Source of the DNA: Minisyncoccota bacterium
GTDB taxonomy: Bacteria; Patescibacteriota; Minisyncoccia; UBA6257; 2-01-FULL-56-20
Direction: 5' to 3'
Assembly (NCBI GenBank): GCA_041664245.1
Contig: JBAYLC010000003.1
Coordinates: 394 to 64,393, forward strand
Length of the DNA stretch: 64,000 nucleotides
Part shown: positions 1 through 64,000 of the stretch, in pieces
Layout of the letters: every line of letters begins with the position of its first letter
Numbering within the stretch: position 1 is the first letter of the stretch
Translations under genes and position numbers: made by a program
The notes under the pieces: generated by a model
Told to the model about the DNA's origin: nothing
The model's input: the letters and a program-made list of their open reading frames with translations, nothing else
Databases searched by the model: none

Positions 1-324
1 ATTCATCGCGTAAACTCCAAATGTATAATTTATTCCGGCTGCAAGTGAAATCGGCTGATGCAAATAAGAATTAGTGACTGCAAACACCCGCCAGGTTCCC
101 GCCTGCGCAAGATTATTCATACAACCGGCATTATTATTACTCACCGTCCATCCCGGCGGCGGGTTTGTTGCCACCGTACAACTTTCAAAACCCGAATCAT
201 TTAAAGAAACAGATTGTGCCTGCGCTAAATCAGGAGTCAATCCGCCAAAAACAAAAATCGAAATAACCAACACTAAAATACTTGCTCTATTAAATAAACG
301 GTTTGAGAATAAATCAGCAACCAT
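1..324 (-). CDS. secreted protein, 5'-partial view (start ATG at 324, runs off window start); N-terminal signal peptide (MVADLFSNRLFNRASILVLVISIFVFGGLTPDLAQA..)
   Basis: I translated the minus strand manually. It is an open frame with no stop before the window edge, and the N-terminus is hydrophobic with an AQA cleavage-like site. It is not in the ORF track because no stop lies inside the window. Confidence 0.5.
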   Translation of the reverse strand, partial: MVADLFSNRLFNRASILVLVISIFVFGGLTPDLAQAQSVSLNDSGFESCTVATNPPPGWTVSNNNAGCMNNLAQAGTWRVFAVTNSYLHQPISLAAGINYTFGVYAMN

Positions 325-444
325 TTTCACGTTATTAAATGTTATAAACATAGAGAAATTATAACATTTAAGAGGCCCGCAAAACATCAAGCCGAAACTT
401 TTATAAAAACCGTACAGGTATTTTTTTTACTCGCTTTTTCTTTG

Positions 445-516
445 CGCCCCCGGCAGGAATCGAACCCGCATCAGCGCCTTAGAAGAGCGTTGCTCTATCC
501 ATTGAGCTACAGGGGC
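445..516 (-). tRNA. tRNA-Arg (anticodon TCT)
   Basis: I folded a cloverleaf by eye. The acceptor stem is GCCCCTG/CGGGGGC, the D stem GCTC/GAGC, and the anticodon loop CTTCTAA with U33 and A37. The T loop is TTCGATT. The first anticodon-stem pair is an A.C mismatch. Confidence 0.75.
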
Positions 517-596
517 AGCGTCAACTCAAAAATTATCAAAAACTTGCTCGATTAGCAAATATTATTTAATCTGATTCTGACAAATCAATTTCACTT

Positions 597-667
597 CGGG
601 GTGTAGTATACCGGTAGTACGCATGCTTTGGGAGCATGTAGACCGGGTTCAATTCCCGGCACCCCGA
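597..667 (+). tRNA. tRNA-Pro (anticodon TGG)
   Basis: The acceptor stem is CGGGGTG/CACCCCG, the anticodon stem CATGC/GCATG with loop TTTGGGA, and the T loop TTCAATT. Confidence 0.85.
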
Positions 668-685
668 CACTAGATTTTGTTAGCA

Positions 686-957
686 AGTTTACGAGCGTTA
701 CAAAATGTGGTGCCCCGAAGAAGTCCCGCAAAGCGGGACGGAAGCGGAGCAATAGAATTGAACAAAGTGAAATTAGAGTTTCTTATGTCCCGCCGATGGC
801 GGGACATTCTAATTAAACTCTCGAATTTTACAAAATCTCATGCCCCGAAGAAAGCGGGGCATTAGAATTTAATCTACGAGCATTAGAATGAAATAAAAAA
901 ATGCGGGTGAGGAAATCTTCCTTACCCGCAAGTCCTCTCCAGATAGTTCAGGCTGCT
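686..957. repeat. two degenerate tandem units (~135 nt) built from GC-rich hairpins (GTCCCGC-N-GCGGGAC, TGCCCCG-N-CGGGGCA) each followed by a TAGAAT/ATTCTAA motif; a further related hairpin lies at 1055-1078
   Basis: I saw direct repeats of tacaaaat..tgccccgaagaa and tacgagc. The hairpins are at 723-739, 787-805, 841-861, 902-929 and 1055-1078. There is no ORF in the region. Confidence 0.6.
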
Positions 958-1373
958 CCCCTTTTGTGAATCCGATAGGTTATCTTCAGGAACCCAAGCT
1001 CCTCCTTTCTCTACCCCGAGAAAATCTATAACTCAAGAATAAAAGTTCCACATTGGGCGGGACAAGAATGTCCCGCCCATAATAACTGAATTTCAACTTC
1101 CGGGGAGAAAGTTAGAAATCCGATACTTCGCGCTCCCACAAGGTCTTAGTCTTATAGAAAACGTAAAGAGAAAAAGGTGAGTAAATCAAGAAGGCCAAGC
1201 AACCACCCCTTTGCTTCCGAATCTATCCTAAAAAAACTTAGCAAATTACTAATTTAATTTTAATCCTCCATCACGAAGTTACAAGTGCAAAAAAAGACAT
1301 ACCTGCACTACATAATTTAATAAAGAGTTAAGATAGTGCTGTGCGCTACGTAGCTCCGCAAGGAGCGAAGTAG

Positions 1374-1445
1374 TGGGCGTTGTAGGGATTGAACCTACGA
1401 CCTTCTCGGTGTAAACGAGACGCTCTACCACTGAGCTAAACGCCC
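1374..1445 (-). tRNA. tRNA-Val (anticodon TAC)
   Basis: The reverse complement reads GGGCGTTTAGCTCAGTGGTAGAGC..CTCG-TTTACAC-CGAG..GGTTCAATCC..AACGCCCA, a canonical Val tRNA. Confidence 0.9.
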
Positions 1446-1503
1446 AAGTGTGGCGGGGCAAGCTGAGCTAAGTTCCCCAAGCCAAAAATATACTCAAGAA
1501 CCG

Positions 1504-2334
1504 CTAAGAATTCAACTTCCAAAAATTATTAAATAATTTTGCCACCAATACCGGCCCCGTTCCGCCCGGTGTCGGTGTATAAAAAATCTTTTTATCATCC
1601 GCTCCGGATAAATCAAAATCGCCGCTAATTTTATCCCCCTCTCGGCCATAACCGAAGTCAACTACCAACGCTCCTGATTTCAAATCCGCCGCCGAAAAAA
1701 GTTTCGGCACTCCTGCTCCACTCACCACCACATCAGCATCACTGAGTTTAGCACGAACATCCTTCACGGTATTATCAAGCACTGTTAATTCCCCCACTCG
1801 ATTCTGCAACCAAAACCCTAACGGCTTCCCAATTAAAAACCCCGCCCCAATTAAAACCACTTTCAAATCCCGCAAATTTGGAAATTCTCCATTCTTAATT
1901 CTCCATTCTAAAATTTCATTAAGCGCTTCCACCGCCGGCGGCGCCACCTTTCCCCTACCGGTATAAAACGCTCCTAACGCTTGCTCGCTCAAACAATCGA
2001 CATCTTTTTCCTTTGGTATCGCGTTCAAAACATAATGACGATTAATCCCTTCGGGAATAGGCAGCTGCACAATAAATCCGCCGCAATTTTTTGGCCGCGA
2101 CAACATTCCAATCTCCGCTCGCAAATCATCTGTTGTCACTGTTGCCGACGCTCTGTGAAGTCGGAAACTAATTCCCAATTCTTCCGCCACTTTTTTCTTT
2201 TGATTCAAAAAATTAACCGAAGCCTGATCGTCGCCAACAAGCAACGCTCCCATAAATTTACTCTGCCGCTCTCCCTTCTTTAGCTTCAGCTCATCAACAA
2301 TTTTTTTCGCAATTTCCTTTCCTTCAATAATCAT
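1504..2334 (-). CDS. folD: bifunctional methylenetetrahydrofolate dehydrogenase/cyclohydrolase
   Basis: The 276 aa product has FolD-like conserved blocks (VLIGAGFLIGKPL, TPTPGGTGPV). It overlaps glyA by 1 nt. Confidence 0.9.
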   Translation of the reverse strand: MIIEGKEIAKKIVDELKLKKGERQSKFMGALLVGDDQASVNFLNQKKKVAEELGISFRLHRASATVTTDDLRAEIGMLSRPKNCGGFIVQLPIPEGINRHYVLNAIPKEKDVDCLSEQALGAFYTGRGKVAPPAVEALNEILEWRIKNGEFPNLRDLKVVLIGAGFLIGKPLGFWLQNRVGELTVLDNTVKDVRAKLSDADVVVSGAGVPKLFSAADLKSGALVVDFGYGREGDKISGDFDLSGADDKKIFYTPTPGGTGPVLVAKLFNNFWKLNS

Positions 2335-3587
2335 TAAATTTTATATTTAAGAGGAAATCTCGCGCACAATTTCCCCACCTCGTCCAAAACATTTTTATTT
2401 TCCAGCAACACATCCCTAATCAACCGCGCCACTATTTTCATTTCCTCTTCTTTCATCCCCCTCGTAGTTAGAGCTGGCGTTCCCAGCCGAATTCCCGATG
2501 GGTCCATCGGCGTTCGCGAATCATAAGGAATAGTATTTTTATTGACAATAATTCCGTTCTTTTCCAATTGATCACCCGCATCTTTTCCGCTAATTCCTTT
2601 TTCAAAAACATCAATCAAAATCAAATGTGTTTCTGTTCCGCCAGCCACAATTCTGAAACCAAATTTCTTTAATTCTTCAGCTAGTGTTTTGGCATTTGAA
2701 ACGATCTGTTTCGCGTATTCTTTAAATTCTGACTTCATCGCCTCTCCAAACGCCACCGCTATCGCCGCAATCTGATTTGCATGCGGCCCGCCTTGGAGTC
2801 CCGGAAACACCGCCCTATCAACCGCCTTCCACCCTTCAATCTCTTTCCCATTATTCATAATTCTTAATTCTTTATTCGTAAATATCACCCCCGCTCTCGG
2901 CCCTCTTAGTGTTTTGTGCGCAGTCGTCATCACCACATCCGCGTATTCAAACGGTGTTGGATAAACTTCGCCCGCCACCAGCCCAGCAAAATGAGACATA
3001 TCAACCATCAAATATGCCCCTACCTCGTCCGCAATCTCCCTAAATTTTTTGAAATCAATAATTTTTGAGTAAGCCGTAAATCCCGCGACTATCAGCTTTG
3101 GTTTTTCCCTCTTCGCCATTTCTCTAATTTCTTCATAATTTAATTCCTCTGTTTCTTTGTCTAATGTGTACGGCGCCGATTCCCAAACTTTAGAAGTAAA
3201 ACTAACTTTATGTCCGTGCGTTAAATGTCCGCCCATATCCAACTGCAAGCCCATAATTTTTTCACCGACCGGCACTAGAGCAAAATAAATCGCCAAATTC
3301 GCCGGCGAACCGGAATATGGTTGGACATTAACCTGCCACTCGTTTTCATTAAGTCCGAAAAGTTTAAGCGCTCTCGTCTTCGTTAGAATCTCTAGCTGAT
3401 CAACATTTTCGTTACCGCCATAATATCTCATCTCCGAATACCCCTCGGCATACTTATTGGTAAATATTGACCCAAGCGCCTCGAGCACATCTTCCGAAAC
3501 AAAATTCTCCGATGGAATTAAGTCCAAAGTATCATTTTGCCTCTTCGTTTCCGCCTTAATTAAATTTTCTATTTCCTTGTCAACCAT
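2334..3587 (-). CDS. glyA: serine hydroxymethyltransferase
   Basis: The 417 aa product carries DLIPSENF and TTAHKTLRGPR (the PLP lysine region). Confidence 0.95.
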   Translation of the reverse strand: MVDKEIENLIKAETKRQNDTLDLIPSENFVSEDVLEALGSIFTNKYAEGYSEMRYYGGNENVDQLEILTKTRALKLFGLNENEWQVNVQPYSGSPANLAIYFALVPVGEKIMGLQLDMGGHLTHGHKVSFTSKVWESAPYTLDKETEELNYEEIREMAKREKPKLIVAGFTAYSKIIDFKKFREIADEVGAYLMVDMSHFAGLVAGEVYPTPFEYADVVMTTAHKTLRGPRAGVIFTNKELRIMNNGKEIEGWKAVDRAVFPGLQGGPHANQIAAIAVAFGEAMKSEFKEYAKQIVSNAKTLAEELKKFGFRIVAGGTETHLILIDVFEKGISGKDAGDQLEKNGIIVNKNTIPYDSRTPMDPSGIRLGTPALTTRGMKEEEMKIVARLIRDVLLENKNVLDEVGKLCARFPLKYKI

Positions 3588-3631
3588 AGGGCTGTTGCCA
3601 ACAATAATACCGCACCCTATACTTTAATCAA

Positions 3632-4234
3632 ATGATTCTCTCCGACCGCGACATCAAAAAAGCTCTTAAAACCGGCCAGATCGTAATCGATCCCCTTTTT
3701 CCAAACGCCATCCAACCGGCCTCAGTTGATCTTCATTTGGGCGGTGATTTTTTAGTTTTTAAAACCGAACAAAACGTCTGCATTGATCCCAAAGAACCAA
3801 TCGACCACATGATGGAAGAAGTAAAAATTGACGAACATCGCCAGTTCATAATTCACCCGGGCGAATTCGCCCTCGGTATGGCCTACGAAATAACTGGTGT
3901 AAGTGACAGCATGGTTGGCCGCCTTGAGGGCAAATCCTCGCTCGGTCGCATCGGCCTCATCATTCACGCCACCGCCGGCTATCTTGACCCTGGCAACAAA
4001 CTCAAAATGACGCTTGAGCTTCATAACATTTCTCCGCTTCCCATTAAGCTCTACTATAAAATGCCGATTGCCCAAATTTCCTTCACTCCGCTCTCCTCTG
4101 CCGCCGAACATCCCTACGGCCAGAAAAAACTAAACAGCAAATACTACGGCGCCATAAAACCGCAGGCCTCTCAATACTGGAAAAATTTCAAAAAGAATAA
4201 CGAGTGGATGAAGTTTGAGCAAAAATCAAAATAA
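3632..4234 (+). CDS. dcd: dCTP deaminase
   Basis: The 200 aa product has the ASVDLHLG and HPGEFALG motifs of the dCTP deaminase/dUTPase superfamily. Confidence 0.85.
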   Translation: MILSDRDIKKALKTGQIVIDPLFPNAIQPASVDLHLGGDFLVFKTEQNVCIDPKEPIDHMMEEVKIDEHRQFIIHPGEFALGMAYEITGVSDSMVGRLEGKSSLGRIGLIIHATAGYLDPGNKLKMTLELHNISPLPIKLYYKMPIAQISFTPLSSAAEHPYGQKKLNSKYYGAIKPQASQYWKNFKKNNEWMKFEQKSK

Positions 4235-4265
4235 CAAAAAAGATTGGTCCGAAAACCAATCCTTT

Positions 4266-4751
4266 TCAAAATTGCTCAACCTCAAATGGATCAAACCGAT
4301 CCACTCTTTTCCCGTCAGTAGAAAATCGAATGACTGCTCGGAGTTTTACTCCTTCCAATATTTGCGGCAGCCATTTTTTATCCGCTACCCACATCCGATC
4401 AAAAGGAATCTCCTCAAAGAAAAACCATTCCGGCTCGCCCATTTCTTCCGAAGCCTTTAGTTCGCCGACCCAATCTTCAATCAAAAAAATGTGCAAAACA
4501 AATTTCGGTTCCTCGCCGAAAAAAGTTATTATAATCGCCACTTTTGTGATTTTAGCTCCGCGAACATCCAAGCCCGATTCTTCTTTAATCTCTCGAAAAA
4601 GTGCTTCTTCTTCCGTCTCGCCATCCTCTATCCGGCCGCCATATCCATTCTGATTGCCTGCTCCAAATCCCTTAAGTTTCAGAGGCAAGCAAACCCGACG
4701 GTCTTTCACGAAAAATCCTACTACCGCATGTTGCATTCTTACCTCCTTCAA
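4266..4751 (-). CDS. Nudix hydrolase (MutT-like)
   Basis: It has a canonical Nudix box, GGRIEDGETEEEALFREIKEESGL. A Shine-Dalgarno sequence (aaggagg) lies upstream of the start. Confidence 0.85.
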   Translation of the reverse strand: MKEVRMQHAVVGFFVKDRRVCLPLKLKGFGAGNQNGYGGRIEDGETEEEALFREIKEESGLDVRGAKITKVAIIITFFGEEPKFVLHIFLIEDWVGELKASEEMGEPEWFFFEEIPFDRMWVADKKWLPQILEGVKLRAVIRFSTDGKRVDRFDPFEVEQF

Positions 4752-4777
4752 AAAACTAACCCCATCCTAAGTCTCTA

Positions 4778-4806
4778 AAAAACAAAAAGCAAGCAAATAA
4801 CTTGCT
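4778..4806 (-). terminator. intrinsic terminator downstream of tRNA-His
   Basis: The minus-strand hairpin agcaag-ttatttg-cttgct is followed by a T-run. Confidence 0.5.
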
Positions 4807-4826
4807 CCGAATTTTTAATTTCCTAA

Positions 4827-4900
4827 TGGGTGCCTAATGGGAATTGAACCCATATCGCCGCTTCCACAGAGCGGAGCTTTACCACTAAGCTATAGGCACC
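4827..4900 (-). tRNA. tRNA-His (anticodon GTG) with genomically encoded G-1
   Basis: The tRNA reads G-GTGCCTA..CCGCT-CTGTGGA-AGCGG..TTCAATT..TAGGCAC-C-CA. Confidence 0.9.
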
Positions 4901-4973
4901 ATCTTTTTGTAATCCCATCTTAAATAAAACCCGATTTCCCGTCAAACCAAATCCGATCTGCTATAATTGTTCA

Positions 4974-5609
4974 ATGCTAAACGGCGTCGAAACTCTAGCC
5001 AACGGCCACCATCTCCTTTACTACACCATTGTATTTCTCTCCGCCATCATCATCGGCAATGCCGCCGCTTTTTCCAGCTTCTGGCTTGCCCTCTTTGGTT
5101 ATCTCGGACGTTGGGGAATGCTCTTAACCATCCTCACTGTTCTCGCCGCTGATATTATAAACGATGTTGGCTGGTATTTGCTCGGCCGCAGTCTCCACGA
5201 TACCCGCTTCGGCGAATGGCTCAAAAAAAGATTTACCAATCACCACCGTATTGAAGACTACATCCACGAAGGCAGCATCAAGTGGCTCTTCCTGGCTAAG
5301 TTTATCTCGAGCACCAACGCGCCGATTGTTTTTCTAGCCGGGTGGGCTAAAGTAAATTTTAAAGAATTCTTTAAAACCAGCCTAGCTGCCATTTTCGTCT
5401 GGATCGTCGGGATGCTCGGCGCCGTTTATTTTATCTCTTCCGGCTTTATTCCTTTAAAATCACTCCAGTTTTTCAAAAAAACCGAGTCAGTCGTTCTTAT
5501 TATTATTGTCAGCGTTATCATCTTTCTTATCCTCAACTACCTTGCCCACTATCTAATCAAAAAAGGGATTCTTAAATTTAAAAAAGAAGAAGAAAGATCT
5601 GATCAATAA
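4974..5609 (+). CDS. DedA/SNARE-associated (TVP38/TMEM64) family membrane protein
   Basis: The 211 aa polytopic membrane protein has a DedA-like G-rich reentrant motif, LGRSLHDTRFGEW. Confidence 0.65.
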   Translation: MLNGVETLANGHHLLYYTIVFLSAIIIGNAAAFSSFWLALFGYLGRWGMLLTILTVLAADIINDVGWYLLGRSLHDTRFGEWLKKRFTNHHRIEDYIHEGSIKWLFLAKFISSTNAPIVFLAGWAKVNFKEFFKTSLAAIFVWIVGMLGAVYFISSGFIPLKSLQFFKKTESVVLIIIVSVIIFLILNYLAHYLIKKGILKFKKEEERSDQ

Positions 5610-5671
5610 AGAAAGAAATAGAATTGACTTATCACCTAAAAACGTCTATTATCTAATTCACTAAAACCTTT

Positions 5672-5929
5672 ATGCCAATCACCAAATCCGCCAAAAAAGC
5701 TCTCCGGCAAAATGTCTCCCGCCGGAAACAAAATTTGAAACGAAAAGAGACCTACAAGCAGGTTGTAAAAGAAGTTCGCAAGCTTGCAAAAAACAAGCAA
5801 AAAACAGAGGCCCAAGCTCTTTTATCGAAAGCCTTTCAGGCGTTGGATAAAGCCGCTAAAACCAACGTCATCAAAAAAAATAAGGCCAGCCGCCTCAAAT
5901 CTCGCATTTCTAAAATTCTAGGGAAATAG
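5672..5929 (+). CDS. rpsT: 30S ribosomal protein S20
   Basis: The 85 aa basic helical protein begins MPITKSAKKALRQN and has KNKASRLKS near its end. Confidence 0.85.
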   Translation: MPITKSAKKALRQNVSRRKQNLKRKETYKQVVKEVRKLAKNKQKTEAQALLSKAFQALDKAAKTNVIKKNKASRLKSRISKILGK

Positions 5930-6715
5930 CTAACTAAGCGCTAAATCAACCAGCGCTTCTTCATAATCCATTTTCCCTGACTTAATCGCCAAATCATAAC
6001 CTGCGATTTTTTCTATCTTTTCCGGTAATTGGTAAGCAATAATATTAAAAACTTTTGCCGTTGGCTCATTCGTGCCCAACATTTTCTCAAGCGCTCGCAA
6101 TCGATCACCTAAAAACCGGCTTTTAAATCCCAAAATCAAACTCCAAAAATTAGGCATCACTTCTAGTCCCATTTTTTCCAAATCTTTCCTATCAATAATT
6201 TCTAGTTCCAAACATCTCAATTTATCTAATTCAGTCACCAAACGCCAAGGATTTCCTTCGTAAACTTTCTCTAAAAAATCCACCGCTGCCGGCGCAAAAT
6301 TCATCTCCCTTTTTTTAATTTCCCTTTTCACAAAAAGATTCCACTCTTTTCCTTTTAAAACATCAAACCCTTGGGTAAGCACAGGTTTTTTGAGAAGAAA
6401 ATTTAATTCCTTTCCCGGTTTATCCGGTGTGGAAATAACCACCGTTACGCTTTTATTCTCTAAAAATAATTTAAGCTCCTCCGCCAAGCCTTTAGCTGGC
6501 ACCTCTAAAATTCCACCTATCACAACAAGTTTTGCTGATTCGAAGATAGATTGATTTCTAAGAAAACTTTTAAATTCTTCAAACCAATTCAAATCTCCTT
6601 CGGCAGAAAAAAATCGCACGCTAAGCCCTGAACGCTTCTTTAGAAATTCCCCAACAATCGCCCGCCGTTTTTCTTCTCGTCTATAGTCGTCAGGACCATA
6701 TAAAAATATAATCAT
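5930..6715 (-). CDS. holA: DNA polymerase III delta subunit-like protein (tentative)
   Basis: The 261 aa product has an N-terminal FLYGPDDY motif resembling the HolA YLLYGEE start. I have no stronger motif. Confidence 0.45.
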   Translation of the reverse strand: MIIFLYGPDDYRREEKRRAIVGEFLKKRSGLSVRFFSAEGDLNWFEEFKSFLRNQSIFESAKLVVIGGILEVPAKGLAEELKLFLENKSVTVVISTPDKPGKELNFLLKKPVLTQGFDVLKGKEWNLFVKREIKKREMNFAPAAVDFLEKVYEGNPWRLVTELDKLRCLELEIIDRKDLEKMGLEVMPNFWSLILGFKSRFLGDRLRALEKMLGTNEPTAKVFNIIAYQLPEKIEKIAGYDLAIKSGKMDYEEALVDLALS

Positions 6716-6725
6716 TTTTAAAATT

Positions 6726-7610
6726 TTAGCTTATCAATTCCTGGCACTTTGAACAAAAATGCGCCGACCTCCCACCAATTTTCATCCGCTGAATTATATG
6801 CTTTTTCGGGCATTTCTGGCCAGTTTTCTGATAAACCAAAATCACCTTTCCATATTCTCCTTTTTTCCCGGCCGTATCTCGAAAATCATCCGAACTCGTT
6901 CCTCGAAATTTTATCCCCTTATTTAAAATTTCCCGCATCGCTTTAAATATGGCTTTTAAATGTTTCTCCTTTAATTTTTCCACCCGGCTCGCCGGATGGA
7001 TCTTGGCCTTGTATAAAACTTCATCCGAATAAATATTACCGATTCCAACAACAAAACTCTGATCCATTAAAACCTGTTTGATCTTTCCCCGCTTCCCCTC
7101 AAACCTATCAGAAAATTCCCTGAAATTAATCACCAGCGCTTCCGGCCCTAACCCCTTTAAATCCGGCAAGTTGAAAATTTCTTCTTTTGGCCCGCAGAGC
7201 ACTTTCGCAAATCTTCTTAAATCCGAAAGTGCTAGCATATTAGAATTTTTTGGCCCATCTAAAAATAAAATCAGCCGGATAAATCCATTTTTCGGATCCG
7301 CCATTAATTTCGACTTCGAAACCGGAATCCATTTGCGATTTGCGATTTGCCACTTGCCGACTAACGGATGCCCCGTCATTTTTAAATGAATTAGGAGTAA
7401 GTGTTTGTCGGAAAGATGAATTAGAATATTTTTTCCTCGCCTCTCAACTCCTTCTATTTTTTTTCTCAAAACATGTTTCTTAAAAGTCGCCAAACTATAA
7501 TGCGGTTTAAAATACTTCGGCCAATCCGTCCAAACATCCAAAATTCGCCGTCCAATTATTTTCAGGCGCAAATCCCTAACCACTGTTTCAACCTCAGGCA
7601 ATTCTGGCAT
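6726..7610 (-). CDS. mutM: formamidopyrimidine-DNA glycosylase
   Basis: The N-terminus is MPELPEVE with catalytic Pro2 and Glu3. The C-terminus has a zinc finger, CPKKHII..HFCSKCQ. Confidence 0.9.
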   Translation of the reverse strand: MPELPEVETVVRDLRLKIIGRRILDVWTDWPKYFKPHYSLATFKKHVLRKKIEGVERRGKNILIHLSDKHLLLIHLKMTGHPLVGKWQIANRKWIPVSKSKLMADPKNGFIRLILFLDGPKNSNMLALSDLRRFAKVLCGPKEEIFNLPDLKGLGPEALVINFREFSDRFEGKRGKIKQVLMDQSFVVGIGNIYSDEVLYKAKIHPASRVEKLKEKHLKAIFKAMREILNKGIKFRGTSSDDFRDTAGKKGEYGKVILVYQKTGQKCPKKHIIQRMKIGGRSAHFCSKCQELIS

Positions 7611-7641
7611 CTTATTTTAAAGCTAGACCCTAATCTAATTA

Positions 7642-8997
7642 TTACTCCTCCTGCGCCACCTCCTCAACCGGAATCACACTCCGATCGGTCGGCAAAGTGA
7701 AAAAGAAAGTTGTACCTCTATTTTCTTCCGACTCTGCCCAAACTTTTCCGCCGTGAGCCGCCACAATATTTTTATTAATATATAACCCTAAACCAGAACC
7801 TTCAGTCTGGAACTTAATCGCGTTCTCGGCTCGGAAAAATTTCATGAACATTTTTTTTAGTTCTATCTGTGGAATGCCAATTCCTGTATCTTTTATACTC
7901 ACCTGAATAAACGGCTGGTCGGGCAACTTTTCCACTTTTACCACTACCTCGCCATTTTGAACATTGTACCGAATCGCGTTATCTAAAAAGTTGTAAAAAA
8001 CCACCGAGAGTTTATCTTGATTCGTCATCACTTCCGGCAGCGGCTCGCCCGGCCTGTCAAAGTAAATTTTGATTCCTGCCCGCTTCGCTTGAGGCAAAAC
8101 ATTCGTCAAAATTTTATTAATGAAATCAATTAAATCAGTTGGTTCAAAAGTGTAACCAAATCTTCCCTCTTCAATCTTCGCTACATTAATCAAATCTTCA
8201 ATTATTTTTAAAAGTAGCTGGCCGGCCACCAGCGCGTTTTGAACCAAAGTTTTACTATTCTCATCAAGATTTTTATCTTGGCTTAGTGATTCAAGCGCCC
8301 AATTCACATTTGTGATTGGCCCCCTTAATTGATGGGAGGCCACCGTCACAAACTCGCTTTTTGAACGAAGTAAAAACTGCTCCCTCGTCCGGTCGCTTAT
8401 GGTTTTCATAAAACCTAAAAGATTCCCTCCCTCGTCCGTCACTGGCATTGTTGTTACTCGAAAATCCACCTCGGGGCCATCAAAAGAAAGATCGATCACT
8501 TGAGGATATTGTCCCGATTTTGACCGATTAATTACGGTTGGCGCGAGTGTCGGGAAAATCACCTGTGTGAAGAGTTTCCAACCAATTTGCCCTGCATCTT
8601 GCGGCGTAATCACTCTTCCTAAAACTTCACTAACCCTGATGTTAAAAAGCCGCTCCGCCGCCGGATTAAAAAACAAAATTCTAAACTCTCGGTCATAAAC
8701 AATAAGCGCGTCATCAAAATTCAAAATTATATTTTTAAACTCCCTATTTTCGGTTCGAATCCTGTAGTTTAGGGTAAATATTCTAAAAACCAAAAACATA
8801 ACAAGAAGTCCAACCAGCGCCAAAATTCCTCCATAGGTTACCGCCGATTGCGTATCCAGTTTATAAAAATAAAAACCTATCCCGCCTAAAATAATTAAAA
8901 TCAAAAGCGGTATCAAGAAAAATTTATAAAATTTGATCTCCCCGCCATATTCTGAACTACCCAACACCCCGATTTTTTTATCAAAAAATACTGCCAT
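7642..8997 (-). CDS. sensor histidine kinase (2 TM, PAS-like, HisKA + HATPase_c)
   Basis: It has an H-box (ASHQLRGPIT), an N-box (FYNFLDNAIRY) and a G-box (GSGLGLYI), plus N-terminal TM helices. No response regulator is adjacent. Confidence 0.85.
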   Translation of the reverse strand: MAVFFDKKIGVLGSSEYGGEIKFYKFFLIPLLILIILGGIGFYFYKLDTQSAVTYGGILALVGLLVMFLVFRIFTLNYRIRTENREFKNIILNFDDALIVYDREFRILFFNPAAERLFNIRVSEVLGRVITPQDAGQIGWKLFTQVIFPTLAPTVINRSKSGQYPQVIDLSFDGPEVDFRVTTMPVTDEGGNLLGFMKTISDRTREQFLLRSKSEFVTVASHQLRGPITNVNWALESLSQDKNLDENSKTLVQNALVAGQLLLKIIEDLINVAKIEEGRFGYTFEPTDLIDFINKILTNVLPQAKRAGIKIYFDRPGEPLPEVMTNQDKLSVVFYNFLDNAIRYNVQNGEVVVKVEKLPDQPFIQVSIKDTGIGIPQIELKKMFMKFFRAENAIKFQTEGSGLGLYINKNIVAAHGGKVWAESEENRGTTFFFTLPTDRSVIPVEEVAQEE

Positions 8998-9006
8998 CTG
9001 TTAAAT

Positions 9007-11532
9007 TTATTTCTTTAATTCGCCTAGATTTTGCCCAACCGAGATATCAACTTTTAACGGCAAACCCAAGTCAAAAACCCTTTCCATTATCTTTAAAACC
9101 TCGGCTTTGACTATTTGAATAATATCATCGTGAACCTCCAAGAGCAATTCGTCATGGATCGAAAGAATCATTTTCGCTTTATTTCTAAAAACACTGTTGT
9201 CAGCTAGATAATTCCTGGTTTGAATCATGGATAATTTAATTATATCGGCCGCTAATCCTTGTATGGGTTGATTTATCGCCGCCCGTTCCGCCTCCGCGAT
9301 CAGCCGTTGCGCTCCCGAATTTATTCCTGGCAAATACCGCCTTCGGTTTGTCTTGGTTTTAACGTAACCGTTCTGCCGAACTTGTCGTTTAATTTCTTCC
9401 TGCCACTCTTTAATTCTAGAAAACTCCTTAAAGTAAGCGTCAATAAAATCTTGGGCTTGGGTTCGTTTCAAACCGCTCGTTTTAGAAAAAGCGGAAACAC
9501 CCATGCCGTAAATCAAGCCAAAATTTAAAGTTTTTGCCAGCCGTCTTTCTTCTGGCCCCACTTTGCTGATTGGAATCTTAAGGATCTTCGAAGCGGTAAG
9601 AGAGTGAATATCTTGTCCTTTTTGGAACGCCTCAGTCATTTTTTCATCCTCACTCAAAGATGCTAGGATCCTAAGCTCGATTTGAGAATAATCAAATGCT
9701 AAAAATGAAAAATTTTTTGGCGCTTCAAATGCCATCCTTAATTCTTTCGCCCAAACTGAACCCTGGGGAATATTCTGTAAATTTGGTGATTTAGAACTAA
9801 GCCGCCCAGTTGCCGCTCCGGTCTGAATAAATTCGGTGTGCAACCTCCCTTCGTTATCAACTAAACTTTGGAATGGCCGCACGTAAGTCGTTTGAATCTT
9901 AAAATGCTCCCGATAATCAATAATCGAATCAATAATTTCATGCTGGCCGCGAAGAGCCAACAAACTCTCAAAATTTGTAGACCTCTCTCCACCTTCCGTC
10001 CGCCGGGCTAACTTAGCGTTTACGCCCAATTTGTCAAAAATAATTTTTCCAACCTGTTGGGGTGAATTGATGTTGAATTCCTCGCCCGCCAATTTGTAAA
10101 TTATTCCAGTCAGTTTTTCGAGCTCAATATCTATTTTCTCTTCAAGAGCCTTAAGTTTGGAAATATTAGTTAAAATCCCAACGCTCTCCATCTCGGCCAA
10201 AACCCCGATAAGCGGCATCTCAATTTTCTGAAAAATTTCCTCCATCTCATATTCTTTTATCTTCTTCGCTGTAAAGTTATAAGCCAATTTCAAATCATCC
10301 TCGTTACCCCGAAATTCTCGCCGTAAAAATTGCTTGAAAACCGCCTCCGGCTCATAATCCTTAAAATCAGGATCCAGCAACCAAAACGCTACCCCTAAAT
10401 CAAAATAAGGCTCCTTCAAATCTTTCCCATTTCGCCATAAATTCTTTATTAAATTTTTTAACCCAAAACCAACTTTTAATTTATCAGAACTAAAATCCCT
10501 GCTTTCTGGATTCTCCCCAAAAATCAAAATCTCGCCGTTAGTTTCAAAAACCTCAGACTTTTTCTGAGTTCCAAAAATCGAGCCCTGCCCCGCCTTTATT
10601 GGAACTTCTTTTGTTGTTTTAATTTTCCCACCAAAAACTACCTCTTTGATATTAGAAGTAGGCAATTCGGCTCCTCCATTCATTCGCTTCACCAAACTCT
10701 CAAATCCAAGATCTCGAAAATAATTTGCCAGTTGTTCTCCGTCTCGCTCCATTACCAATTCATCTAAATTACCCACCTTAACCGGCGCCTTCATTTCCAA
10801 AATAACCAACGACTTCGCAAATTCTGCCTTCTCTTTAGTTCCCTCAAGTTTTTTGGCCGCTTTTGGATCTTTATCTAAATTACGATAGATATTATCGAGC
10901 GTTCTGTATTTTTTTAAAAGCTCGCTGGCTGTTTTCGGTCCAATCCCCGGCACTCCTTTAATATTATCCGAAGCGTCTCCGATTAAAGCCTTATAGTCAG
11001 TCAGTTGTTTTGGTTCTAAGTCGTAGCGCGCTTTAACTGCCGCCTCGTCGTAAGTAAAAGTGTCACTCACCCCCCGCCGGAAAGTTTTAACCACTAATTT
11101 CTCGCCCTCCACCATCTGCAAAGTATCAAGGTCACCGGTTAAGATCATCACCCTCACCCCCGGTTCCGATTTAAATTTCTGGGCTAAAGTAGCAATCAAG
11201 TCGTCCGCTTCATAACCGGGAATTTCAAAAGTCTTGATTCCAAATTTAGGAAACAAATCTCTCGCCGCAATAATTTGCTCCACTAAATTATCCGGCGCCT
11301 TCGGTCGTTGAGCCTTATATTCCTTAAATCTTTCTTTCCGAAAAGTCGGCTCCGGTCGGTCAAAAAGTGCCGCCGCATAGTCGGGTTTATCTTCTTTTAA
11401 AATTCGAAGAAGAATATTGGAAACGCCATAGAGCGCTTGTGTCGCCCGCCCATCCGGCGCTGTTAAAGGCGGCAAGGCGTGGAAACACCGGTGAATTAAG
11501 GAATTAGCGTCAATAAGTAATAGGGTTTTCAC
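9007..11532 (-). CDS. polA: DNA polymerase I (5'-3' exonuclease + polymerase domains)
   Basis: The 841 aa product has an N-terminal 5'-3' exonuclease domain (LLLIDANSLIHRCFHAL), polymerase motif A (LSIHDELLLEV) and the O-helix (RRLAKTLNFGLIYGMG). Confidence 0.95.
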   Translation of the reverse strand: MKTLLLIDANSLIHRCFHALPPLTAPDGRATQALYGVSNILLRILKEDKPDYAAALFDRPEPTFRKERFKEYKAQRPKAPDNLVEQIIAARDLFPKFGIKTFEIPGYEADDLIATLAQKFKSEPGVRVMILTGDLDTLQMVEGEKLVVKTFRRGVSDTFTYDEAAVKARYDLEPKQLTDYKALIGDASDNIKGVPGIGPKTASELLKKYRTLDNIYRNLDKDPKAAKKLEGTKEKAEFAKSLVILEMKAPVKVGNLDELVMERDGEQLANYFRDLGFESLVKRMNGGAELPTSNIKEVVFGGKIKTTKEVPIKAGQGSIFGTQKKSEVFETNGEILIFGENPESRDFSSDKLKVGFGLKNLIKNLWRNGKDLKEPYFDLGVAFWLLDPDFKDYEPEAVFKQFLRREFRGNEDDLKLAYNFTAKKIKEYEMEEIFQKIEMPLIGVLAEMESVGILTNISKLKALEEKIDIELEKLTGIIYKLAGEEFNINSPQQVGKIIFDKLGVNAKLARRTEGGERSTNFESLLALRGQHEIIDSIIDYREHFKIQTTYVRPFQSLVDNEGRLHTEFIQTGAATGRLSSKSPNLQNIPQGSVWAKELRMAFEAPKNFSFLAFDYSQIELRILASLSEDEKMTEAFQKGQDIHSLTASKILKIPISKVGPEERRLAKTLNFGLIYGMGVSAFSKTSGLKRTQAQDFIDAYFKEFSRIKEWQEEIKRQVRQNGYVKTKTNRRRYLPGINSGAQRLIAEAERAAINQPIQGLAADIIKLSMIQTRNYLADNSVFRNKAKMILSIHDELLLEVHDDIIQIVKAEVLKIMERVFDLGLPLKVDISVGQNLGELKK

Positions 11533-11558
11533 TCCTATATTATAATCTAGCGAGCCCC

Positions 11559-11981
11559 TTAAAGGTAATGCTCGAATTCCTTCGGTAACCGGTTAATTTC
11601 GTTTAAATAAAAAATCATTCTTTTAAAATCACTGTTTCCCTCCAAATAGGTTTTTTCTTCTAATCCGCTGGCTTGATGATTGGAAATTTTTTCCCTCAAT
11701 TCCTTTAGGGCTTTTTCATGGCCTAAAATATAATTTCTTATTTCCTCCTCACTCATAAGCTCGCCAACAGTCGCAGTTTGATTTTCCCTCATCTTTTTTT
11801 CTACCCCTCTCATATGACTTTCTAAATCTCCGCTCCCAAAAGAACTTCCCACATCCTTTTGGTCGCCAAAAGATTGCTCCAGAAATATTTTTGGAGGGCT
11901 TTCAGTCTCCCCACCCTTCATTGGATTTACTATCTCTTTTTCCCCTCCGCTAATTTTTGGCTCTCCAACCTCCGAATTCAT
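11559..11981 (-). CDS. hypothetical protein (acidic, low complexity)
   Basis: This 140 aa ORF sits in an operon between polA and tsaE. Confidence 0.5.
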   Translation of the reverse strand: MNSEVGEPKISGGEKEIVNPMKGGETESPPKIFLEQSFGDQKDVGSSFGSGDLESHMRGVEKKMRENQTATVGELMSEEEIRNYILGHEKALKELREKISNHQASGLEEKTYLEGNSDFKRMIFYLNEINRLPKEFEHYL

Positions 11982-12001
11982 CTTTTTATAATACCACGAA
12001 T

Positions 12002-12487
12002 CTATCTTGCTATTTTTATTAACCTTTCATTCTCTTTTTTCCCGTGCTTGAATTCAATTTTCCGAATATTCTTCGGCAAAATATTCTTAATCCGTTCCGG
12101 CCACTCAATTAAAACTATATTCTTTGGATTTTCCAGAATTTCTTTGATTCCTAAAATTTTTAGTTCGTCCGCTTTTTTAATCCGATAACAATCAAAATGA
12201 TAGACATTAGTAAACGGCAAATCACGAAGCGCAAATCGCTTAAAAATCACAAACGTTGGACTCTGCGCTTTTCCCCGAATTCCCAGCCCGCGCAAAAATC
12301 CTTGTGTAAAAGTTGTCTTTCCGCTTCCCAAATCCCCCTTTAAAGCCAAAACCACCGCCCCTTTGCGGCTTGATACCTGACACTTGCTTGCCCCGAAGTA
12401 TCTTGAGGGGATACTTGATACTTTTTTCGCCACCTCACTGCCAACTTTCTTCGTCTCGTCTGAAGAATAAGTTCGATAAGTATTCAT
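12002..12487 (-). CDS. tsaE: tRNA threonylcarbamoyladenosine biosynthesis protein TsaE
   Basis: It has a P-loop, GDLGSGKTTFTQG, and an SPTF motif. The annotated start overlaps the upstream gene's end by 53 nt, so an internal start is possible. Confidence 0.8.
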   Translation of the reverse strand: MNTYRTYSSDETKKVGSEVAKKVSSIPSRYFGASKCQVSSRKGAVVLALKGDLGSGKTTFTQGFLRGLGIRGKAQSPTFVIFKRFALRDLPFTNVYHFDCYRIKKADELKILGIKEILENPKNIVLIEWPERIKNILPKNIRKIEFKHGKKENERLIKIAR

Positions 12488-12995
12488 TTCTTTTTATTAA
12501 AAAAATAATCAGGGCGGTTATAAAGATAGCGCTTCCCAAAGCCAAAATCAAAATCTCGCCGAATCCTAAACCGTCATTTATCGGCCGGCCAAATTCAAAA
12601 TTTGTTTTCGCCCCCTCGACCTGAGCTAAAAATCTATTTACCTCTCCCGGTGTCGGTTCAGTCGCCAAAAAAATTCCGGAATCAGTTCGGCTAAAACTTT
12701 TTCCCTCCGCCGCCGATCCATAAAAAGCCGCCGTCTGTATCAAACTTCCCTTCGGGTCGTATAATTTCAATTCGCCGTTTTGATTTTGAAGCGCCAATTT
12801 AGTTTCGCTTCTCTTTAAAACCTTATATTCTCCGGAAGCAATCTCGCCTTTCAAATAAAACTTTTTGCCGGAATTATTTTCGATTCGCCAGCCATTCAAA
12901 CTAAGCGGTTGTCCGCCGCTATTAAAAATCTCCATCCATTCACCCGCTGTATCATTGCCAACTGGATTCGGCAACCACTCATTAATTAATATCAT
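12435..12995 (-). CDS. lamin tail domain (LTD) protein with C-terminal TM anchor
   Basis: It has the LTD signature INEWLPNPVGNDTAGEWMEIFN and a C-terminal hydrophobic helix. Confidence 0.7.
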   Translation of the reverse strand: MILINEWLPNPVGNDTAGEWMEIFNSGGQPLSLNGWRIENNSGKKFYLKGEIASGEYKVLKRSETKLALQNQNGELKLYDPKGSLIQTAAFYGSAAEGKSFSRTDSGIFLATEPTPGEVNRFLAQVEGAKTNFEFGRPINDGLGFGEILILALGSAIFITALIIFLIKRNEYLSNLFFRRDEESWQ

Positions 12996-13004
12996 AACGC
13001 AAAT

Positions 13005-14009
13005 CTACAGGAGTTCTCCTTTTCTTTTTATTCCCAAATGCTCATACGCCGCCGGCATCACCAACCGCCCCGCCGACGATCGCTGCAAAAATCCCAAACT
13101 CATCAAATACGGTTCGTAGATATCCTCGATCACCCCTCTCTCTTCATTCAGGGCCGCCGCCAAAGTATTAATTCCCACCGGCCCCCCGCTGAATTTATTT
13201 ATGATTATTTCGAGTAGTCGCCGGTCGCTCGGCTCGAGTCCCCGCTCATCGATATCCAAAAGTTTTAATGTTTCGAACGCCATCTCTGCTTTTATTATTC
13301 CGTCGCCGTGAACCTCAGCATAATCTCTCGCTCGTTTTAAAAGTCGATTGGCAATTCTCGGCGTCGCCCGCGAAGCTTGGGCCAAGATATCCACCGCCTC
13401 CGACGCCACTTTCACTCCCAAAATCTTCGCCGATCGGCCAATTATAGTCTTGATATCTTTCGGGTCGTAATAATTAAGTCGAAACGTCGCCCCAAATCGC
13501 GATCGAAGCGGTCCCGAAAGCAAATTTTCTCTCGTTGTCGCCGCAATCAAAGTAAACGCTGGCAAGTCCAAAGTTAAACTCCGCGCGCTTGGCCCCTTGC
13601 CAACCATTAAATGAAGTTTTCGACTCTCCATCGCCGGATAGAGCACCTCTTCAATTAATCTATTCATCCGATGAGCTTCATCAATAAATAAAATCTCCCC
13701 CTCTTCGAGGTTAGTTAAAATCGCCGCCACATCCCCCGCCCGTTCCAAAGCCGGCCCGGAAGTAACCTTCACTGCCGCTCCAAATTCTTTTGCCACTAAA
13801 TATGCCAACGTTGTTTTACCTAATCCAGCCGGTCCGCAAAAAAGAAGGTGATCAATTGATTCATTTCTTTTTTTTGCCGCCGTCATAATAATCCGCAAAT
13901 TATCCTTTATCCTTTCCTGGCCAACATATTCATCCCAAGAAGTCGGCCGCAAAGCCTGATCAATCGTAGCATCCTCTTTATTCAAGTCATTTTTCTTCTC
14001 CAATTTCAT
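13005..14009 (-). CDS. ruvB: Holliday junction branch migration ATPase RuvB
   Basis: It carries Walker A (GPAGLGKTT), Walker B (LFIDEAHR) and sensor motifs. The track ORF extends to 14069, but MKLEKK at 14009 aligns with the RuvB N-terminus. Confidence 0.9.
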   Translation of the reverse strand: MKLEKKNDLNKEDATIDQALRPTSWDEYVGQERIKDNLRIIMTAAKKRNESIDHLLFCGPAGLGKTTLAYLVAKEFGAAVKVTSGPALERAGDVAAILTNLEEGEILFIDEAHRMNRLIEEVLYPAMESRKLHLMVGKGPSARSLTLDLPAFTLIAATTRENLLSGPLRSRFGATFRLNYYDPKDIKTIIGRSAKILGVKVASEAVDILAQASRATPRIANRLLKRARDYAEVHGDGIIKAEMAFETLKLLDIDERGLEPSDRRLLEIIINKFSGGPVGINTLAAALNEERGVIEDIYEPYLMSLGFLQRSSAGRLVMPAAYEHLGIKRKGELL

Positions 14010-14122
14010 AACTACAATATACAACTCCTGGGGAATCAAAGGCAAACAATCGACTTGACAAGCTTTCAAAATCCAACGAAAATAACGTTCCGTAGGTCAT
14101 TTTCGGTTCCAGAATCTCCTTC

Positions 14123-14151
14123 TTGACAAATTAAAAATAGTATGCTAGAAT
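14123..14151 (+). promoter_or_regulatory. sigma70-type promoter TTGACA-N17-TAGAAT
   Basis: The sequence matches a consensus -35 and a near-consensus -10 with 17 nt spacing. Confidence 0.6.
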
Positions 14152-14157
14152 ATCCAG

Positions 14158-14368
14158 GCAATTGAAGATAGTTGTTTTAAATCTGGGGTAAGGAATTAAT
14201 CCTAGTTAACGGACGGTTTGGCTCCGGCGAGACCCATCCTCGGAATAATTCTTCGCTCTTCTAAATTTCATTTAGAAGGGTCTCTCGCCGCCCTTCCCAT
14301 AAGGTTGGCCCCCAGATTTAAAATAACTACCCACCCGCTCAACTTCCAAGTTGGGTGGGTTTCGTTTT
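14158..14368 (+). ncRNA. candidate sRNA (~210 nt) between promoter and intrinsic terminator; rod-like long imperfect hairpin
   Basis: A 14 bp closing helix pairs ttttaaatctgggg with ccccagatttaaaa. An inner stem pairs ccggcgagaccc with gggtctctcgccg, and there is an apical hairpin ttctaaat/atttagaa. The 3' terminator is acccaccc..gggtgggt followed by a T-run. There is no ORF. Confidence 0.5.
14329..14368 (+). terminator. intrinsic terminator (acccaccc-loop-gggtgggt + TTCGTTTTT)
   Basis: An 8 bp GC-rich stem is followed by a T-run. Confidence 0.7.
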
Positions 14369-14463
14369 TCTCCCCTTCTCTAAATAAATCTCTACTTTTT
14401 CTGTAAGCGAGTATTTTTAGAAGCTTTTTGAATACTTCAAAGAAAAGCGACTTTTCTGTTTTT

Positions 14464-14568
14464 AGGGAGCTATCGGAAGTTTCAAAAGCTTGGTCCCCGT
14501 CACAACGGGGTTTTGAAACCGAGATGCAGGCGCGCTTAGCCGCTGGAAGCTAAGCGACGCCGGTCCCT
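14464..14568. ncRNA. unclassified structured RNA motif, copy A (P1 AGGGA/TCCCT; P2 9 bp; P3 hairpin after conserved GCTTGGT; conserved CCGAGAWGCAGGCGC; P4 hairpin with loop CGCTGGAA)
   Basis: It is a paralogue of the element at 49754-49860. All stems are preserved through compensatory changes. It lies in intergenic sequence directly 3' of the pilB stop. Strand is undetermined. Confidence 0.55.
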
Positions 14569-14591
14569 AAAAACAGAAGAGGAGCGCTCGC

Positions 14592-16277
14592 TTAAACCCC
14601 AATTAACCCCGTCACTTTCTCCACCTCATCAAAAGTCGTAATCCCATCTAAAACTTTTAGAATGCCATCTTCCTGCATCGTTACCATTCCCTGGCTAATT
14701 GCGAATTTTCGAAGCGTCACCTCTGAAGCTTCTTTCAAAATTATTTCTTCAAATTCAGCCCCAGCTTCCAAAAATTCAAAAATTCCAATTCTTCCCTTAT
14801 AACCAAAACCATTGCACTCATTACATCCCACCACTTCGTAAATTGTCCGCCCCGCCGATAAATCATATTTTTCTCTATTTACCCTCTCCGGCATTTTTTC
14901 TATCAGCTCTTTAATCTTATTTAGCTCTTCGGCAGCCAAATGCTTTTCTTTTTTGCACTTATCACAAAGCCTTCTTACTAGCCTTTGGGCAATAACCAAA
15001 CTAAGCGCCGGCCCGATTGTCGGCGTTTTTACTCCCAAATCAACCAATCGGGGAACTGCCCCGATCGCGTCGTTGGTATGGAGCGTCGAGAAAACCACGT
15101 GTCCGGTCAAGGCCGCCTGCATTGCAATCTCCGCAGTTTCCAAATCCCTAACCTCGCCAACCAAGATCACATCCGGATCCTGCCTAACAATTGCCCTCAA
15201 CCCTTTTGCAAAAGTGTATTGCGCGCTCGGGTCCACTTGTGTCTGTTCAATTCCCTCGAGCCGATATTCGATAGGATCTTCAATTGTAATAATTTTTGTT
15301 TCCGAGCTGGAGAGAGATTGCAAAAACGCGTAGAGCGTCGTTGTTTTTCCTGATCCGGTCGGTCCCGTATTTAAAACTAATCCGTTTGGCTTGCCTAATT
15401 GTTTTTTCACAATTTCCAAATCATCTTCCCGAAGTCCCAAATCTTTAAGTCCAACTTTTATCGCGTCAGGATTTAATATCCTCATCACAATCGTCTCGCC
15501 GAATTCCGAAGGAATAATTGAAACTCTCATCTCAATTTCCTTCCCTGCTACATTAATTGTGAATCGCCCGTCTTGCGGTTCATTGCGGACATTTATCTTC
15601 AGCCCTGAGAGAAGTTTAATCCGCGAAACTAATTTTTCATAACTTATTCTCGGTAAATTACTCAAAACATCATGAAGAAGACCGTCCACTCTGAATCGCA
15701 CCCTCACAATTTCTTCTCCGGCTTCGAAGTGGATATCCGATGCCCGGCTTATTAGTCCCTCTGCCAAAACCATTTCGAAAATATCCGTCGTGCTGAGTGT
15801 TGCAAAATTAGAACCCTCTAACTCCTCTTTAAATACTTGAATGCTAACCCATCGCTTTGTAAATTCGCCGAACTTTTGTTTGTCGATTCCCACCTTGCCG
15901 GTGATATCTTTCGCCTCCGGTGATACATATTCATAAAAAGCCCAAGCCTGTTTAACACTACTAAGCGAAGCTACAAAAACTTTAACTTTATATTTTTTTA
16001 ATTCCAAATCTTTTATCACCTCCGCCACTTCGGGGAAACGGGGATCCGTCGTCACCACCGCCAGCTTCTGAACGCTAATCTCCACTGCTGCCAGTTTAGC
16101 TTGCTTTGCCTTTTCCTCCGGAACTAATTTAACCGCCTCTAAGGCAATTGCCGCCTTACTTAAATCGAGGTAGGGATATCCTATCTCTTCTGCTAAACGC
16201 TTGGCAGCCCTTTCCTCCGAGTCTCTTCGGAGTCTCCCCAATTTCTGTTCAATCGGTATTGAGTTATTATTCGCCAT
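14592..16277 (-). CDS. pilB: type IV pilus assembly / type II secretion ATPase (GspE/PilB family)
   Basis: The 561 aa product has Walker A (GPTGSGKTTT), Asp/His boxes and a tetracysteine motif, CDKC..CNEC. Confidence 0.9.
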   Translation of the reverse strand: MANNNSIPIEQKLGRLRRDSEERAAKRLAEEIGYPYLDLSKAAIALEAVKLVPEEKAKQAKLAAVEISVQKLAVVTTDPRFPEVAEVIKDLELKKYKVKVFVASLSSVKQAWAFYEYVSPEAKDITGKVGIDKQKFGEFTKRWVSIQVFKEELEGSNFATLSTTDIFEMVLAEGLISRASDIHFEAGEEIVRVRFRVDGLLHDVLSNLPRISYEKLVSRIKLLSGLKINVRNEPQDGRFTINVAGKEIEMRVSIIPSEFGETIVMRILNPDAIKVGLKDLGLREDDLEIVKKQLGKPNGLVLNTGPTGSGKTTTLYAFLQSLSSSETKIITIEDPIEYRLEGIEQTQVDPSAQYTFAKGLRAIVRQDPDVILVGEVRDLETAEIAMQAALTGHVVFSTLHTNDAIGAVPRLVDLGVKTPTIGPALSLVIAQRLVRRLCDKCKKEKHLAAEELNKIKELIEKMPERVNREKYDLSAGRTIYEVVGCNECNGFGYKGRIGIFEFLEAGAEFEEIILKEASEVTLRKFAISQGMVTMQEDGILKVLDGITTFDEVEKVTGLIGV

Positions 16278-16337
16278 TAGTTAAAATTTATATGATTAAT
16301 ACTATTATAGTTCAAATTAAATAATCCCCAAAATAAA

Positions 16338-18974
16338 ATGAGCGCTTTTGAGACAGCACGAAACAAGGAATTAGAAGAAGCGGATACCGCCGCTAAAGAA
16401 AAAAAACCAACGCTGGAGACACCGCCAATAGGCAGTATAGTTACCGGCAGGGATGCGTTTGAAAAAGCCACGGTTACCGGCGAGTTAAAAGAAATAAAAA
16501 TTATTTATGGTGAATTATTTGGCGTAATTATTGATAAGGAAAAAGTTCAGCACAAAATTAAAATTGATCCAAGCGCCGAAATAATTATGCCCCCAAAGGC
16601 AGTGGAATCAGAAAACCAACCGCCGATTAGCAAGATTGAGAGAATAATCGACACCACCCCAAATGCAGTAACGCCCCTGGCAGAAACGGACATCGAATCA
16701 ATTCTCTTAGATCCAGATGGACCAACAGTTAAAAAACAAGTGGCCGACATCCTAGATTACGAAGAGTTATTAAAGGATGCGCCATCTGAAATAGAAAGAA
16801 AACTCCCGCCTCCACCGCCGCCGCCGAAAGCCGAAAATCCCGAACCAAAAATATCCAAAGCGCCTTTAGAAGCGGAAAGTAAACTAGCGGAAATTATTGA
16901 AGCCACTCCTATATCTAATTATGTTAGTGGTGCTGAAATAAAAGATATTCCACTCGAACCAGAACCAACACTAGTAAAAAATGAAGAAGCCGGAATAGTT
17001 GAAACCGCCACCGAAAAAAATGAAGCCACCACCCCGGAAAGTCCGGTCGAGGAAATCAATCGCCGCCTAGCCACTCTCAAAAATGAATTCGACACTAACG
17101 TCGGAAGTTTCTCCCCTGAAAGTTGGTCCGCGGGGAAAAAAGAGATAATTTCTATCCTGAGTAAAGACTTAGGCGTCCTTACTAACGACCTAGAAAACCC
17201 TCTTAAAGTTAGCTCAACCAAATTGCAACAGTTAACTGATTCTTTCTTCTATTCTCCTTCTGAATTTGAGAATAATTACGAAAAAATTAAGGGGGAAATC
17301 AGCTCAGAACTTAACCCCCAGCCGGAAAGCAAAGAATTTAAAGAGGAATCGGTCTCTAGAAATGAAGCGCCGTCAATAATTACAAAGGCAGAAGAGGCAA
17401 TAGAAACCGAAAAATTAAATGCGAAAACGGAGGTGGTGATTCCTCCTCTAGAAGAAAAAACGCCCGCTGATCTTAAAGAAGAGACTGTCCCCATTACTCC
17501 AGAGTTAACCGAAAAAACTCCGGCTGGAAAAATGGAATCTGCCCGGGCCGCCTATCTCGATCTTTATGAAAAAAACCGTCTCTTTCAAAAAAGATACGAG
17601 CGTGGAAGTTTATTCACCGAAGATGAGCAAGGTGAATGGACGCAAATTAAAAATGATCTGGAAATAAAAGGAGAAGAATACCGAGCGTCCCGCCAAGGAT
17701 ACTTAGAATCAACCCTCAAACAATTTGAAACCGAGCAGATCGACAAAGAACTTGCCTTCTTCAAACATGACGCTGATTTCCCTAACCTCCCCCTCGGCGC
17801 TAAGTTTGATGCTAATGAATACAAAAAATCTCGGCTCCAAGAAAAAGCCACCCTAGAATTAACCGCCGAATTTAAAAAACTGCACGACGCCAAAACCGAA
17901 AAAGCCGCTGAAAGTTACGGTCCAAAATTTTTAGAAAGAATCCGCGAATTTGGTCGGAACTACAACAAGCAGCCTCTTTATAGAAAATTAATGCTCGGCG
18001 GGGCAATTATGGGCGGTGGCATGCTAGCCGCTTTAGGCGGTGGTGGAATTGGTGCCGCTTTCGCCGCCGCTATTGGAGTTGGAAAAATTGCTCAAAGAGC
18101 CGTTTCTGGAACAGCTATGTTTGTCACCGTCGAAGCTCTCGTGAAAAGAAAGCAAGATAAAATCCTAGCCAAAAAAATCGAAAAAAACGAAATTTACTTC
18201 AAGGCTGAGATAGACGCCGCCGCCGAAAGATTCACTAACGGTGAAAAAGCCGGCGGCCTAATCGATTTCCTCAAAACTCAGGATAAAACTCTGGAAAATA
18301 GATACAACGAAAATCAGGCGGAATTAAAGAAAATGGAAAAAAGAATGGCTTATCGGCGAATATTCTATGCCGGAGCTGGCGGCCTAGTAATCGGCACCGG
18401 CCTCTTATCCTACGGCGTCCACAAGGCTATTAACGTTTTTGGATCTCTCACCGATCTTCACTCCGTTGAAGCCCCCAGTGGCCACAGTGGATTTGAGGCT
18501 CCGACTGATACCTCTCATGTTGCACCCAGTGAAACCATTCACTCAACTAGCCCCGATACCCTCTCCGCCAAACCGACACCCAATATTTTTGATGAACGTA
18601 TTAACGCCAAACCCGATCTCAGCAAAATCACTAATCTAGAATCGGAACTATCCCGCCCCATCGCTACCGTAAAACCCGGTGGCAGCTTCTGGGAAGCCGC
18701 TAAATCACTTCTCCATGAGAGTAAAATTTCGCCGGAAAAATTTGACGAAGCTTGGCGCCATTCCTTCGCCGAAATAAATGGTGTTAAAACTCCGTTAAGC
18801 GAACTTGGTCTCTCTCATCCCGGCGACCACCTTACTTTCATCGACGACCCCGGCAATCCCCACTTCGAAATTTCCGACCACCTCAAATTCGGTACTGATG
18901 AAGATTTGTTTAAATATCTCAAATCAGCCGGCAAAACTATCCCTCAATGGTTATCCGAAAAATTCGGAAAATGA
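16338..18974 (+). CDS. large hypothetical protein: acidic/Pro-rich disordered N-half (PPPPPPPK), two Gly-rich TM helices, ~170 aa C-terminal domain
   Basis: The 878 aa ORF is divergent from pilB and I recognised no domain in it. Confidence 0.6.
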   Translation: MSAFETARNKELEEADTAAKEKKPTLETPPIGSIVTGRDAFEKATVTGELKEIKIIYGELFGVIIDKEKVQHKIKIDPSAEIIMPPKAVESENQPPISKIERIIDTTPNAVTPLAETDIESILLDPDGPTVKKQVADILDYEELLKDAPSEIERKLPPPPPPPKAENPEPKISKAPLEAESKLAEIIEATPISNYVSGAEIKDIPLEPEPTLVKNEEAGIVETATEKNEATTPESPVEEINRRLATLKNEFDTNVGSFSPESWSAGKKEIISILSKDLGVLTNDLENPLKVSSTKLQQLTDSFFYSPSEFENNYEKIKGEISSELNPQPESKEFKEESVSRNEAPSIITKAEEAIETEKLNAKTEVVIPPLEEKTPADLKEETVPITPELTEKTPAGKMESARAAYLDLYEKNRLFQKRYERGSLFTEDEQGEWTQIKNDLEIKGEEYRASRQGYLESTLKQFETEQIDKELAFFKHDADFPNLPLGAKFDANEYKKSRLQEKATLELTAEFKKLHDAKTEKAAESYGPKFLERIREFGRNYNKQPLYRKLMLGGAIMGGGMLAALGGGGIGAAFAAAIGVGKIAQRAVSGTAMFVTVEALVKRKQDKILAKKIEKNEIYFKAEIDAAAERFTNGEKAGGLIDFLKTQDKTLENRYNENQAELKKMEKRMAYRRIFYAGAGGLVIGTGLLSYGVHKAINVFGSLTDLHSVEAPSGHSGFEAPTDTSHVAPSETIHSTSPDTLSAKPTPNIFDERINAKPDLSKITNLESELSRPIATVKPGGSFWEAAKSLLHESKISPEKFDEAWRHSFAEINGVKTPLSELGLSHPGDHLTFIDDPGNPHFEISDHLKFGTDEDLFKYLKSAGKTIPQWLSEKFGK

Positions 18975-18995
18975 TATAATTAAGCTACAAATAAT

Positions 18996-19289
18996 ATGAA
19001 TGAGGATATTGATAAAAAATTAGAACCTATTCTTGCTTCTCTCTCGGAAGACGAGAAAAAGGAAGTTATTGCTCAAATTGGCGAGTCTTTAATGAAGCGG
19101 CTGATTATAAGGATTTATGATCACCTAAACGAAACCGACCAAAAAATTCTTGATGAACTAAACGAAACCGCCGATCCGGAGAAAATTAACGAATTTTTCA
19201 AACTCAAAGTTCCAGATTTAGAATCAATCCGCGATGAAGAATTAGAGACCTTAATTTCGGAAATGAAAGAGTTTATCGGTGCTAAATAA
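18996..19289 (+). CDS. hypothetical small acidic helical protein
   Basis: The 97 aa ORF is co-oriented with 16338-18974 and is followed by an intrinsic terminator. Confidence 0.5.
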   Translation: MNEDIDKKLEPILASLSEDEKKEVIAQIGESLMKRLIIRIYDHLNETDQKILDELNETADPEKINEFFKLKVPDLESIRDEELETLISEMKEFIGAK

Positions 19290-19311
19290 TTCGCCGCAAT
19301 CTTAACTGCAG

Positions 19312-19342
19312 AAAAGACAGCCTCATGGCTGTCTTTTCATTT
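19312..19342 (+). terminator. intrinsic terminator (aaaagacagcc-tcat-ggctgtctttt)
   Basis: A perfect 11 bp stem is followed by a T-run. Confidence 0.75.
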
Positions 19343-19379
19343 CCACCAGTTTAGTTTAATATTTCTACTATCCAAACGT

Positions 19380-21233
19380 ATGTCTAAAAACAAACCTATG
19401 TCTAACTTTTATAAAAATATCCTCTGGGCCATTTTCGCCCTCGTTGTTATTTCTCTGATTTTTTCCAATTTTTTAGAAAGCAAAAAACCTATTCCCGAAA
19501 TTGCCTTAAACCAACTCGTTGATCAAATCAACACCGGTAAAATAAAGGAAGTAACCATCGCCGGTAATGATCTAAAAATAAAACTCCAAGACGGAACTGA
19601 CGCCACCTCTAAAAAAGAGACTGATGCCAGCTTAACCGACACTCTTAAAAATCTTGGCGTTGACTCTTTGGCTCTCCAAAAAGTAAAGCTGAGCTTTGAA
19701 GCTCAGTCTGGTTGGCAATTTTGGGCCGGAGTTTTAATTCCCACTCTCCTTCCCATTGTTATTATCGGAATAATTCTTTTTCTGATGCTACGACAGGCTA
19801 AAACGGGAGTTAACCAAGCTTTTAGTTTCGGCCGTTCCACTATACGTCTTTCTAATCTCACTAAAGAAAAAATAACCTTCGAAGATGTCGCCGGTGCCAA
19901 AGAAGCGAAGGAGGAACTAATAGAAATTGTTGATTTCCTTAAAAATCCTAAAAAGTTTTTAGACTTGGGCGCTAAAATTCCCCGTGGCGTCCTTTTGGTT
20001 GGCCTGCCCGGCACCGGCAAAACTCTTCTTGCTCGAGCCGTCGCCGGCGAAGCTGGCGTCCCTTTCTTCAACGTCTCAGCTTCTGAATTTGTTGAAATGT
20101 TTGTGGGTGTCGGTGCCGCAAGAATCAGGGATTCCTTCACTACCGCTAAAAAAGCTTCTCCGTCTATTCTTTTTATTGATGAAATTGATGCCGTTGGACG
20201 CCAGCGCGGTGCCGGTTTAGGCGGCGGTAATGACGAAAGAGAACAAACCCTAAATCAAATCCTCGTCGAACTAGACGGTTTTGAGCGAAATGATCGGCTG
20301 ATCGTTCTCGCCGCCACTAATCGCCCTGATGTCCTTGACCCCGCCCTTCTTCGGCCCGGCCGTTTCGACCGCCGAGTAGTTCTTGACCTGCCCGACATAA
20401 ATGATCGCGAGGCCATCCTAAAAATTCACTCTCGCGGAAAATCTTTAGCACCCGATGTCGATCTTCGAAAAATTGGAATTCGAACTCCTGGTTTTTCCGG
20501 CGCCGACCTGGCTAATTTAATGAACGAAGGTGCCATCCTCGCCGCCCGCCAAAATAAAAAAATAATTAATCAAGAAGATTTTTATAACGCGGTGGAAAAA
20601 GTGATTCTTGGCCCCGAACGCCGCAGCCGAGTTATCTCGGTCAAAGAAAAAGAGATTACCGCTTATCACGAAAGCGGCCACGCTTTAGTCGCCGCCTCCC
20701 TGAAAGATTGTGATCCGATTCATAAAGTCTCCATCATTAGCCGCGGCAACGCTGGCGGTTATACAATGAAACTTCCCGCCGAAGACCAACATCTCCGCTC
20801 TAAAAAACAGTTTCTTAGCGACTTGGCCGTTATGCTGGCTGGTCTTGCCGCTGAAAAGTTGATTTTTGACGACACCACCACTGGTGCCTCAAACGACCTC
20901 AAGGAAGCTTCCGCTTTGGCCAGGCGTATGATCACCCGTTATGGAATGAGCGATAGTCTCGGTCCGGTCACTTTTGGAAAAAGCGAGGAGCTAATATTTT
21001 TAGGCCGGGAGATAAGTTCCGAGAAAAACTACTCCGAAAAAGTGGCTGAAAAAATCGACGAGGAAGTTCACAATTTCATAAATCGCGCCAATCAAGTTGT
21101 CCATAAAATTCTATCCCACGAAAAAAAAGCTCTTAAAGCCATCGCCGACACCCTAATCGAAAAAGAAACAATTGAGCAAGAAGATTTCTACGCCATCTTA
21201 AAACCTTTTAATATAAAGCCAATCTCCGTCTAA
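19380..21233 (+). CDS. ftsH: ATP-dependent zinc metalloprotease FtsH
   Basis: It has an N-terminal TM, an AAA Walker A ([13 protein letters not shown]), the SRH region and an HESGH zinc site. Confidence 0.95.
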
Positions 21234-21331
21234 TTTGCTTTCTTTTTGTTGTAAATTTTTATGAACGGGCAGTTCCCCTATCCCCTCAATTTCGAAACCC
21301 AAAAAAACTATGATAAGATAAAAACGCACCC

Positions 21332-22876
21332 ATGCAAAAAATAAAATCATTATTTAAAAAGAAAATATTTTCTATTCCCGCTATCGCAATTATCGTTGTT
21401 TTAATAATTATTATTTTAAGTTCTTCTGGGAAACAAAACTCCAATATTTTCACTGTCAAAAAAACAAATTTAATCCAAGACGTAAGTGTTTCCGGAAAAA
21501 TCAATTCGGCCAACCAAGTCGATCTCGCCTTTGAAAAAGGCGGTCGTGTGAGCAGTATTAACGCCGAAGTTAGCGACAAAGTTTATGCCGGTGAGGTTAT
21601 TGTTCGCCTTGAAAATGGCGATTTAGTCGCCCAACTAGATCAGGCCCGGGCCAACATCAAAATTCAGCAGGCTAGACTGGACGAGCTTAAACGAGGCAGC
21701 CGGCCCGAAGAAATTCAAATCAAGCAAACCGAACTCGCTAAAGCGCAACAAGATTTAAACAATTATTATTCTAGCATCCCTGATGTCTTGAATGATGCCT
21801 TTTCTAAAGCCGATGATGCACTCCACAAACAAGTCATCCAAACCTTTTCGAGTCTAGACACACCTCGTCTGACTTTTGACGTCGATAGTGTCCAATTAAG
21901 AACTAATACCGAAGGCCAAATTATTACTGCTCTTAATGCCTTAAAAAAATGGAAAAACGACTTAGACTCGCTAACCCCCCAATCGTCCTCTGATACTCTT
22001 TTTTTGTCTCTTGAGAAAAGTCTGGTTCCCTTAAATATTATTCGAGATTCTCTGGATAAAATTATGAATTCAATAATTCACAACATTAATCTGACTCAAA
22101 GCACCGCCGACACCTACAAAGCTAACGCCAACACCGCCCGCAATAATGTGAATACCGCCATCACAAACATCAGTGATCAGAAAGCAACCATTGAATCTCA
22201 AAAAATCGCCGTCAAAAAAATCAGCGATGAATTAGCGCTTAAATTAGCCGGTTCTGATCCTAAAGAAATTTCCATCCAAGAAGCCGAAGTTGAATCCGCC
22301 AAGGCCAATGCAAGAAATTTTGAAGCTCAAATAAACAAAACCCTAATTATCGCCCCAATCTCGGGAATCATCACCAAACAAGATGCCAAAGTTGGTGAGA
22401 TCATCTCGCCCAACATCACAGTGGTCTCATTAATTTCTGAGTCAAAATTTCAAATTGAAGCCAATATTCCGGAAATCAACATCGCCAATATAAAAATCGG
22501 CGACGAAGCCAGCGTCACGCTTGATGCCTACGGTAGCAACAACGCCTTCCCAACTAAAGTTGTAAAAATTGACCCAGCCGAAACCATCGTCGAAGGTGTT
22601 TCTACTTACAAAGTTACACTTCAATTTTTAACCCCCGATCCGAGAATCAAATCAGGTATGACCGCCAACGTCCAAATAAAAACCGGCGAGAGAAAAAATA
22701 TTCTCGTTATTCCCCAGCGAGCCATCATTATTAAAGACAAAATCCAAACGGTTAAAATTCTTAAAAACGGCGTTGGCCAAGATGTAGAAATAAAAACCGG
22801 CCTCCGCGGCTCAGACGGCAACATCGAAGTTTTAAGCGGTCTTAATGAAAACGATCAAATAATAATCCCTTCTTAG
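21332..22876 (+). CDS. HlyD-family membrane fusion / efflux adaptor protein
   Basis: It has an N-terminal TM, a long coiled coil and a C-terminal beta-barrel/lipoyl-like region. No cognate transporter gene is adjacent. Confidence 0.7.
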   Translation: MQKIKSLFKKKIFSIPAIAIIVVLIIIILSSSGKQNSNIFTVKKTNLIQDVSVSGKINSANQVDLAFEKGGRVSSINAEVSDKVYAGEVIVRLENGDLVAQLDQARANIKIQQARLDELKRGSRPEEIQIKQTELAKAQQDLNNYYSSIPDVLNDAFSKADDALHKQVIQTFSSLDTPRLTFDVDSVQLRTNTEGQIITALNALKKWKNDLDSLTPQSSSDTLFLSLEKSLVPLNIIRDSLDKIMNSIIHNINLTQSTADTYKANANTARNNVNTAITNISDQKATIESQKIAVKKISDELALKLAGSDPKEISIQEAEVESAKANARNFEAQINKTLIIAPISGIITKQDAKVGEIISPNITVVSLISESKFQIEANIPEINIANIKIGDEASVTLDAYGSNNAFPTKVVKIDPAETIVEGVSTYKVTLQFLTPDPRIKSGMTANVQIKTGERKNILVIPQRAIIIKDKIQTVKILKNGVGQDVEIKTGLRGSDGNIEVLSGLNENDQIIIPS

Positions 22877-22907
22877 ATTTAGTGCTTACACCGCGAAACT
22901 TTAGCGA

Positions 22908-22983
22908 AGTGGTGCGCACTCCTGGATTCGAACCAGGAACCGGTCGTGTATAAGACGACTGCTCTACCGTTGAGCTAAGTGCG
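22908..22983 (-). tRNA. tRNA-Ile (anticodon TAT, reads AUA); CCA encoded
   Basis: It reads GCGCACT-TA-GCTC-AACGGTA-GAGC-A-GTCGT-CTTATAC-ACGAC-CGGTT-CCTGG-TTCGAAT-CCAGG-AGTGCGC-A-CCA. Confidence 0.75.
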
Positions 22984-22987
22984 CTCT

Positions 22988-23584
22988 CTATTTTACCAGC
23001 TGATCAAAACGCTTAATCGCTTGATCGGCTTGTGTGTTAAAATCGTTAATTGACTGTATTTCCCCATTCACACTCTTTATTAAATCCGCCACCCCCTCTT
23101 GATCAGAAAAATTACCGACGAACCTATTCCGCAAAACCCCCAATAATTTTTCGAGATAGCCGCTATAATTGATTAGCCGGCTAATCAAAGAAAGATAGCT
23201 GCTAATCGACTCAAGCGCCGCCTGCTTGGCTTGGTCCGAACTTATCCCCGAAACCGCCTTCGTCATATTTTCAAGTTGAGCTGAGAGATTAATAGCCTCA
23301 CTTCTAATCTCTTGGCTCTTCCCTACTGTTCTCGCCACGACATTTAAGGCCTCAGTATAATTTCCCCCCTTATCCAATTTATTTATCAATTCAATATCAC
23401 TCGCCGATTGATTAGAGGCATCAACGATATTTTTCGCGATTACCGCTCCTTGAACTCTCGCCTCAGAAAAAGCGGCCGGCACATCTGAACCCGACGATCC
23501 AGCAAACGCCACCACTAAATAAGTTGCCAAACCCGCCGCCAGAAAAATTAGGTATATCTTTTTTTTGCCTGAAAAAAATGTCAT
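22988..23584 (-). CDS. hypothetical membrane-anchored/secreted protein
   Basis: The 198 aa product has an N-terminal hydrophobic segment followed by a helical Ser/Ala/Gln-rich region. Confidence 0.55.
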   Translation of the reverse strand: MTFFSGKKKIYLIFLAAGLATYLVVAFAGSSGSDVPAAFSEARVQGAVIAKNIVDASNQSASDIELINKLDKGGNYTEALNVVARTVGKSQEIRSEAINLSAQLENMTKAVSGISSDQAKQAALESISSYLSLISRLINYSGYLEKLLGVLRNRFVGNFSDQEGVADLIKSVNGEIQSINDFNTQADQAIKRFDQLVK

Positions 23585-23758
23585 ATCGTTAAGGAGTATT
23601 CTAGTTTAAGGTAAAGCTAACGTCAACTAATAAAAATTGAAATCGAAACCAAAGAATGGTAAATTTAATCTCGCAAACTAAATCAAAAAAGGAATAGTCC
23701 CGCCTATGGCGGGGCATAAGAATCGCTAAGTTCTCAAGTTCACTAAGCGAGTTCTAAT

Positions 23759-23829
23759 GCGGGTATCGTATAACGGTATTATGCCACCCTTCCAAGGTGG
23801 AGACACGGGTCCGACTCCCGTTACCCGCT
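23759..23829 (+). tRNA. tRNA-Gly (anticodon TCC), non-canonical D stem and T loop (TCCGACT, C at position 55)
   Basis: The acceptor stem is GCGGGTA/TACCCGC and the anticodon stem CCACC/GGTGG with loop CTTCCAA. The D stem has only 3 pairs and there is C at position 55 of the T loop. Confidence 0.6.
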
Positions 23830-24005
23830 CTCTAATTGAATCAGGACGATTTCATATCGCCTTAATTTGACTTTCGAATCACAGGGAGTCGGACAGGGAA
23901 AGGGGTCGGGAAAACGGAAGTTTTCCCGTGGCGGAAATACTAAAACCTATGGGTTTTAGAAAATTTTACCGGAGTAAAATTTCGTTCGCCTCCCGTTACC
24001 CGCTC
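23815..24005 (+). repeat. 16 bp perfect direct repeat CTCCCGTTACCCGCTC (tRNA-Gly 3' end, 23815-23830, repeated at 23990-24005) flanking ~160 bp
   Basis: The two copies were read directly from the sequence. This is the att-site-like duplication signature left by integrases that target tRNA genes. Confidence 0.6.
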
Positions 24006-24011
24006 CAAATA

Positions 24012-24046
24012 AAAATCACCGATTTAAATCGGTGATTTTTATTTCA
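24012..24046. terminator. bidirectional intrinsic terminator (atcaccgattt/aaatcggtgat palindrome flanked by A-run and T-run)
   Basis: A perfect 11 bp palindromic stem has A-runs and T-runs on both sides. Confidence 0.7.
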
Positions 24047-24057
24047 TTTTTCCCCTC

Positions 24058-24717
24058 CTAATCATTAGTGCGGAAAGTGTTTGGCATAGTCATAGTAACG
24101 TTTCCGGAATTATCCGTCGAGCGAGTAACATAGTAGTAACTCGTATTCGGCTGAAGACCCTGCATGGTTACTGACTGCGAATTATGGACATCGGTATTAT
24201 TCGGAGCAAGTAATCCTCCTATATACGCTTGTTGGGCGTATCCAGTCGTTTCATTTGACTGTATTGGGGATATATCATAATACACCTGTCCCTTCGCTGG
24301 TTCGCTTGTCGACCAACTAATAGTGGCGTTAGTGCGGTTAGCCTGCATCCAAGCGTTTGACATAGTTGGAGCGTTGGTATCAAGACCGAAACCAGACGAC
24401 ATAATACTGTTAATTTTACTCTGCGTCATTGGACCAACCCGACCTGCCTGCGGAATATCGTAGGCTACCTGAAATTGCGTAACGGCAGCTTGGGTAAGCG
24501 GACCGAAATAACCAGAAACAATTCCTTCCGGATAAATGGAATAATTTGTAGCTAGAAACTGTTGAAGTTCAGTCACATTATTTCCTCTTGAACCAAGATC
24601 TAATTGGCTAGTAATAGCAGCCTGCGCCTTTTGCGTAGTTACCGATAAAACCAAAAAGAGCGCCAGAAAACCTACAGATATGAAACCAATACGTAACATT
24701 TTTATCGTTTTATTCAT
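24058..24717 (-). CDS. secreted protein with peptidoglycan-binding (PG_binding_1-like) domain
   Basis: It has a signal peptide and a PG-binding-like repeat, GNNVTELQQFLA..GYFGPLTQAAVTQFQ. Confidence 0.65.
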   Translation of the reverse strand: MNKTIKMLRIGFISVGFLALFLVLSVTTQKAQAAITSQLDLGSRGNNVTELQQFLATNYSIYPEGIVSGYFGPLTQAAVTQFQVAYDIPQAGRVGPMTQSKINSIMSSGFGLDTNAPTMSNAWMQANRTNATISWSTSEPAKGQVYYDISPIQSNETTGYAQQAYIGGLLAPNNTDVHNSQSVTMQGLQPNTSYYYVTRSTDNSGNVTMTMPNTFRTND

Positions 24718-24939
24718 TTTATATGTAATTAATTTTTATTAATGGATTCTAATAGTCGACCCCTATGTATCCTTTCGCAAATGATGCCGCTACAAAGACA
24801 AAAATATTACAAAAACTCCCTATAGGTCTTTGTAACTCATCTTCGAAATATTTGATTATCTTCCTATTTCTAAACAACCGACAAACCAAACACAACCCAA
24901 AAATAATTCTAATAGACTTTTATGTAGGATCGAGATAAC

Positions 24940-25296
24940 TTACTTGTCTTGGTTGTTCATTTTTACTGCGGCCTCTGATGTGGACACAGTTTTACTCATC
25001 AGAAACAATCGAACGATTGCGAGAGCAATCATCCAATACACCAACATTGCCAAAAGAGTCGTCCACTCAAAAATATTACCCTGAACAGTTGCCGCTGGAA
25101 AAACTGCAATGAATGGAGCGATGAACGGCCACGTAAGAGCATAAATAAAACTCGTAAATCCAGCTTCGGGATTTGCTCCTGCTAACTTGAGTGCAAAACG
25201 AAACACAAATAATATCTCGGCGATCGAAAGAAGATACCAAGCAACTTGGATGCCCCTGAATAACGGTTTCGTTGTAGGAGAATTATATGAATTCAT
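24940..25296 (-). CDS. YggT-like integral membrane protein
   Basis: The 118 aa product has 3-4 TM helices and an RFALKL-type motif. Confidence 0.5.
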   Translation of the reverse strand: MNSYNSPTTKPLFRGIQVAWYLLSIAEILFVFRFALKLAGANPEAGFTSFIYALTWPFIAPFIAVFPAATVQGNIFEWTTLLAMLVYWMIALAIVRLFLMSKTVSTSEAAVKMNNQDK

Positions 25297-25380
25297 AAAT
25301 GATTAATTTTTAAATAAACATATGGATTATCAGGGCCGACCCCCCTGTATTTTTGCTTATTCGTTAAATAAGTAGAACCT

Positions 25381-25533
25381 TCATGAAATTGGATTCCTTC
25401 CTTGAATAAGGCGAATTAGAATTACAACCACGGCCACCACGAGTAAAATGTGTATAAACCAACCGATAGCGTATACGCCAACAACGCCCAAAATCCAAAA
25501 AAGTAAAAAGATAATTGCAATAGTATAAAGCAT
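25381..25533 (-). CDS. lmo0937-family small membrane protein (50 aa)
   Basis: I translated MLYTIAIIFLLFWILGVVGVYAIGWFIHILLVVAVVVILIRLIQGRNPIS manually. It replaces the overlapping 79 aa track ORF (25364-25603), which is in a different frame. It is paralogous to 27023-27169. Confidence 0.65.
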   Translation of the reverse strand: MLYTIAIIFLLFWILGVVGVYAIGWFIHILLVVAVVVILIRLIQGRNPIS

Positions 25534-25620
25534 ATTTATTTGGGTAAAATCTTGATAAAACTTTTAAGAACGCGATGTGTGAATTGGAATAACAAGATTT
25601 CAATTCTAACTATTTGATTT

Positions 25621-26220
25621 TTATAAATTACTTTTAAGCTCATTAATTTCTTTTTCTAATTTTTCAATATGGACCTCTAATCTTTGTGTCCGTTCCGCTA
25701 ACTTGCTTTCTAGTTGATTTGCATGACCAGCCAACGTTTCGGCGACAGCCATCATTTCCGTAACATCTTCCATGGCAAGAAGTATGATGGGGGGGAATAT
25801 TTTTGAATTAACATCGCCCTTAGCCGATTTAGAATGAATCTGACGGGCATTTAAAATCATCACCCTGTGTCCAATAAAAGGAAATTCATGAACAACTTCA
25901 AAACCTTTAAAAAAGGTGTTTTTAGGAAGAATATCTTCGAGAAGCTTCTGAAGGGAAGGAATATTCCATTGGCCATTCCCCAATTCGTAAACAATTCTAT
26001 TCTCGGTATCTTCCGGCAAAACTTTAAAAGCTTCATAAAAAGATTCGTTCGCCGCCATAACATGAAAATCTTTATCAAGAATCAAAATCGGTTCTCGCAC
26101 AACATCTACTACCGTCCTAATGTAGGTCCAGCTTTCTTCCCATAAACGCTCAAAAAAATCAGTCCCGACGGCTTCAAGAGCTTGCCCTACGTCTTTTTCG
26201 GTTGTTTCGGTTGTTTCCAT
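25621..26220 (-). CDS. PAS-domain protein with C-terminal coiled coil (putative sensor / sigma-factor regulator)
   Basis: It has a PAS fold (ILILDKDFHVMAANESFYEAF) and a coiled-coil tail. It is divergent from the ECF sigma gene. Confidence 0.7.
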   Translation of the reverse strand: METTETTEKDVGQALEAVGTDFFERLWEESWTYIRTVVDVVREPILILDKDFHVMAANESFYEAFKVLPEDTENRIVYELGNGQWNIPSLQKLLEDILPKNTFFKGFEVVHEFPFIGHRVMILNARQIHSKSAKGDVNSKIFPPIILLAMEDVTEMMAVAETLAGHANQLESKLAERTQRLEVHIEKLEKEINELKSNL

Positions 26221-26433
26221 GTAAATGAAGACGTTGGAAAGTTTGAATTATTGCGTATCGCTAACAAGATACTTAATATGCTATGCTACAAAAGCAGAGT
26301 ACCTCTCTCTTTAGCTATTGTAATATCAGCGTAATAGGATTTATTCAGTTAGATCAAATAATCCACCGTAGAATATAGATATTACCCTTACTATTACAGC
26401 AATGTCGTAATACTAGTGTAATAAAACTCTGCC

Positions 26434-27000
26434 ATGTCCGTCATAACCTATACAATGACCCCAGAACAAGAAATACAACAACAAGCAGTTTTAACTGCAG
26501 CGCACCAAGATTACTCGAAAGGGCTCAATTTACACGCATTTTTAAAGGTTAGTAATCGTTCAACTGGCGAAGACTTAGTTCAAGAAACATTCATTAAAAC
26601 ATGGGGATACCTAGTTAAAGGAGGAAAAATTGATTTGATGAAAGCTTTTCTCTACCACATCCTAAACAACTTGATTGTGGATGAGTATCGAAAACGCAAA
26701 ACAACATCACTTGATATTCTAATCGAAAAGGGCCATGAGCCCAACCACGAGCCCAGCACTGACAACAATCCCAAGCTCCTCTTCGATATTTTAGACGGAA
26801 AAGCGGCACTCCTCTTAATCAATCGCCTTCCTGAAAAATATAAAAAAGTGATGCATATGAAATACGTTCAAGATCTCTCTCTAAAAGAAATGTCTTTAAT
26901 CACCGGCCAATCAAAAAACTCTATTGCCGTACAAGCATACCGAGGACTCGAAAAACTCAAATTATTATATAATCCCTTACGTACAAATGGTAACGTCTAA
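26434..27000 (+). CDS. RNA polymerase sigma-70 factor, ECF subfamily
   Basis: Region 2 is DLVQETFIKTW..LYHILNNLIVDEYRKRK. Region 4 is LSLKEMSLITGQSKNSIAVQAYRGLEKLK. Confidence 0.85.
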   Translation: MSVITYTMTPEQEIQQQAVLTAAHQDYSKGLNLHAFLKVSNRSTGEDLVQETFIKTWGYLVKGGKIDLMKAFLYHILNNLIVDEYRKRKTTSLDILIEKGHEPNHEPSTDNNPKLLFDILDGKAALLLINRLPEKYKKVMHMKYVQDLSLKEMSLITGQSKNSIAVQAYRGLEKLKLLYNPLRTNGNV

Positions 27001-27022
27001 TTATAAAACCTAATTTTAAAAC

Positions 27023-27169
27023 ATGCTTTGGACAATTATTATAATCTTAATAGTTTTATGGCTTCTTGGGTTTAGTTTCAAAGTAGGCGGTAATCTAATT
27101 CACACCTTACTCGTTATTGCGCTTATTGTGGTTATCGTTAAACTCCTATCCTAATAAGTTCTCTTAATT
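27023..27169 (+). CDS. lmo0937-family small membrane protein (48 aa)
   Basis: I translated MLWTIIIILIVLWLLGFSFKVGGNLIHTLLVIARLLWLSLNSYPNKFS manually. It starts 23 nt downstream of the ECF sigma gene. Confidence 0.55.
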
Positions 27170-27190
27170 AACAAGTTTAAACATCCCCTC

Positions 27191-28372
27191 CTAATTCGTT
27201 TTAAAAAAACTCTTCTTCCCAATTCTCAAAATTTCTCCGCCCTTCAAATTAAGAAGCTCTTTTGGATCCTTTTTAGTTTCTCCATCAACACTAAATCCGC
27301 CTTGCTCAACAAGCCGCCACGCTTCACTTTTACTCTTCACCACTCCGCTTTGATAAACTAAATCCACTACACTCATCTTTTTGTTTTTTACTTTTAGAAT
27401 CGGTAAATCTCCGCTGAATTCTTTTTTAGAAAAAATCTTATCAAAATTTTCTCTCGCCGCCCGGGCCGCTTTCTCACCGTGATAGATTTTTACAATTTCA
27501 TATCCCAGCTTCGCCTTCAAATCTCGAGGCAGTAATTCCTTCTTTAAGTTTTTAATCTCGTCTGAATTTAAATCAGTACAAAATTCAAAATACCTCTCCA
27601 TCATCTTATCCGGGATTTTCATTACCTTGCCAAACATCTGATCTGAAAATTCCGAAAGTCCGATGTAATTACCATAGCTCTTGCTCATTTTTTTCTCCCC
27701 ATCAGTTCCTTCCAAGAGTGGCAAAGTCATCACGTCTTGTTCTTTCATTCCAAAATGTCTTTGTACCCTCCGTCCCATAAGTAGATTAAACTTCTGATCC
27801 GTCCCGCCGAGTTCAATGCTCGCTTTAATCTTTAGAGAATCATAACCTTGAAAAACCGAATACAAAACTTCGAGTAAAGTAATATCATGTCCCTCGTCTA
27901 GTCGTTTTTTAAAATCCGCCCGTTTCAAAACCTGTTGGATACTGCTCGCTCCCGCCAATTCTAAAATCGCCTTCACTCCTCCCTCTTTAAACCACCGGCT
28001 ATTATAAACCACCTCCGTTTTTTTTATATCAATTATTTTCGCGGCTTGAGCTAAATAACTTTTCATATTGCCCTTCACTTCTTTTTCAGTAAGCGGCTTC
28101 CTAGTTTCGTTTTTTCCCGACGGGTCGCCAATCGTTCCGGTAAAATCGCCGATTACTAAAACAACTTTGTGTCCTAATTTTTGAAAATCTCTAAGTTTTC
28201 TTAAAACAACAGCGTGACCAAGATGCAAATCAGGCGCCGTCGGATCAATCCCAAATTTAACCCTTAGCTTATCGCCACCAAGAAGCCTTTTCTTGAGGTT
28301 TTCTTTTTCAATCACTTCCTCAACATTTCGGCTTAAAAGTTTCTCTACTTCCTCAGTTTTATTAATTGCCAT
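27191..28372 (-). CDS. tyrS: tyrosine--tRNA ligase
   Basis: It has HIGH (DLHLGH), KMSKS and a C-terminal S4 domain. The start is likely MAINK at 28372, because a clpP terminator hairpin lies in 28403-28430, although the track ORF runs to 28441. Confidence 0.9.
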   Translation of the reverse strand: MAINKTEEVEKLLSRNVEEVIEKENLKKRLLGGDKLRVKFGIDPTAPDLHLGHAVVLRKLRDFQKLGHKVVLVIGDFTGTIGDPSGKNETRKPLTEKEVKGNMKSYLAQAAKIIDIKKTEVVYNSRWFKEGGVKAILELAGASSIQQVLKRADFKKRLDEGHDITLLEVLYSVFQGYDSLKIKASIELGGTDQKFNLLMGRRVQRHFGMKEQDVMTLPLLEGTDGEKKMSKSYGNYIGLSEFSDQMFGKVMKIPDKMMERYFEFCTDLNSDEIKNLKKELLPRDLKAKLGYEIVKIYHGEKAARAARENFDKIFSKKEFSGDLPILKVKNKKMSVVDLVYQSGVVKSKSEAWRLVEQGGFSVDGETKKDPKELLNLKGGEILRIGKKSFFKTN

Positions 28373-28402
28373 AGATATCTGGATTTTATCACAACTTCCC
28401 CT

Positions 28403-28430
28403 ATCAAAAAAGCCGCCTTTCGGCGGCACT
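28403..28430 (-). terminator. intrinsic terminator after clpP (gccgcc-gaaa-ggcggc + T-run on minus strand)
   Basis: The hairpin and T-run were read directly from the sequence. Confidence 0.65.
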
Positions 28431-28443
28431 TTCAAAAACAATA

Positions 28444-29025
28444 TTAATGATTTTTTATTATTTCATCAATAAGTCCGTACTCTTTTGCCTCAACCGGCGT
28501 CATGTAAAAATCTCGATCGGTATCCTTCTCTATTTTTGTAACCGGCTTCCCAGCGTGCTTTGCTAAAATCTGATTAATTTTATCTTTAATTTTAATAATG
28601 TGCCGCGCTGTGATTTCCACTTCAATCGCTTGCCCCTCTACTCCCCCCATCACTTGGTGGAGCATCACTTCCGAATTGGGTAAAGCAAATCTTTTCCCCT
28701 TTTTTCCTGCCGCCAAAAGAACCGCCCCCATCGAGGCCGCAATACCCACGCACATTGTCTGCACATCCGCCTTCACATATTGCATTGTGTCATAAATCGC
28801 CAATCCCGCCGTCACCGATCCTCCCGGTGTGTTCAAATAAATTCTGATGTCCTTTTTTGGATCTTCATGATCTAAAAATAAAAGCTGGGCAATCACCGCG
28901 TTTGCCACCCCATCCGTAATCGGCCCTCCCAGAAAAACTATTCTGTCTTTAAGAAGGCGAGAGTAAATATCATACGCCCTCTCTCCATATTGCGATTTCT
29001 CTATAACTGTTGGTATGAGATTCAT
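28444..29025 (-). CDS. clpP: ATP-dependent Clp protease proteolytic subunit
   Basis: The 193 aa product has the catalytic serine context (GIAASMGA) and the histidine (MLHQ). Confidence 0.95.
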
Positions 29026-29068
29026 ATTCTTATTATACGCTATCGCATACTACATATACTATATGATG

Positions 29069-31078
29069 TTACCTAAAAAACTGCACTAATAGCAACGCCA
29101 CGATATTTATAACCTTGATCAACGGATTGATCGCCGGCCCCGCTGTGTCCTTATACGGATCGCCAACGGTATCACCAGTCACGGCCGCTTTATGCGCTTC
29201 TGATCCTTTTCCGCCAAAATGGCCTGACTCAATATATTTTTTAGCGTTATCCCAAGCTGCTCCACCCGATGTCATCGAAATCGCCACAAAAAGTCCAGAT
29301 ACAATCGTCCCGATTAAAAATCCGCCAAGCGCCGCTTTGCCTAAAACAAAACCGACCACTAGTACCGAGACAATCGGCAAAAGCGCCGGCACAATCATTT
29401 CTTGTAAAGCGGCCTTCGTCACGATATCCACCGCTTTGCCATATTCCGGTTTTCCCGATCCGTCCATAATTCCTTTTATTTCCCTAAACTGCCGGCGAAT
29501 TTCTTCAACCAGCGTCCCCGCTGTTTTGCCAACCGCCTTCATTGCGATTGATCCAAAAAGATAAGGAACCGAAGCCCCAAGGAAAAGCCCGATCACTACT
29601 ATCGGCGTCTGAAGATCAAAAGAAAAGCTCTCTGTCAGTTTCTTCACCTCTTCAACATAACCGGAAAAAAGAACCAAAGCCGCCAGTCCGGCCGAAGCAA
29701 TCGCGTAACCCTTAGTTATAGCTTTAGTAGTGTTCCCCACCGCATCCAAAGCATCTGTCGCTTCCCGAACATCATTCGACTGACCGGTCATCTCGGCAAT
29801 CCCACCTGCATTATCGGTAATCGGCCCAAAAGCATCTATCGCCACAATAATCCCCGCCACCGAAAGCATTGAAGTCGCCGCAATCGCGATTCCGTATAAA
29901 CCTGCCAACGAAAATGCTCCCAAAATTCCAAGCACGATAATCACAATCGGCAAAAAAGTCGCTTCGGTTCCTACTGAAAGTCCCATTATAATATTCGTCC
30001 CATGCCCTGACTTTGATGCCTCTGCGATACTCTTAACCGGCCGATATTTTTTCGCCGTATAATAATCAGTTACCAAAACCATTAGCACCGTCACCGCTAA
30101 TCCAACTAAACTAGCCATAAAAATATTCGCAAAGTTGTCCGGGAAAAAATATTTTGAAGCGAAAAAGAAAAACACGGCTGACACAACAAGCGCCACCGTT
30201 AATCCTTTATAAAGCGCCCCCATTATTGAATTATTTTTACCCAGCTTCACAAAAAAAGTTCCTATTATTGAAGCTACAATTGCCAACCCACCCAAAACAA
30301 GCGGGAACTGAACTTGAAACGGAGACAAGTGTCCGAGTCCAACACCAATTAAAATCGCCGCCGTAAGCGTCACTGCATAGGTTTCAAAAAGATCCGCCGC
30401 CATTCCCGCGCAATCACCGACATTGTCGCCAACGTTATCCGCGATCACCCCGGGGTTCCTCGGATCATCCTCCGGAATTCCCGCTTCGATCTTCCCAACC
30501 AAATCTGTTCCCACATCCGCCGCTTTGGTAAAAATTCCTCCCCCCAATCTAGCGAAAACTGAGATAAGCGAACTTCCAAAAGCGAGCCCGATAAGCACAC
30601 CGGTACCACCACTCAAAATATCAGCCTGAAACATAAAGAAAAAAAGTGAGACCGCTAAAAGGCCCAACCCTACCACTAAGAAACCAGTCACCGATCCGCC
30701 CAAAAAGGCCACTCTAAATGCCTTCGCTAAACCATGCTTGGCTGCTTCCGTTGTCCGCGAATTAGTATCCACCGCTGTCATCATCCCCAAATAACCCGCC
30801 AAAGCCGAAGTGAAAGCGCCAACCAAAAATCCAAAAGCAATTATTTGCCCCGACGCATTAAATTTCATCATCGCCATAATCAAAAACGCGATTACAATCG
30901 CCACATATACAACCGTTTTATTCTGCCGCCGTAAATAACTCTTTGATCCCTCTTTAATTGCGTCCCGAATCGCCAGCATCTTTACATCTCCAGACGGATA
31001 TCGCTTGACTGACTTGATCAAGAACACTCCAAAAACGATCGACGCTAATGCCAAACCGACTGATAAAAATACATTCAT
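29069..31078 (-). CDS. hppA: membrane-bound proton/sodium-translocating pyrophosphatase
   Basis: The 669 aa polytopic product has the [17 protein letters not shown] and DNVGDNVGD motifs. Confidence 0.95.
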
Positions 31079-31117
31079 AGTAATAAATTTATATAAAAAT
31101 TAATTGATTTTAAATAT

Positions 31118-32347
31118 TTATTCATCCGACTTTTCGTCTTTATTCTCGCTAGCCACTTCCTCTCCGGCGATACCGCCCTCCTGCACCTCTTCCGGCCGTG
31201 TTTGTGAACGAACATCAATCTTCCAACCAGTCAGTCTCGCCGCTAAACGGACATTTTGTCCGCCGCGGCCGATTGCCAAACTAAGCTGGTCCTCGGGCAC
31301 AAAAACTCTCGCTTCTCTTCGCGGCAAAATTTCCACTGTTTTTACCTTTGCCGGCGAAAGCGAATTAGCGATAAGTTTTTCTGGATCTTCAGACCATTCA
31401 ATAATATCAATTTTTTCGTTGCCTAATTCGTTATTCACCACCATCACCCGCGTTCCTCGCTGCCCCACTAATGCCCCCACCGGATCCACTCCTTCGGCGT
31501 GAGATTGAACCGCTAATTTTGTCCGGTTGCCTGGTTCTCTCGTGATCGCTTTAATTTCCACCACTCCCTCTAATAGCTCTGGCACCTCTAATTCAAAAAG
31601 TTTTGATACGAATTTTGGATGTGATCTTGAAAGTATAATTCCCGGCAAACGGGTATCCTCTTGAACCGCTAACACCAAAAATCTTAACCGCTCACCCGAA
31701 CGATAGTGTTCCGAAGGAATTGATTCGTTTGAGAACATCACTCCCACCGTCCGGCCCAAATCAACATAAACATGGCCTCGCTCAAATCGCTGGATAATAC
31801 CACTTGCAATCTGCCCCTCCTTGCCCCGCCATTCCTGCAAAATTGACTCTCTTTCCGATCCGCGCAATTTTTGAAATATCACCTGCTTTGCCGCTTGAGC
31901 GGCAATTCGGCCGAAATCCTCTTTCGTCTCTAATGGAAAAGTTAATTCCTCTCCTAAAGCCACATCTGATTTTATCGCCCTCGCCTCATCAATTAGAATA
32001 TGCCTTTCGGGATTGTATCTCGGTAATTTCACCTCGTCTTCATTATCAGCAGTTGAAAAAGATTCGCCCGGCGCTCTCTTGAATTCATTCTTTCCTTCAT
32101 TCTCTTCCTCTCCCTCCTCAACAATTCTCACCGTCGTCTCGTCCACTACCGTTTTAATTTTCCAAAATTTAAGTACTCCGGTTTTAGTGTTAAGTTTCGC
32201 TTTAACAATCTCTCCTCTCTCGCCATATTCCTTTTTATAAGCCGCCGCAATCGACGACTCAATCGCCTCAAGAACTTTATCCGCCGCTATGCCCTTCTCT
32301 TCCGCTACTTGGGTAATTAACTTTCCAAAATTTTTTACGTCAAACAT
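31118..32347 (-). CDS. nusA: transcription termination/antitermination factor NusA
   Basis: It has the N-terminal domain, an S1 domain and two KH domains, with RLAARLTGWKIDV. Confidence 0.9.
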   Translation of the reverse strand: MFDVKNFGKLITQVAEEKGIAADKVLEAIESSIAAAYKKEYGERGEIVKAKLNTKTGVLKFWKIKTVVDETTVRIVEEGEEENEGKNEFKRAPGESFSTADNEDEVKLPRYNPERHILIDEARAIKSDVALGEELTFPLETKEDFGRIAAQAAKQVIFQKLRGSERESILQEWRGKEGQIASGIIQRFERGHVYVDLGRTVGVMFSNESIPSEHYRSGERLRFLVLAVQEDTRLPGIILSRSHPKFVSKLFELEVPELLEGVVEIKAITREPGNRTKLAVQSHAEGVDPVGALVGQRGTRVMVVNNELGNEKIDIIEWSEDPEKLIANSLSPAKVKTVEILPRREARVFVPEDQLSLAIGRGGQNVRLAARLTGWKIDVRSQTRPEEVQEGGIAGEEVASENKDEKSDE

Positions 32348-32539
32348 ATTTTTTTATTTTAATAATTTTTTCGGCCTTGTCTCTCCAATGTTTCAAACTC
32401 TGATTCTATTGTATCCTCGTCATCATAAAAACAAAGTCCGCGAAAGCGGACTAATCAACCACTGTCAAATTATATAGAATATTAGCTTTTAATGTCAAAT
32501 ACCCTTAAATAACCAACAAAACAAAGCTTTTTGAGCATA

Positions 32540-32568
32540 TTGACAATATAAAAATAATGAGCTATAAT
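32540..32568 (+). promoter_or_regulatory. consensus sigma70 promoter TTGACA-N17-TATAAT
   Basis: The hexamers and spacing match the consensus exactly. It lies ~35 nt upstream of the 32607 start, which has a Shine-Dalgarno sequence. Confidence 0.7.
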
Positions 32569-32606
32569 AAAAGAAGCAAACGTAAATCAAGAAAGAGAGG
32601 TTTTTC

Positions 32607-32903
32607 ATGAGGAGAGTGCTGGTTTTCCTAGCGGCGGTTATTATTCTATTAGCCGCCATTCCTTCCTCCGTCAGCGCCCGTGGCAACCACTTTCGGTATG
32701 ATCCAGTTAGAACATATCGAATGACGACCAGCAATAGTTGCGGTAGTCACGGAAACCAATACCAAAATCGCGGCTTCAATCGCCGCGGCACCGGGCTGAG
32801 CATCGGAGGAAGTATCAACTACGAAAAAAACACGATATCTTCCGATGGAAAATCCCAGAAAACCATCCGGATATCTTTTGGGATTGGACTTTCTAAACGC
32901 TAA
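32607..32903 (+). CDS. small secreted Gly/Asn-rich protein (98 aa, signal peptide)
   Basis: It has a Shine-Dalgarno sequence (agagagg), a signal peptide with an SVSARG cleavage region, and its own promoter and terminator. Confidence 0.6.
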   Translation: MRRVLVFLAAVIILLAAIPSSVSARGNHFRYDPVRTYRMTTSNSCGSHGNQYQNRGFNRRGTGLSIGGSINYEKNTISSDGKSQKTIRISFGIGLSKR

Positions 32904-32937
32904 AACTTCATTCCTGATCCTCCTATCCCGATGCCTA

Positions 32938-32970
32938 GGCCCCGATCTTTGTCGGGGCCGATCTTTTTTA
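32938..32970 (+). terminator. intrinsic terminator (ggccccga-tctttg-tcggggcc + T6)
   Basis: The hairpin and T-run were read directly from the sequence. Confidence 0.75.
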
Positions 32971-33259
32971 TAGAAACCGCAATATCTATCTAACGGGGTT
33001 GACCTTTTTAATCATCTAGATTAAAATAAAAGCTCTAATTAGTTTTAACTATCTTTCTAAATTTATCTTAACTAACTCGCCTCCATTAATCTCCAAAGCA
33101 AAAAATAACCAAAAGGGTAATCTTTTTAAAAAATTCAATCAGCCTGCCAAGGTAGTAATCTTCCGTCCGTCAACTAGCGGAGGCAGATGGCAGACATATA
33201 CGGTTCACCCCGTCACGAAATTTGCTCGTAAAAAATAAAGGGATAAAAATCCAAGATCC

Positions 33260-33346
33260 GCCGAGGTGGTGAAACTGGCAGACACGCAGCGTTCAGGTCG
33301 CTGTGCTCGCAAGGGCTTGCGGGTTCAAATCCCGCCCTCGGCACCA
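33260..33346 (+). tRNA. tRNA-Leu (anticodon CAG), long variable arm, CCA encoded
   Basis: The acceptor stem is GCCGAGG/CCTCGGC and the anticodon stem CAGCG/CGCTG with loop TTCAGGT. The T loop is TTCAAAT. Confidence 0.85.
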
Positions 33347-33397
33347 TAATTGAAATAAATTAATAAAAAAAGTAAAAATAAAAAAAACAAATAAATA

Positions 33398-35203
33398 ATG
33401 ATAAAAAAAACTTTAATTCGTCCAAGAGACGAATCTCAAAAAAATCGTTCTGTTAGATCAGAAAAACCAGCTCGTCGGCCTAGATTTTCGCCGTCCTCAA
33501 GAAAATCAGAATCAGAAATAAAAAATCCGATCCAGAAAAACGCAAACGCACTTCGTTTTATTCCTTTGGGTGGCCTCGAAGAAATCGGCCGCAATATGAT
33601 GTTTTTTGAATATAAAAACGAGATCGTCATCGTTGATGCCGGCCTTCAATTTCCCGAAGAAGAAACACCGGGCGTTGATTTTATTATTCCTAACATTACC
33701 TATCTCCAAGAAAAAAAAGCTAATATCCAAGCTCTAATCCTTACTCACGCCCACTACGATCATATTGGCGCCATTCCTTACGTAATGGAAAAAATTGGCA
33801 ACCCGCCGATCTACGCCACTTCTCTAACAAAAGCCATCGTCGAGAAACGGCAAGAGGATTTCCCCAACACCCCCAAATTAAGAATCATCACTGTCAAAAA
33901 TGGCGACGTCATGAAACTATCAAATCATTTCGAAGCCGAATTTTTTGCTATCCCTCACACTATTCCCGATTCGACGGGCATCCTTCTTAAAACCCCGGTC
34001 GGCAACGTTGCCAACCTCGGCGATTTCCGAGTTGAATATGATATGAACGGAAATCCGGAAGGTTTAGATGAATTAGAAAGAATTGGGAAAAAGGGTGTTC
34101 AATTATTCGTGATCGACAGCACCAGCGCCGACAAACCCGGCGTCTCCGAAAGCGAGCGCTTGGTTGAAAAAAATCTTGAGGACCTTTTCAAAAAAGCCCA
34201 AGGCCGCATTGTAATAGCCATGTTCGCATCCGTTCTAACGCGCATCGCCGAAGTCATCAAAATTGCCGAGAGATTAGACCGCAAGGTCGCTCTCTCCGGC
34301 TACTCAATGAAAGCCAACGTTCAAATTGCCCGCCAGCTCGGTTTCATTAAAGTCAGCAACGACACTGTTATCCCTTTAGAAGAAATCCATCGCTATAAAG
34401 ACAATAAACTTATTATTCTCTCAACTGGCGCCCAGGGCGAATCAAACGCTAGTTTGATGAAAATTATTACCGGCGAACACCGCTTCGTAAAAATCAAACC
34501 CGGCGACACCGTTATTCTCTCCGCCTCGATTATTCCCGGCAACGAACGTAGTGTTCAAAGTGTCAAAGACAATCTCGCCCGCCAAGGCGCTATCATCTTT
34601 CACTCCGATATTATCGACATTCACGCGAGCGGCCACGCCCCAAAAGAAGACCTCAAGCTGGTAATGAAACTTATCAACCCGAAATTCCTCGCTCCGGTTC
34701 ATGGCTACTATTACAAACGCTCAGTTAATGCCCAATCCGGCGTTGAAGTTGGTATTCCCAAAGAAAATATTTTTCTTTTAGACAATGGCCAAGTCGCCGA
34801 AATAACTCCTTCTAGTTTTAAAATCACCAAAGAGACAGTTCCTTCTTACTACGTCATGGTTGACGGTCTCGGCGTCGGTGACGTTGAAGAAGTTGTTCTT
34901 CGCGATCGCCGCACTCTCGCCCAAGAAGGAATGGTGGTTATCATCATCACCATCGACCGGAAAAATAATCAACTTCTCAAAAGCCCCGACATCATTTCTC
35001 GCGGCTTCATCTACTTAAAAGAGAACCAGGGTATCTTAGAAGAAATCCGCAAAAAAATCCGCAGCGTTCTCTCCCGCCTTCCCAACTACCAGCCGCTCGA
35101 AGCCGACTACCTAAAAACTTTAATCCGCGACCAAATCGGCCAGCTAATGTATAATAAAACCAAACGCCGGCCAATGATCCTACCGGTCGTGATTGAAATC
35201 TAA
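33398..35203 (+). CDS. rnj: ribonuclease J (MBL/beta-CASP)
   Basis: It has THAHYDHIG and the beta-CASP and C-terminal domains. The N-terminus is basic and extended. Confidence 0.9.
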   Translation: MIKKTLIRPRDESQKNRSVRSEKPARRPRFSPSSRKSESEIKNPIQKNANALRFIPLGGLEEIGRNMMFFEYKNEIVIVDAGLQFPEEETPGVDFIIPNITYLQEKKANIQALILTHAHYDHIGAIPYVMEKIGNPPIYATSLTKAIVEKRQEDFPNTPKLRIITVKNGDVMKLSNHFEAEFFAIPHTIPDSTGILLKTPVGNVANLGDFRVEYDMNGNPEGLDELERIGKKGVQLFVIDSTSADKPGVSESERLVEKNLEDLFKKAQGRIVIAMFASVLTRIAEVIKIAERLDRKVALSGYSMKANVQIARQLGFIKVSNDTVIPLEEIHRYKDNKLIILSTGAQGESNASLMKIITGEHRFVKIKPGDTVILSASIIPGNERSVQSVKDNLARQGAIIFHSDIIDIHASGHAPKEDLKLVMKLINPKFLAPVHGYYYKRSVNAQSGVEVGIPKENIFLLDNGQVAEITPSSFKITKETVPSYYVMVDGLGVGDVEEVVLRDRRTLAQEGMVVIIITIDRKNNQLLKSPDIISRGFIYLKENQGILEEIRKKIRSVLSRLPNYQPLEADYLKTLIRDQIGQLMYNKTKRRPMILPVVIEI

Positions 35204-36191
35204 AATGAAACCCGTTCTTATTTCAGGGATCCAGCCCTCTGGACGCCTTCATCTCGGCAATTACCTCGGCGCCCTAAAAAATTTCGTTGACCTCCAAAAT
35301 TCCGGCAAGTATGACTGCTACTTTTTTATTGCCGATCTTCATTCTTTAACCGAAAGCTACACGCCAGAAGAAAAACGCAAACAGATTTTAGAACTTATCT
35401 CCGACTACCTCGCCGTCGGTCTTAATCCTAAAAAATCAGTTATTTTCCTCCAATCTCAAGTTCTCGCTAATTCCGAGCTAGCTTTTATTCTAAACACCAT
35501 CACGCCAATAGGAGAACTGCGTCGGATGACTCAATACAAAGAAAAATCTCAAAACGAAAAAGAAACTTCCAACGTCGGCCTCTTTACCTATCCAACTCTT
35601 ATGGCCGCCGACATTTTAATTTATGATGCTAAATTTGTCCCGGTCGGCGACGACCAGCTCCAACATCTTGAACTCGCCCGCACTCTCGCCAGAAAATTCA
35701 ACTCTCGTTTCGGGAAAATTTTTGTCGAGCCCCAACCGCTTCTAACTAAATCTCCTCGCGTTATGAGCTTAGGTGATCCCACCAAAAAAATGTCTAAGTC
35801 CGCCCCTCAAACCTGCCTCTTCCTTGAAGATTCACCCGAAGAAATAAAATCAAAAATAAAACACGCCGTGACCGACTCTGGTAATGAAATTAAGTTTGAT
35901 CAAAATAAAAAACCCGGCCTAAGCAATCTTTTAAACATCTATTCGGCTTTAAGCGAAAAACCAATCGCCAAAATCGAAAAAGAATTTGCCAATCAAAACT
36001 ACGGTTCTTTCAAATCCGCTCTCGCCAATTTAATAATTGAAAATCTGGCTGATTATAGAAAACTTAAGAAGTCCCTAAAATCCAAAACCCATAACCTAAA
36101 AACTATTTTAAACGCCGGTTCTAAAAAAGCCTCTCTTAGGGCCAATAAAAAAATCGCTGAAGTAAAAAATAAAATTGGTTTGAATCTTTAA
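35193..36191 (+). CDS. trpS: tryptophan--tRNA ligase
   Basis: It has the HIGH-like motif PSGRLHLGN and KMSKS. It overlaps rnj by 11 nt. Confidence 0.9.
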   Translation: MKSKMKPVLISGIQPSGRLHLGNYLGALKNFVDLQNSGKYDCYFFIADLHSLTESYTPEEKRKQILELISDYLAVGLNPKKSVIFLQSQVLANSELAFILNTITPIGELRRMTQYKEKSQNEKETSNVGLFTYPTLMAADILIYDAKFVPVGDDQLQHLELARTLARKFNSRFGKIFVEPQPLLTKSPRVMSLGDPTKKMSKSAPQTCLFLEDSPEEIKSKIKHAVTDSGNEIKFDQNKKPGLSNLLNIYSALSEKPIAKIEKEFANQNYGSFKSALANLIIENLADYRKLKKSLKSKTHNLKTILNAGSKKASLRANKKIAEVKNKIGLNL

Positions 36192-36210
36192 AAATAAACC
36201 GGCAATTGGA

Positions 36211-36996
36211 ATGAAAAGGAACACTATCAATCACATAGCGAGCGCTGGCATAATTTACCCAAAAAACGACCCAACGAAAATATTTTTAGAGATAAAAGAT
36301 AAAACCTATCCCATTAAAAAATTCCGCCATTCTCTTTGTTTAATCGGCGGAAACTGGATCGGCAAAGCCGCCAAGAAAGATCAAAGTCCATCCTCTACTT
36401 TTAACCGAGAAGTAGAAGAAGAACTCTCCTTCAGGAAACCCTTGGTCAGTTCGACTGAGCTTAAACTTCTAGGAATCAAAAACTCCAAAGACTATCAAAT
36501 AAAAAAACTTAAACACAAACCCGACTCTAAAGATATAAAATCCCTTCGCTCTATAAAAACTATAATAAAAAAATCAAAAAAACCTTGGGGAGATTTTATT
36601 CACACCATCAATCAAAAAGAAATCCTCCTTAGTAACTTCATTGGTCAAAACAAAAACCTCGTTTTCGTAAACTCTTACTGGCTCATCCCGCTCAAGGAAA
36701 AAGATTGGGCAATCCTAGAAAATCTCCAAAAAAAATTCGGCAACTTATCCGAAGAGTCTCAAACCGTCATCATCTCAATAGATGATATTTTAAAAAATAA
36801 AATCCAAATCATCTGGGGTCACGACCACATCCTAAAAAAATTTTTCTTAAAAAATAAGATTAACTCAGCCAATAGATTATCAATTTTTAAAAATATTCAA
36901 AGTAAAAATCTAGGTAAAACCTTAAAGTCCTACAAAGAATACAAAAAGAAATTTACAATTCTCAGGAATCCATTCTTAGATAAAAATCTTGCTTGA
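36211..36996 (+). CDS. Nudix-fold protein with degenerate Nudix box (paralogue A)
   Basis: The GGNWIGK..FNREVEEELSF region is a degenerate REUXEE box. It is paralogous to 37905-38687 across its whole length. Confidence 0.6.
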   Translation: MKRNTINHIASAGIIYPKNDPTKIFLEIKDKTYPIKKFRHSLCLIGGNWIGKAAKKDQSPSSTFNREVEEELSFRKPLVSSTELKLLGIKNSKDYQIKKLKHKPDSKDIKSLRSIKTIIKKSKKPWGDFIHTINQKEILLSNFIGQNKNLVFVNSYWLIPLKEKDWAILENLQKKFGNLSEESQTVIISIDDILKNKIQIIWGHDHILKKFFLKNKINSANRLSIFKNIQSKNLGKTLKSYKEYKKKFTILRNPFLDKNLA

Positions 36997-37061
36997 CATA
37001 ATAGAAAAAACATATATAATTTAGCAAGTTTTATTGACAACCAAAATAAGGAAAGGAAGCC

Positions 37062-37862
37062 ATGAATTCTAAAGAGATAACCGCTCTGCGAAATGTATTA
37101 TCTGCTGCCATTCAAAAAGCTGGAAAAGTAGTTCTGACATCTAGAAAAAGGATCAGCATTGCAAGTACCTCCGCTCACGACTTAGTAACTACTGCCGACC
37201 ACAAGTCGGACGGATTATTAATCGCTACCCTCAAAAATCACTTTCCGAAAATTGCCGTATATTCCGAAGAGTCCGGCGGTGAAAAAAAGTTTCCAAAAGA
37301 ACTATTGGCTATTTTTGATGGAATTGACGGAACTATCAATTACTCCTCGGGGTCTCCTATCTGGGGAATCTCCGGAGCTATTCATGAAAACGGCATACCC
37401 ATCGCAGCCGCAATTTGCCAGCCCGCCCTAAACAAATTCTTCTCTATGACCGCTTATAAAACGGCGACCGTTCATCGCCAGGTCAGCGAAAGGAAATTGT
37501 CCGTTAGTAAGAAACGCGACCTAGAAACAGCTCGTGTTTGCACGGAATGGAAAAAAGGCAATTCGGAAATCGTCTATGATATCCTCCGAATCCTCTTTGA
37601 AAACACAATGTGCCCGCAAATATTTGTTTGCTGCACATTCTCGATAATGTTGGTCGCCGAAGGAATTTTAGATGGCTGCGTAGCATCCGGTCCTACGCCC
37701 GAAGACGTCGCCGCAGCAATTCCTATTCTTGAAGCCGCCGGCGGTCGCGTCACTGATCTCGATGGCAATCCCTACGACATATTTTCGGGAAAGGTAATGG
37801 TCGCTTCGAACGGCCACATCCACAAAGCACTTTTGAAAACTCTCGAATCGATCAGGAAATAA
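37062..37862 (+). CDS. inositol monophosphatase / CysQ (3'(2'),5'-bisphosphate nucleotidase) family phosphatase
   Basis: It has the metal-binding motifs YSEESGG, FDGIDGT and EDVAAA..EAAGG. It has its own TTGACA-N16-TATAAT promoter at ~36997-37025. Confidence 0.75.
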   Translation: MNSKEITALRNVLSAAIQKAGKVVLTSRKRISIASTSAHDLVTTADHKSDGLLIATLKNHFPKIAVYSEESGGEKKFPKELLAIFDGIDGTINYSSGSPIWGISGAIHENGIPIAAAICQPALNKFFSMTAYKTATVHRQVSERKLSVSKKRDLETARVCTEWKKGNSEIVYDILRILFENTMCPQIFVCCTFSIMLVAEGILDGCVASGPTPEDVAAAIPILEAAGGRVTDLDGNPYDIFSGKVMVASNGHIHKALLKTLESIRK

Positions 37863-37904
37863 CTCTAACCCCAACCGTTCCGAAAATGGAACAAGGAGGT
37901 TTAA

Positions 37905-38687
37905 TTGCTTAGAGTCAAAAATTGCGCTTCGGTAGGTATTATCTATCGAGCGAACCAACCGGGACAGGTCTTTCTCGAAACTAAAACTCCCGGTTATCCC
38001 GTGGAAGTTTTCGTGGGAAAGGGATTATTGCTGGGCGGCAACTGGGTTGGAAGCGTTCCGGACAAAAATCCCCTTGAAACTTTTCAGAGGGAAATCAGAG
38101 AAGAACTTTCTTTCGGAAATCCAGCTTTTGACCCCCAAGAAGTTGAATTACTCTTTGGAGAAAAAGCAATTGGGCATCCGTCCGAGGTAAGAAACATTTC
38201 TCCCGACCCCCAAGATGAAATCGAGCTGGAAAAAATAGTATCGACCATCTGTAATGGGGCAAAACCCTTTGGCGTATTTAGTCAAAAAGTTTCAAGGTCT
38301 CTTTTCGACAGCGGAAATCTCAAAAACAGAGCGGACGACCATACCGGCCTAATCTCTGTTTTCGAAGTTCCCCTCGAAGATGATACTTGGCTGCTACTGA
38401 TGAACCTTCAGGAAAAATTCGGAAATCTGTCTAACGAAAGCCAGAGTACCGCAACCTCTGTTTGGGAAATCCTGAAAAGAGGTATTCAGCTTGCGTGGGG
38501 AGAAGATCGCATCCTTATGCAGCACTTTCTGCGACATGGAATAGATGAAGCAGCAGGAATGCGACTAATGCCCTTTATCAATCTAAAGTATTGGGGACCC
38601 GTCGCCGACAATTACGACACCTACCTCCAGTCCATGGAAATCGAGAAGATTCCAAATGGAGTCGAACGACCCAAAATCACATCTTAG
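37905..38687 (+). CDS. Nudix-fold protein with degenerate Nudix box (paralogue B), TTG start
   Basis: The LGGNWVGS..FQREIREELSF region aligns with paralogue A. A Shine-Dalgarno sequence (aaggagg) precedes the TTG start. Confidence 0.6.
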   Translation: MLRVKNCASVGIIYRANQPGQVFLETKTPGYPVEVFVGKGLLLGGNWVGSVPDKNPLETFQREIREELSFGNPAFDPQEVELLFGEKAIGHPSEVRNISPDPQDEIELEKIVSTICNGAKPFGVFSQKVSRSLFDSGNLKNRADDHTGLISVFEVPLEDDTWLLLMNLQEKFGNLSNESQSTATSVWEILKRGIQLAWGEDRILMQHFLRHGIDEAAGMRLMPFINLKYWGPVADNYDTYLQSMEIEKIPNGVERPKITS

Positions 38688-38766
38688 CGGAGACTTGAAT
38701 CACCAATCCAAATCTCCAATAGAGCGAACTGACAATTCGCTCTTTTTTTATCTTGGTTCGCAATAT

Positions 38767-41700
38767 CTATATCTTCCTCACCCCCACCCAAATTTCTTCA
38801 CCGTCTAATTTAGTAATAATCTCCACCAAAAACTTTTCCGATTTTTTATAACTAATTGATTCCGCGCCCACCTCCTTTTTAAATGAATCTTCGTTTTTAT
38901 CAATTATTTTTCGCAAGCTCTCGGGTAACTCCATCATTCCCATGATTCGATCCTCTGCGCTTAGTCCCGCTTTCGCTCTCAAATCCTGAACCAATCTCAC
39001 AAATTCCCTAACCAATCCCTCTTCTTTTAATTCTTTAGTAATATTCAAATCCAACTCCACCTCTCCGGAAATTTTGTCGTTAAATTGTACTTCCTTCACA
39101 TTTACCTCATCGGCTAAAATCCGAATTAACTCCTTATTCTTAATTCCTAAATCTTTATTCTTAATTCTCAAAGCCGCCAAAGGTTGGCGGACTTTGATTC
39201 CCGCCTCCGCCCGCTTAGCTAGCCCCAACGCTGCTAATCTTCTCACTTCTGCCATCTCTTCTAAAATTTTTGATTTTTTTTCTCTTGTTTTTAATTCCGG
39301 CCACCTCTCTAGATGTACTGATATTTCATTCTTGATACCTGATTCCCTATTCTTAATTCCTTCAAAAATAACCTCCGCAAAAAATGGCGTAAACGGTGCA
39401 ATTAATTTCGTTATTTCTTGAATCACGTAACCCAGTGTTTGCGATACCGCTGTATAATCTTTCTCGCTTATTGGTTTCTGTAGCCTTCGCCGCGACCTCC
39501 GAATATACCACCGTGATAAATCATTAATCAATTCCTCGATAACTATTGTCGCCTCTCTTACTTCGTAATTCTCGAGGTGTTTAGTTGTCTTATCAATCGT
39601 TTCATTAAGCCGCTCCGAAATCCATTGATCTAAAATATTTCGTGATTCACGATTTGCTATTTGTGATTTGCCATTAGCATACGTGTAATAAAACAAGAAC
39701 GAATTCCATAAAATCAAATGAAATTTCCGGGAAGTTTTTACAATTTCCGCCTCGTCGAAATTCCGAGGCTCTCCCGCCGGCGCCGCATTATAAAAATACC
39801 ACCTAACTGCATCTATCCCGTATTTCTCAATCATCGTCGCTGGCATAACAATATTTCCTTTTGATTTTGACATTTTCTGGCCAAATTTATCGTTTATAAG
39901 CCCAAGGCAAATAACATTTTTATAAGGTGCTTCAAAACCCAAAAGAGTCGCCACCGCTAAAAGGGTGTAAAACCACCCGCGCGTCTGATCTACTCCCTCA
40001 GAAATATAATCTGCTGGATACTGTAAATCTTTTAATCCTTTATTCTGTTCAAACGGCCAATGCGCCTGCGCTAGTGGCATCGCCCCCGAATCAAACCAAA
40101 CATCGGCAATTTCTTTCACCCTTTTCATTTTTCCGCTGCATTTTTTGCAACCAAAAACCATTTCGTCCGCAAACGGCCGATGTAGATTGATCTCCCCTGT
40201 TCTGTCTCGTGGGTTAAGCTTCAAATCAGTTTTTAAAAAATCTGCTACATTTATAAAAATCCCCTCCTTTTTTCCTATTTCTTGAATCGCTTCTTTTTCT
40301 GTCCATCCCCTCATTATTTGAGCAAACATCCAAATTGGATATTCGTGGCTTACAATCAAAATTCTCTTTCCCTTGTATTTCTTTTCAGTATCTTTAATAA
40401 AATCCCAAAGTCGAGTTCGCAAATCTAAAAGCGACTCTCCTCTCTCCGGTTTCTTCGAAAATTTATCCTCATAAGTTGGAAATTCATCGTGATATTCTTT
40501 TAAAGGTCGGCCCGAAAATTCAGCCACTTGTATCTCCCGAATTCGCTTATCGAAATTTACCTTCTTAATTCCTAAGATTTTTGAGGTAATCTGAGCCGTC
40601 TCTTTTGTCCGCAAAAGATCAGAGGCAAAAATCAATTGAATTTTTTCTTTTTTCAAAACCTGAGCGGTTTTCTCCACCTGTTTTCGGCCTCGATCGGTTA
40701 AGTGAAAGTTCTGATTGCCCGAATCAGCAATCCCCAACATCTGTGTTTCCGATTCTCCATGTCTCATAAATAAATACTCATTATTAGCCTCCCCCATCCT
40801 ATCACTCAATTCATCAAGACTGCCGATTACCTCTTCCTTGCCGCACTTACCACAAATCCAAATCGGCAAAGGCGTTCCCCAATATCTTTCCCGGGAAAAA
40901 TTCCAATCCTTCACCTCTTTTAACCATTCACCAAACCGGCCTTCTTTAATGTGTTTTGGCAGCCAATTTATTTTTTTATTCGCCGCCATCAACTCATTTT
41001 TTACCGCCGTGGTCTTCACAAACCAAGCATCTCGCGCATAATAAAGAAGTGGCGTTTTGCATCGCCAGCAGAATGGATATTCATGAGAATATTTTTCTAT
41101 CTTTAGTAAATTCTCGTTCTTTTCTAAAATACTGAAAATTTTCTTATCCGTTTCGGGATCCTTAACATACATTCCGCTCAAGCCCGACACCTCCTTTATG
41201 AATTTCCCCTGTTCATCAACCGTGTGAAATTGCGACAAACCGGCTTTAGCGCCTAACTTATAATCGTCTTCGCCATACATCACCGCCGTGTGTACCACCC
41301 CCGTTCCATCCGTCGTCGTCACAAAATCCGCCGCGTAAATCTTATAAGAATTCTTATTCTTTAATTTAGAAACATTAAAAAGCGGCTCATAATTCAACCC
41401 AATTAGATCCTTACCCTTGGTTGTTTTTTCAATTTTTCCCCGGACGCCCACCGCCTCAATCCGCTCTTTCGCCACCACAAAAATTTCTCCGCTCTCTGAT
41501 TCAAGCAAAACATAATCAATCTTTTCTCCCACCGCCAAAGCCACATTTCCCGGCAGTGTCCACGGCGTCGTTGTCCACGCCAACACATAAGTTTTGTCGT
41601 TCGTGTACCAGTCTCCAATTTTCTGTTTCGATTTTAATTTGAATCTAACGTAAACCGATTTATCTTCCACCGTCTCGTATCCCTGCGCCACCTCATGAGA

Positions 41701-42267
41701 AGAAAGGCCCGTCCCGCACCGTGTGCACCACAAAATAACCTTGTATCCTTTATACAAAAGCTTCCTCGCCCAAAACTGCTTAATAATCCACCACAATGTT
41801 TCCATATAATCCTTTTCATAAGTGATATATGGATTTTTTAAATCCAGCCAAAACCCCATCCGCTCTGTTAATTGCTCACCCTCTTCTTTGTACTGCCAAA
41901 CCGACTCCTTACACTTCTGATTGAATTTCTCAATTCCATATTCCTCAATCTCTTTTTTTGACTTCAACCCAAGCTTTTTTTCCACTTCAATTTCCACCGG
42001 CAAACCGTGCGTGTCCCAGCCGCTCCGCCGCGGCACATAAAAACCGCGCATAGTTTTATAGCGTAGAATAATATCCTTAAAAGACCGTGCTAAAACATGG
42101 TGGATACCCGGCCGCCCATTCGCCGTTGGCGGTCCCTCATAAAAGGTGAATTTTTTCTTTCCCTTATTTTTTTCGAGTGATTTCTCGAAAATTTTATTTT
42201 TCTTCCAAAACTCCAAAACCTTCTCCTCGGCTTTAGCCAAACTAAAATCTTTAAAATCCGCAAACAT
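38767..42267 (-). CDS. ileS: isoleucine--tRNA ligase with inserted histidine-phosphatase (PGAM-like) domain
   Basis: It has HIGH (PGIHH), the CP1 editing region, a CxxC zinc knuckle and KMSKS. A ~200 aa RHGES histidine-phosphatase domain lies between VIGSLDEL and LHRPF. The start may be 42297. Confidence 0.9.
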   Translation of the reverse strand: MFADFKDFSLAKAEEKVLEFWKKNKIFEKSLEKNKGKKKFTFYEGPPTANGRPGIHHVLARSFKDIILRYKTMRGFYVPRRSGWDTHGLPVEIEVEKKLGLKSKKEIEEYGIEKFNQKCKESVWQYKEEGEQLTERMGFWLDLKNPYITYEKDYMETLWWIIKQFWARKLLYKGYKVILWCTRCGTGLSSHEVAQGYETVEDKSVYVRFKLKSKQKIGDWYTNDKTYVLAWTTTPWTLPGNVALAVGEKIDYVLLESESGEIFVVAKERIEAVGVRGKIEKTTKGKDLIGLNYEPLFNVSKLKNKNSYKIYAADFVTTTDGTGVVHTAVMYGEDDYKLGAKAGLSQFHTVDEQGKFIKEVSGLSGMYVKDPETDKKIFSILEKNENLLKIEKYSHEYPFCWRCKTPLLYYARDAWFVKTTAVKNELMAANKKINWLPKHIKEGRFGEWLKEVKDWNFSRERYWGTPLPIWICGKCGKEEVIGSLDELSDRMGEANNEYLFMRHGESETQMLGIADSGNQNFHLTDRGRKQVEKTAQVLKKEKIQLIFASDLLRTKETAQITSKILGIKKVNFDKRIREIQVAEFSGRPLKEYHDEFPTYEDKFSKKPERGESLLDLRTRLWDFIKDTEKKYKGKRILIVSHEYPIWMFAQIMRGWTEKEAIQEIGKKEGIFINVADFLKTDLKLNPRDRTGEINLHRPFADEMVFGCKKCSGKMKRVKEIADVWFDSGAMPLAQAHWPFEQNKGLKDLQYPADYISEGVDQTRGWFYTLLAVATLLGFEAPYKNVICLGLINDKFGQKMSKSKGNIVMPATMIEKYGIDAVRWYFYNAAPAGEPRNFDEAEIVKTSRKFHLILWNSFLFYYTYANGKSQIANRESRNILDQWISERLNETIDKTTKHLENYEVREATIVIEELINDLSRWYIRRSRRRLQKPISEKDYTAVSQTLGYVIQEITKLIAPFTPFFAEVIFEGIKNRESGIKNEISVHLERWPELKTREKKSKILEEMAEVRRLAALGLAKRAEAGIKVRQPLAALRIKNKDLGIKNKELIRILADEVNVKEVQFNDKISGEVELDLNITKELKEEGLVREFVRLVQDLRAKAGLSAEDRIMGMMELPESLRKIIDKNEDSFKKEVGAESISYKKSEKFLVEIITKLDGEEIWVGVRKI

Positions 42268-42651
42268 AGTATCTATATTCAAGCACAAAAAACACAATCA
42301 GTTCAAATTAGACCGAGCTTCCCTTTCGGTAAAAAATCAATTAAACTAGAGCAAAACAGAAAGATAGCCCCTCCTCTTCTCCACCGAACCGCTCTTCTCT
42401 TCTCAAGGAGCAAACCAGGAGAAACAGACTTCCCGTCACTATCTTTCTGTTCTTTTTTTCGCCTTCCCAGCCGAACTAACTACTTCGGCAGAATAGGCAA
42501 GCAGAGCGCCTCCCCTTCTAATTACCACCAAAATAAACTATTCTTAAAATCAAGAGGCAAGATAGATAAGAACTCAAAAGGGACAGACAGCCAAGCTATA
42601 TCCAATAGGGCAAAACGTTCAACCACCTATCTATCTTGCCCTTTTTATTCT

Positions 42652-44346
42652 CTAGATTTTATCCAAAACTTCTATCCCCAAGAGTCCTAGGCCGCTTTCA
42701 AGAACTGTTCCCGCCAAATCAATAAGCCCCAACCGGGCATTTTTTTTATCTCGATCGTTCTCTCGCCCCACCGGCACGGTCTCGTAAAATCTATTAACCA
42801 AATTAGCCAGCTCAAAAAGATATTCTGTTAGCTCGCTGGTTAAAAACGTCCGCCTCGCTTTTGTCACCGCTTCTGGAAACTGCGCAATTTTAAGAATTAG
42901 ATCATCTTCAACTTCATTTTTTAAGAATTCAAATTTTGGTTTCGCTGCCCTCCCTGATTTGTTTTTTATTCCTTGAATCCTCGCATAGGTATATTGCAAA
43001 TACGGTGCGCTATTCCCTGAAAAATCCAACATTCTCTCCCAATCAAAAACAATATCCGAATGCCTATTTTCCTTCAGATCGCCATATTTCAAAGCGCCGA
43101 TTCCCACCGCTCGAGCCACTCGCTCTTTTTCTTTTTCACTCAACTGTGGATTTTTTTTAGCCACCACCTCTTTTGCCAAGCCAATTATTTTTTCTATTAA
43201 ATCACTCAAAATAATCACTCTTCCTTCTCGAGTCGCAAACCTTTTCCCTTTTTCACCTAAAATAGTTCCAAATTTTATGTGTTCGGTTTTTATGTCGCTC
43301 CACCCTAAAATATTTTTTATCGCAAAAAGTTGTTCAAAGTGAAGCGACTGCTCATTTCCCACCACATACAAAATTTCCTCCGGCCTGTATTTTTCTCGAC
43401 GATACTCTAAATTGGCGATATCACGAGTCAGGTACAAGCTAGCGCCATCCGATTTCTGAATCAACCCGGGCGGCAAACCCCGATCATCAAGCGGCACCAC
43501 TAATGCCCCTTCGCTTCTTTTCGCCACTCCCCGCTTAATCAAATCATCAACTAGTAGCTTCAATTTCTTTTCGTAAAAAGCTTCTCCAATCCAGATATCA
43601 AAATCCACTCCCAAAATTTTATAAATCTTTTGAAATTCTTTGAGTGATTCTTTTTTAAACCATTCCCATAATTTTCTATTTTCTCGGTCTCCTTGCTCCA
43701 GCTTTTTAAATTCTTCCTGGCCCCGCCCTTCGAGCTCCGGCTTTTCCTTCATCTCGTCATGAAATTTCACGTAGAGTTTTTGGAGTTCTACGATCGGTTC
43801 CTGCTCCACAACTTTTTTGTCCCCCCACAACTTATACGCTGCGATTAACTTTCCAAACTGCGTCCCCCAATCACCCAGATAATTCCACCTTAAAACTTTA
43901 TAACCCGAAAACTCAAAAATATTAGCAATCGCGTCGCCGATAATTGTCGAGCGAATATGCCCCACATGCATCTGCTTGGCGATATTCGGATCAGAATACT
44001 CCACTATTATTTTTTTGCCTCGGCCGATTTTTGTCCGGCCAAAATTTTTTCGCTCCGCGTAAATTTTTTCTCCCTCCGATTTAACAAAATCCGGCGCGAG
44101 TTTTAAATTAATAAAGCCCGGCTTAATCACCGAAACATCAGCAATCATTTCTTTTGGCGCCTCCTTCCTAATCGCCGTCGCCCAATCCTCCGCCAGAACC
44201 ATCGGATTTTTACCGAGTTCTTTTGCCAACTTCAGCGCCGCGTTGGTCGAAAAATGGCCAAATCCTTTTTGCTCCGGCACCGTCACCTCAAACCCATCTT
44301 CTCGGCCAATCGCCCGTTTTATTAATATTTCTACTTTTTCTTTCAT
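42652..44346 (-). CDS. argS: arginine--tRNA ligase
   Basis: It has the HIGH motif HVGH and the DALR anticodon-binding domain. Confidence 0.9.
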   Translation of the reverse strand: MKEKVEILIKRAIGREDGFEVTVPEQKGFGHFSTNAALKLAKELGKNPMVLAEDWATAIRKEAPKEMIADVSVIKPGFINLKLAPDFVKSEGEKIYAERKNFGRTKIGRGKKIIVEYSDPNIAKQMHVGHIRSTIIGDAIANIFEFSGYKVLRWNYLGDWGTQFGKLIAAYKLWGDKKVVEQEPIVELQKLYVKFHDEMKEKPELEGRGQEEFKKLEQGDRENRKLWEWFKKESLKEFQKIYKILGVDFDIWIGEAFYEKKLKLLVDDLIKRGVAKRSEGALVVPLDDRGLPPGLIQKSDGASLYLTRDIANLEYRREKYRPEEILYVVGNEQSLHFEQLFAIKNILGWSDIKTEHIKFGTILGEKGKRFATREGRVIILSDLIEKIIGLAKEVVAKKNPQLSEKEKERVARAVGIGALKYGDLKENRHSDIVFDWERMLDFSGNSAPYLQYTYARIQGIKNKSGRAAKPKFEFLKNEVEDDLILKIAQFPEAVTKARRTFLTSELTEYLFELANLVNRFYETVPVGRENDRDKKNARLGLIDLAGTVLESGLGLLGIEVLDKI

Positions 44347-44384
44347 CCTTTCTTCTATATAAGGTACATAATATAATAACTGTA

Positions 44385-44822
44385 ATGAAAATCCTATCTG
44401 AAAACCGCCGCGCCCGTTTTGATTATGAAATCCTCGAGTCCTTCGAGGCTGGTTTAGAGCTGATCGGCCAAGAAGTTAAAAGTATTAAAGGTGGAAGGTG
44501 CAATCTAAGCTCTAGCTATGGGATTATTAAAAACGGCGAAGCCTGGCTTTTAAACGCCGAAATTCCTGCTTATCAACCCAAAAACGCCCCCGCCGATTAC
44601 GAATCCAGCCGCTCGCGCCGGCTTCTTCTTCATCAAAGCGAAATAGCCAAACTTACCGGCCGGCTTCACGAAAAAGGCCTCTCTCTGATTCCAATTAAGG
44701 CCTACTTGAAAAGGAATATGATTAAAATCGAGCTCGGCCTCGCTCGCAGCCGGAAAAAACAAGACAAACGCGAATATCTCAAAAAACGCGAAGCTCAAAA
44801 AGAAATCCGAAAAGAAAAATAA
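44385..44822 (+). CDS. smpB: SsrA-binding protein
   Basis: The sequence begins MKILSENRRARFDYEIL..GQEVKS. The internal start sits within the longer track ORF. Confidence 0.85.
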   Translation: MKILSENRRARFDYEILESFEAGLELIGQEVKSIKGGRCNLSSSYGIIKNGEAWLLNAEIPAYQPKNAPADYESSRSRRLLLHQSEIAKLTGRLHEKGLSLIPIKAYLKRNMIKIELGLARSRKKQDKREYLKKREAQKEIRKEK

Positions 44823-44912
44823 TTAAAAATCACTAAAAATAAAAAGCCCGTCCTTAAATCAGGAACGGACTTAACAATTTTGACGCTCATATCAACTACA
44901 AGGGCTTCTTAT

Positions 44913-45200
44913 TTATTTAAGCCATTCCCTTTCTTCTTGTAGGAGACGATTCTCTTGCGCAACACGGACTGCGGCATTTGTGAACGCTCTGGAAACATCT
45001 TTCGCTTTCCTGGCCAGCAGCTCTTGAACTGATATATTCAACGCTGCCGCCTCCTTGCCCAACCTTTCCGCTTTTTCCCTTTGCCTCGCTCTCTTTTTAG
45101 GCCAGGACAACCTCTGCCCTTGTCCGACTTCCTTTCCCACGCTCGTTAGCTGACTTCCAATAAATCTTGTCTGAACGCTAGACTTCATAAAAACCTCCAC
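44913..45200 (-). CDS. hypothetical small basic protein
   Basis: The 95 aa ORF is followed on the minus strand by an intrinsic terminator at ~44845-44880. Confidence 0.45.
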   Translation of the reverse strand: MEVFMKSSVQTRFIGSQLTSVGKEVGQGQRLSWPKKRARQREKAERLGKEAAALNISVQELLARKAKDVSRAFTNAAVRVAQENRLLQEEREWLK

Positions 45201-45251
45201 AAAAATAAGTTTCTTTTACTTTTTTACCACATCGCTAAAAAATTCGCAATC

Positions 45252-45932
45252 CTACTTCTTTATTACTAACTCCTCCTCTGGATTTTCTTTTTCTAAATTC
45301 TCCAAAATTTTTTCCGCCACATATTCCGGTTTCATAAATTGGTCATAACCGGGCGGGCGGCTTCCGTCAAAAAGCCCTGTTTTCATCTTATCCGGAAAAA
45401 CCGAAATCACTTTAATATCAAATGGCTTAGTTTCTAGTCTCAAAACTTTCGTAAAACCATTTTCCGCGAATTTACTGGCGCAGTATCCCGCCGAACCGAC
45501 GTGCCCTTCAATTCCACTTACTGAAATTATATTCATAATCATTCCTTTCTCCGCTTTCTTCATCGGTCCGAGCGCCGCCCGCGAACCGTAAACCATCCCA
45601 AATAAGTTTACCTCCAACATTTTTCTTATTTCCTCTATTGGCAGATCTTCAATCGATGAATGCGGCAGCCAAATCCCAGCGTTATTCACCCAAATATCAA
45701 TCCGATTAAAATTTTTTATTGCCACCGCGGCCAATTCCTTAACATCAACCTCCCTAGTCACATCCGCCGTAAAATAAACTGCCCCCAATTCTTCCGCCAC
45801 CCTTCTTAACTCGTCCCGCTCATTCGCGCTCAAAACTAATTTTGCTCCCAATTTTTTAAATCCCGCCGCCATCGCCAATCCCAATCCCCGGCTAGCGCCA
45901 GTTATAACCACCACTTTATCCTGTAACTTCAT
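45252..45932 (-). CDS. short-chain dehydrogenase/reductase (SDR) family oxidoreductase
   Basis: It has a TGASRGLG Rossmann motif and a YxxxK catalytic motif (YCASK). Confidence 0.85.
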   Translation of the reverse strand: MKLQDKVVVITGASRGLGLAMAAGFKKLGAKLVLSANERDELRRVAEELGAVYFTADVTREVDVKELAAVAIKNFNRIDIWVNNAGIWLPHSSIEDLPIEEIRKMLEVNLFGMVYGSRAALGPMKKAEKGMIMNIISVSGIEGHVGSAGYCASKFAENGFTKVLRLETKPFDIKVISVFPDKMKTGLFDGSRPPGYDQFMKPEYVAEKILENLEKENPEEELVIKK

Positions 45933-46027
45933 AATTGAATTATAACTTATTCAAAAAATTTAAAATTTTATTATTCCTGTGCATAAGTAATCCCCTTTTA
46001 GTAGAAAACAAGTTGTATAATTAGTAC

Positions 46028-47971
46028 ATGGCATCAAAAGAATTAATCGATTATATAAAACAAACTTTAAGTCAGGGTTTTCCTGAAGAGCAAATCCGAA
46101 AAGAACTCCTAGGCGCAGGCTGGTTACTGGGTGACATAAACGAAGCGTTCGGCTCCGTGAAAAGTCCGACTCAAACGCAACCGCCGTCTCAAATCCGCTC
46201 GCCGCAAACTTCGGTCTATCCCTCTAATCAACCGATCCAAGTAAATAAATCCCAACCCACCGCCTCTCCAATCTCCGACACCAAGCGCGACCCCCTTTCC
46301 AGTCCATTCTTATCAACCCCCTCCACCAACCAACCCGTCAATCAATTTTCTAATACCGCCTTCAACACTCCAAAAAAATCAAAACTTGGTTTAATAATTG
46401 CCATCATCGCTGTCGTTCTAATTCTCGGCGGCGGTGTCGCTTACGCTTACACTCAAAAACTCTGGTTCTTCGCCCCCTCCGTTTCCGACGAACAATTAGT
46501 CGGCAAACTTTTTGAAAATATCAAAGGAATATCCTCGGCCTCATATAATCTTTCTCTCTTGCTTGAGACCGCCACTCGAGACCCGAACATCCAACCCGTC
46601 TCCTCTACTCCAGAAATCGATTCAAGTTTGTCTAATCTCGGCACCGATTCAAAATTCAGTTTCAAAATTTCCGGTGATTCCCAAAAACAAACCTCCACTG
46701 AAAATCATTTTAAAATCAACGCCGACGTAAAAATCACCGACGGCCTTAGCTTCGCCGGCGAAGCAGAATTTTTAAACAAAAACTCTTCAACCTATTTAAA
46801 GCTAAACCAACTCCCCCCGCTTCCAATCCCCGGTTTTGATTTAGGAAAAATAACCAACAAGTGGATTAAAATTGATAATGAGAGCTTTGCTGATCTCGCC
46901 GGATTTCCGCCGACCGCAATCCTCCCGGCAGCCAATCTTGATTCCAATGCCAATTCAGGCAATCAAGTTTCCGAATCCCTTAAGTCATTTTTTGACCTAA
47001 CCCAAAAGCAATCCCTACTCGTCTTCGGTAAATCTGTAAAAGAAAAAAATGGTGATGCCGATACCTACCACTACAAACTAACTATCGATAAAACAAAAAT
47101 CATTCCTTTCTACCAAGAACTAGGAAAAGAGATAAATGCTAAATTTGGAGATAGTTCACCGTTTAAAATAGACGAACAATTTTTAGCCGCCTTTCAGGGC
47201 CCCGACTTTGATAAAAGTTTTGATTACTTAAGCAAGAATAGCTCTTTTGATCTCTGGGTTGATCCCATAACCGCCCTTCCTCAAAAGCTCTCTTTTGTTT
47301 TTAAAATCGCCCCTGACTCATCTGTAACAGATCTAAAAGACAAACAAGTCGTCATCAGCGCCAATCTGGAACTTTCGAACATCAATCAACCCGTTACTAT
47401 AACCGAACCAACCGAATTCTTATCGAGCGACGATCTCGCCTTAGCCCTAAGCGGCTTAACTAAGGAGCAATATCAGATTGAAAAACAAACTAACAACATC
47501 GAAGAACTTCGCGCAACTCTCGCTAGATTCAGAAAACTTGCCGGCATTTATCCCGACTCACTCGATAAATTAACAATAACCGGCGACGACATTTTAATAT
47601 TAAACCCAAAATCCACCCTCCTGAAGCCAAATAAAGCTAGCAGCACCGACTATTGCGACTATTTTATCGGAACCGGAGGAACATACTATGACGAATTCAT
47701 GCCTTCTTCATACTCTCCATCCCCAACTTGTGGAAATCTAAAATTCACCAAATCGGTCCCTCAAGACGCCTACACCAAAACTCCCTATACCTACACCAAA
47801 GTCGGTGATGATTACAAACTTACTTACACCATAACCTTCCCTGCCGTTTCAACTTCCACCGCCACTTCCACCGATAATACCGCAGAGTTTAATCTTCGTC
47901 TTAAGAAATACAAAAACGGCACCAACACCGCCACTAAACTCTGGCTCTCCCAAGAAGCGAAAAGTAAATAG
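46028..47971 (+). CDS. hypothetical membrane-anchored extracellular protein (647 aa)
   Basis: It has an N-terminal cytoplasmic helix, a Pro/Gln/Ser-rich linker, one TM and a large extracytoplasmic domain. It is followed by a terminator. Confidence 0.6.
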   Translation: MASKELIDYIKQTLSQGFPEEQIRKELLGAGWLLGDINEAFGSVKSPTQTQPPSQIRSPQTSVYPSNQPIQVNKSQPTASPISDTKRDPLSSPFLSTPSTNQPVNQFSNTAFNTPKKSKLGLIIAIIAVVLILGGGVAYAYTQKLWFFAPSVSDEQLVGKLFENIKGISSASYNLSLLLETATRDPNIQPVSSTPEIDSSLSNLGTDSKFSFKISGDSQKQTSTENHFKINADVKITDGLSFAGEAEFLNKNSSTYLKLNQLPPLPIPGFDLGKITNKWIKIDNESFADLAGFPPTAILPAANLDSNANSGNQVSESLKSFFDLTQKQSLLVFGKSVKEKNGDADTYHYKLTIDKTKIIPFYQELGKEINAKFGDSSPFKIDEQFLAAFQGPDFDKSFDYLSKNSSFDLWVDPITALPQKLSFVFKIAPDSSVTDLKDKQVVISANLELSNINQPVTITEPTEFLSSDDLALALSGLTKEQYQIEKQTNNIEELRATLARFRKLAGIYPDSLDKLTITGDDILILNPKSTLLKPNKASSTDYCDYFIGTGGTYYDEFMPSSYSPSPTCGNLKFTKSVPQDAYTKTPYTYTKVGDDYKLTYTITFPAVSTSTATSTDNTAEFNLRLKKYKNGTNTATKLWLSQEAKSK

Positions 47972-47994
47972 AATTATTACTAAAAAGTAGGATC

Positions 47995-48025
47995 AAAAAA
48001 TCCGCTAACAAAAGCGGATTTTTAA
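47995..48025 (+). terminator. intrinsic terminator (aaaatccgc-loop-gcggatttt)
   Basis: The hairpin and T-run were read directly from the sequence. Confidence 0.7.
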
Positions 48026-48174
48026 TTCGTGAAATGGGTCGAGACGTTTGGGAAACTACGCTAAGAGAAATTTATATTGCTTTAACTAGTAAGTAAAAAA
48101 ATAAAAAAAGCCCACCAATTAGGGTGAGCCACCAACTACGTGAGTTGGATTTTAGGATGATTGACTGAAGCGAG

Positions 48175-48735
48175 CTAGTCGACCGGAAATTTGAACGGCG
48201 AGCACATCAATCTGGGTTCCATATAGATCGGCGCCACATTTCCGCTATTTGGATCCTTCAAGAGGACCCAAGTGGCTTCGGACGAGGATGGCTTATAGAG
48301 TCCGTTCGGATCGGCCAGCGGGAGGCGTTCGGCTCCGTAGTAATGTTGGCTTCCCGTCTTCTTGAGATTGTAGGTTTGTATTGCTTCTGGTGCGGTAAAC
48401 TGGGCAGAATAGGGAATCGGGAAGCCAATAGTTTCTCCAAGAAAAGTGAACTTCCCGCCGAGCGCTGTACGTCCACGCACAACAGTCGGAACCAGATTTT
48501 CGAGGTAGGCGTACGTGACGATTTCCTGATCACAAAGCTCTTGAATCATCCGCATGGTTTTAGCCTCGCGGAAATTCGTGATGGCCGGCATACCAACCTG
48601 ATTAGTGCCTTCTTTCAGCGAAACCTCTTGTTGGTCACGCTTTATGTCCTCAGCTGTTCGCTCGGGTGCGCATGCCGAAAGAGAAATCGCTACCAAAATG
48701 GCCAGAGCTGCAAAAATGATGTGAATCCTTTTCAC
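48175..48735 (-). CDS. lipoprotein (lipobox LSAC), GC-rich gene
   Basis: It has a signal peptide plus a lipobox. Local GC is about 52-55% against about 42% elsewhere. Confidence 0.6.
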   Translation of the reverse strand: MKRIHIIFAALAILVAISLSACAPERTAEDIKRDQQEVSLKEGTNQVGMPAITNFREAKTMRMIQELCDQEIVTYAYLENLVPTVVRGRTALGGKFTFLGETIGFPIPYSAQFTAPEAIQTYNLKKTGSQHYYGAERLPLADPNGLYKPSSSEATWVLLKDPNSGNVAPIYMEPRLMCSPFKFPVD

Positions 48736-48781
48736 TTGATTACTCTCCTGTTTGAAGTTGAAATTTGTCCTTGTTATTTGC

Positions 48782-49126
48782 TCAGATTTCAGATTTGAGC
48801 TTGTGAATGAAAGCTCGAAGATCGCTCGGGAGATATTTCTCGTCGATCTTGCCCGATTCGCGAATGATCACCGTCTTCAGAGCGTCCTTGTGTTCCTTCT
48901 CGGCCTTCTGATATTCCAGCATGTATTGCTGAAGATTTTGGACCATGCCGTCGACGTAGGCCTGTGAATTCTTGAACACTTCGTGTTGCACTTCCACCTG
49001 TCTCGGCGCGAAGAACTTGTACATAAAGAAGTCATTGCCTTGGCCGATCCAGGTAAGAACCAGAACCACAACCAGGACTCCAACCACTATGCCAACGATC
49101 TTCTTTGTGGTGATTTCGGATTCCAC
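48782..49126 (-). CDS. small membrane-anchored protein, GC-rich gene
   Basis: The 114 aa product has an N-terminal TM helix. Its composition matches the adjacent lipoprotein gene. Confidence 0.55.
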   Translation of the reverse strand: MESEITTKKIVGIVVGVLVVVLVLTWIGQGNDFFMYKFFAPRQVEVQHEVFKNSQAYVDGMVQNLQQYMLEYQKAEKEHKDALKTVIIRESGKIDEKYLPSDLRAFIHKLKSEI

Positions 49127-49349
49127 GTTTTTCTCCTTGTCTGCCGGTATTTCTCCGACAAGAAATGGGTTATTGCCTATATATTTAGTCAGTCAATCTA
49201 ATTATCAAATTATCAAGTTGCCCTAATAGTATAGCACGAATACTATCACTTTGTCAAGTGGCACTTTTGAGTTCATTTCCGTCCATCTATCACCCCTCTT
49301 CTGACAATAAAAGCCTTGGTTTACAAGGCTTTTATTTCAATTCCGTCGA

Positions 49350-49669
49350 TGTGGAGATGGGCGGAATCGAACCGCCGTGTAAAAGTAATATCAGTTAGCC
49401 ATCTACGAGCGTAGTTTCGCCGAAGCGAGACAAAGTTTGCTCTATTAGTTTAGTTCCGCTCCCCTAGAGCGAAAGAACAGAACGAGCCTCCTTATATAAG
49501 ACCGGACTTAGCCTAAGAGGCCCAGACCAGCCGATCCTCCGGCGTTATGCGTAAGCAAACGCTGGAGCTGCAACTTTTTGGTTGGCAGATATAAATTGTT
49601 TGCCAGATTAACGAGTTAGCGCTCGGCTCGCCGACTAATGACCTACTCCTATCGAAGCCATACATCCCC
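49350..49669 (-). ncRNA. ssrA: transfer-messenger RNA (tmRNA, ssrA)
   Basis: The 5' end is GGGGATGTATGGCTTCGATAGGAG and the 3' tRNA-like end is GGCGGTTCGATTCCGCCCATCTCCA. The acceptor pairs GGGGATG with CATCTCC. The internal tag reading frame ends ..AAPAFAYA-TAA. A terminator hairpin follows at 49302-49332. Confidence 0.85.
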
Positions 49670-49753
49670 ATATTCAATTTTCCCCTTTATTATACTAGAT
49701 ATCCCCAAAAAAGGCAAATTCACCTTTTTGCTCTCTGAGCGAGTACTTTTACT

Positions 49754-49860
49754 AGGAAGCTTTCGGAGGTATTGTGAGCTTGGTGTCCCGCTTTTACGGG
49801 ACTCACAATGCCGAGAAGCAGGCGCGTTTTGCCGCTGGAAGCAAAACGCCGCCGGTTCCT
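49754..49860. ncRNA. unclassified structured RNA motif, copy B (P1 AGGAA/TTCCT; P2 8 bp; P3 hairpin; conserved GCTTGGT and CCGAGAAGCAGGCGC; P4 hairpin with loop CGCTGGAA)
   Basis: It is a paralogue of 14464-14568 with covarying stems. It lies between the tmRNA promoter and a plus-strand terminator at 50031-50062. Confidence 0.55.
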
Positions 49861-50030
49861 AATAAAAAATACGAGCGAAAAGTTATCCACAGCCCCCCTT
49901 GACCGCTTCGCCTATTATTTTAAAATTAAGTTAGCTCATCGAAAACCTACTCCCGTTTGATATATAAGCGAGACTACTCGCACTCAGTATTGAAATCAAT
50001 TGCAGATTCTAATCTGCACCAACTATATAA

Positions 50031-50062
50031 CCCGTGTCCTAGACACGGGTTCATTTTTTATT
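50031..50062 (+). terminator. intrinsic terminator (cccgtgtc-ctag-gacacggg + T-run)
   Basis: The hairpin and T-run were read directly from the sequence. Confidence 0.7.
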
Positions 50063-50151
50063 TACAACCTTGACCATTTTTCATTTTTATTTTAAACTCA
50101 ACCGTCATTTACTAGCAACTTTGTATCACTTCACCACGAAAGGAGTAAATA

Positions 50152-50283
50152 ATGTCCATTCCTCCTCACGGAAAAAAGAGGAAAGATGAACGCAGGAAAA
50201 CAACAATCGGAATGGTGAATTGTAAACCCACGGGAGGCTTCGTTAAGCAAATATATACCGCCAGAAGAATGATAAGAGCCTAA
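50152..50283 (+). CDS. possible small basic protein/leader peptide (43 aa) upstream of infC
   Basis: A strong Shine-Dalgarno sequence, aaaggagtaaataATG, precedes it. It translates to MSIPPHGKKRKDERRKTTIGMVNCKPTGGFVKQIYTARRMIRA. A GC hairpin follows the stop. Confidence 0.35.
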   Translation: MSIPPHGKKRKDERRKTTIGMVNCKPTGGFVKQIYTARRMIRA

Positions 50284-50363
50284 CCCCCTCGGCCCGACCC
50301 TAACCGGTCGGGCCTCACTTTCTTCCCCAAAAACAAACAATAAGCTATAATCAAATCAATAAA

Positions 50364-50891
50364 TTGTATAAAAAATACGTCCCCCCTCGAGTCTTAGTAA
50401 GATTAAACGGCGAAATTAGAGCCCAGGAAGTTAGAGTTCTTGACGAAAAAAACGAGAGTTTGGGCGTTTTTAGCACCCAAGAAGCCCTTAAAATGGCTAC
50501 TGAACGAGGCGTAGACTTAATCGAAACGGTTCCGAACGCCACCCCGCCTATTACTAAGCTGATTACTTACGATAAATACCGCTATCAAAGGGAAAAGGAA
50601 GAGAAAAAAGAACGCCTTGCCCAAAAAACCGCTGGCCTCAAACAGGTTCAAATTAGCGCCCGAGCTGCTCAAAACGACCTCCTCGTGAAAGTCCGCCAAC
50701 TGGAAAAGTTCTTGAAAGAAGGCCATCAAGTAGAAATCAACATGCGCCTCCGCGGCCGAGAAAAAGGCAACAAAGAATGGGCTTCCCAGAAGCTCAATGA
50801 CTTCTTCAAGATGATCCCGATCGAGTTTAAGATAATGAGCCCGCCCAAATTTGGCGGACGAGGAATGTTCGTCCAAATTTCCTCGAAATAG
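50364..50891 (+). CDS. infC: translation initiation factor IF-3
   Basis: The sequence is RVLVRLNGEIRAQEVRVLDE.. with the C-terminal domain. The true start may be an upstream non-ATG codon. Confidence 0.85.
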   Translation: MYKKYVPPRVLVRLNGEIRAQEVRVLDEKNESLGVFSTQEALKMATERGVDLIETVPNATPPITKLITYDKYRYQREKEEKKERLAQKTAGLKQVQISARAAQNDLLVKVRQLEKFLKEGHQVEINMRLRGREKGNKEWASQKLNDFFKMIPIEFKIMSPPKFGGRGMFVQISSK

Positions 50892-50965
50892 GGTTGCAAT
50901 AAGTAAAGGGTAATGCTATAGTGAGCCGCGTTACCTGATAAGGCTTTTTGCCTTTTTATTTTCAA

Positions 50966-51148
50966 ATGGCTAAACACTCAACCACTAAAAGCGTTACAAA
51001 GCGCATTAAAATAACCAGGAATGGTAAAATTGTTCGCCGGCCAATGGGCGTCAATCATTTCAAAACCAAACGGACCGCCAATCAGCTTCGCAATAAACGT
51101 TCTTCGCGCTCGCTTGATTATCCAATAAAAAAAATCTTAAACTACTAA
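50966..51148 (+). CDS. rpmI: 50S ribosomal protein L35
   Basis: The sequence MAKHSTTKSVTKRIKITRNGKI is in the infC-rpmI-rplT order. Confidence 0.85.
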   Translation: MAKHSTTKSVTKRIKITRNGKIVRRPMGVNHFKTKRTANQLRNKRSSRSLDYPIKKILNY

Positions 51149-51151
51149 ACC

Positions 51152-51499
51152 ATGCCTAGAGTTAAACGCGGCACCACCGCTCATAAAAAAAGAGAAAAAG
51201 TTTTAAAGCAAACCAAAGGTTTCCGCTGGGGACGCAAATCAAAAGAACGCGCCGCCAAAGAAGCTCTATTACATGCCCTTTCCCGTTCATTCCGCGGCCG
51301 GAAAGAAAAGAAACGTACATCTCGTTCACTTTGGCAGGTTCGCATCAACGCCGCCGCCAGAGAAAATAACACAACATACAGCAAGTTAATCGCCGCTCTT
51401 AAAAAGGCAAATATAAAATTGGATCGAAAAATTCTCTCCGATCTCGCTCAAACCGAACCCGCCATTTTCAAAAAAATAGTAGAAAAAGCGATCACCTAG
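51152..51499 (+). CDS. rplT: 50S ribosomal protein L20
   Basis: The sequence is MPRVKRGTTAHKKREKVLKQTKGFRWGRK. Confidence 0.9.
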   Translation: MPRVKRGTTAHKKREKVLKQTKGFRWGRKSKERAAKEALLHALSRSFRGRKEKKRTSRSLWQVRINAAARENNTTYSKLIAALKKANIKLDRKILSDLAQTEPAIFKKIVEKAIT

Positions 51500-51753
51500 A
51501 TCGCTTTTTCTTTTTTTAACAACTCAATTTTTTTCCTCGTTCCGTCTTTAAATCCTCCGATTTTCCCGTCCGAGCGAATCACCCGATGGCAGGGAATTCC
51601 CCGCTCCATTCCGCCGTGGCGATTTAAAATATTACCGACCGCCCGGCACGCCCCAGGCTGTCCGGCGGACTTCGCCACTTGTTTGTACGTGCGGACTTCG
51701 CCTTTGGGTATTTTGCGGACCGCGGCGAGAACGCGATTGGTAAAGGATGTCAT
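51496..51753 (-). CDS. methylated-DNA--protein-cysteine methyltransferase, minimal DNA-binding/active-site domain (85 aa)
   Basis: It has the PCHRV active-site motif and an HTH region. Confidence 0.7.
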   Translation of the reverse strand: MTSFTNRVLAAVRKIPKGEVRTYKQVAKSAGQPGACRAVGNILNRHGGMERGIPCHRVIRSDGKIGGFKDGTRKKIELLKKEKAI

Positions 51754-52168
51754 ATGCGCTTTTTAAAACTTTTTGGCTGTCTTTAAATTTTCCCAAAATC
51801 TTTTTTGCATCGCTGAAAGAAAACCAGCCATAACCGTCGTGCTCATCAGAAATTTTAATTTCTCGGCGATTAGTTTCCGCCATATAGAAAATAACTGTTT
51901 TAAAAATTTGTTTTGTTCCTCGCCGAAAAGTGAACCTCTCCTGCGCCCGAAAATTTTTCAAAATCCTAAGATCTCTCTGGGTAAGCCCCGTCTCCTCCCT
52001 TGTCTCTCTAAGCGCCGCTTCAAAGCTCCTCTCTTCGTTTTCAATCTTTCCCTTCGCAAAATTCCAATAACTGTGTCCATGATAAAGAATCAAAAATTTA
52101 GGCCCCTCTTCGGTTTTTCTAAAAATAACTATTCCCGCTGAAATTTCTTTGTCCATTTTAGTGTCCAA
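51632..52168 (-). CDS. Nudix hydrolase
   Basis: It has the Nudix box GKIENEERSFEAALRETREETGL. Its 3' end overlaps the MGMT-like gene by 122 nt in another frame. Confidence 0.75.
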   Translation of the reverse strand: MDTKMDKEISAGIVIFRKTEEGPKFLILYHGHSYWNFAKGKIENEERSFEAALRETREETGLTQRDLRILKNFRAQERFTFRRGTKQIFKTVIFYMAETNRREIKISDEHDGYGWFSFSDAKKILGKFKDSQKVLKSAYDILYQSRSRRGPQNTQRRSPHVQTSGEVRRTAWGVPGGR

Positions 52169-52811
52169 TATTCATCGGAGCATGATCCTTTATGGTCGGA
52201 TCTTGTATGGTTTTTCGAGGTAAAACCAAATCTGGAACTATAAGTAAAACAAAAGCTGCTGCTGCCGTAAATAAGGAAGTAAAAATAAATAAGGTCGCAA
52301 AGCTATAGCCGGCAACCCAGGCTCCCAAAAAGCCGCTAATCCCTGCCATTAGCCCCAAGGCCACGGTATCGAGCGACCAATCAAAAGATATCCGATCCCT
52401 ATCGAGATGCCTCGAGAAAATAGCCGACCAAGCCGGAGCATAAAGGGAAAAAGCGATAGCTTGTAGTATTTGCACGGAATAAAGCTGCCAACTGGTATTA
52501 ACGAAAATGAAAAGCAAAGCGCTAATCGATGCCAAAAATAATCCCGCTATCAAGACCCTTAAATCATCCGCTTCGCCCATTTTTTTATCTAAATAATTAG
52601 CCACTGGCAACTGCAAAACCGACCGCACCGTCCAGTAGATTACCGTCCCCACACCAACGGTAAGCAGGGTTGCCCCCGCTATTTTTTCAATTATATAAAT
52701 AGAAAAAATCGGGCCAATTAAGCCCCAACCAGACATCAAAAGCAAATCAGCCAGTACAAAAAATTTCACTACCTTATTTACTTTAAAATCAATTTTTACA
52801 TTAATATGCAT
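52158..52811 (-). CDS. hypothetical integral membrane protein (6 TM, MFS-half-like)
   Basis: The 217 aa product is a hydrophobic polytopic protein. Confidence 0.5.
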   Translation of the reverse strand: MHINVKIDFKVNKVVKFFVLADLLLMSGWGLIGPIFSIYIIEKIAGATLLTVGVGTVIYWTVRSVLQLPVANYLDKKMGEADDLRVLIAGLFLASISALLFIFVNTSWQLYSVQILQAIAFSLYAPAWSAIFSRHLDRDRISFDWSLDTVALGLMAGISGFLGAWVAGYSFATLFIFTSLFTAAAAFVLLIVPDLVLPRKTIQDPTIKDHAPMNIGH

Positions 52812-52870
52812 TTTTTTCTTTTAGCTTATTCTAACCCCTCTCTCTAAACCGGGCAAATACAGCCTTTCTA

Positions 52871-55411
52871 TTACTCCGCCGCAACAAAATTAAACTCTTC
52901 TTCTCCTTTCAACACCACGGTGTATCGCCCCCCTCTTACCACTTCCTTATTTAACATCTTTTGCGCCAGCGGCGCTTTGAGCCGCTCGGCGATAACTCGC
53001 TGTAACGGCCGCGCCCCGAATGCCGGTTCAAAACCCAGTTTGGAAATTTTCTTTACCACCTCCTCGCTAAATTCCAAAACTATACCTTTATCATCTAGAG
53101 TCTTAGCAAAATCTTTTAAGTTAAGCAAAGTAACTTTGTATAAATTCTCCGCCGACAAATTATTAAAAACCACAATTTTAGAAAAACGGTTTAGTAGTTC
53201 CGGCTTAAAAACATCAGTTAGTTTTGTTTTTAAATATTCGCCTATCTGCGACATCACCTGTCCCTGCCGCAAAGCTTCGTTGATAATGTCGGAGTGCGCG
53301 TTTGAGGTAGCAATGATAATTGTATTTTGAAAATCAACCAATCTTCCGTTGTTATCCGTTAATCTCCCATCATCAAAAACTTGCAAAAATAAATTCAGAA
53401 TATCAGGAAATGCTTTTTCAAATTCATCAAGTAGAATCAGGCTGTATGGTTTTTCTAAAACCGCCTCAGTCAGTGATCCCGAAACCTTGCCGTCCGGCGA
53501 TCCAATCAATCTGAAAAAACTTTGTTTGTCTTGATACTCGGTCATATCAAATCGAATCATCGCGTCTTTCGAACCAAATTGAATTGTCGCTAAAATCTTA
53601 GCGAGTTCCGTCTTGCCCACGCCGGTTGGTCCCACGAAAAGGAAGATAGCAATCGGTCCGCCCGGTTTAGCCAATCCACTTCTATATTCTCGAAGTACAT
53701 TGGCCACTGCCGTCACCGCCTCTTCTTGGTCAATTAACCGCTCGTGGATTACTTCTTCAAGATTAAGCAACTGTTCGGCCTCCTTTTCTGTTGCCTCATG
53801 GATTGGAATCTTCGTTTTTTTCTCCGCTACCTCGATTACTAAATCCGGCTGGATTGCTTTTAACCCCTTTCGCCTCGCCTCCACTAAGGCATCCTTTATA
53901 AGCTCACTAGCGCTCGATGGCAAAAATTTATTTCCAAAATATTTCTTTGCCAGCTTTACCGCTTTTTTTATCGCTCCAAAACTTATCAAAATCTTACTCT
54001 GTCGTTCCAAAATCAAACTCTCGTAAATCAAAATCTTTCCGGCTTCCTCTTCGCTTATTTCATTCACTCGAATTTTTTCAAACGCTCCCGCCAGATCGCT
54101 TCGCGATTCTAAAAATTCTTTGAACTCCCGCGGATATGTCGCCCCGATTACCGGAAAAGAATTACTCATTATAACCGGCATTAACGCATCAGCCGCCGAA
54201 AGATAAGCCGCTCCGGACGTTTTTACTAAATTATGCATATCCGGAATATAGAGAATAATATTGCCAGCTGTTGCGATCTCCTCCACAATCTCCCTAAGCC
54301 GCGCCTGAAGCTCCTCCGGCGCCGCTCCTGCCACCAGCCCGGCAATATCAAGCATTACCAATCTTTTATCAAAAAGCGCCTCCGGCACCTTATCCTTCAC
54401 TAAATCGTAAGCAAAATGAGCCACCATTGTTTCCTTCCCAATCCCCGCTTCACCGATTAAAAGCGCGTTCGGGTTGACCGGTCTAGCCAAGGCGTCCACC
54501 ATTCTTTGATATTCAACCTCGTGGCCAATTAAAAAACCTACCTCTTCTTGTCGTGCTAAATCCGTGAAATCGGTTCCAAATCGGTCTAAAGTCGGCGTTG
54601 GCCGGCTAGTCCAAGCCCGATTCATAATTCGGTGCCTTATCTTCGTCGTTCCCCCGATAAATCCGCCAATCGTTGCTGGAATATTTTTCAAGGAAGAAAA
54701 TCTATCCCGAACTGAACTGAAAACCAAAGCTTGCTCCAAATCATTAGCTTCAATTCCAAAAATAGAAAAGATTCGGTTTATTGGCTCGCTTTTCATAGAA
54801 GCCAGCGCAGCAAAAAGATCCCCGCACTCGATAAATAAGTGTCCATTTCTTAAAGCGTGGTCAAATGCCACTTTCACCAAAGCCTCAACCTGCCCGGATA
54901 CATTCGCCTTAGAAACATGCCCCGACTCTACAACTCTATTTTTGATAAACTCATCAACCTTATCCAAAATTTCATCATTGGAAACATTCATCCGCGTCAG
55001 CCCTTCTTGAATACCTTTATGCCCTAATAATTTTTTAAAAATCTCTAAATAAAAATCACCCCCGCCAACGCTAGCTCCGGTAAAAGCTTTTTCAATCGTC
55101 CGGAACACCGAAAGCTTTAAGTAGTCCGCTAAATTCACTCGTCCTTTTATTGGGATCTCGCTCAAAAACCGCCGTCCCTCATTCCGGTGAATAAAATAAT
55201 CAATCAAAAAAATAATTACGATAAACGCCAAATACCAAAGCCAGGTAATACCAGAAATAAGTAGCGTAAAAACCGCCACCACCGTGAATAAAATAAAAAT
55301 ACTGCTAAAAATCCTCACTAAAGAACGCCCGACAACCGTCATCCTTAACCGCGAGTCCGAAAAGTAAAACTCCGAGATCGAAGACGAATTATTTTTATTT
55401 TTTAAATCCAT
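52871..55411 (-). CDS. membrane-anchored ClpC/ClpA-like double-AAA+ ATPase (degenerate D1, intact D2)
   Basis: It has two N-terminal TM helices and a Clp_N-like repeat. D1 has Walker A GEAGIGKET and Walker B PDMH, with E replaced by M. D2 has GPTGVGKTELAK and LLDEFEKA. There is no ClpB-type M-domain. Confidence 0.8.
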   Translation of the reverse strand: MDLKNKNNSSSISEFYFSDSRLRMTVVGRSLVRIFSSIFILFTVVAVFTLLISGITWLWYLAFIVIIFLIDYFIHRNEGRRFLSEIPIKGRVNLADYLKLSVFRTIEKAFTGASVGGGDFYLEIFKKLLGHKGIQEGLTRMNVSNDEILDKVDEFIKNRVVESGHVSKANVSGQVEALVKVAFDHALRNGHLFIECGDLFAALASMKSEPINRIFSIFGIEANDLEQALVFSSVRDRFSSLKNIPATIGGFIGGTTKIRHRIMNRAWTSRPTPTLDRFGTDFTDLARQEEVGFLIGHEVEYQRMVDALARPVNPNALLIGEAGIGKETMVAHFAYDLVKDKVPEALFDKRLVMLDIAGLVAGAAPEELQARLREIVEEIATAGNIILYIPDMHNLVKTSGAAYLSAADALMPVIMSNSFPVIGATYPREFKEFLESRSDLAGAFEKIRVNEISEEEAGKILIYESLILERQSKILISFGAIKKAVKLAKKYFGNKFLPSSASELIKDALVEARRKGLKAIQPDLVIEVAEKKTKIPIHEATEKEAEQLLNLEEVIHERLIDQEEAVTAVANVLREYRSGLAKPGGPIAIFLFVGPTGVGKTELAKILATIQFGSKDAMIRFDMTEYQDKQSFFRLIGSPDGKVSGSLTEAVLEKPYSLILLDEFEKAFPDILNLFLQVFDDGRLTDNNGRLVDFQNTIIIATSNAHSDIINEALRQGQVMSQIGEYLKTKLTDVFKPELLNRFSKIVVFNNLSAENLYKVTLLNLKDFAKTLDDKGIVLEFSEEVVKKISKLGFEPAFGARPLQRVIAERLKAPLAQKMLNKEVVRGGRYTVVLKGEEEFNFVAAE

Positions 55412-55425
55412 TAAAAATAAGCTTT

Positions 55426-55797
55426 TTATAAATTAAGGCTCACCGCTCCAAAAAGACTTTTCAAAGTCATGGCAATTAAAACTGGCAAAAGCAAAACATA
55501 AACCAAATAAACAGCCAGAAAAACGCCAGCAACAATAAGATAAACAACCAAACCAATTAAAATTCTGCCCGACCTAAAAATTACTCCGAGAATCCGTCCG
55601 AGAATCGTGAAATCTTTATAAAGCGGCTGGAAAAAATATTTTACTGTAATCCTAATCGCTAAAGTTTGGTCTAATTTTTCAAATGACGAAACAAAAAAAT
55701 CGGCCAATCGCCGTGAGCCGTCAATGTACCAGTGGTGCAAAAAATCGCCGATTAAAATAAAGAATCGCACCACTAAATAAACCGGAGCGAAATTCAT
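55426..55797 (-). CDS. hypothetical small membrane protein
   Basis: The 123 aa product has 2-3 TM helices. Confidence 0.45.
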   Translation of the reverse strand: MNFAPVYLVVRFFILIGDFLHHWYIDGSRRLADFFVSSFEKLDQTLAIRITVKYFFQPLYKDFTILGRILGVIFRSGRILIGLVVYLIVAGVFLAVYLVYVLLLPVLIAMTLKSLFGAVSLNL

Positions 55798-55832
55798 GGG
55801 TTAATTATACCGCTCTAAGCCGGATAAAAAAA

Positions 55833-56471
55833 CTAGAAAAGCTTAGCTTGAGGAATCTTTGGTTTTTCTTCCTTTCTCGCCCTTATCTCTGGTTTCGCTC
55901 CTGCTTTAACCTCGACCAAACCCTTTCCACTTACAATCGCCGGCAACTTCTTGAATGTCTCCCTAAACTGGTTCATTACTCCCGTCCCCCGCAAAGCCGC
56001 CGCGGGATGGAATATAGGCACGATTAGCCGCCCTCCCATTTTAAAGACCTTGCCCTGATCCCTGGTTATTTTCGCCTCTGGCAGAAAATAGTTCATTGAA
56101 AATCTCCCCAAAGTCGCGATTATTTTGGGATTGATAATTTCAATCTGCCTAGTTAAATAAGGCTTATAAGCCTCAATTTCTTCAGGCAATGGATCACGAT
56201 TTTCTGGTGGTCGTCGTTTAACTATATTAGTTATATAAACTTCTTCCTCTCGCCATCCTAAATTACGAATATTTTCGCGAAGCAACTGTCCGCCCCGCCC
56301 CACAAACGGCCGCCCCTTCTCATTTTCATGAAATCCGGGCGCTTCGCCGATAAACAAAACCTTGCACTCTTCGCTTCCTTCGCCGAAAACCAAATTTGAT
56401 TCCCTAAGCGGCAAACTTTTATCCGCCAAAATCTCCGCTTCTAATTTTTTTAATTCTTCCTTTTTATTCAT
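55833..56471 (-). CDS. uracil-DNA glycosylase, family 4
   Basis: It has the GEAPG and HPAA motifs. The start is set at MNKKEELKK because the longer track ORF overlaps tRNA-Arg. Confidence 0.85.
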   Translation of the reverse strand: MNKKEELKKLEAEILADKSLPLRESNLVFGEGSEECKVLFIGEAPGFHENEKGRPFVGRGGQLLRENIRNLGWREEEVYITNIVKRRPPENRDPLPEEIEAYKPYLTRQIEIINPKIIATLGRFSMNYFLPEAKITRDQGKVFKMGGRLIVPIFHPAAALRGTGVMNQFRETFKKLPAIVSGKGLVEVKAGAKPEIRARKEEKPKIPQAKLF

Positions 56472-56498
56472 AAGCCTATTATTTACTACACAGCTCTG

Positions 56499-56570
56499 TG
56501 CCCTCAGCAGGAATCGAACCTGCACCGCCTCCTTCGGAGGGAGGAATTGTATCCATTCAACTATGAGGGC
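56499..56570 (-). tRNA. tRNA-Arg (anticodon CCG)
   Basis: The acceptor stem is GCCCTCA/TGAGGGC and the anticodon stem CCTCC/GGAGG with loop CTCCGAA. The T loop is TTCGATT. Confidence 0.8.
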
Positions 56571-56576
56571 TCGCCC

Positions 56577-57692
56577 CTATCTTATTACAAAATAATAAAT
56601 TTCGTAAACCACGGCGGCTAAGAATACCACAACCAATAAGCCGGCTAGAATTCTTTTCCAACCCCGAAAAACTAAAGCCTTCGCCGCCACTAAAATTATT
56701 ATCACATACTGCAAAGCCACGAAAATTCCGCCTGCCACTCCAATCGTCTCCAAAAAATTAGTAAAACCAGCCAGTAAAAGAATAATCGGCAGAGCCAACA
56801 GTAATCCAATCGCCAAAAAACGCGGCCACTTTAAGTCGTAAATAAAAGCGTTTCTCAGCTCTAATCCAATCGGCACATAAGACGTCCAAATTGCGAATAG
56901 CCCGAAAATTCCCAAAAGTTCCAATTTCCAAGCCGGCCAATTAGTTAAGCCAGAAAAAGAATCTGTTGTCGCCGCTCCCCCGGTTGTCAACGTTAAAATC
57001 GCTATCGCAAATAAAAAATAAAAAATCACCGGTATCGCTGTTCCCCAAAAAATCACCGAACCTAAACTGTTTTTATCTCCTCTTCTTTTTTGAAAATCAA
57101 ACACCGGCTCGATCGCCGTCCAACCGGCCAGCGAAAAAAGAAAAGCACCAAATGGTAAAAAGATCTCTCGGCCGGTAACCGCCACCCCTAAAACCAAATT
57201 TTTAAACGGCAAAGCTGTTAAAAAAATCGCCAAAATGATAATCAGCATCGCCGCCCCGCCAAAAAATTCTAAATTCAAAACCCTTCCGGATTTAAGTAAA
57301 AAAGGAAACGATCCTAAAATCCAAAAAATAAGAATCGCCGCCGGCCCGCTTAGTCCCGGAAAAACCATTCCTAAAAAATCTCCGCCCAAAATCAAAAAAG
57401 CGGTTAAAGTTAACAACAGGCCGGCTAGAATAATTAAAAACGAAAAATACCTTCCCTTCTTGCCGTAATATCTATTAGCTAGTCCAAGTAACCGGTCTCG
57501 CTCGCCGGTTTTCTGCAAAGTTTTAAGATACCAGCTATGAGTTAAAATAATGCCCGCCGCAATTAATATTAAATACCCAACGCTCACCGCCCATCCCGTC
57601 TTATTAAAAATATAAGGCAAGGCAAATATGCCTGCCCCAATCGTCGTCGCCACTAAAAAACCCGCTTCCCGAAAAAAGTTAATAATTTTCAT
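56577..57692 (-). CDS. amino-acid permease-like membrane transporter (~11 TM)
   Basis: It has a GAGIFALP motif and a polytopic topology. Confidence 0.55.
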   Translation of the reverse strand: MKIINFFREAGFLVATTIGAGIFALPYIFNKTGWAVSVGYLILIAAGIILTHSWYLKTLQKTGERDRLLGLANRYYGKKGRYFSFLIILAGLLLTLTAFLILGGDFLGMVFPGLSGPAAILIFWILGSFPFLLKSGRVLNLEFFGGAAMLIIILAIFLTALPFKNLVLGVAVTGREIFLPFGAFLFSLAGWTAIEPVFDFQKRRGDKNSLGSVIFWGTAIPVIFYFLFAIAILTLTTGGAATTDSFSGLTNWPAWKLELLGIFGLFAIWTSYVPIGLELRNAFIYDLKWPRFLAIGLLLALPIILLLAGFTNFLETIGVAGGIFVALQYVIIILVAAKALVFRGWKRILAGLLVVVFLAAVVYEIYYFVIR

Positions 57693-57700
57693 AAAAACTA

Positions 57701-58201
57701 TTAAACTTCGAAAACTTTGTCGCCTTCCCGAACTTTATCCCTAACTTTTATTCCCACTTCTAAATTTTTCCTAGCCAGTGTAATTGGTTTGCGATCAAAT
57801 TGCATCGAGATAATTTTATCTTCGAAATCTGTCGTTGCTCCCTTAAATTTTAGTGGCGTTCCGATAGCCATCGCCTTAGAAAACTTCACAATCGCCACCC
57901 CTAGGCCATCATAAAAATGGGTAACTGTTCCAATCGCTTTTGGCCCCTTTGTTGTCTTTACTAAAACCGCTCTCTTTTTAGTTGTCTTCTTTGCAACCTT
58001 TTTCGCGGCGGAATTTCTAGAAACTTTTTTTATAGTTTTTTTCGCAACCTTCCTAGTAGTCTTCTTCTTAGAGGTCTTTGCTTTCTTAACTATTCGCTTG
58101 CTGGCTTTTTTAGTATTCTTTTTTGTTTTTTTAATTTTTTTTGGCATAAAATTTATAACTTTTCCCGACCTTTGCCCCACGCCAAAGGCGGGGTATTTCA
58201 A
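57701..58201 (-). CDS. lysine-rich histone H1-like protein with C-terminal beta-rich domain
   Basis: An N-terminal KK-rich tail of ~70 aa is followed by GTVTHFYDGLGVAIVKF. An alternative start is at 58147. Confidence 0.5.
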   Translation of the reverse strand: MKYPAFGVGQRSGKVINFMPKKIKKTKKNTKKASKRIVKKAKTSKKKTTRKVAKKTIKKVSRNSAAKKVAKKTTKKRAVLVKTTKGPKAIGTVTHFYDGLGVAIVKFSKAMAIGTPLKFKGATTDFEDKIISMQFDRKPITLARKNLEVGIKVRDKVREGDKVFEV

Positions 58202-58875
58202 CCCCTCTTTTTTTTACTTACATCCATCGGAACTATATCAACTCGCCTTTCATATTTTGTTTTTTCATCCTCCTCAATTAAAGCCACTAATTTATCCATT
58301 AATTTTTCTGGATCATTATCATAAATAATTTTTCCTTGCCCTCGGTGAGCCTCCTCAACAATTTCTTTAATTTGATCCGCTGTCCCGCCGCTTCCGGTCA
58401 AAATTCCTTGCGGCTTTCGATCTTCAAAAGCGATCGTGAATTCGTTTAACGTTCCCATTCGCCCACAAATAGTCACCACTGCGTCCGAAGCTCTTGTCAA
58501 AATTAAATTCCTTCCTGAATAATCAAAACCGGTGTAAACAATTACGTCATGATAATCAGTCGGCAAGCGATATGAATTAATATGAGCCGACTTTGATGCC
58601 GCTGGTGAAAATCCGATCACCATCCCCCCCGCTTGCTTCGCGCCCTTGGCCGCCCAATAAGGTAAACCCACTGTCGCTCCAGTAACCAGAACCATCCCTC
58701 GCTTGGCGATTACCCGCCCCATCTCCTCGGCCATTTCCGAAGCCCTCTCGGCGCAATGAGTTGTCTCCGCCGCTCCCGAAATGCAAATCTTATACTTCGG
58801 CTGATAGTTTATTTCTAAATCATCCGTATGAATTTTTAAATTATTATTTTTCGCTGGCATAATTTTATTATACAT
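58198..58875 (-). CDS. LOG/TIGR00725-family Rossmann-fold nucleotide-binding protein
   Basis: It contains ICISGAAET..MVLVTGATVGLPYWAAKGAKQAGGMVIGFSP. Confidence 0.65.
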   Translation of the reverse strand: MYNKIMPAKNNNLKIHTDDLEINYQPKYKICISGAAETTHCAERASEMAEEMGRVIAKRGMVLVTGATVGLPYWAAKGAKQAGGMVIGFSPAASKSAHINSYRLPTDYHDVIVYTGFDYSGRNLILTRASDAVVTICGRMGTLNEFTIAFEDRKPQGILTGSGGTADQIKEIVEEAHRGQGKIIYDNDPEKLMDKLVALIEEDEKTKYERRVDIVPMDVSKKKRG

Positions 58876-58941
58876 CTTCCCTAATTAAATTCTCAATTTA
58901 TCTCTTTATTATCATCTATTCGCGTCATTCGTATCGTCAAC

Positions 58942-60294
58942 CTACAACTCCACCTCCTCTTTGTATTCCGGAATCTCTGTATGAATCACCAACTCATCAT
59001 TAATTTTCTTAGCTAAAGCTGCCGTCGCTCCCTCATCTCCTTGGACCACAAACACTTTCTTTAATGTTATTTTTCTAGTCGCCAGCCAATCTAAAAGTCG
59101 CGGCTGGTCGGCGTGGGCTGAATAACCACTAATCATTCTCACCTTCGCGTGAACCGGCACTTCCTCGCCAAAAATTCTTACCGCCTTTGCTCCCTCAAGA
59201 AGTTGTCGTCCCATTGAACCTTCCGCTTGATACCCCACCAAAAGCAACATACTCTTGGGGTCCGGTAAATATCTAAACTCATGATGCAACACCCTCCCGC
59301 CGTTCGACATCCCCGAACCGGCGATAATAACTTTTGGCGCCGGCACGTCATTAATTCTTTTTGAATCTTCTGTTGTCGGCGTGAAAGTCAGTCCTTTAAA
59401 ATTCAAAACATCATCTCCCCCCTTGATTAAATCCGATGTTCCTCTATTAAAATATTTATGATATTTTCGATAAACTTCGGTCAGCTTAATCGCCAAGGGA
59501 CTATCAATATATATTGGTATTTTTGGAATCCGTCCATTTTCAATCAAATCATTTAATTCATAAAGTAATTGTTGTGTTCGCTCCATCGCAAAAGCGGGTA
59601 TCACCAAAACCCCTCTTGATCTCACCGTATCTTCAATCGCGTCTTCAAGCATTTCCCGCCGCGCCGAAACATCTTCATGAATTCTATCGCCGTAAGCCGA
59701 TTCGATCAAACAATAATCCGCCTCCGGCAGTTCTTCGGTCGGATTAATAATCGGCGCCGGCGAGTTTCCTAAGTCGCCGGAAAAAACCACCGACTGGCCA
59801 TCGCTCTCAACTCGAATAAAAGCTGATCCTAAAATATGCCCAGCATCAAAAAATTCAATTTTAAAAGTATCCCAATCAATTTTTTGGTGATACTCCACGC
59901 CCTCCCAATGTCTCATCACCGCTTCGACATCTTCTTGGGTGTACAAAACCGGCTTCCTCTCTCGATTCGCCTCTTCGCTCAAAAGATGTTCCGAATCAAG
60001 CAATAAGAACTCCGAAAAATCCCGGGTGGCTGGTGTCGAAAAAATCTTTCCTCGAAATCCGTCTTTGTAAAGTTTTGGTAGAAGTCCAGTATGGTCAATG
60101 TGTGCGTGCGTCACAAAAACCGCCTGAATTTCTTTTGGATCATATGGAAATGGATCGAAATTTTGCCGCTCGGCAAAATTGCTTCCTTGATGTAATCCGC
60201 AATCAATCAGAATCTTCGTCTTCCCGTTTTTCGTCTCCAGTAAATAGCTTGACCCCGTCACCGTTCTCGCTCCGCCGTAAAAAGTTAGTTTCAT
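58942..60294 (-). CDS. MBL-fold metallo-hydrolase, beta-CASP RNA-metabolising family
   Basis: It has HAHIDHTG and the beta-CASP motifs. Confidence 0.8.
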   Translation of the reverse strand: MKLTFYGGARTVTGSSYLLETKNGKTKILIDCGLHQGSNFAERQNFDPFPYDPKEIQAVFVTHAHIDHTGLLPKLYKDGFRGKIFSTPATRDFSEFLLLDSEHLLSEEANRERKPVLYTQEDVEAVMRHWEGVEYHQKIDWDTFKIEFFDAGHILGSAFIRVESDGQSVVFSGDLGNSPAPIINPTEELPEADYCLIESAYGDRIHEDVSARREMLEDAIEDTVRSRGVLVIPAFAMERTQQLLYELNDLIENGRIPKIPIYIDSPLAIKLTEVYRKYHKYFNRGTSDLIKGGDDVLNFKGLTFTPTTEDSKRINDVPAPKVIIAGSGMSNGGRVLHHEFRYLPDPKSMLLLVGYQAEGSMGRQLLEGAKAVRIFGEEVPVHAKVRMISGYSAHADQPRLLDWLATRKITLKKVFVVQGDEGATAALAKKINDELVIHTEIPEYKEEVEL

Positions 60295-60355
60295 AAATCG
60301 TGTTCCTGTATTCTATCATCGCTTCTCCGAACTTCCAAAATTTACAAAAAAACAT

Positions 60356-60386
60356 TTGACAAAGTCAAATTTATATGATATATAAT
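60356..60386 (+). promoter_or_regulatory. sigma70 promoter TTGACA-N17-TATATAAT
   Basis: It lies upstream of the 60435 ORF, which has a Shine-Dalgarno sequence (ggagg). Confidence 0.6.
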
Positions 60387-60434
60387 AATAAGCTACTTTT
60401 GGGGAACACATATATTTGAAGACAGGAGGTCTTT

Positions 60435-60662
60435 GTGAGCTACATGAGTTACAAAAATCGGTCGAATTCCATCAAACTATTTGCCGTATTACTCTTAGCG
60501 ACAGGAATACTCTGGGGATTTGCAGTATTTTACAAATACTATTTCTTGATGGATACCCAAGAAATCCTCGCCCTCAATAATTGGGCGTGGCAATTTACCA
60601 AGAACCTTTTAGGTGGCGCAGTCCTACTCATCATTGGCGTCATCATTCTTGCTCGCCGCTAA
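60435..60662 (+). CDS. hypothetical small membrane protein (75 aa, 2 TM)
   Basis: It has a promoter, a Shine-Dalgarno sequence and a downstream terminator. Confidence 0.5.
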   Translation: MSYMSYKNRSNSIKLFAVLLLATGILWGFAVFYKYYFLMDTQEILALNNWAWQFTKNLLGGAVLLIIGVIILARR

Positions 60663-60687
60663 AAAGCCCAACCTCTTCCTAAGCCAA

Positions 60688-60722
60688 AAGGCCTCGCTTC
60701 TCTAGCGAGGCCTTTTCTTTTC
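60688..60722. terminator. bidirectional intrinsic terminator (aggcctcgct-tctc-tagcgaggcct + T-run)
   Basis: The hairpin was read directly from the sequence. The stop codon of the convergent Mur ligase gene lies inside it. Confidence 0.65.
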
Positions 60723-61976
60723 CAAAATTTCTTCCACCACCCCCCTATCGCTCCACGCAATTTTTTTTCCTTTTTCTAGGTGGATATAATCCTCACTTCC
60801 TTTTCCGGTGATAATCACCGTATCGCCTTCCTTCGCTAAACCAATTGCTTTCTCAATCGCCTCTCTTCGATCAAGAGTTTCAGAAACTTTGGAAATTAGA
60901 AATTGGGTATTAGAAACTCCAGATTTTATTTCTTTTAAAATCTGGTTTAGATTTTCATCGTAAGAATCCTCGTTAGTCAAAATAACTTCATCACAGAACT
61001 GTCCGGCAATTTCTCCCATCACCGGCCGCTTCCATTTATCTCTCCCCCCGCCCGCCGATCCTAAAACACAAATCAATTTCCCTTCCTTATTTTTAATTAA
61101 AATTTCATAAACTTTTTTTAGACTATCCGGTGTGTGGGCGTAATCAACAATCACCCGAAACGGCTCATCTTGAACAACATCCATTCGCCCTGGTAACCCT
61201 TTAAAATTTTTTATTGCGGCCTTAATAATATCGTTGGAAATTCCGACTTGCTTTGCCACCGCCACTGCCGCCGCGATGTTTTCTCGATTAAATTCTTCAG
61301 ATAACGAATTAGCATTTTTGTCAATATAGTCCCCCGCCGTTTTGGCAAGAGCGCTATTTAAATCGCGATCAGTTTTCGAATATAAAATCACGCTCGCCTT
61401 TTTAACTTTCTCGACAAAAAAATTGGAACTTTCATCATCAGCGTTTACAAAAATTTTCGCGCCCTCTCGCGCCGCATAATTTAAAAATTTTAATTTCGCT
61501 CCCCTGTAACGTTCAAAAGATCCATGATGCTCGATGTGTTCCGGCGCCAAATTAGTAATCACTCCAATCTTCCAATTTAAAAATTTGTGCCGTGATAATT
61601 CCACGCCTTGGGACGTCACTTCAACGATCGCATAATAGCACCCTGCTGTCACCGCTCGCTTTAAAAATCTCGGAATAAAAAATCTCCCTGGCATCGAATT
61701 ACCAGTTAAATTTTTTTCTTTCTTGTCGCCAATTTTTATATAAACTGAAGAAAGCAGCGCTGTTTTCTTTTCAGCTTCTTCGAGAATAGAATTAAGAAGT
61801 TCAATAACCGTTGATTTGCCTTTTGTTCCAGTAACGCCGATCAAAAAAATTTTCCGGCTTAGAAACCCGAAAAAAAAATTTCCCCAAAACGCTAATTTAA
61901 AATGATAGATCCGAAATAAAACTGGGAACTTATAGAGCCATTTAATCAGCCAATTTTTTTTTAATGATTCAAGCAT
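60702..61976 (-). CDS. Mur ligase family protein (MurE-like)
   Basis: It has a P-loop GVTGTKGKSTV and LAPEHIEHHGSFERYRGAK. At 424 aa it is short for MurE. Confidence 0.7.
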   Translation of the reverse strand: MLESLKKNWLIKWLYKFPVLFRIYHFKLAFWGNFFFGFLSRKIFLIGVTGTKGKSTVIELLNSILEEAEKKTALLSSVYIKIGDKKEKNLTGNSMPGRFFIPRFLKRAVTAGCYYAIVEVTSQGVELSRHKFLNWKIGVITNLAPEHIEHHGSFERYRGAKLKFLNYAAREGAKIFVNADDESSNFFVEKVKKASVILYSKTDRDLNSALAKTAGDYIDKNANSLSEEFNRENIAAAVAVAKQVGISNDIIKAAIKNFKGLPGRMDVVQDEPFRVIVDYAHTPDSLKKVYEILIKNKEGKLICVLGSAGGGRDKWKRPVMGEIAGQFCDEVILTNEDSYDENLNQILKEIKSGVSNTQFLISKVSETLDRREAIEKAIGLAKEGDTVIITGKGSEDYIHLEKGKKIAWSDRGVVEEILEKKRPR

Positions 61977-62556
61977 GCTTCTGGTCTGACAAAATTTTTA
62001 ATGCCTCTTTTAGTCTTTTTTCTAAACTTAAAAATTCTTTCGACACTTTATCGAGCGCTCGTTTCGCCTGGTCTCTTCCATAACCAAGGCCGGTTAGAGT
62101 ATCAACTAGGTCGCTATCAATTTCCATTTTTTTAACCGCTTCCGTCGAGCCCTCAGCTTCAACTTTGTTTTTTAATTCCAAAATAATTCTCTCGGCCGTT
62201 TTCTTTCCAACTCCAGAAGCTCGGCTGAATAAATCACTTCGCTCTTCTTTGATCGCTGAAAGTAATTCATTAAGCGGCGCCACATCCATAACCGAAAGAG
62301 CCGACTTCGGACCAACCCCTCCGACCGTATTTAAAAGCTCAAAAAAATCCAACTCCCTAACCGATATAAATCCGTAAATCTCAAACGCCGTTTCTCTCAC
62401 AAAAAGTCGGGCATAAATTTTAATATTACTCTCAATCGCCGGCAGCGAGGAGATACTCCTTTTGGAGGAAAAAATCTTTATCCCAAAGCCGCCAATATCT
62501 ATAACAAAGAAATCGGGTAATTTCTCGCTTATTCTTCCCTGGAGGTAATAAATCAT
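61969..62556 (-). CDS. ruvA: Holliday junction DNA helicase RuvA
   Basis: Its N-terminus is MIYYLQGRI and it has HhH motifs (GVGPKSA, GVGKKTAERI). Confidence 0.85.
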   Translation of the reverse strand: MIYYLQGRISEKLPDFFVIDIGGFGIKIFSSKRSISSLPAIESNIKIYARLFVRETAFEIYGFISVRELDFFELLNTVGGVGPKSALSVMDVAPLNELLSAIKEERSDLFSRASGVGKKTAERIILELKNKVEAEGSTEAVKKMEIDSDLVDTLTGLGYGRDQAKRALDKVSKEFLSLEKRLKEALKILSDQKHA

Positions 62557-62690
62557 TAATCTGAATTATATTAGAAATTCCATTTATGCGCCACAAACGG
62601 ATTCAACTAGGAAAGTCACCTTTTCGGTTTTAACGCCAAAACCCAATAATCCTATGAAACCTATGTTTCTCAACAAAAGTAGAAAATTAA

Positions 62691-62946
62691 ATGTTTAGCG
62701 CTAAACATCCCTGCTTGATCAAAAAGCCAGTATTGTTGGAAAATATACATATAATTAGAAATTAGCCAAAAAATTGTTTCGCGCTAAACACTCCAAGAAT
62801 TGGAGCCCCTCCTAATTATAAGGACATCAATGTTTCGCGCTAAACAATTAGTAATGCAAAAATACGGCAATAATACATATATATAATCAGGCAATCATAT
62901 ATTTGCCGTATTACTACATATATCAATGTTTAGCGCTAAACATTGA
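62691..62946. repeat. four copies of a perfect palindrome (core TGTTT[A/C]GCGCTAAACA; 62691-62708, 62776-62790, 62831-62846, 62923-62946), candidate operator array
   Basis: The palindromes are self-complementary by inspection. They sit in the divergent ruvA / yraN intergenic region. Confidence 0.6.
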
Positions 62947-63006
62947 TAACAAAACAAACACAAATAATAACTTCAAACAAATGATATAATTAAATAAACA
63001 CTCAAA

Positions 63007-63432
63007 ATGGAAGAACAATCCACAAATTTAGAGGTAGGGAGATTAGGAGAAGATCTAGCCGAAAAGTATTTAAGAGACAGGGGATACGAGATAGTCACCC
63101 GAAACTACCGCCAACCTTGGGGAGAAATTGATATAGTTACAAAATCCAAAAATAGAACCCTTACATTTTTTGAAATCAAAACTTTAAAAAAGCCAGAATT
63201 TAACAATGAGACGAATATAAAACCCGAAGACAATTTAACCGCCTCTAAACTTTCAAAGCTAAAAAGAATCTGTGAAAGTTTTGCCAACTCAAACCCAAAG
63301 CTAATCACAGGTTCTCGAGGGTGGCAAATTGATCTCTTAACCATCTGGATAAAAAACTTTTCTAACGTCCAAACCCTGTTATTGACAGAAATAGAAAAAG
63401 ATTGCGAAATAAAACACTACGAGAATATTTAG
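63007..63432 (+). CDS. yraN: YraN/UPF0102-family predicted endonuclease
   Basis: The N-terminus is GEDLAEKYLRDRGYEIVTRNYRQPWGEIDIV. Confidence 0.75.
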   Translation: MEEQSTNLEVGRLGEDLAEKYLRDRGYEIVTRNYRQPWGEIDIVTKSKNRTLTFFEIKTLKKPEFNNETNIKPEDNLTASKLSKLKRICESFANSNPKLITGSRGWQIDLLTIWIKNFSNVQTLLLTEIEKDCEIKHYENI

Positions 63433-63480
63433 TTTTTCTTCTTATTTTCCTTTTTACTTTTTATCTTTTATATTCTAAAA

Positions 63481-64000
63481 ATGTCCGGTCATAGCAAATG
63501 GTCTCAGATCAAACACCAAAAAGAAATCACCGATAAAAAACGCGGCCAAAATTTTTCTAAACTCCTAAAATTTATTTCCGTCGCGGCGAAAGATGATTCC
63601 AACCCTAAATTTAATATCCGTCTAAAAAGCGCCATTCAAAAAGCCAAAGATGCTAACGTTCCGAACGACACCATTGATCGCGCCGTCAAACACGCCAATG
63701 AAGAAAAAAATTTAGAAGAATTAATTTTTGAAGCTTACGGCGAAGGCGGCATAGCAATTCTGATTGAAGCCATTACCGATAACCGCAATCGCACCGTCGC
63801 CGAAATAAAAAGTATCCTAAATAAAAACGGCGGCCGCTGGGCAGAATCAGGAAGTGTCCGCTGGGCCTTCGAAAAAAATTCCGAAACAGAGGAGTGGCAT
63901 TCTAAATTTCCCCAAACCCTTCCGGAGGAAAATTTAGAAAAACTAAAAAAACTTTTAAACGAAATTGAAAGTCATGATGATGTCCAAAAAATATTCACGA
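63481..64000 (+). CDS. yebC: YebC/PmpR-family transcriptional regulator (3'-truncated by window end)
   Basis: It begins MSGHSKWSQIKHQK. Confidence 0.85.
   Translation, partial: MSGHSKWSQIKHQKEITDKKRGQNFSKLLKFISVAAKDDSNPKFNIRLKSAIQKAKDANVPNDTIDRAVKHANEEKNLEELIFEAYGEGGIAILIEAITDNRNRTVAEIKSILNKNGGRWAESGSVRWAFEKNSETEEWHSKFPQTLPEENLEKLKKLLNEIESHDDVQKIFT

Follow-up and report, generated by a model that had tools for sequence, protein, structure and literature searches.

The ruvB–pilB intergenic region

The window analysed here, a 64,000-nt stretch of a contig from a Minisyncoccota bacterium, carries a RuvB gene (13005–14009, minus strand) and a gene for a PilB/GspE-type ATPase (14592–16277, minus strand), both assigned by Pfam, which are separated by a gap of 582 nt in which gene callers placed no gene at all. 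A sequence-only reading of this DNA had proposed that the gap holds a small RNA, transcribed from its own promoter to its own terminator with no open reading frame in between. Mechanical listing of reading frames returns there only two TTG-initiated ones, a frame of 31 aa overlapping the promoter (14066–14161, minus strand) and one of 62 aa over the RNA interval (14218–14406). The latter was ruled out as a coding alternative, because two hairpins of the RNA (P4 and P5, described below) carry insertions and deletions among the homologues, and because the sequence varies in step with base-pairing and not with codons. Neither the Pfam check of the neighbours nor the syntenic loci revealed a reverse transcriptase, transposase or Cas gene near the RNA gene. 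Directly adjoining it lies Element 2, a truly dispersed structured repeat and thus a second structured element of these genomes without an Rfam match.

The promoter (14123–14151, plus strand) is of the sigma-70 type and consists of a −35 TTGACA (14123–14128), a 17-nt spacer and an extended −10 element, TGcTAGAAT (14143–14151); in the TTGACA-17-TAGAAT arrangement it matches 11 of the 12 consensus positions, to which the TG of the extended −10 is added. Only two promoters of such quality (TTGAC[AT]-N17/18-TGnTAnnnT) occur in the whole 64 kb, and that of the RNA gene looks to be among the strongest of the window. Its −35 box lies 113 nt from the ruvB ATG. At the other end, an intrinsic terminator (14333–14368, plus strand) is formed by a 12-bp stem (14333–14360) with a 4-nt loop, followed by the U tract UUUCGUUUUU. 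Both signals had been recognised in the sequence-only reading, and both are indeed present. The predicted primary transcript spans 14158–14368 (plus strand, ~211 nt), the −10 box being used to place its 5′ end and the U tract of the terminator its 3′ end. Folding, which had been proposed as a check on the candidate, shows this transcript to be far more stable than its dinucleotide shuffles (−86.6 kcal/mol vs −53.7 ± 4.7 kcal/mol, z = −7.0), none of the 200 shuffles folding as well; the fold of its reverse complement is weaker (−75.7 kcal/mol, z = −4.8). With its ends so predicted, the gene comprises a conserved core of ~160 nt within a primary transcript of ~210 nt.

Homologues, fold and covariation

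By its RuvB protein the window belongs to the Patescibacteria, the best genome matches being metagenome-assembled genomes (MAGs) with identities of 82–65%, among them ‘Parcubacteria group bacterium Gr01-1014_20’ and a Candidatus Colwellbacteria MAG. Conservation in the closest genomes extends to the non-coding DNA ahead of ruvB (nhmmer; alignment A1), where the promoter hexamers are shared along with a core that reads GGAYG..UGGYUYCGRC..C..UCCUC. Homologues were collected by scanning metagenomes with a core-sequence pattern located inside the hairpin P3, a sampling that is skewed to one clade and possibly also to one genomic context; at least 119 contigs matched, mostly from groundwater and sediment, about four of them being chance matches that are G+C-rich and display no other feature of the family. 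A covariance model, R1, was derived from A2, a MAFFT alignment that is blind to structure and comprises 41 members; the 74 non-redundant R1 matches, fitted to that model, constitute alignment A4, and a second model, R2, was built from these 74 sequences.

On the window, R1 finds one credible copy (14169–14329), which extends over the full model length and scores 125.8 bits on the plus strand (E = 4e-33, covariance-model E-values being rough) versus 22.9 bits on the minus strand. This copy displays the features that define the family, namely the P1 core CUGNGGGC/GCCCNCAG, the P2 strands GGAAUU.../...AAUUCU and the P3 signature GGAYG...UYCG...C-NN-UCCUC, in addition to its R1 score. R2 gave weaker matches, of 18–43 bits, that lie upstream of ruvB with position and orientation unchanged; the MAGs concerned bear the labels Paceibacterota, Moraniibacteriota, Minisyncoccia and Patescibacteria group (taxon labels are coarse for many MAG records), Ryanbacteria being matched marginally. 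No match was detected in ~55 ruvB loci from outside the CPR, and no copy of the core pattern was found in viral contigs. One R1 match, in a Blautia locus (L060), was rejected: it is a long inverted repeat that resembles P1 only and has no core, and it is lost under R2. Judged by sequence, the RNA family recurs between pilB and ruvB in more than 100 contigs of Patescibacteria (CPR).

The minimum free energy (MFE) fold of the window RNA reproduces helices P1 to P4 of the family consensus. The conserved structured core, which is the unit matched by the covariance model (14169–14329, plus strand, like all features of the fold), is closed by P1, a helix of 20 bp in the window in which 14169–14188 pairs with 14310–14329, in the MFE fold as well as in the consensus and the alignments. 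Inside it, P2 is formed by GGAAUUAAUCC (14191–14202) and GGAAUAAUUCUU (14242–14253), a pairing found in the MFE fold and consensus and reflected in the pair counts. P2 opens into an asymmetric internal loop, the 5′ strand of which (14203–14210) carries a conserved YUAG according to the consensus and loop lengths, and beyond it stands P3 (14211–14239), defined from the alignments as a hairpin with a GGA/UCC base, a 1×2 internal loop, 5+2 bp and a C(UCCG)G tetraloop. Two further hairpins follow, P4 (14255–14281; ttctaaat/atttagaa), which is supported by the MFE fold, consensus and pair counts, and P5 (14287–14309), which is seen in the window MFE fold.

The closing helix of the sequence-only reading corresponds to P1, and its ‘apical hairpin’ to P4; both are real. 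The internal helix that it had drawn between ccggcgagaccc and gggtctctcgccg, however, is absent from the MFE fold, where the segment folds locally into P3, and across 41 homologues this helix pairs in 47.4% of cells, practically the rate of shuffles (46.9%), and covariation shows no excess. As the long rod had been drawn on a helix that is not conserved, and as the segment concerned is the conserved hairpin P3, the rod is rejected and the RNA is a multi-branch fold (P1, P2–P3, P4 and P5).

Covariation extends over all four principal helices. In the RNAalifold consensus of the structure-blind alignment A2 (41 members), 34 of the 46 pairs display compensatory double changes. The same picture is obtained from A4 (74 members), where 34 of 45 pairs have changed on both sides, amounting to 621 double-change cells; since A4 was fitted to the model, its pair counts and mutual-information ranking lean toward structure, and it is A2 that provides the unbiased support. 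Pairing is maintained in 94.7% of A4 cells, compared with 77.1% in column shuffles and 38–55% when the partners are slid, none of 500 shuffles attains the observed value on any measure, and the top nine pairs of the mutual-information ranking all belong to helices of the model. Within P1, 18 of the 21 modelled pairs are compensatory and 93.4% of cells are paired, the core CUGNGGGC/GCCCNCAG covarying at N (GC 43, UA 17, CG 8); the corresponding figures for P2 are 7 of 9 pairs and 93.2%, and all five modelled pairs of P4 are compensatory. P3 is the most conserved module (98.5% paired, four pairs compensatory), an apparent invariance that is inflated by the P3 pattern with which the homologues were gathered, and it also harbours a non-canonical covariation between positions Y4 and N26 (UC 30, CA 27, CC 14). 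In A4, G-U/U-G pairs stand against A-C/C-A mismatches in a ratio of 351 to 59; this asymmetry, together with the UNCG tetraloops, establishes the plus strand as the RNA strand.

Nearly all members share a promoter, a P1 of 20–26 bp, P2, and P3 with a C(UYCG)G tetraloop, P4 and the variable P5 being usual but optional extras. The consensus fold is a 3–4-way junction enclosed by P1, with median lengths of 2 nt for the 5′ strand from P1 to P2, 8×2 nt for the P2–P3 internal loop and 5 nt between P2 and P4; the segment from P4 to P1 measures 4–52 nt across members. P5 is variable in sequence and length (A2 region) and missing from many members, and the minimal representatives (L087, L101 and L129), which possess neither P4 nor P5, span only ~105–120 nt. 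In other members P1 and P2 are separated by a hairpin or by an insert of ~110 nt (the CUGUAGGCAA group; L147 and L184). In distant homologues an insert of 13–21 nt replaces the tip of P3, with the base AGGACG...CUAUCCU or GGGUAG...CUAUUCC retained; because such members swap the tip and keep the base, the tetraloop is taken to be structural, and the conserved functional part to be the base of P3 together with its loops. The conserved nucleotides were also compared by eye with the K-turn, loop E, SRP helix 8, group II domain 5 and the tRNA T-arm, none of which they fit.

The distribution of conserved and variable parts bears on the possibility that the RNA is a base-pairing sRNA acting in trans, with C/U-rich stretches (UCCUC, AACCUCUUU) that would act like an anti-Shine-Dalgarno sequence and occlude the ribosome-binding sites of target mRNAs. 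Such a role would agree with the stand-alone promoter–terminator unit and with the two conserved CCUC-containing stretches of the consensus. Both stretches, however, are paired (P3 base, P4 stem) and therefore not exposed, and P4 is swapped for unrelated G-C-rich hairpins, or missing, in some members. Furthermore, base-pairing sRNAs rarely retain an elaborate covarying multi-helix scaffold across such evolutionary distance. We consider this explanation quite unlikely.

Genomic context and autonomy of the RNA gene

Comparison of the locus between related genomes, another check proposed at the outset, revealed that the region upstream of ruvB is conserved and that the position between pilB and ruvB is common to nearly all loci. 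A convergent pilB lies downstream of the RNA gene at 89 of the 92 loci with enough flank, and a divergent ruvB upstream of it at 84 of 93, with an LTD-domain gene instead in four more; this synteny, which is maintained across RuvB identities of 52–82%, is inflated in appearance by the P3-pattern collection and the ruvB-centred loci. A same-strand gene downstream is absent from ~97% of loci, the exceptions with ruvB in that position being the two inverted loci described below. The promoter is conserved along with the RNA: a TTGAC[AT]-17/18-TGnTAnnnT element is situated no more than 120 nt upstream of P1 in 61 of the 74 homologues, with TG in all 61 and a 17-nt spacer in 56, and the distance from the end of the −10 element to the modelled P1 is mostly 7–18 nt, rising to 55 nt where 5′ inserts occur. 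A U-rich run comes straight after P1 in 24 of the 74, and a separate terminator hairpin is found in others, including the window. Conservation, covariation, strand asymmetry and the co-conserved promoter therefore lend strong support to the original proposal of a promoter-to-terminator sRNA.

Two candidates were rejected on the basis of this context. A retron msr-msd RNA does not agree with RuvB and PilB/T2SSE as the neighbours, nor with syntenic loci from which a reverse transcriptase is missing, and a cis-regulatory leader or riboswitch does not agree with a downstream gene that is convergent in 89 of 92 loci.

The extreme synteny, including its persistence over RuvB identities of 52–82%, could nevertheless signal a local role, in which the element, working in cis or as a cis-antisense, would serve as an insulator or terminator of pilB transcription and would control ruvB through promoter interference or through pairing with read-through mRNA. 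At some compact loci (e.g. L094) the ruvB start codon even falls inside the spacer of the RNA promoter, so that ruvB transcription must cross the RNA gene or start within it, and some local transcriptional interplay is therefore possible at such loci. At L136 and L161, however, the RNA gene is inverted between the same two genes, complete with a promoter of its own (TTGACA-17-TGcTATAGT) and a U7 tail, and at L147 its neighbours are unrelated (HIT, DUF5666 and an ECF sigma factor); the four loci at which an LTD gene replaces ruvB likewise speak against a function tied to ruvB. No consistent minus-strand promoter for ruvB exists inside the RNA gene, a weak match being present in just 8 of 100 members, and in the window the ruvB ATG is well separated from the −35 box (113 nt). 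Finally, neither covariation in four helices nor a conserved internal-loop module is necessary for antisense or insulator action. A cis-acting element is thus an unlikely explanation, and the inverted copies with their own promoter, the one unrelated context and the lack of a consistent embedded antisense promoter show that the RNA gene is autonomous.

The ~97% figure also bears on a catalytic or ligand-binding RNA, that is, a free-standing ribozyme or an orphan aptamer. The conserved junction nucleotides, the asymmetric internal loop and the non-canonical Y4–N26 covariation of P3 do suggest a defined tertiary fold of the kind that such RNAs possess. A cis riboswitch, however, would not be expected where a downstream gene in the same orientation is lacking, the repeated or mobile context typical of small self-cleaving ribozymes is absent, and no ribozyme or riboswitch of Rfam 15 is matched; we regard this reading as very unlikely.

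The long inverted repeat of P1, and the dispersed Element 2 right alongside, might alternatively point to a DNA-level palindrome or a mobile, MITE-like repeat with no function as RNA. Yet the window contains a single copy, the viral contigs contain no match, and UNCG tetraloops, an oriented promoter conserved together with the element and a genomic position fixed across deep divergence all speak for an RNA. Strand asymmetry (351:59) and promoter co-conservation largely refute a DNA repeat, which we consider extremely improbable.

Possible function and comparison with known RNAs

Rfam 15 was searched at the gathering threshold with the whole window, and also with nine loci having weak matches, and at permissive thresholds with the region 14000–14620 (E ≤ 10) and with 20 homologous loci (E ≤ 5). 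The searches returned noise alone (STnc350, MIR478 and PVT1): neither the window region nor the homologous loci matched 6S, SRP, RNase P, Y RNA, a ribozyme, a riboswitch or any other family of the database. The literature that we searched on RNAs of CPR, Patescibacteria and Parcubacteria contains no description of this RNA, and essentially no lineage-specific non-coding RNAs have been described there for the CPR. Taken together, the comparative data make it very probable that a structured RNA is genuinely encoded at the locus and that its family is missing from Rfam 15. At the level of sequence comparison, this is a new, widespread family of branched sRNAs of Parcubacteria-type Patescibacteria, and not a 6S-like rod.

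The resemblance to 6S RNA had been raised in the sequence-only reading, which recommended a scan with the 6S model. A 6S-like or Ms1-like RNA would mimic an open promoter and sequester the sigma-70 RNA polymerase holoenzyme until released by product-RNA synthesis. At first sight the likeness is considerable: as in 6S and the mycobacterial Ms1 RNA, a stand-alone gene with a strong promoter encodes an RNA of ~160–210 nt (a core of 161 nt in a transcript of ~210 nt) with its two ends joined by a long closing helix, and abundance and action in trans are probable for the family RNA too. G-C-rich pairs of the closing helix adjoin the junction, and the two main arms, P1 with ~22 bp and P2+P3 with ~20 bp, come close to those of 6S in length. 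In addition, none of the Patescibacteria sequences examined matches 6S, such that the niche may be vacant. Several of these traits, namely the ~150–200 nt size, the independent transcription unit and the closing stem, are nonetheless generic. The scan gave no match to any Rfam 6S model (E ≤ 10 in the window region, E ≤ 5 in 20 homologues), and the fold is of a different kind: in place of the 6S rod, with its large central bubble open on both sides, the family RNA has a multi-branch junction. Because the 5′ side of the junction has a median of only 2 nt, there is neither a single-stranded template strand nor a two-sided bubble, folded hairpins occupy its 3′ side, and the sole sizeable internal loop measures 8×2 nt. 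Minimal members of merely ~105–120 nt, and the conserved primary sequence of one hairpin arm (P3), are likewise unlike 6S; 6S RNAs, described by Barrick 2005 and Wehner 2014, reportedly conserve shape rather than sequence. The RNA is not a 6S RNA, a 6S-like function being judged highly improbable, and a tempting mis-annotation of the pilB–ruvB RNA as 6S is thereby removed.

None of the rival explanations considered (6S-like, cis or antisense, anti-Shine-Dalgarno sRNA, ribozyme or aptamer, DNA repeat) is favoured by the tests that were run. With a confidence slightly better than even, we read the interval 14123–14368 (plus strand) as an autonomous structured sRNA gene of a new CPR family, the product of which is most likely the RNA of a trans-acting ribonucleoprotein (RNP); taken on its own, the RNP mechanism is a tentative proposal to which we give somewhat less than an even chance. 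A stable trans-acting RNP is favoured on several grounds: a helix buries both ends of the RNA, its promoter is a strong one, and the conserved positions cluster in the top of P1, in P2, in the internal loop and in the base of P3, with peripheral hairpins that come and go. Locking both ends in a long helix is a hallmark of stable RNAs. The near-consensus sigma-70 promoter with its extended −10 would fire a few nucleotides ahead of P1 (20–22 bp), and P1 encloses a multi-helix junction bearing the invariant arm composed of P2, the internal loop and P3 with its UNCG tetraloop, plus optional P4, P5 or 5′ inserts. Transcription would stop at the terminator, or at the U run right after P1. According to this proposal the resulting RNA, presumably stable and abundant, would act in trans as part of a ribonucleoprotein in which the P2–P3 module is the putative protein-binding or tertiary core. 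By analogy, its role might resemble that of SRP, 6S or Y RNAs.

Much of bacterial diversity belongs to the Patescibacteria (CPR), organisms with very small genomes, almost none of which have been cultured. Given its strong conservation backed by covariation, its strong promoter and its retention at one locus despite RuvB identities as low as ~52%, the RNA may well be one of the core cellular RNAs of these organisms. It is conceivable, if rather doubtful, that it is the RNA subunit of an unrecognised housekeeping RNP ancestral to much of the Parcubacteria/Paceibacteria radiation, either a 6S/Ms1 analogue of other architecture or a new RNP. Should this be true, its retention in genomes of ~1 Mb that have been stripped of most regulatory machinery would imply an essential role. 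The alignment and covariance model in any case enable genome-wide annotation, metatranscriptome searches, and pull-down or structural work.

Among other known RNAs, the bacterial SRP RNA (4.5S, ffs) resembles the minimal members of ~105–120 nt, which are irregular hairpins with a conserved apical tetraloop and internal loops, and a housekeeping-style stable RNA is what we infer for the family as well. Helix 8 of E. coli 4.5S RNA, however, carries a universal GNAR tetraloop along with symmetric and asymmetric loops bound by Ffh, which are absent from the family RNA; by inspection, the apical module of the latter comprises a UNCG tetraloop, a 1×2 loop and an 8×2 loop, and neither the small nor the large SRP models of Rfam are matched. 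With Y RNAs and bacterial YrlA the family shares ends paired in a long conserved helix, variable internal modules and a conserved non-Watson-Crick position, which in P1 alternates between C-A, U-G and U-A, but it has no tRNA-like module or Rfam match, and no Ro/Rsr protein was seen nearby. The orphan bacterial non-coding RNAs (such as the raiA motif, Bacteroidales-1 and Acido-Lenti-1; Weinberg/Breaker, Rfam) differ from it in sequence and structure, there being no match in Rfam 15, and in their hosts, the CPR/Patescibacteria being essentially unrepresented in the orphan-RNA surveys of the literature searched. Like the family described here, these classes have no assigned function, are each confined to one lineage, possess their own promoter and terminator, and are defined by covariation and conservation alone.

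Non-canonical positions in the sRNA

Two positions of the structured sRNA encoded between ruvB and pilB (window 14123-14368, + strand) depart from canonical pairing. Within the closing helix P1 (14169-14188/14310-14329), the position 14182/14316 and its homologous sites alternate across the sRNA family between C-A, U-G and U-A, in the contexts ACCUG/CAGAU, AUCUG/CAGGU and AUCUG/CAGAU, respectively. Such an alternation fits a preferred wobble-like geometry, and the position may be a recognition site. In the conserved hairpin P3 (14211-14239), the internal loop comprises nucleotide 14214 on the 5' side and 14235-14236 on the 3' side; the single 5' nucleotide covaries non-canonically with the second 3' nucleotide (UC, 30 cases; CA, 27; CC, 14), suggesting a specific non-Watson-Crick interaction.

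Promoters and neighbouring genes

In compact loci (L094, L102, L105, L112 and similar), the ruvB start codon falls within the spacer (17 nt) of the sRNA promoter, which makes the divergent ruvB and sRNA genes overlap at the level of this promoter. At L161, where the sRNA gene is inverted, an extra near-consensus promoter (TTGACA-16-TGcTATACT) followed by a short G-C hairpin is located between pilB and the sRNA gene (4648-4700); this may be another tiny transcript.

The sole other promoter of the near-consensus type of the sRNA in the window (49257-49228, - strand) is predicted to serve a 114-aa ORF (48782-49126) preceded by the Shine-Dalgarno sequence AAGGAG. Pfam searches at E <= 0.001 returned no match for either an 878-aa ORF (16338-18974, + strand) or a 140-aa ORF (11559-11981, - strand).

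A second structured element

A further structured element, hereafter Element 2, is found near the sRNA gene; it is ~130 nt long and bounded by 18-nt terminal inverted repeats. The window holds two copies, both on the + strand: one (14452-14582) in the stretch that separates the sRNA terminator from the stop codon of pilB, the other (49741-49880) close to the tmRNA gene (49349-49669, - strand; Rfam, 128 bits), on its upstream side and in divergent orientation. Eight tRNA genes are located at other places in the window. Copies on other contigs are located at L117 (3425-3567, - strand), L084 (5150-5296, + strand), L001 (2375-2500, - strand) and L089 (about 1678-1796, + strand).

No match to Element 2 was retrieved from Rfam, and no copy was found in the viral contigs searched. 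Its consensus fold, derived from five copies, is a three-way junction in which 34 of the 46 pairs are compensatory, and its loops are strongly conserved (GAAGCUAUCGGAGG, GCUUGG, CCGAGAUGCAGG, CCGCUGGA and CGCCGGUUCU). Candidate readings of Element 2 are a small-RNA gene in dispersed copies, a ribozyme-like module and a structured MITE.

Follow-up and report, generated by a model that had tools for sequence, protein, structure and literature searches.

Several families of trans-acting small RNAs (sRNAs) are present in bacterial genomes as multiple copies, such as Rsm X/Y/Z, LhrC1-5, the "cuckoo" alpha-r14 RNAs, and Qrr. The loops of these RNAs are invariant while their stems covary, and they have clear promoters, terminators, and short hairpins. 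Structured interspersed repeats, including REP/BIME, ERIC/IRU, Correia/NEMIS, and the bcr elements of Bacillus cereus, are recognized by overall sequence identity and adopt simple hairpin folds; those of the REP/BIME type carry a conserved 5' tetranucleotide and exist as tens to hundreds of near-identical copies. Self-cleaving ribozymes are also multicopy, clustered, and mixed in orientation, with variable stems and conserved loops. The phi29-type pRNA (RF00044) combines a long 5'/3' helix, a three-way junction, an arm in which a bulge is followed by a hairpin, and a second hairpin arm. Patescibacteria, whose genomes are about 1 Mb in size, have very few known regulatory RNAs.

The element studied here occurs twice, as copies A and B, in a 64-kb stretch of Patescibacteria DNA that was analyzed as a whole (the window), and it shares features with each of these systems. 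As in the multicopy sRNA families, diverged paralogs are found in each genome, some in tandem and some dispersed; the stems compensate while single-stranded loops stay constant; the copies are patchy among relatives; and they are intergenic and unlinked to the function of their neighbors. Unlike those sRNAs, the element has a closing stem of 18–25 bp and a three-way junction, and is without a recognizable terminator or consensus promoter. Its loops are also not anti-Shine-Dalgarno-like, and neither CsrA nor Hfq was found in 441 kb of CPR DNA. With the structured interspersed repeats it shares a size in the ~100–170 nt range, an intergenic location that is often right past gene ends, both orientations, a long hairpin that RNase III could potentially cleave, gain and loss, and truncated copies. 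However, apart from some 45 nt in its loops and junction its sequence is free to vary, it has a three-way junction with two decorated arms, and it shows compensation in place. Unlike the short, near-identical palindromes of REP/BIME or IS200/IS605, it is ~145 nt long with two diverged copies in 64 kb. The order of its elements is identical to that of phi29-type pRNA, but the GCUUGGU bulge and the CGCUGGAA loop are not complementary, so the ring-forming kiss of pRNA is absent; also unlike pRNA, the element has no Rfam match, is multicopy and chromosomal among housekeeping genes, and is absent from viral and phage collections.

Structure of the two copies in the window

Copy A lies on the plus strand at positions 14444–14588 and is composed of a distal G.A module, the closing stem P1, a three-way junction, and two arms. 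In P1, CTTTTCTGTTTTTAGGGA (14451–14468) pairs with TCCCTAAAAACAGAAGAG (14564–14581) over 18 bp, including one U.G. The stem is extended by the distal module, in which AAAGCGA (14444–14450) faces GAGCGCT (14582–14588) to give, outward from P1, A.G, G.A, C-G, G-C, and A.G. The junction pair is C14470-G14562. The first arm starts with P1b, a 4-bp helix of UAUC (14471–14474) and GAUG (14523–14526) that contains the covarying pair A14472-U14525, and continues with an internal loop in which GGA (14475–14477), conserved in the consensus, faces GA (14521–14522), probably as tandem sheared G.A pairs with a one-base bulge. P2 (14478–14487 with 14511–14520) is then joined by the invariant 7-nt bulge GCUUGGU (14488–14494) to the P3 hairpin, CCCCG tcacaa CGGGG (14495–14510). 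The second arm, P4 (14529–14561), has a GGCG/CGCC base, a C-G pair, the bulged A14557, a GCTTAGC/GCTAAGC helix, and the loop CGCTGGAA (14541–14548). On the same strand, the truncated 5' fragment of a B-like copy (TCTGTAAGCGAGTATTTTTAGAAGCTTT, 14403–14430) adjoins copy A and stops right past GAAGCU.

Copy B, also on the plus strand (49736–49879), has the same layout. The 5' arm of its P1 (49743–49758) pairs with 49856–49872, with one C.A mismatch and a small bulge, and its distal module, TGAGCGA (49736–49742) with GAGCGAA (49873–49879), reads U-A, G.A, A.G, G-C, C-G, G.A, and A.G. This register was read by hand from the sequence; a gapless stem scan lost it because of the P1 bulge. The first arm (49761–49818) consists of P1b (49761–49764 with 49815–49818), the GGA/GA loop, P2 (49768–49777 with 49803–49812), the bulge GCTTGGT (49778–49784), and P3 (49785–49802). 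The P4 arm (49821–49853) carries the loop CGCTGGAA (49833–49840) and a bulged C49849. Copy B is flanked by the tmRNA promoter (49717–49689, minus strand) and the infC-operon promoter (49899–49926, plus strand), and the end of copy A is 3 nt away from the stop codon of pilB (14592–14594), a gene convergent with it. This is in agreement with the original prediction, which placed A 3' of pilB and B between the tmRNA gene and infC.

All the strings and stems named in that prediction are present at their positions, but the size of ~105 nt assigned to the motif was too small. The real size is ~145 nt, with the 18-bp P1 and the distal G.A module of copy A included. The stem list was correct as far as it went and missed P1b, as well as the GGCG/CGCC segment and bulged base that lengthen P4. 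Similarly, perfect Watson-Crick pairing holds for the stems as they were listed, whereas the extended P1 of copy B contains the mismatch and bulge described above. The statement that neither copy overlaps an ORF has to be corrected, since mechanical ORFs of 41–74 amino acids overlap both. The overlapping ORFs share the peptide E-x-Q-A-R-x-A-A-G-S; because the stems vary by compensatory changes, a coding role for these ORFs was ruled out.

In the alignment of A with B by the covariance model, 25 of the 44 modelled pairs are the same, 12 have both bases replaced, and 1 has a single base replaced; 28 of the 29 unpaired core bases are identical. The conserved blocks CCGAGANGCAGGCGC and GCCGCTGGAAGC each have exactly two mismatch-free occurrences in the 64 kb, where chance alone would give 0.19 and 0.08 matches under the number of mismatches allowed in the search, and the third conserved-block match among those listed requires one to two mismatches. 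A filters-off scan of the window with covariance model R2 recovered exactly the two predicted sites, with 131.4 bits for 14446–14585 (copy A) and 114.7 bits for 49736–49877 (copy B). The third-ranked match, at 18 bits, is the reverse strand of copy A; there were no further copies in this search of the window, the weak matches being ordinary AT-rich hairpins and terminators. Compared with shuffled sequences, the plus strand folds with z = −7.8 for copy A and z = −4.2 for copy B. No homology was found between the large proteins encoded near A (16338–18974) and near B (46028–47971).

The original prediction could not place the motif in any known noncoding RNA class, and the searches agree. At the gathering threshold, Rfam 15 identified only the tmRNA (49349–49669, minus strand) and tRNAs in the window. 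At E ≤ 10, both loci gave only unrelated noise (miRNA and snoRNA models) with no recurring family, as did three other copies at E ≤ 5. The topology brought 5S rRNA and SRP RNA to mind; both were rejected, as there was no model match and a single genome holds several divergent copies of the element. In the literature searched on structured RNAs, riboswitches, and sRNAs of CPR, Patescibacteria, Parcubacteria, and Saccharibacteria, we found no description of such a family. Strict and relaxed pattern scans of IMG/VR, followed by the model, gave chance matches and no true copy, and blastn of copy A against the INPHARED phages and plasmids gave no match. The family thus consists of uncatalogued structured elements of ~140–150 nt, of which A and B are diverged paralogs.

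Covariation across the family and the likely functional strand

Relatives were collected by pattern scans of GTDB genomes and JGI metagenomes and with the covariance models R1 and R2 (44 pairs). Most pattern matches fell by chance in GC-rich coding DNA, and inspection of their flanks led us to discard them. The search for more instances that the original prediction had proposed yielded 24 distinct homologs, every one on Patescibacteria contigs. In the final alignment of these 24 sequences (A6), which was fitted to the model and thus leans towards the structure, standard pairs make up 94.0% of cells, compared with 37–46% in controls with slid partners. Both-side changes occur at 36 of the 44 pairs, and none of 500 shuffles attained the observed values. 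A plain MAFFT alignment analyzed with RNAalifold, which is independent of the model, recovered these helices as well, with compensatory changes at 28 of 40 pairs. It is therefore statistically very well supported that the family is a real structured RNA under selection, and the earlier preference for selection on structure over recent duplication is borne out.

The family fold has a closing stem P1 of ~18 bp, an almost gap-free three-way junction, and two arms. The order of the first arm is a 4-bp P1b, the GGA/GA purine loop, P2, the invariant GCUUGGU bulge, and the variable hairpin P3, whose length and loop differ across the family; the second arm (P4) has a bulged A and the invariant loop (U)CGCUGGAA. 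All 10 pairs of P2 and all 10 pairs of P4 show both-side changes. The variable base of P1b in GCU-N-UCGG pairs with N' in CCGAGA-N'-GC and is A-U, U-A, or C-G among the copies; the corresponding alignment columns 27 and 84 hold C-G in 11 sequences, A-U in 9, and U-A in 2. The invariant features are GAAGCU-N-UCGGAGG, (A)GCUUGGU, CGAGA-N-GCA, the bulged A, the loop CGCUGGAA, and CGG-UUC. No covariation between loops, including that between the bulge and the P4 loop, was found by mutual information, and a tertiary pairing of these two was rejected because there was no such signal.

A module of tandem G.A, G-C, and C-G pairs is often present at the base of P1 across the family. It begins 18 bp from the junction in copy A and in L176, L099, and L094, and one step further in L146. 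In two homologs (L047 and L043) P2 is apparently absent, and the GAGCGA arms instead form G-C pairs alternating with tandem G.A. The GAGCGA flanks were also considered as target-site duplications, and this was rejected: the repeats are identical between different sites and pair with each other in a G.A-containing duplex, and they are therefore part of the element. The fixed length of P1 together with the noncanonical terminal module suggests that the stem is a handle of measured length, for processing or for the binding of a protein.

The strand proposed in the original prediction is favored by three features of the alignment. G.U pairs outnumber A.C pairs, 41 to 24 in all copies and 25 to 4 in the 13 with the highest scores, one U.G pair is near-invariant (21 of 24 homologs), and purines make up ~69% of the conserved unpaired bases when the plus strand is read, by a manual count on the consensus. 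G.T pairs in single-stranded DNA may be an alternative source of this strand signal.

Host range, genomic context, and turnover

The IF3 encoded in the window is 100% identical to a protein of a Candidatus Paceibacterota bacterium, and the relatives of its pilB are from Patescibacteria, Liptonbacteria, and Paceibacterota. Some homolog-bearing MAGs carry the name "uncultured Candidatus Saccharibacteria"; one genome so named (L001/L172) encodes housekeeping proteins 69–87% identical to those of the window. Because of these identities of IF3, pilB, and housekeeping proteins, L001/L172 included, we adopted a Paceibacterota-like range, and the family is treated as belonging to a Paceibacterota-like clade of Patescibacteria (CPR) plus distant low-GC and high-GC lineages of uncertain placement. 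For the organism of the window, Paceibacterota-like Patescibacteria is accordingly the more suitable label.

The downstream neighbor is convergent at 8 of the 11 loci with a scorable neighbor, and in six to seven loci the convergent stop codon is 2–10 nt from the end of P1, without an ordinary terminator in between. The flanking space is usually at least 56 nt upstream and only 2–10 nt downstream, an asymmetry that fits a unit with an upstream promoter and without need of a separate terminator. At five loci, the element is closely preceded by the end of a co-oriented gene or sRNA. The copies at infC are co-oriented with this gene in four genomes, and a near-consensus TTGAC.-type promoter lies 10–25 nt downstream of the element; those in the window (copy B), L172, and L176 sit between divergent 5' ends. 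No copy was located in a 5' UTR or between a promoter and its ORF. The prediction had looked to the neighboring genes for a possible riboswitch ligand, but the neighbors (pilB, infC, rpoD, alaS, PPase/clpP, rpiB, mraZ, and iPGM) have no functional theme.

No consensus sigma-70 promoter was found upstream of the copies, 7 of 21 copies having only 8 of 12 positions matched, and −10-like hexamers are in weak excess over the opposite orientation (p = 0.04). The neighboring genes, unlike the copies, have their own near-consensus promoters. Past P1, no U-tract terminator was found; P1 itself has a U-run on its 5' arm and an A-run on its 3' arm, the reverse of the terminators in the window, e.g., that at 24007–24044.

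Comparison of orthologous sites showed that the element changes in place. In the pilB-ruvB spacer of L166, whose PilB is 91% identical, the core is kept while the rest of the spacer is unalignable; compared with copy A, three pairs are changed on both sides, P1 shows compensatory change, and P3 is replaced. At more distant pilB sites, L168 (PilB 67%) has a P1-like stem of 23 bp that is capped by a 46-nt tip of unrelated sequence, and L170 (64%) has only a bare P1-like hairpin, 2 nt past the stop codon. The site just upstream of the infC-operon promoter is occupied in the window, L176/L177, L172/L173, and L099, and the element is absent from it in L174, L179, L180, and L181. Between copy B and its counterparts in L176, L172, and L099, 17, 20, and 10 pairs, respectively, are changed on both sides with pairing kept, even in the "invariant" base of P4. 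In the two copies that follow rpoD (L025 and L098), both bases differ at 7 pairs. Between paralogs of a single genome, the number of such pairs is 12–18, again with pairing kept. The upstream regions of orthologous copies show no conservation.

Copies are also gained and lost. The L001 genome carries one between the H+-PPase gene and clpP, where the window (29025–29069) and L170 have only 36–43 nt. Truncated 5' fragments with the same breakpoint after GAAGCU were found in the window, L103, L081, L134, and L176, and the closely related contigs L081, L103, L134, and L126 differ in the copies present. Taken together, copies of the family are duplicated and lost, and the survivors are under structural selection in place.

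Possible functions of the element

Our best reading, which we put forward tentatively, is that the element is a multicopy, stand-alone structured small RNA predicted to work through its invariant purine-rich loops. Each copy would be transcribed and expressed as its own stable small RNA rather than as the leader of an adjoining gene, and the invariant loops and junction would serve in trans as the platform to which a protein or another RNA binds, with the variable stems as scaffolding. The long P1 and its G.A module, as a device for processing or protein measuring, may define and protect the ends. Local and dispersed duplication would have expanded the family, and copies would be lost via deletion of the tip. 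We rank this reading highest because it alone fits all the contexts, including the sites between divergent promoters, and because it accounts as well for the unequal flanking spacers and for selection on copies where they sit. Its main weakness is the missing consensus promoter. The dispensable copies, the repeat-like fragments and gain and loss, the unconserved upstream regions, and the lack of a U-tract terminator also speak against it, and no candidate partner protein was found.

In the main rival reading, the copies are instead non-autonomous REP/MITE-like interspersed repeats, selfish or useful only secondarily, whose folded RNA or single-stranded DNA is recognized by a trans-acting enzyme for their spread. 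We regard this as possible but rather unlikely. It would account for multiple copies in both orientations, clustered as well as dispersed, for the different copy content of the four related contigs, for the recurrent fragments broken after GAAGCU, for the clean loss of the tip in L170 with the P1 hairpin remaining, for the lineage-specific copy at PPase-clpP in L001, for the preference for the space between gene ends, and for the lack of a convincing promoter. However, paralogs and orthologs change by compensation while their flanks diverge, and such compensatory change in each copy needs in-place selection, which is foreign to inert transposon copies. The termini are not conserved inverted repeats, as the arms of P1 differ and covary within one genome, and the GAGCGA repeats are no target-site duplications. 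Moreover, the examined window genes and 441 kb of CPR DNA showed no transposase, IS608-type TnpA, or reverse transcriptase, tblastn with an IS608 TnpA query against these 441 kb, which include no complete genome, gave no match, and the viral, phage, and plasmid collections hold no copy. A more novel and rather unlikely reading is that the element is the RNA component of a hitherto undescribed CPR-specific ribonucleoprotein or a catalytic RNA, in which the stem would be the measured handle and the loops the predicted active or binding site. Genomes that have lost nearly all their other regulatory RNAs would then maintain this one as a small multigene family, and the element would be a new class of functional RNA instead of a repeat.

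A purely local role would be that of a cis-acting hairpin between transcription units, that is, a terminator, insulator, RNase processing site, or 3'-end protector, with the three-way-junction tip recruiting a factor. The distance of 2–10 nt to a convergent stop codon in six to seven independent loci, the persistence of a P1-like hairpin at the pilB site after loss of the tip, the five loci with a co-oriented gene or sRNA ending just upstream, and the retention in place suit such a role. We nevertheless consider it unlikely: the infC-type copies have divergent 5' ends on either side, a setting in which transcripts are not expected to end; the adjoining stop codon belongs to a gene on the strand opposite to the one with the G.U pairs and purine loops; and the U-run/A-run layout of P1 is opposite to that of genuine terminators in the window. 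The pattern of copies, the restriction of conserved nucleotides to loops and junctions while stems vary freely, and the recurrent truncation near GAAGCU also recall a candidate new class of self-cleaving ribozyme. This is improbable, as no known ribozyme model matches, the near gap-free junction leaves no obvious catalytic core there, there is no loop-loop covariation to hint at a pseudoknot, and RNA cleavage does not yield DNA-level truncations. More improbable still is a riboswitch or cis-regulatory leader such as a distant relative of ykkC (guanidine-I, RF00442), which is suggested by an aptamer-like size and three-way-junction architecture, the short strings CUAGG(G) and CCGAGA, and the co-orientation with infC in four genomes. 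RF00442 is absent among the matches of both loci at E ≤ 10, as is every other riboswitch; the resemblance to ykkC, which the original prediction had called loose, is therefore superficial, the two sharing overall size but differing in helix layout, and no copy is in the 5' UTR of guanidine-related genes. A convergent gene faces 8 of 11 copies, and in the infC-type copies the operon promoter is downstream of the element. The absence of copies from 5' UTRs and the lack of a theme among neighbors thus make a riboswitch unlikely.

That several diverged copies, with 36 covarying pairs and ~45 invariant nucleotides, are retained in genomes of such small size makes it difficult to regard the family as junk. 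Should the copies be expressed as stand-alone RNAs, they would represent a new class of orphan RNA whose covariation signal is unusually clean. If they are a structured repeat, they would be the first such family described for the Patescibacteria group, and an unusual one in that each copy is under structural selection where it is located. Either reading merits an entry in the RNA databases, which would end the annotation of these regions as small hypothetical ORFs. Genetic tools for Patescibacteria are only now emerging.

The number of copies per contig varies. A second copy is present in L047, and L103 has four diverged copies within 1.1 kb, in both orientations, beside iPGM-tyrS-parB-parA; multicopy sRNA families likewise place diverged paralogs side by side.

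Candidate small RNA and the copy A site

Copy A, the element copy near pilB, has as its neighbour a second candidate small RNA (window 14123-14372, + strand). The near-consensus promoter of the candidate (14123-14151, +; TTGACA-17-TAGAAT with TG) is followed by about 190 nt of strong predicted structure (z = -7.5), which a 20-bp stem closes (14169-14188/14310-14329, +), and then by a clean intrinsic terminator (14333-14370, +). The sequence is kept in the same spacer, that between pilB and ruvB, in L166, L168, and L170, which are contigs from other Patescibacteria. A comparison of the candidate with Rfam returned zero matches, even at E<=10. A diverged relative of 6S RNA is one possible identity for the candidate.

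L168 has, at its counterpart of the orthologous copy A site (11690-11785), a 23-bp stem resembling P1, the closing stem of the element, around a 46-nt sequence. This tip is either unrelated to the family core or heavily decayed from it; the stem seems to persist without its usual tip.

The infC leader region

The interval between copy B and infC holds two promoter-plus-hairpin units (49899-50360, +), neither of which matched any Rfam family. The first is composed of a promoter (49899-49926, +; TTGACC-16-TAAAAT) and a terminator (50029-50060, +), and is also kept in the Patescibacteria contig L176. The second contains a promoter (50070-50098, +; TTGACC-17-TAAACT) and a GC-rich hairpin (50291-50314, +). 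The whole region resembles a leader of the attenuator type for the infC-rpmI-rplT operon, the control of which might conceivably be L20-type. In contig L174 (9600-9760), the position where relatives have the infC-type copy, the element upstream of the infC-operon promoter, contains a consensus promoter (TTGACA...TACAAT) and then another structured sequence, GC-rich and unlike the element (ggccgttcgccc...gggagagccgctttcccagtagcgggg).

Element arrays in L103 and related contigs

Four diverged element copies form an array in L103 (1-1100), an observation that also concerns L081, L117, L126, and L134. The spacers between the L103 copies are long and pyrimidine-rich on the element strand, some of them with CCUCCUCC-like runs, and the set of copies present varies among close relatives of this contig. 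In one strain variant (L126, 948-1086), the conserved UCGGAG is gone.

Proteins and palindromes of the window

The large ORFs near copy A (16338-18974, +; 878 aa) and copy B (46028-47971, +; 647 aa) are not related to each other, and no Pfam domain was found in either. The former is kept beside pilB in L166 with 69% identity. The window also encodes an isoleucyl-tRNA synthetase-like protein of 1176 aa (38767-42297, -), the catalytic domain of which is split into two halves by an inserted histidine-phosphatase (His_Phos_1) domain (residues 509-668); a protein of the same architecture (1184 aa) is present in L180. A 16-bp palindrome, TGTTT(A/C)GCGCTAAACA, occurs four times in a cluster at 62688-62950, where the copies sit within longer inverted repeats in an AT-rich spacer. 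The cluster is possibly an array of operators or a region resembling an origin.

Follow-up and report, generated by a model that had tools for sequence, protein, structure and literature searches.

Organization of the locus

The locus lies within the window (the whole 64,000-nucleotide stretch of DNA analysed) and centres on two divergently transcribed genes, one for an ECF sigma factor and the other for a stand-alone PAS protein, each followed on its own strand by a gene for a small membrane protein of the DUF5670/lmo0937 family:

26455..27000, + strand: ECF (group 4) sigma factor of 181 aa, counted from the probable true start (mechanical ORF start, 26434)
27023..27154, + strand: DUF5670/lmo0937 membrane protein, 43 aa (small B), 22 nt after the sigma gene
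25621..26220, − strand: stand-alone PAS protein, 199 aa, with an N-terminal helix, a PAS core, a long C-terminal coiled-coil helix and no output domain
25381..25533, − strand: DUF5670/lmo0937 membrane protein, 50 aa (small A), 87 nt after the PAS gene
24940..25296, − strand: YGGT-like membrane protein of 118 aa, following small A (Pfam YGGT E=1.2e-5, slightly below the gathering threshold)
24058..24717, − strand: secreted peptidoglycan-binding protein with PG_binding_1 and fn3/Pur_ac_phosph_N-like domains (Pfam), a predicted regulon member

A first-pass annotation had taken the four central ORFs for a genuine regulatory module, and all four are in place with their families confirmed. The sigma protein scores above the cut-offs of Pfam Sigma70_r2 (29.0 bits, cut-off 24), Pfam Sigma70_r4_2 (39.2 bits, cut-off 25.7) and NCBIfam TIGR02937 (53.6 bits, cut-off 42.9), and has no match to Pfam Sigma70_r3 at E≤1. 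About 37 residues separate the end of region 2, near residue 89, from the start of region 4, near residue 126, and this combination of regions 2 and 4 without a region 3 match is that of an ECF (group 4) member of the sigma-70 family. Among the named ECF equivalogs compared (SigW, SigM, SigV, BldN, GFO_1088 and others) the top match, NF058625, reaches 66.9 bits against a cut-off of 130, and every other sigma model compared, except the TIGR02937 superfamily model, likewise falls below its own cut-off. The closest solved structures are SigH, SigW and SigE. The 2,628 relatives of the protein are mostly about 170 aa long, the best 120 of the 2,628 being 65–98% identical. While the family assigned in the first-pass annotation stands, its start codon at 26434 most likely does not: the ATG at 26455 (M8) is probably the true start, because the orthologues of about 170 aa begin with MTP(E/K)Q and because the ATG at 26434 falls within the spacer of the promoter described below.

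The divergent PAS protein with a C-terminal coiled coil was also upheld. Its match to PAS_4 (23.1 bits) lies exactly at the Pfam gathering threshold, and an AlphaFold model of moderate confidence (pLDDT 73.5) predicts a PAS core at residues 45–152 followed by a helix at residues 154–198. Foldseek searches with this model returned PpsR Q-PAS1, short LOV proteins and the PAS domains of BvgS and FixL, with a probability of 1.0 to many solved PAS/LOV domains, and on model and matches together the protein belongs to the PAS superfamily (a five-stranded sheet with flanking helices); a sequence search of solved structures with the PAS profile gave nothing under E=0.1. The top structural matches, PpsR Q-PAS1 and the short LOV or stand-alone PAS proteins such as PpSB1-LOV and SBW25-LOV, share with the model an N-terminal helix, a PAS core, a long C-terminal helix and the lack of an effector, but are only 12–16% identical to the PAS protein. 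The latter contains no cysteine in its 199 residues, nor is there one among the conserved alignment columns; the flavin-adduct cysteine and GXNCRFLQ motif of LOV photoreceptors are thus missing, and with them LOV photochemistry. Relatives number 2,952 (best 120 of 2,952: 68–97% identical), and 54 columns are invariant in an alignment of 28 sequences; the invariant residues include Asn58, Trp85, His111 and Asn124 (numbered as in the window protein).

Searches with profile models bore out the proposal that the two small ORFs are members of the lmo0937 family, both matches being full-length and above the curated cut-offs. Small A scores 49.4 bits (E=4.9e-13) against Pfam DUF5670 (PF18919; cut-off 23.5) and 49.7 bits against NCBIfam lmo0937_fam_TM (NF033488; cut-off 30), and small B scores 62.6 bits (E=3.6e-17) and 57.4 bits, respectively. 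The two are paralogous, as had been suggested (BLASTP E=2e-5). The 79-aa ORF at 25364–25603, already suspected to be in the wrong frame, overlies small A in a different frame and lacks support from any family. Between small B and its counterpart in L085, a 97% relative, there are five synonymous changes and no non-synonymous ones. Judged from their sequences, both small ORFs are genuine genes of the lmo0937 family on which purifying selection acts.

The impression that no classical anti-sigma gene is adjacent also held. An anti-sigma domain (ASD/ZAS, RskA, zf-HC2) or an H-x3-C-x2-C zinc motif is absent from the PAS protein, small A, small B and the neighbouring ORFs (Pfam, NCBIfam), no anti-sigma domain occurs in the called genes of the related loci L001, L003, L085 and L086, and the PAS protein bears no likeness to known anti-sigma domains in Pfam or in the solved-structure search. 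Rfam matches in the window comprise only tRNAs and a tmRNA, with none in the sigma/PAS intergenic region.

A predicted promoter common to the sigma and PAS genes

The intergenic region and the upstream region of the peptidoglycan-binding gene contain the following elements, scored where indicated with a position weight matrix (PWM):

26418..26442, + strand: predicted ECF-type promoter of the sigma gene; −35 GTAATA at 26418–26423, 15-nt spacer, −10 CGTC at 26439–26442, 12 nt to the ATG at 26455
26230..26254, − strand: predicted ECF-type promoter of the PAS gene; −35 GCAATA at 26254–26249, 15-nt spacer, −10 CGTC at 26233–26230, 9 nt to the ATG at 26220
24786..24810, − strand: predicted sigma-type promoter GTAATA-N15-CGGC, an exact match, 68 nt upstream of the peptidoglycan-binding gene; PWM 25.5 bits, top in 64 kb
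26407..26423, + strand: proximal tandem GTAATA-N5-GTAATA; the downstream copy is the predicted sigma −35, the upstream copy lies 11 bp away
26320..26336, + strand: distal tandem GTAATA-N5-GTAATA; GATC at the −10 position in the window, PWM −1.9
26279..26287, + strand: extended −10 housekeeping-type promoter element TGCTATGCT, pointing to the sigma gene

The sigma and PAS genes have in common the predicted promoter tGTAAT(A/G)-N15-CG(G/T)C, the 3′ end of which lies 9–14 nt before the start codon, and both mRNAs are predicted to be leaderless or nearly so. The copy before the sigma gene matches the motif exactly (PWM 18.7 bits) and is conserved in 17 orthologous loci; that before the PAS gene has one mismatch (18.1 bits), its architecture and distance being kept in 23. 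ECF promoters typically present a −35 element ending in AA(C/T), a 16-nt spacer and a −10 element starting with CG, as in the SigW promoter TGAAAC-N16-CGTA. The layout observed here matches this pattern, and position and analogy therefore predict GTAATA as the −35 and CG(G/T)C as the −10 element.

Repeated CGTAATA motifs had been noticed in the first-pass annotation, which read them as possible ECF −10 elements that would fit autoregulation. The GTAATA repeats are real: in 64 kb the tandem GTAATA-N5-GTAATA occurs at the two listed places and nowhere else, where chance would give 0.17 occurrences. They do fit autoregulation as part of the predicted autoregulatory promoter. The −10 reading was rejected: nothing is conserved 16–18 nt upstream of GTAATA, and CG(G/T)C lies exactly 15 nt downstream, at the stated distance from the start codons. 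The tandem as a whole promoter was discarded too, its 11-bp period being wrong for a −35/−10 pair. By eye, an upstream GTAAT 10–11 bp off accompanies 12 of the 17 sigma promoters, and the tandem pair is found in 13 of 21 intergenic regions. The distal tandem is followed 15 nt downstream by CGGC in L001 and L009, where it is predicted to form a second promoter; with GATC at this position, it is likely to be weak or a vestige in the window. The extended −10 element would probably provide sigma-independent basal expression, and in 16 of 21 orthologous intergenic regions TGnTAnnnT is found at a similar position.

The three best PWM matches in the window lie before the genes for the sigma factor, the PAS protein and the peptidoglycan-binding protein. 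Because sites were gathered with a pattern that already specified the core positions of the matrix, the information content at those positions is circular. An enrichment control that does not depend on the training sites gave 30 additional sites scoring 18 bits or more across 291 kb of CPR loci, compared with 0.3 after shuffling and none across 245 kb of non-CPR loci. Genes behind the promoter in related loci encode PG_binding_1 surface proteins, DUF5670, GlsB/YeaQ-type and YGGT-like proteins, sortase and fasciclin. Orthologues of the peptidoglycan-binding gene with the same promoter lie beside PAS/sigma in L003, L014, L016, L018, L019, L024, L037 and L039, and YGGT-like orthologues directly follow PAS, with their own sigma-type promoter, in L010 and L038.

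In the window the YGGT-like gene lies within an 805-bp insertion relative to L086, and neither it nor small A or small B has a promoter of its own (best PWM <0). Small B is therefore probably co-transcribed with the sigma gene and small A probably read through from the PAS promoter, and the YGGT-like gene is probably the final gene of the PAS operon. In a generic scan for sigma-70 promoters and terminators, which was otherwise uninformative about the module, the interval from PAS to small A showed no terminator. Small B also follows the sigma gene in L085, L086, L009, L013, L015 and L019. A DUF5670 gene of the 49–50 aa type comes after PAS in L007, and in L022, L034 and L036 such a gene is preceded by a sigma-type promoter of its own.

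Conservation of the sigma/PAS pair

Across a sample of 33 non-redundant Patescibacteria loci, the sigma and PAS genes are adjacent and divergent in 22, and a sigma gene lies at most 4 kb away in 28. They are divergent neighbours on contigs of 588 kb and 914 kb, and among the matches listed many sigma and PAS relatives lie on equal-sized contigs. Rearranged loci (L005, L019, L035) retain the two genes together, L005 in the order PAS-sigma-PAS on a single strand. When compared with a close relative, the sigma and PAS proteins are each 83% identical whereas the flanking genes are 94–99% identical, so that the pair diverges, or is exchanged, as a unit.

The co-occurrence of ECF, PAS and lmo0937 genes, proposed as a check in the first-pass annotation, is thus borne out for sigma and PAS; a DUF5670 gene is nearby in only 11 of the 33 loci. 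Nor is the symmetric layout a feature of the module, since the two-sided arrangement recurs in none of the other loci and small A, present in L085, is absent from L086 (an 83% relative). From these comparisons the conserved core is the sigma/PAS pair, and the two-sided DUF5670 symmetry is lineage-specific. No published description of the sigma/PAS module was found in the literature searched (DUF5670, ECF in CPR, PAS with anti-sigma); the main text of the ECF reclassification paper, to which this statement is confined, mentions neither PAS nor CPR.

Discussion

We consider it on balance probable that the locus is a conserved alternative-sigma switch of a Paceibacteria-type (CPR/Patescibacteria) bacterium, in which the PAS protein restrains the sigma factor. 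Basal sigma factor would be made from the housekeeping-type extended −10 promoter, and we infer that it then recognises its own promoter, TGTAAT(A/G)-N15-CG(G/T)C. Three units would be driven in the window: the sigma gene with small B, the divergent PAS gene with small A and the YGGT-like gene, and the gene of the peptidoglycan-binding surface protein. In related genomes the same promoter would drive the PG_binding_1, GlsB/YeaQ-type, DUF5670, YGGT-like, sortase and fasciclin genes listed above, that is, cell-surface and small membrane stress proteins. The PAS + coiled-coil protein would act as a cytoplasmic sensor that binds the sigma factor and restrains it as an anti-sigma factor, closing a negative feedback loop; both the binding and the sign of the control are inferred, and the protein is a plausible candidate for a sigma partner or regulator that senses a signal. 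The sequence itself supports the families, the conserved pairing, the common promoter with its regulon and the place of DUF5670 genes in sigma-dependent units. It is usual for ECF sigma factors to control their own expression and to be encoded together with their regulators (PMC7826278).

The autoregulated modules SigW-RsiW and SigE-RseA have the same general design: a sigma factor with two domains, regions 2 and 4, whose own gene has a promoter with the −35, spacer and −10 pattern described above, a co-encoded and co-regulated partner, and a regulon of envelope proteins. Here, in contrast, the partner is a soluble PAS + coiled-coil protein without anti-sigma domain, zinc motif or membrane span, its gene is divergent rather than downstream, the −35 is TGTAAT rather than GGAAC or TGAAAC, and the messages are predicted to be nearly leaderless. 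A divergent pair with both sides on the sigma factor's own promoter, as predicted here, is also found in the EcfG-NepR-PhyR system of the general stress response in alphaproteobacteria. There phyR and nepR-ecfG are transcribed divergently, each depending on the sigma factor, upstream sensing involves PAS/LOV kinases and the regulon is rich in small membrane stress proteins. Unlike that system, the present locus has two conserved components only, with no NepR and no PhyR: in the window and the related loci inspected, there is no receiver protein or second sigma-like protein within about 4 kb.

This resemblance in layout is what speaks for a positive role, in which the PAS protein would be a stabiliser of the sigma factor, as PorX is for SigP, or an anti-anti-sigma factor like PhyR, with a separate, unlinked anti-sigma factor. 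Partner-stabilised sigma factors do exist, as SigP and PorX show (PMC7826278). However, the locus has no conserved candidate for an anti-sigma factor, NepR-like or otherwise, the PAS protein has neither a sigma-like nor a receiver domain, and we regard a positive role as improbable. Still further from likely, and very doubtful indeed, is that the DUF5670 proteins are themselves the sigma regulators, as minimal membrane anti-sigma factors. Small B does occupy the classical anti-sigma position directly after the sigma gene, in the window as in the six related loci named above, but DUF5670 genes are as infrequent near the pair as noted, several form separate units with their own sigma-type promoter, and the proteins, at 43–50 aa, comprise by sequence little beyond two hydrophobic helices and therefore almost no soluble surface for sigma binding. 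The namesake of the family, Listeria lmo0937, is a member of the sigma-B regulon and not a regulator, its expression being sigma-B-dependent (PMC2813243, PMC7690807). Nine of the 11 nearby DUF5670 genes either come immediately after sigma or PAS or are preceded by the promoter themselves, and the DUF5670 proteins therefore appear to be outputs of the switch. The earlier suggestion that the tiny membrane proteins may regulate the sigma factor is accordingly not supported. Like small A and small B, lmo0937 of Listeria monocytogenes (DUF5670/NF033488) is a two-helix membrane protein linked to a stress-type alternative sigma factor, although there the factor is the group 3 SigB instead of an ECF sigma factor and the phylum is different.

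A more serious objection comes from the relatives of the PAS protein. Gene order and the common promoter are equally compatible with a protein that simply belongs to the regulon. Made as an output of the sigma factor, it would exert no feedback and would serve some other partner, for instance a cytoplasmic PAS histidine kinase to which it would supply a detachable sensor subunit; sigma activity would then be set by transcription alone, by proteolysis or by an unlinked anti-sigma factor. In six other CPR loci, PAS + coiled-coil paralogues (45–51% identity) are not beside a sigma gene and lack the sigma-type promoter, lying instead immediately upstream of, or overlapping, PAS-PAS-HisKA-HATPase kinase genes with receiver genes next; this translational coupling indicates that the PAS family can serve a kinase. 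The subfamily occurs mostly as repeated modules within large sensor kinases, and a related kinase is encoded in the window (7642–8997). The PAS module of the present protein, signalling helix included, is 45–53% identical to modules in the split and multi-PAS cytoplasmic histidine kinases of CPR and other phyla. The PAS protein of the window, however, adjoins a sigma factor with no kinase linked, and no kinase adjoins PAS anywhere in the sigma-linked orthologue group; moreover, the pairing with sigma withstands the rearrangements in L005, L019 and L035, and the two proteins diverge in step relative to their flanks. We therefore hold a role as output only to be unlikely, though deserving of attention, and retain the reading of the PAS protein as a restraint on the sigma factor.

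A bolder proposal is tentative, its likelihood falling somewhat short of even. The PAS + coiled-coil protein may be a soluble anti-sigma factor of a new, ligand-sensing class with no relation to known anti-sigma domains, which together with the ECF sigma factor would constitute the main stress and cell-surface switch of Paceibacteria, with TGTAAT-N16-CGGC promoters and leaderless messages, and which may have evolved by recruitment of a detachable sensor subunit that in sister lineages works for histidine kinases.

To our knowledge, the genomes of Patescibacteria (CPR) are tiny and encode few regulators, and hardly any gene control in the group has been characterised by experiment. The present analysis describes a probable two-gene switch across this group, and predicts for it both a promoter and a regulon, the latter made up of cell-wall-binding proteins, surface proteins and small membrane proteins. 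Such products would be expected to matter for the cell surface in organisms that are thought to be host-attached. The uncharacterised DUF5670/lmo0937 family gains a second, independent link to a stress-sigma regulon, and, if the PAS protein binds the sigma factor, it would be an anti-sigma factor of a new kind and would give ECF signalling a route for sensing in the cytoplasm.

The sigma factor and PAS genes as a conserved pair

The first-pass annotation had described a symmetric divergent regulatory module of four ORFs, all of which are present in the region, with none further; they are given here with an overlapping 79-aa ORF.

25381–25533, minus strand: small A, 50 aa, Pfam DUF5670 (E = 4.9e-13), above the curated cut-off of the NCBIfam lmo0937 model
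25621–26220, minus strand: PAS protein, 199 aa, PAS_4 score at the gathering threshold
26434–27000, plus strand: sigma ORF, 188 aa, sigma-70 regions 2 and 4_2, passing the ECF superfamily model TIGR02937
27023–27154, plus strand: small B, 43 aa, Pfam DUF5670 (E = 3.6e-17), above the curated cut-off of the NCBIfam lmo0937 model
25364–25603: 79-aa ORF, in a different frame from small A

The HMM matches bear out the lmo0937 assignment of the two small membrane proteins, whose paralogy is recognisable on comparison, and the 79-aa ORF, already held to be in the wrong frame, is without any family match. The sigma ORF reached no equivalog cut-off among the NCBIfam models. Neighbouring genes encode a YGGT-like membrane protein, a secreted PG_binding_1/fn3-like protein, TyrRS, ClpP, H+-pyrophosphatase, NusA, a HlyD-like protein and FtsH and, as had been remarked, include no anti-sigma factor. 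GC skew is negative in all 2-kb bins of the window (−0.03 to −0.36) regardless of gene strand, and the window carries a tmRNA (49349–49669, minus strand) and eight tRNA genes.

The PAS protein has 2,952 relatives (the best 120 of these 68–97% identical, about 193 aa) and the sigma factor 2,628 (the best 120 of these 65–98% identical, about 170 aa), many from equally long contigs; a scan limited to one genome per species gave 585 encoded relatives. By the names of such homologues, the organism belongs to Patescibacteria/Paceibacteria. On contigs of 588 kb and 914 kb the sigma and PAS genes form a divergent pair within surroundings that are otherwise unlike. Pairing was counted over 33 non-redundant Patescibacteria loci, each with a close PAS orthologue: of the co-occurrence that the annotation had proposed to look for, the sigma/PAS part was found as adjacent, divergent genes in 22, while 28 had sigma no more than 4 kb away, the exceptions being mostly short contigs. 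Linkage survives rearrangement, as in loci L019 and L035, where one regulon gene is inserted between the pair, and in L005 (2491–4582), where the order PAS–sigma–PAS on one strand flanks the sigma gene with two PAS paralogues and a DUF5670 gene diverges from the first of these behind its own leaderless sigma-type promoter. The symmetric layout did not prove to be a conserved feature: DUF5670 lies nearby in only 11 loci, and on both sides in no other locus. Judged by gene order, what is conserved at the core is the pairing of sigma with PAS and not the symmetric arrangement.

Conservation of the small ORFs is uneven. Both are retained in the 97% relative L085, with five synonymous changes in each and zero (small B) or seven (small A) non-synonymous ones. 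The 83% relative L086 retains small B and lacks small A and the YGGT-like gene, which sit on an 805-bp insertion in the window (24814–25618). Compared with L086, the sigma factor and PAS protein are each 83% identical while flanking proteins are 94–99% identical, and the pair therefore changes as a unit. At the nucleotide level the sigma/PAS/small B segment (window 25619–27304, L086 3–1612) is 78% identical and its flanks 88–92%; this extra divergence points to exchange of the switch as a cassette or to its more rapid evolution.

Promoters of the divergent genes

Alignment of orthologous sigma–PAS intergenic regions revealed a motif, tGTAAT(A/G)-N15-CG(G/T)C, whose end lies, in the majority of cases, 9–10 nt ahead of the PAS start codon (23 loci) and 8–14 nt ahead of that of sigma (17 loci).

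26418–26423 (GTAATA) and 26439–26442 (CGTC), plus strand: sigma-side promoter, ATG at 26455
26254–26249 (GCAATA) and 26233–26230 (CGTC), minus strand: PAS-side promoter, ATG at 26220
26279–26287: extended −10 housekeeping-type element TGnTAnnnT pointing toward sigma, present in 16 of 21 loci

Read as TGTAAT-N16-CGGC, the motif has the same layout as ECF promoters; that of SigW is TGAAAC-N16-CGTA. ECF sigma factors typically autoregulate and are encoded beside their regulators (PMC7826278). The sigma gene lies where the annotation placed it, with the likely start codon at ATG 26455 and not 26434, since the latter falls inside the promoter spacer and orthologues begin MTP(E/K)Q. The short promoter–ATG distances and the absence of Shine–Dalgarno-like sequence imply that both messages would be leaderless or near-leaderless.

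The CGTAATA repeats noted previously are real and belong to an ECF-type promoter, but the downstream copy of the proximal pair is a −35 and not, as suggested, a −10 element. They form two tandem GTAATA-N5-GTAATA pairs (26320–26336 and 26407–26423), the only matches in 64 kb. By eye, an additional GTAAT lies 10–11 bp upstream of the −35 in 12 of 17 sigma-side promoters (26407–26412 in the window, with counterparts in L001, L009, L013, L016 and L034) and in none on the PAS side; its 11-bp spacing hints at protein binding along a single face of the DNA. The complete pair recurs about 87 bp further upstream, where it forms a full second promoter in some orthologues (L001 and L009) but has a poor −10 in the window. 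Several loci (L001, L006, L013, L016) share a conserved TATAGCGAAC-like box that abuts the PAS-side −35 on its upstream side; the window (26221–26260) retains it only in part.

Predicted regulon

With a weight matrix trained on 39 promoter sites, the three best matches in the window precede the peptidoglycan-binding gene (24810–24786, 25.5 bits), sigma (18.7) and PAS (18.1), the remainder being at noise level (≤13.2 bits). Masking the training promoters left 30 sites scoring 18 bits or more across 291 kb of Patescibacteria loci, against 0.3 in shuffles; non-CPR loci carrying the PAS module held none in 245 kb. Genes recurrent behind such sites encode secreted PG_binding_1 proteins, often with fn3-like domains, together with DUF5670, Transgly_assoc (GlsB/YeaQ/YmgE-type, 82–84 aa), YGGT-like, sortase, fasciclin, ice-binding-like plus PG_binding and other surface-repeat proteins. 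The 11 DUF5670 genes lie directly after sigma (four, of a 41–43 aa type), directly after PAS (one), behind their own promoter copy (four) or about 1 kb away (two). By weight matrix, neither small A nor small B nor the YGGT-like gene of the window is preceded by a sigma-type promoter of its own, and a terminator scan found none separating them from PAS or sigma; the likely transcription units would thus be sigma–small B, PAS–small A–YGGT and the peptidoglycan-binding gene alone.

Cysteine-rich ORFs of 35–48 aa sharing LVC...HCDCEK start 4–9 nt past a sigma-type promoter in L009 (between sigma and PAS) and L022 (3134–3270, plus strand); they match no Pfam family and might encode a small metal-binding protein, either a member of the regulon or a regulator. 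In L069, a contig labelled 'uncultured archaeon', a 121-aa ORF (2356–2721, plus strand) opens with a DUF5670-like segment (MLETIIVILFVMWLLG), scores very strongly against an ad hoc DUF5670 profile and is possibly an elongated or repeat-containing DUF5670 protein.

The PAS protein and its partner

The AlphaFold model of the PAS protein (pLDDT 73.5) has an N-terminal helix, a PAS core (45–152) and a single long C-terminal helix (154–198), a helix–PAS–helix build as in short LOV proteins. These, PpsR Q-PAS1 and the BvgS and FixL PAS domains are its best structural matches (12–16% identity); a sequence search of solved structures gave nothing significant. It is not a LOV photoreceptor, because it contains no cysteine. 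Its subfamily consists mostly of repeated modules within large sensor kinases of many phyla (45–53% identity), with stand-alone forms in a few clusters only. Six further CPR loci hold more distant stand-alone paralogues that have neither the sigma neighbour nor the sigma-type promoter; their genes directly precede or overlap those of PAS-PAS-HisKA-HATPase kinases, after which come receiver genes. For one of these PAS plus coiled-coil paralogues, in L061 (3944–5833), the next gene encodes a different ECF sigma factor (176 aa). This is followed by a 168-aa protein that carries a hydrophobic stretch, lacks Pfam hits and may be the cognate anti-sigma factor. From such kinase- or sigma-coupled paralogues the family looks like a detachable sensor subunit acting through a co-encoded signalling partner, which in the sigma-linked orthologue group would appear to be the sigma factor.

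That the locus comprises a sigma factor with an autoregulatory promoter and an envelope/small-membrane-protein regulon is very probable from these comparisons. We more tentatively infer that the PAS protein controls the sigma factor directly, its simplest role being that of a soluble anti-sigma factor with a sensing function, because the linkage is conserved, the two genes are co-regulated, PAS lacks any output domain and no other regulator is present. The main competing explanation is that PAS is only an output of sigma, serving a kinase. One of matching kind, a cytoplasmic PAS-HisKA-HATPase histidine kinase of 451 aa (7642–8997, minus strand), is encoded in the window and is homologous (E about 1e-46) to those kinases of other CPR lineages whose genes are translationally coupled to a stand-alone PAS plus coiled-coil paralogue; a query for receivers gave no hit in the window. 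PAS may possibly be a positive partner of sigma instead. The DUF5670 proteins are unlikely sigma regulators: Listeria lmo0937, namesake of the family, is strongly sigma-B-dependent (PMC2813243, PMC7690807), which fits these proteins as stress-regulon products.

With PAS as the controlling partner, the system would function in the manner of autoregulated ECF sigma/anti-sigma modules, and its divergent, doubly autoregulated layout resembles the EcfG/PhyR locus. It falls outside class I anti-sigma factors, NepR/PhyR and LOV, and a literature search found no published description of the sigma/PAS module. The principle is ordinary and the partner unusual; what makes the system notable is its wide and tight conservation within a poorly understood group.

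Follow-up and report, generated by a model that had tools for sequence, protein, structure and literature searches.

A nameless Nudix-fold family confined to Patescibacteria, beside an IMPase-family phosphatase: a candidate route for nucleotide-sugar breakdown

Patescibacteria have tiny genomes, and most of their lineage-specific genes have no assigned function. Here we ask what reaction two such genes might catalyse. They are paralogues, they belong to a family without a name, and they enclose a gene for an IMPase-family phosphatase. We address this question starting from one 64 kb stretch of DNA (the window), whose host is itself a Patescibacterium, and follow the family into other genomes.

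The locus and its three genes

The locus consists of three genes and two predicted regulatory elements:

36211 to 36996, + strand: gene A, an ORF of 261 aa encoding a divergent Nudix-fold protein from the A clade of its family
36993 to 37020, + strand: sigma-70-type promoter predicted from consensus, TTGACA-16-TATAAT, with 12/12 consensus matches
37062 to 37862, + strand: gene for an IMPase-family (PF00459) phosphatase, an ORF of 266 aa
37905 to 38687, + strand: gene B, an ORF of 260 aa encoding the second divergent Nudix-fold paralogue
38721 to 38743, + strand: stem-loop resembling a terminator, with a T run behind it, found by pattern match

According to the ORF listing of the window all three ORFs are intact. 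Gene B starts with TTG, preceded by a GGAGG ribosome-binding site. To measure selection on the genes we use as a reference the relative L084, with which protein identity is 90-95%. The dN/dS ratio is 0.12 for A, 0.24 for the IMPase gene and 0.33 for B: purifying selection acts on each of them.

The initial annotation described A and B as full-length paralogues of about 260 aa in an unusual tandem arrangement. Their coordinates are exact, they are 35% identical across 249 aligned residues (E=7e-50), and every motif quoted as shared by the two can be located in both sequences. Paralogy therefore stands, but a recent tandem duplication does not. A and B fall into separate, old clades of the family's neighbour-joining tree, and hence we reject a recent tandem duplication as their origin. 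They are old paralogues, and the branch of the Nudix hydrolase fold to which they belong has no name and is known from Patescibacteria only.

The middle gene had been credited with a near-consensus promoter of its own. The exact TTGACA-16-TATAAT at 36993-37020 is located upstream of the IMPase gene and shares bases with the stop codon of A. Even when one mismatch is allowed, the 64 kb window contains no other match. Promoter-like hexamers occur at the equivalent position in four relatives (L084, L015, L020 and L081). Judging from its fit to the consensus, the element probably functions as a promoter. At the other end of the locus, the stem-loop separates B from the convergent IleRS gene.

By sequence, the middle protein falls into the IMPase/FIG superfamily, as first proposed. 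It matches PF00459 with E=1.3e-40 (140 bits, cut-off 27) and contains YSEESGG, FDGIDGT and EDVAAAIPILEAAGG. Its metal-binding and catalytic motifs (EESGG, DGIDGT and EDVAAA...EAAGG) are intact. The narrower proposal of a CysQ-type phosphatase fails: as a 3'(2'),5'-bisphosphate nucleotidase the protein reaches 71.8 bits against a cut-off of 228.8 (TIGR01331) and 36.8 against 379 (NF008182). The best NCBIfam model is the histidinol-phosphatase HisN (TIGR02067), yet at 128 bits the protein falls short of its cut-off of 275 as well. In the PDB, generic IMPases are the best matches (3e-22), SuhB-type proteins are among the matches, and a bisphosphate nucleotidase follows at 2e-6. In loci L011 and L034, the IMPase that accompanies a family member likewise scores best against HisN, under the cut-off.

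Fold, Nudix box and extent of the family

Do A and B really belong to the Nudix fold, as the initial annotation suggested? AlphaFold2 (AF2) models each protein as one expanded domain of about 260 aa, with a pLDDT of 87 for A and 91.2 for B (pTM 0.89). In Foldseek searches of the PDB the best 50 matches are all Nudix-fold proteins, for A and for B alike. Probabilities reach up to 1.00 and E-values go down to 4e-5, at query-normalised TM-scores of 0.3-0.44. On the basis of these models, A and B have the alpha/beta/alpha Nudix fold. The named matches include RppH, BdRppH, NUDT16, X29, NUDT9, MutT and GDP-mannose mannosyl hydrolase (GDPMH).

The degenerate Nudix box seen in A and B turns out to be a property of the whole family. 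None of the 172 members carries the canonical box GX5EX7REUXEEXGU. Instead, 142/172 have the variant GG-x6-9-D-x8-RE-x2-EE, and the RE..EE portion is found in 148/172. The box reads GGNWIGKAAKKDQSPSSTFNREVEEELSF in A (first residue 46) and GGNWVGSVPDKNPLETFQREIREELSF in B (first residue 44). Across the 172 members G44 is conserved in 100%, D53 in 98%, R62 in 96%, E63 in 92%, E66 in 94% and E67 in 95%, and both A and B possess R62, E63, E66 and E67. Since the variant box is retained in 142 members, the metal-binding glutamates survive. K27, W162, N174-L-S-x-E178 and Y237 are also invariant. Active Nudix enzymes with a D-for-E substitution and a lengthened box are known, namely NUDT16/X29 and YffH (PMC5389931).

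At the sequence level, neither A nor B matches the Pfam NUDIX family PF00293. Matches to PF00293 appear in 6/23 members, all sub-threshold (best E 0.025). For A, the Pfam scan yields a single sub-threshold match, to DUF4895, of which we found no mention in the literature. Aligning the family with hhalign to one canonical Nudix protein puts the boxes in register (E=0.05), and no alignment to single canonical Nudix neighbours is significant. PDB sequence searches with A, B and the family profile find no Nudix protein; they return only a kinase and a designed repeat protein, a spurious match.

The family comprises about 325 clusters at 50% identity, with members found in Patescibacteria only. The initial annotation could not name it, and indeed it has no Pfam or NCBIfam model. 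Literature searches for Nudix proteins combined with IMPases and nucleotide sugars, or with Patescibacteria, returned nothing specific, and those for sugar-1-phosphate or cupin combinations returned general reviews only.

Neighbourhoods and the proposed reaction

The initial annotation would have been refuted had no related genome shown the trio in synteny; A-IMPase-B is syntenic in four other genomes (L015, L020, L084 and L085). Among 55 distinct loci, 10 have an IMPase-family gene no more than two genes away from a family member, and none has one farther out. Counted by ORF, these are 10/168 within two genes compared to 0/316 at larger distances (Fisher p=2e-5, a value that is indicative only because the 55 loci share phylogeny and are not independent). 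The adjacency recurs in distant lineages, and the linked IMPase-family genes belong to two different subtypes. Going by the coordinates, the two genes point the same way and lie close together in seven of the ten pairs, and one pair overlaps by 4 nt. A search starting from the phosphatase finds two distant IMPase relatives (37-41% identity) that adjoin another Nudix-type gene.

In L081 the family's slot is occupied by a 239-aa ORF with a REYEEETGI motif. It matches only NUDIX (E=0.15) and nothing in the PDB, and may be a displacing Nudix protein.

Other neighbours point to sugars. Fusions of the family with a CapF/FdtA-type cupin occur with either domain first (P0060, P0071, P0030 and L077), and the fused cupins are homologous to free-standing cupins that adjoin family members in L015, L020, L026/L059, L056 and L061. 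NDP-sugar SDR epimerases or dehydratases lie at most five genes away in 12/55 loci. The clusters also contain genes for DegT aminotransferases and GDP-mannose 4,6-dehydratase, for an RmlC-type epimerase, GHMP kinase and NTP-transferase, and for an SIS isomerase, split transketolase, glycosyltransferases, a flippase and O-antigen-ligase-like proteins. Glycan clusters that include family members occur in Daviesbacteria, Staskawiczbacteria, Wildermuthbacteria, Harrisonbacteria and others. In L010 and L082, canonical Nudix neighbours score best against GDPMH. Both the fusions and the gene context favour a role in breaking down nucleotide sugars over one in the metabolism of CoA or pAp.

Metabolism of CoA, pAp or pGp was the original proposal for this locus: A and B would be CoA-pyrophosphatase-type Nudix enzymes releasing 3',5'-ADP or another 3'-phosphorylated nucleotide like it, which a CysQ-like IMPase would dephosphorylate. 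A Nudix fold adjoining an IMPase-family gene, in a conserved pairing, agrees with it, and 3dup and 3qsj, which lead the fold matches, have no assigned function and hence are compatible. But the NuCoA motif LLTxR[SA]x3Rx3Gx3FPGG is found in 0/172 members, and FPGG in 2/172. The phosphatase scores against CysQ fall below those against HisN-type models, its PDB matches favour generic IMPases over the bisphosphate nucleotidase, and cupin fusions and sugar clusters are left unaccounted for. We now regard the proposal as highly improbable.

To explain the locus, we propose instead that A and B are active Nudix NDP-sugar pyrophosphohydrolases that feed the intervening IMPase-family phosphatase. This is our leading reading, held tentatively and with slightly less than even confidence. 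We infer hydrolytic activity, substrate class, step order and physiological role as follows. A and B would represent an active, uncharacterised, Patescibacteria-restricted subfamily of Nudix pyrophosphohydrolases. First, they would cut the diphosphate of an NDP-sugar, or of a similar NDP-X envelope precursor, into NMP and sugar-1-phosphate, the products known from Nudix NDP-sugar diphosphatases (PMC7729866; PMC5389931). The IMPase-family enzyme would then dephosphorylate sugar-1-phosphate to free sugar and phosphate. As a result, nucleotide sugars would be de-activated, recycled or edited. A and B may differ in their substrates or may form a heterodimer.

Several observations count against the sugar reading. 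The neighbours of the trio in the window are housekeeping genes (RNase J, TrpRS and IleRS), and searching the 64 kb found no cupin, sugar-nucleotide or other sugar-cluster gene. About one fifth of the loci share this housekeeping context, and many more have unrelated neighbours. The fold matches show no preference for sugar-specific Nudix proteins over RppH, NUDT16, NUDT9 or MutT. Finally, L011 and L034 are heptose-like clusters in which the IMPase could be a biosynthetic bisphosphate phosphatase replacing GmhB, in which case the role of the Nudix protein there would be open.

The last point leads to a different use of the fold. The family could modify or bind nucleotide sugars without hydrolysing them, similar to EvaA-type enzymes, and work with cupin, SDR and DegT proteins, while the IMPase would be a separate biosynthetic phosphatase, for example a GmhB stand-in acting on heptose-1,7-bisphosphate. 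Deoxysugar 2,3-dehydratases are indeed Nudix-fold proteins, each chain containing two Nudix-like domains (PMC8987622), and family genes adjoin 4,6-dehydratases, DegT aminotransferases and epimerase-type cupins. L034 and L011 carry SIS, GHMP kinase, NTP-transferase and transketolase genes, with no HAD phosphatase among the scanned ORFs. Yet the 2,3-dehydratase Pfam family gives no match up to E=10, and EvaA is absent from the top 50 fold matches. The metal-binding RE-x2-EE helix is near-invariant and argues for phosphoryl chemistry. Moreover, tight Nudix-IMPase pairs are also found outside sugar clusters, the trio of this window included. A non-hydrolytic role is thus unlikely.

RNA is another possible substrate. 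About 11 loci of one lineage conserve the gene order RNase J - TrpRS - family gene - IleRS, with NusA upstream. A and B might accordingly be RppH/NUDT16-like RNA 5'-end pyrophosphohydrolases or decapping enzymes feeding RNase J, with the IMPase as a SuhB-like partner or clearing nucleotide by-products. RppH, BdRppH, NUDT16 and X29 among the fold matches would fit, as would the SuhB-type proteins among the PDB matches of the phosphatase and the D-x8-RE-x2-EE spacing, which is the same as in NUDT16/X29 (PMC5389931). RNase J, however, is directly adjacent in 0/55 loci. Its synteny is limited to related Paceibacteria-type genomes, and hence is possibly inherited, not functional. Neither A nor B matches RppH in NCBIfam, and an RNA substrate accounts for neither the sugar-type cupin fusions nor the glycan-cluster residence. 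We find a role in RNA processing distinctly unlikely.

Still less probable is cleavage of ADP-ribose or NADP(H), with the IMPase acting as an NADP, 2'-phospho-nucleotide or sugar-phosphate phosphatase. The best fold matches to A include NUDT9, the NUDT9H domain of TRPM2, NrtR and complexes of NUDT16 with ADP-ribose; NADP phosphatases belong to the IMPase family, and there are weak matches to NF010678. But the NADH-pyrophosphatase motif SQPWPFPxS is found in 0/172 members, the annotated neighbourhoods contain no NAD-metabolism genes, and here, too, the cupin fusions are left unaccounted for.

Returning to NDP-sugar hydrolysis, a bolder version of this reading is possible, although we consider it doubtful. 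The Nudix and IMPase enzymes, joined by the cupin in loci that have one, may constitute an undescribed Patescibacteria-specific two-enzyme route from NDP-sugar to NMP, free sugar and phosphate. It could provide free rare sugars for envelope glycans, or salvage nucleotides from host-derived nucleotide sugars in cells without de novo synthesis. A and B would then be a heterodimeric or dual-specificity pair.

In any case, the family now has an assigned fold and a probable catalytic centre. It is linked to two conserved partners, the IMPase-family phosphatase and the sugar-type cupin, and comes with a reaction that can be tested. If the scheme from NDP-sugar to free sugar is true, episymbiotic bacteria would turn over or salvage nucleotide sugars by a Nudix-based route, and there would be grounds for a new Nudix subfamily model in annotation. 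If it is false, the family is an ordinary divergent housecleaning Nudix.

Comparison with known systems

In plant ascorbate synthesis, VTC2/VTC5 and VTC4 convert GDP-L-galactose via L-Gal-1-P to L-galactose. The VTC4 step, in which an IMPase-family phosphatase gives the free sugar, resembles our second step, whereas VTC2 is a HIT-family phosphorylase and not a Nudix enzyme. The likeness is one of two-step logic only; nothing here hints at L-galactose or ascorbate.

EvaA-type NDP-hexose 2,3-dehydratases share the Nudix fold and act in deoxysugar pathways, and their two Nudix units loosely echo the A/B pair (PMC8987622). In EvaA the two domains are fused in one chain, whereas A and B are single-domain proteins without a Pfam or fold match to EvaA. 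NUDT16/X29 and RppH have the box variant D-x8-RE-x2-EE (PMC5389931) and the status of fold matches in common with the family. In contrast to them, the family has no sequence-level membership, and its context is sugar-related apart from the RNase J-TrpRS lineage.

GDPMH (NudD/WcaH/Gmm) is, like the family, a Nudix-fold protein in GDP-sugar and glycan clusters (colanic acid, O-antigen), and GDPMH-like genes adjoin family members or the IMPase orthologue. Its box, RLx2AE, has lost two glutamates, and it cleaves at carbon (PMC5389931), while the family keeps RE-x2-EE. The GDPMH-type box GX5EX7RLX2AEXGU is found in 0/172 members, and A and B do not match NF011963 in NCBIfam.

The Nudix NDP-sugar diphosphatases (such as YffH/NudK, the GDP-mannose diphosphatase found in E. 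coli, as well as NUDT14 and NUDT22) share the fold and the RE-x2-EE helix with the family, and YffH has the same D-for-E exchange in its box (PMC5389931). Association with nucleotide-sugar genes is also common to both, as are, by prediction for the family, the expected products NMP and sugar-1-phosphate. Sequence similarity to these enzymes is not significant: the Pfam NUDIX matches stay under the threshold, and sequence searches of NCBIfam and the PDB find no match. The family differs from them in its domain of about 260 aa with extra helices, in a longer loop between the glycine and the acidic residue, in a box that ends in SF instead of GU, and in the additional residues K27, W162, N174-L-S-x-E178 and Y237.

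Two paralogues around an IMPase-family gene

The trio consists of three genes on the forward strand, found as ORFs at exactly the coordinates of the initial annotation, with one promoter-like signal between the first two:

36211-36996, + strand, gene A, ORF of 261 aa
36993-37020, exact promoter-like TTGACA-16-TATAAT, overlapping the stop codon of A
37062-37862, + strand, IMPase-family gene, ORF of 266 aa
37905-38687, + strand, gene B, ORF of 260 aa

A and B are indeed full-length paralogues: they align end to end with 35% identity (E=7e-50). The near-consensus promoter ascribed to the IMPase gene has exact consensus hexamers, and no other site in the whole 64 kb matches with one mismatch or fewer. 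Similar hexamers precede the IMPase gene at four related loci (L084, L015, L020 and L081). A GGAGG ribosome-binding site lies ahead of B and a terminator-like hairpin downstream of it. Compared with L084, where the proteins are 90-95% identical, dN/dS is 0.12 for A, 0.24 for the IMPase gene and 0.33 for B. Hence, all three are genuine genes under selection.

The gene between them is a genuine IMPase-family member, as annotated (PF00459, E=1.3e-40; motifs EESGG, DGIDGT and EDVAAA..EAAGG), but no CysQ, HisN or SuhB equivalog. The initial annotation had suggested that a pairing of CoA-pyrophosphatase-type Nudix enzymes with a CysQ-type phosphatase could process a 3'-phosphorylated nucleotide or cofactor such as CoA, pAp or pGp. 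This proposal does not hold up well and is now highly improbable, because the NuCoA motif is absent from the paralogues and the phosphatase is not CysQ-like.

Fold, family and Nudix box

Neither A nor B has an above-threshold sequence match in Pfam, NCBIfam or PDB, so the family of about 260 aa still goes without a name. Among 23 relatives, just 6 give any PF00293 hit, the best at E 0.025. Confident AlphaFold models, built from family alignments, reach a pLDDT of 91.2 and a pTM of 0.89 for B (87.2 and 0.87 for A). For each model, the best 50 Foldseek matches in the PDB are all Nudix-fold proteins, among them 3dup, 3qsj, RppH, Ap4A hydrolase, MutT, GDP-mannose mannosyl hydrolase, NUDT9, NUDT16/X29 and NUDT22. 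Judged by these models, A and B belong to the Nudix superfamily at the level of the fold, as first proposed. Query-normalised TM-scores are only 0.3-0.44, and the models indicate a single expanded Nudix domain, distant from all solved subfamilies.

An exhaustive profile search yields 325 family clusters at 50% identity, 130 of these with E<1e-30. All named sources are Patescibacteria, except two contigs with doubtful automated labels. The canonical Nudix box occurs in none of 172 distinct members, and a variant box, GG-x6-9-D-x8-RE-x2-EE, in 142. The box had been described accurately as degenerate, with an eroded Gx5E, REx2EE present and an SF ending. Its catalytic glutamates are retained (E63 92%, E66 94%, E67 95%), together with G44 (100%), D53 (98%) and R62 (96%). 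Outside the box K27, W162, N174, S176, E178 and Y237 are each conserved in at least 91%. D-for-E substitutions and lengthened boxes are known from active Nudix enzymes, namely NUDT16/X29 (GX5DX8REX2EEXGX) and YffH (PMC5389931). Below the level of the fold, A and B lack the canonical box, stay under the Pfam threshold and fail the CoAse, GDPMH, RppH and EvaA tests. In the searchable literature, neither the family nor any Nudix-IMPase-cupin module was found described.

Conservation and neighbourhoods

Four other genomes (L015, L020, L084 and L085) have the same arrangement A-IMPase-B, likewise flanked by TrpRS and a convergent IleRS. In 10 of 55 distinct loci collected by scanning genomes and metagenomes, an IMPase-family gene is at most two genes away from a family member, and belongs to either a HisN-like or an FBPase/IMPase-like group (the latter at L025 and L049). 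These loci span Paceibacteria-type, Daviesbacteria, Staskawiczbacteria and Wildermuthbacteria genomes. IMPase genes make up 10/168 nearby ORFs versus 0/316 farther out (Fisher p=2e-5, with non-independent loci). Searching from the IMPase, the two closest relatives (90% identity) are both in trios. Beside a relative at 41% is an unrelated ORF that bears a Nudix-helix motif, accompanied by a cupin; one at 37% adjoins a GDPMH-like Nudix gene; a further one lacks any Nudix neighbour.

In a neighbour-joining tree A clusters with the first copies of other trios and B with single-copy genes from other genomes, so the duplication is old. Between L085:3129-5597 and the window's trio (36211-38687) the IMPase is 90% identical and B only 66%, so B is evolving markedly faster than its partner. 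At L081:6865-8081, in a relative, the position behind the IMPase is taken by a 239-aa ORF outside the family HMM (REYEEETGI; NUDIX match at E=0.15), followed by the small cupin described below; here a different Nudix-like protein may have replaced the family gene in situ.

Two wider contexts of family genes recur. The first, in about 11 related genomes, is RNase J - TrpRS - family gene - IleRS. This synteny, like the fold matches and the box spacing, supports an RppH/NUDT16-like role in RNA decapping linked to RNase J. However, RNase J is never adjacent to the family gene and cupin fusions would stay unexplained, which makes decapping quite unlikely.

Several relatives carry a 23S-rRNA-intervening-sequence-protein gene (PF05635) between RNase J and TrpRS (L001:3843-4223, L081:4492-4848, L084:3753-4127), unlike the window, where it is absent. 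The window's IleRS (38767-42297, - strand, 1176 aa), convergent with B, contains an inserted histidine-phosphatase-superfamily domain (...YLFMRHGESETQ...LIVSHEYPIW...). Orthologues in L001, L007, L081 and L084 read PF00133 - PF00300 (His_Phos_1) - PF00133; a limited literature search found nothing on such an IleRS. GC skew is negative in all 2-kb bins of the window (1-64000; -0.03 to -0.36), regardless of gene orientation, and cumulative skew falls monotonically without a turning point.

The second context comprises nucleotide-sugar and surface-glycan clusters. There are 12 loci with SDR epimerases/dehydratases within five genes of a family gene, and 5 with aminotransferases of the DegT or another type. 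Locus L034 reads, on one strand, SIS - methyltransferase - RmlC-type epimerase - SDR - family gene - IMPase - SDR - aldo/keto reductase - split transketolase - GHMP kinase - GT2. Locus L011 has DegT, SDRs, GHMP kinase, NTP-transferase and a true GDP-mannose 4,6-dehydratase (463 bits), then an IMPase divergent from the family gene and further SDR and GT4 genes. A Daviesbacteria locus (L004) resembles both. Small cupins (PF14667, Cupin_2, FdtA matches) lie downstream of the family gene at L015, L020, L026/L059, L056 and L061. Fusions exist in both orders (cupin first in P0060 and P0071, last in P0030 and L077), and fused and free cupins share 31-47% identity. Cupin and sugar genes are absent from the 64-kb window.

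Canonical Nudix genes adjoin the family at L010, L025 and L066. Small ones at L010:7287-7745, beside a family member, and L082:6881-7405, beside an IMPase relative, have GDP-mannose mannosyl hydrolase as top model (NF011963, about 1e-12, below cut-off).

A predicted two-step route to free sugar

Because the metal-binding helix is retained, the Nudix proteins would hydrolyse a diphosphate; because of the cupin fusions and sugar clusters, that of a nucleotide-activated sugar is proposed. Processing of ADP-ribose or NAD(P) is a very unlikely alternative. NDP-sugar would be split into NMP and sugar-1-phosphate. The IMPase-family phosphatase, a conserved partner that frequently shares an apparent operon with the Nudix gene, would be the natural second step on this product, releasing free sugar. 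We hold this model tentatively, at slightly less than an even chance.

Alternatively, A and B could be non-hydrolytic, EvaA-like sugar-modifying enzymes, with the IMPase standing in for GmhB. Nudix-fold 2,3-dehydratases exist (PMC8987622), but A and B do not match them, and we consider this unlikely. L034:4832-14516 and L011:1225-7853 combine SIS isomerase, GHMP kinase, NTP-transferase, split transketolase, 4,6-dehydratase/epimerase and IMPase; the ORFs scanned there include no HAD (GmhB-type) phosphatase. The clusters resemble a pathway of the GDP-heptose or 6-deoxyheptose type, with the IMPase perhaps replacing GmhB.

The Nudix-IMPase set is well defined and conserved, and the predicted hydrolysis of NDP-sugars is plausible: known Nudix NDP-sugar diphosphatases likewise yield NMP and sugar-1-phosphate (PMC7729866, PMC5389931).
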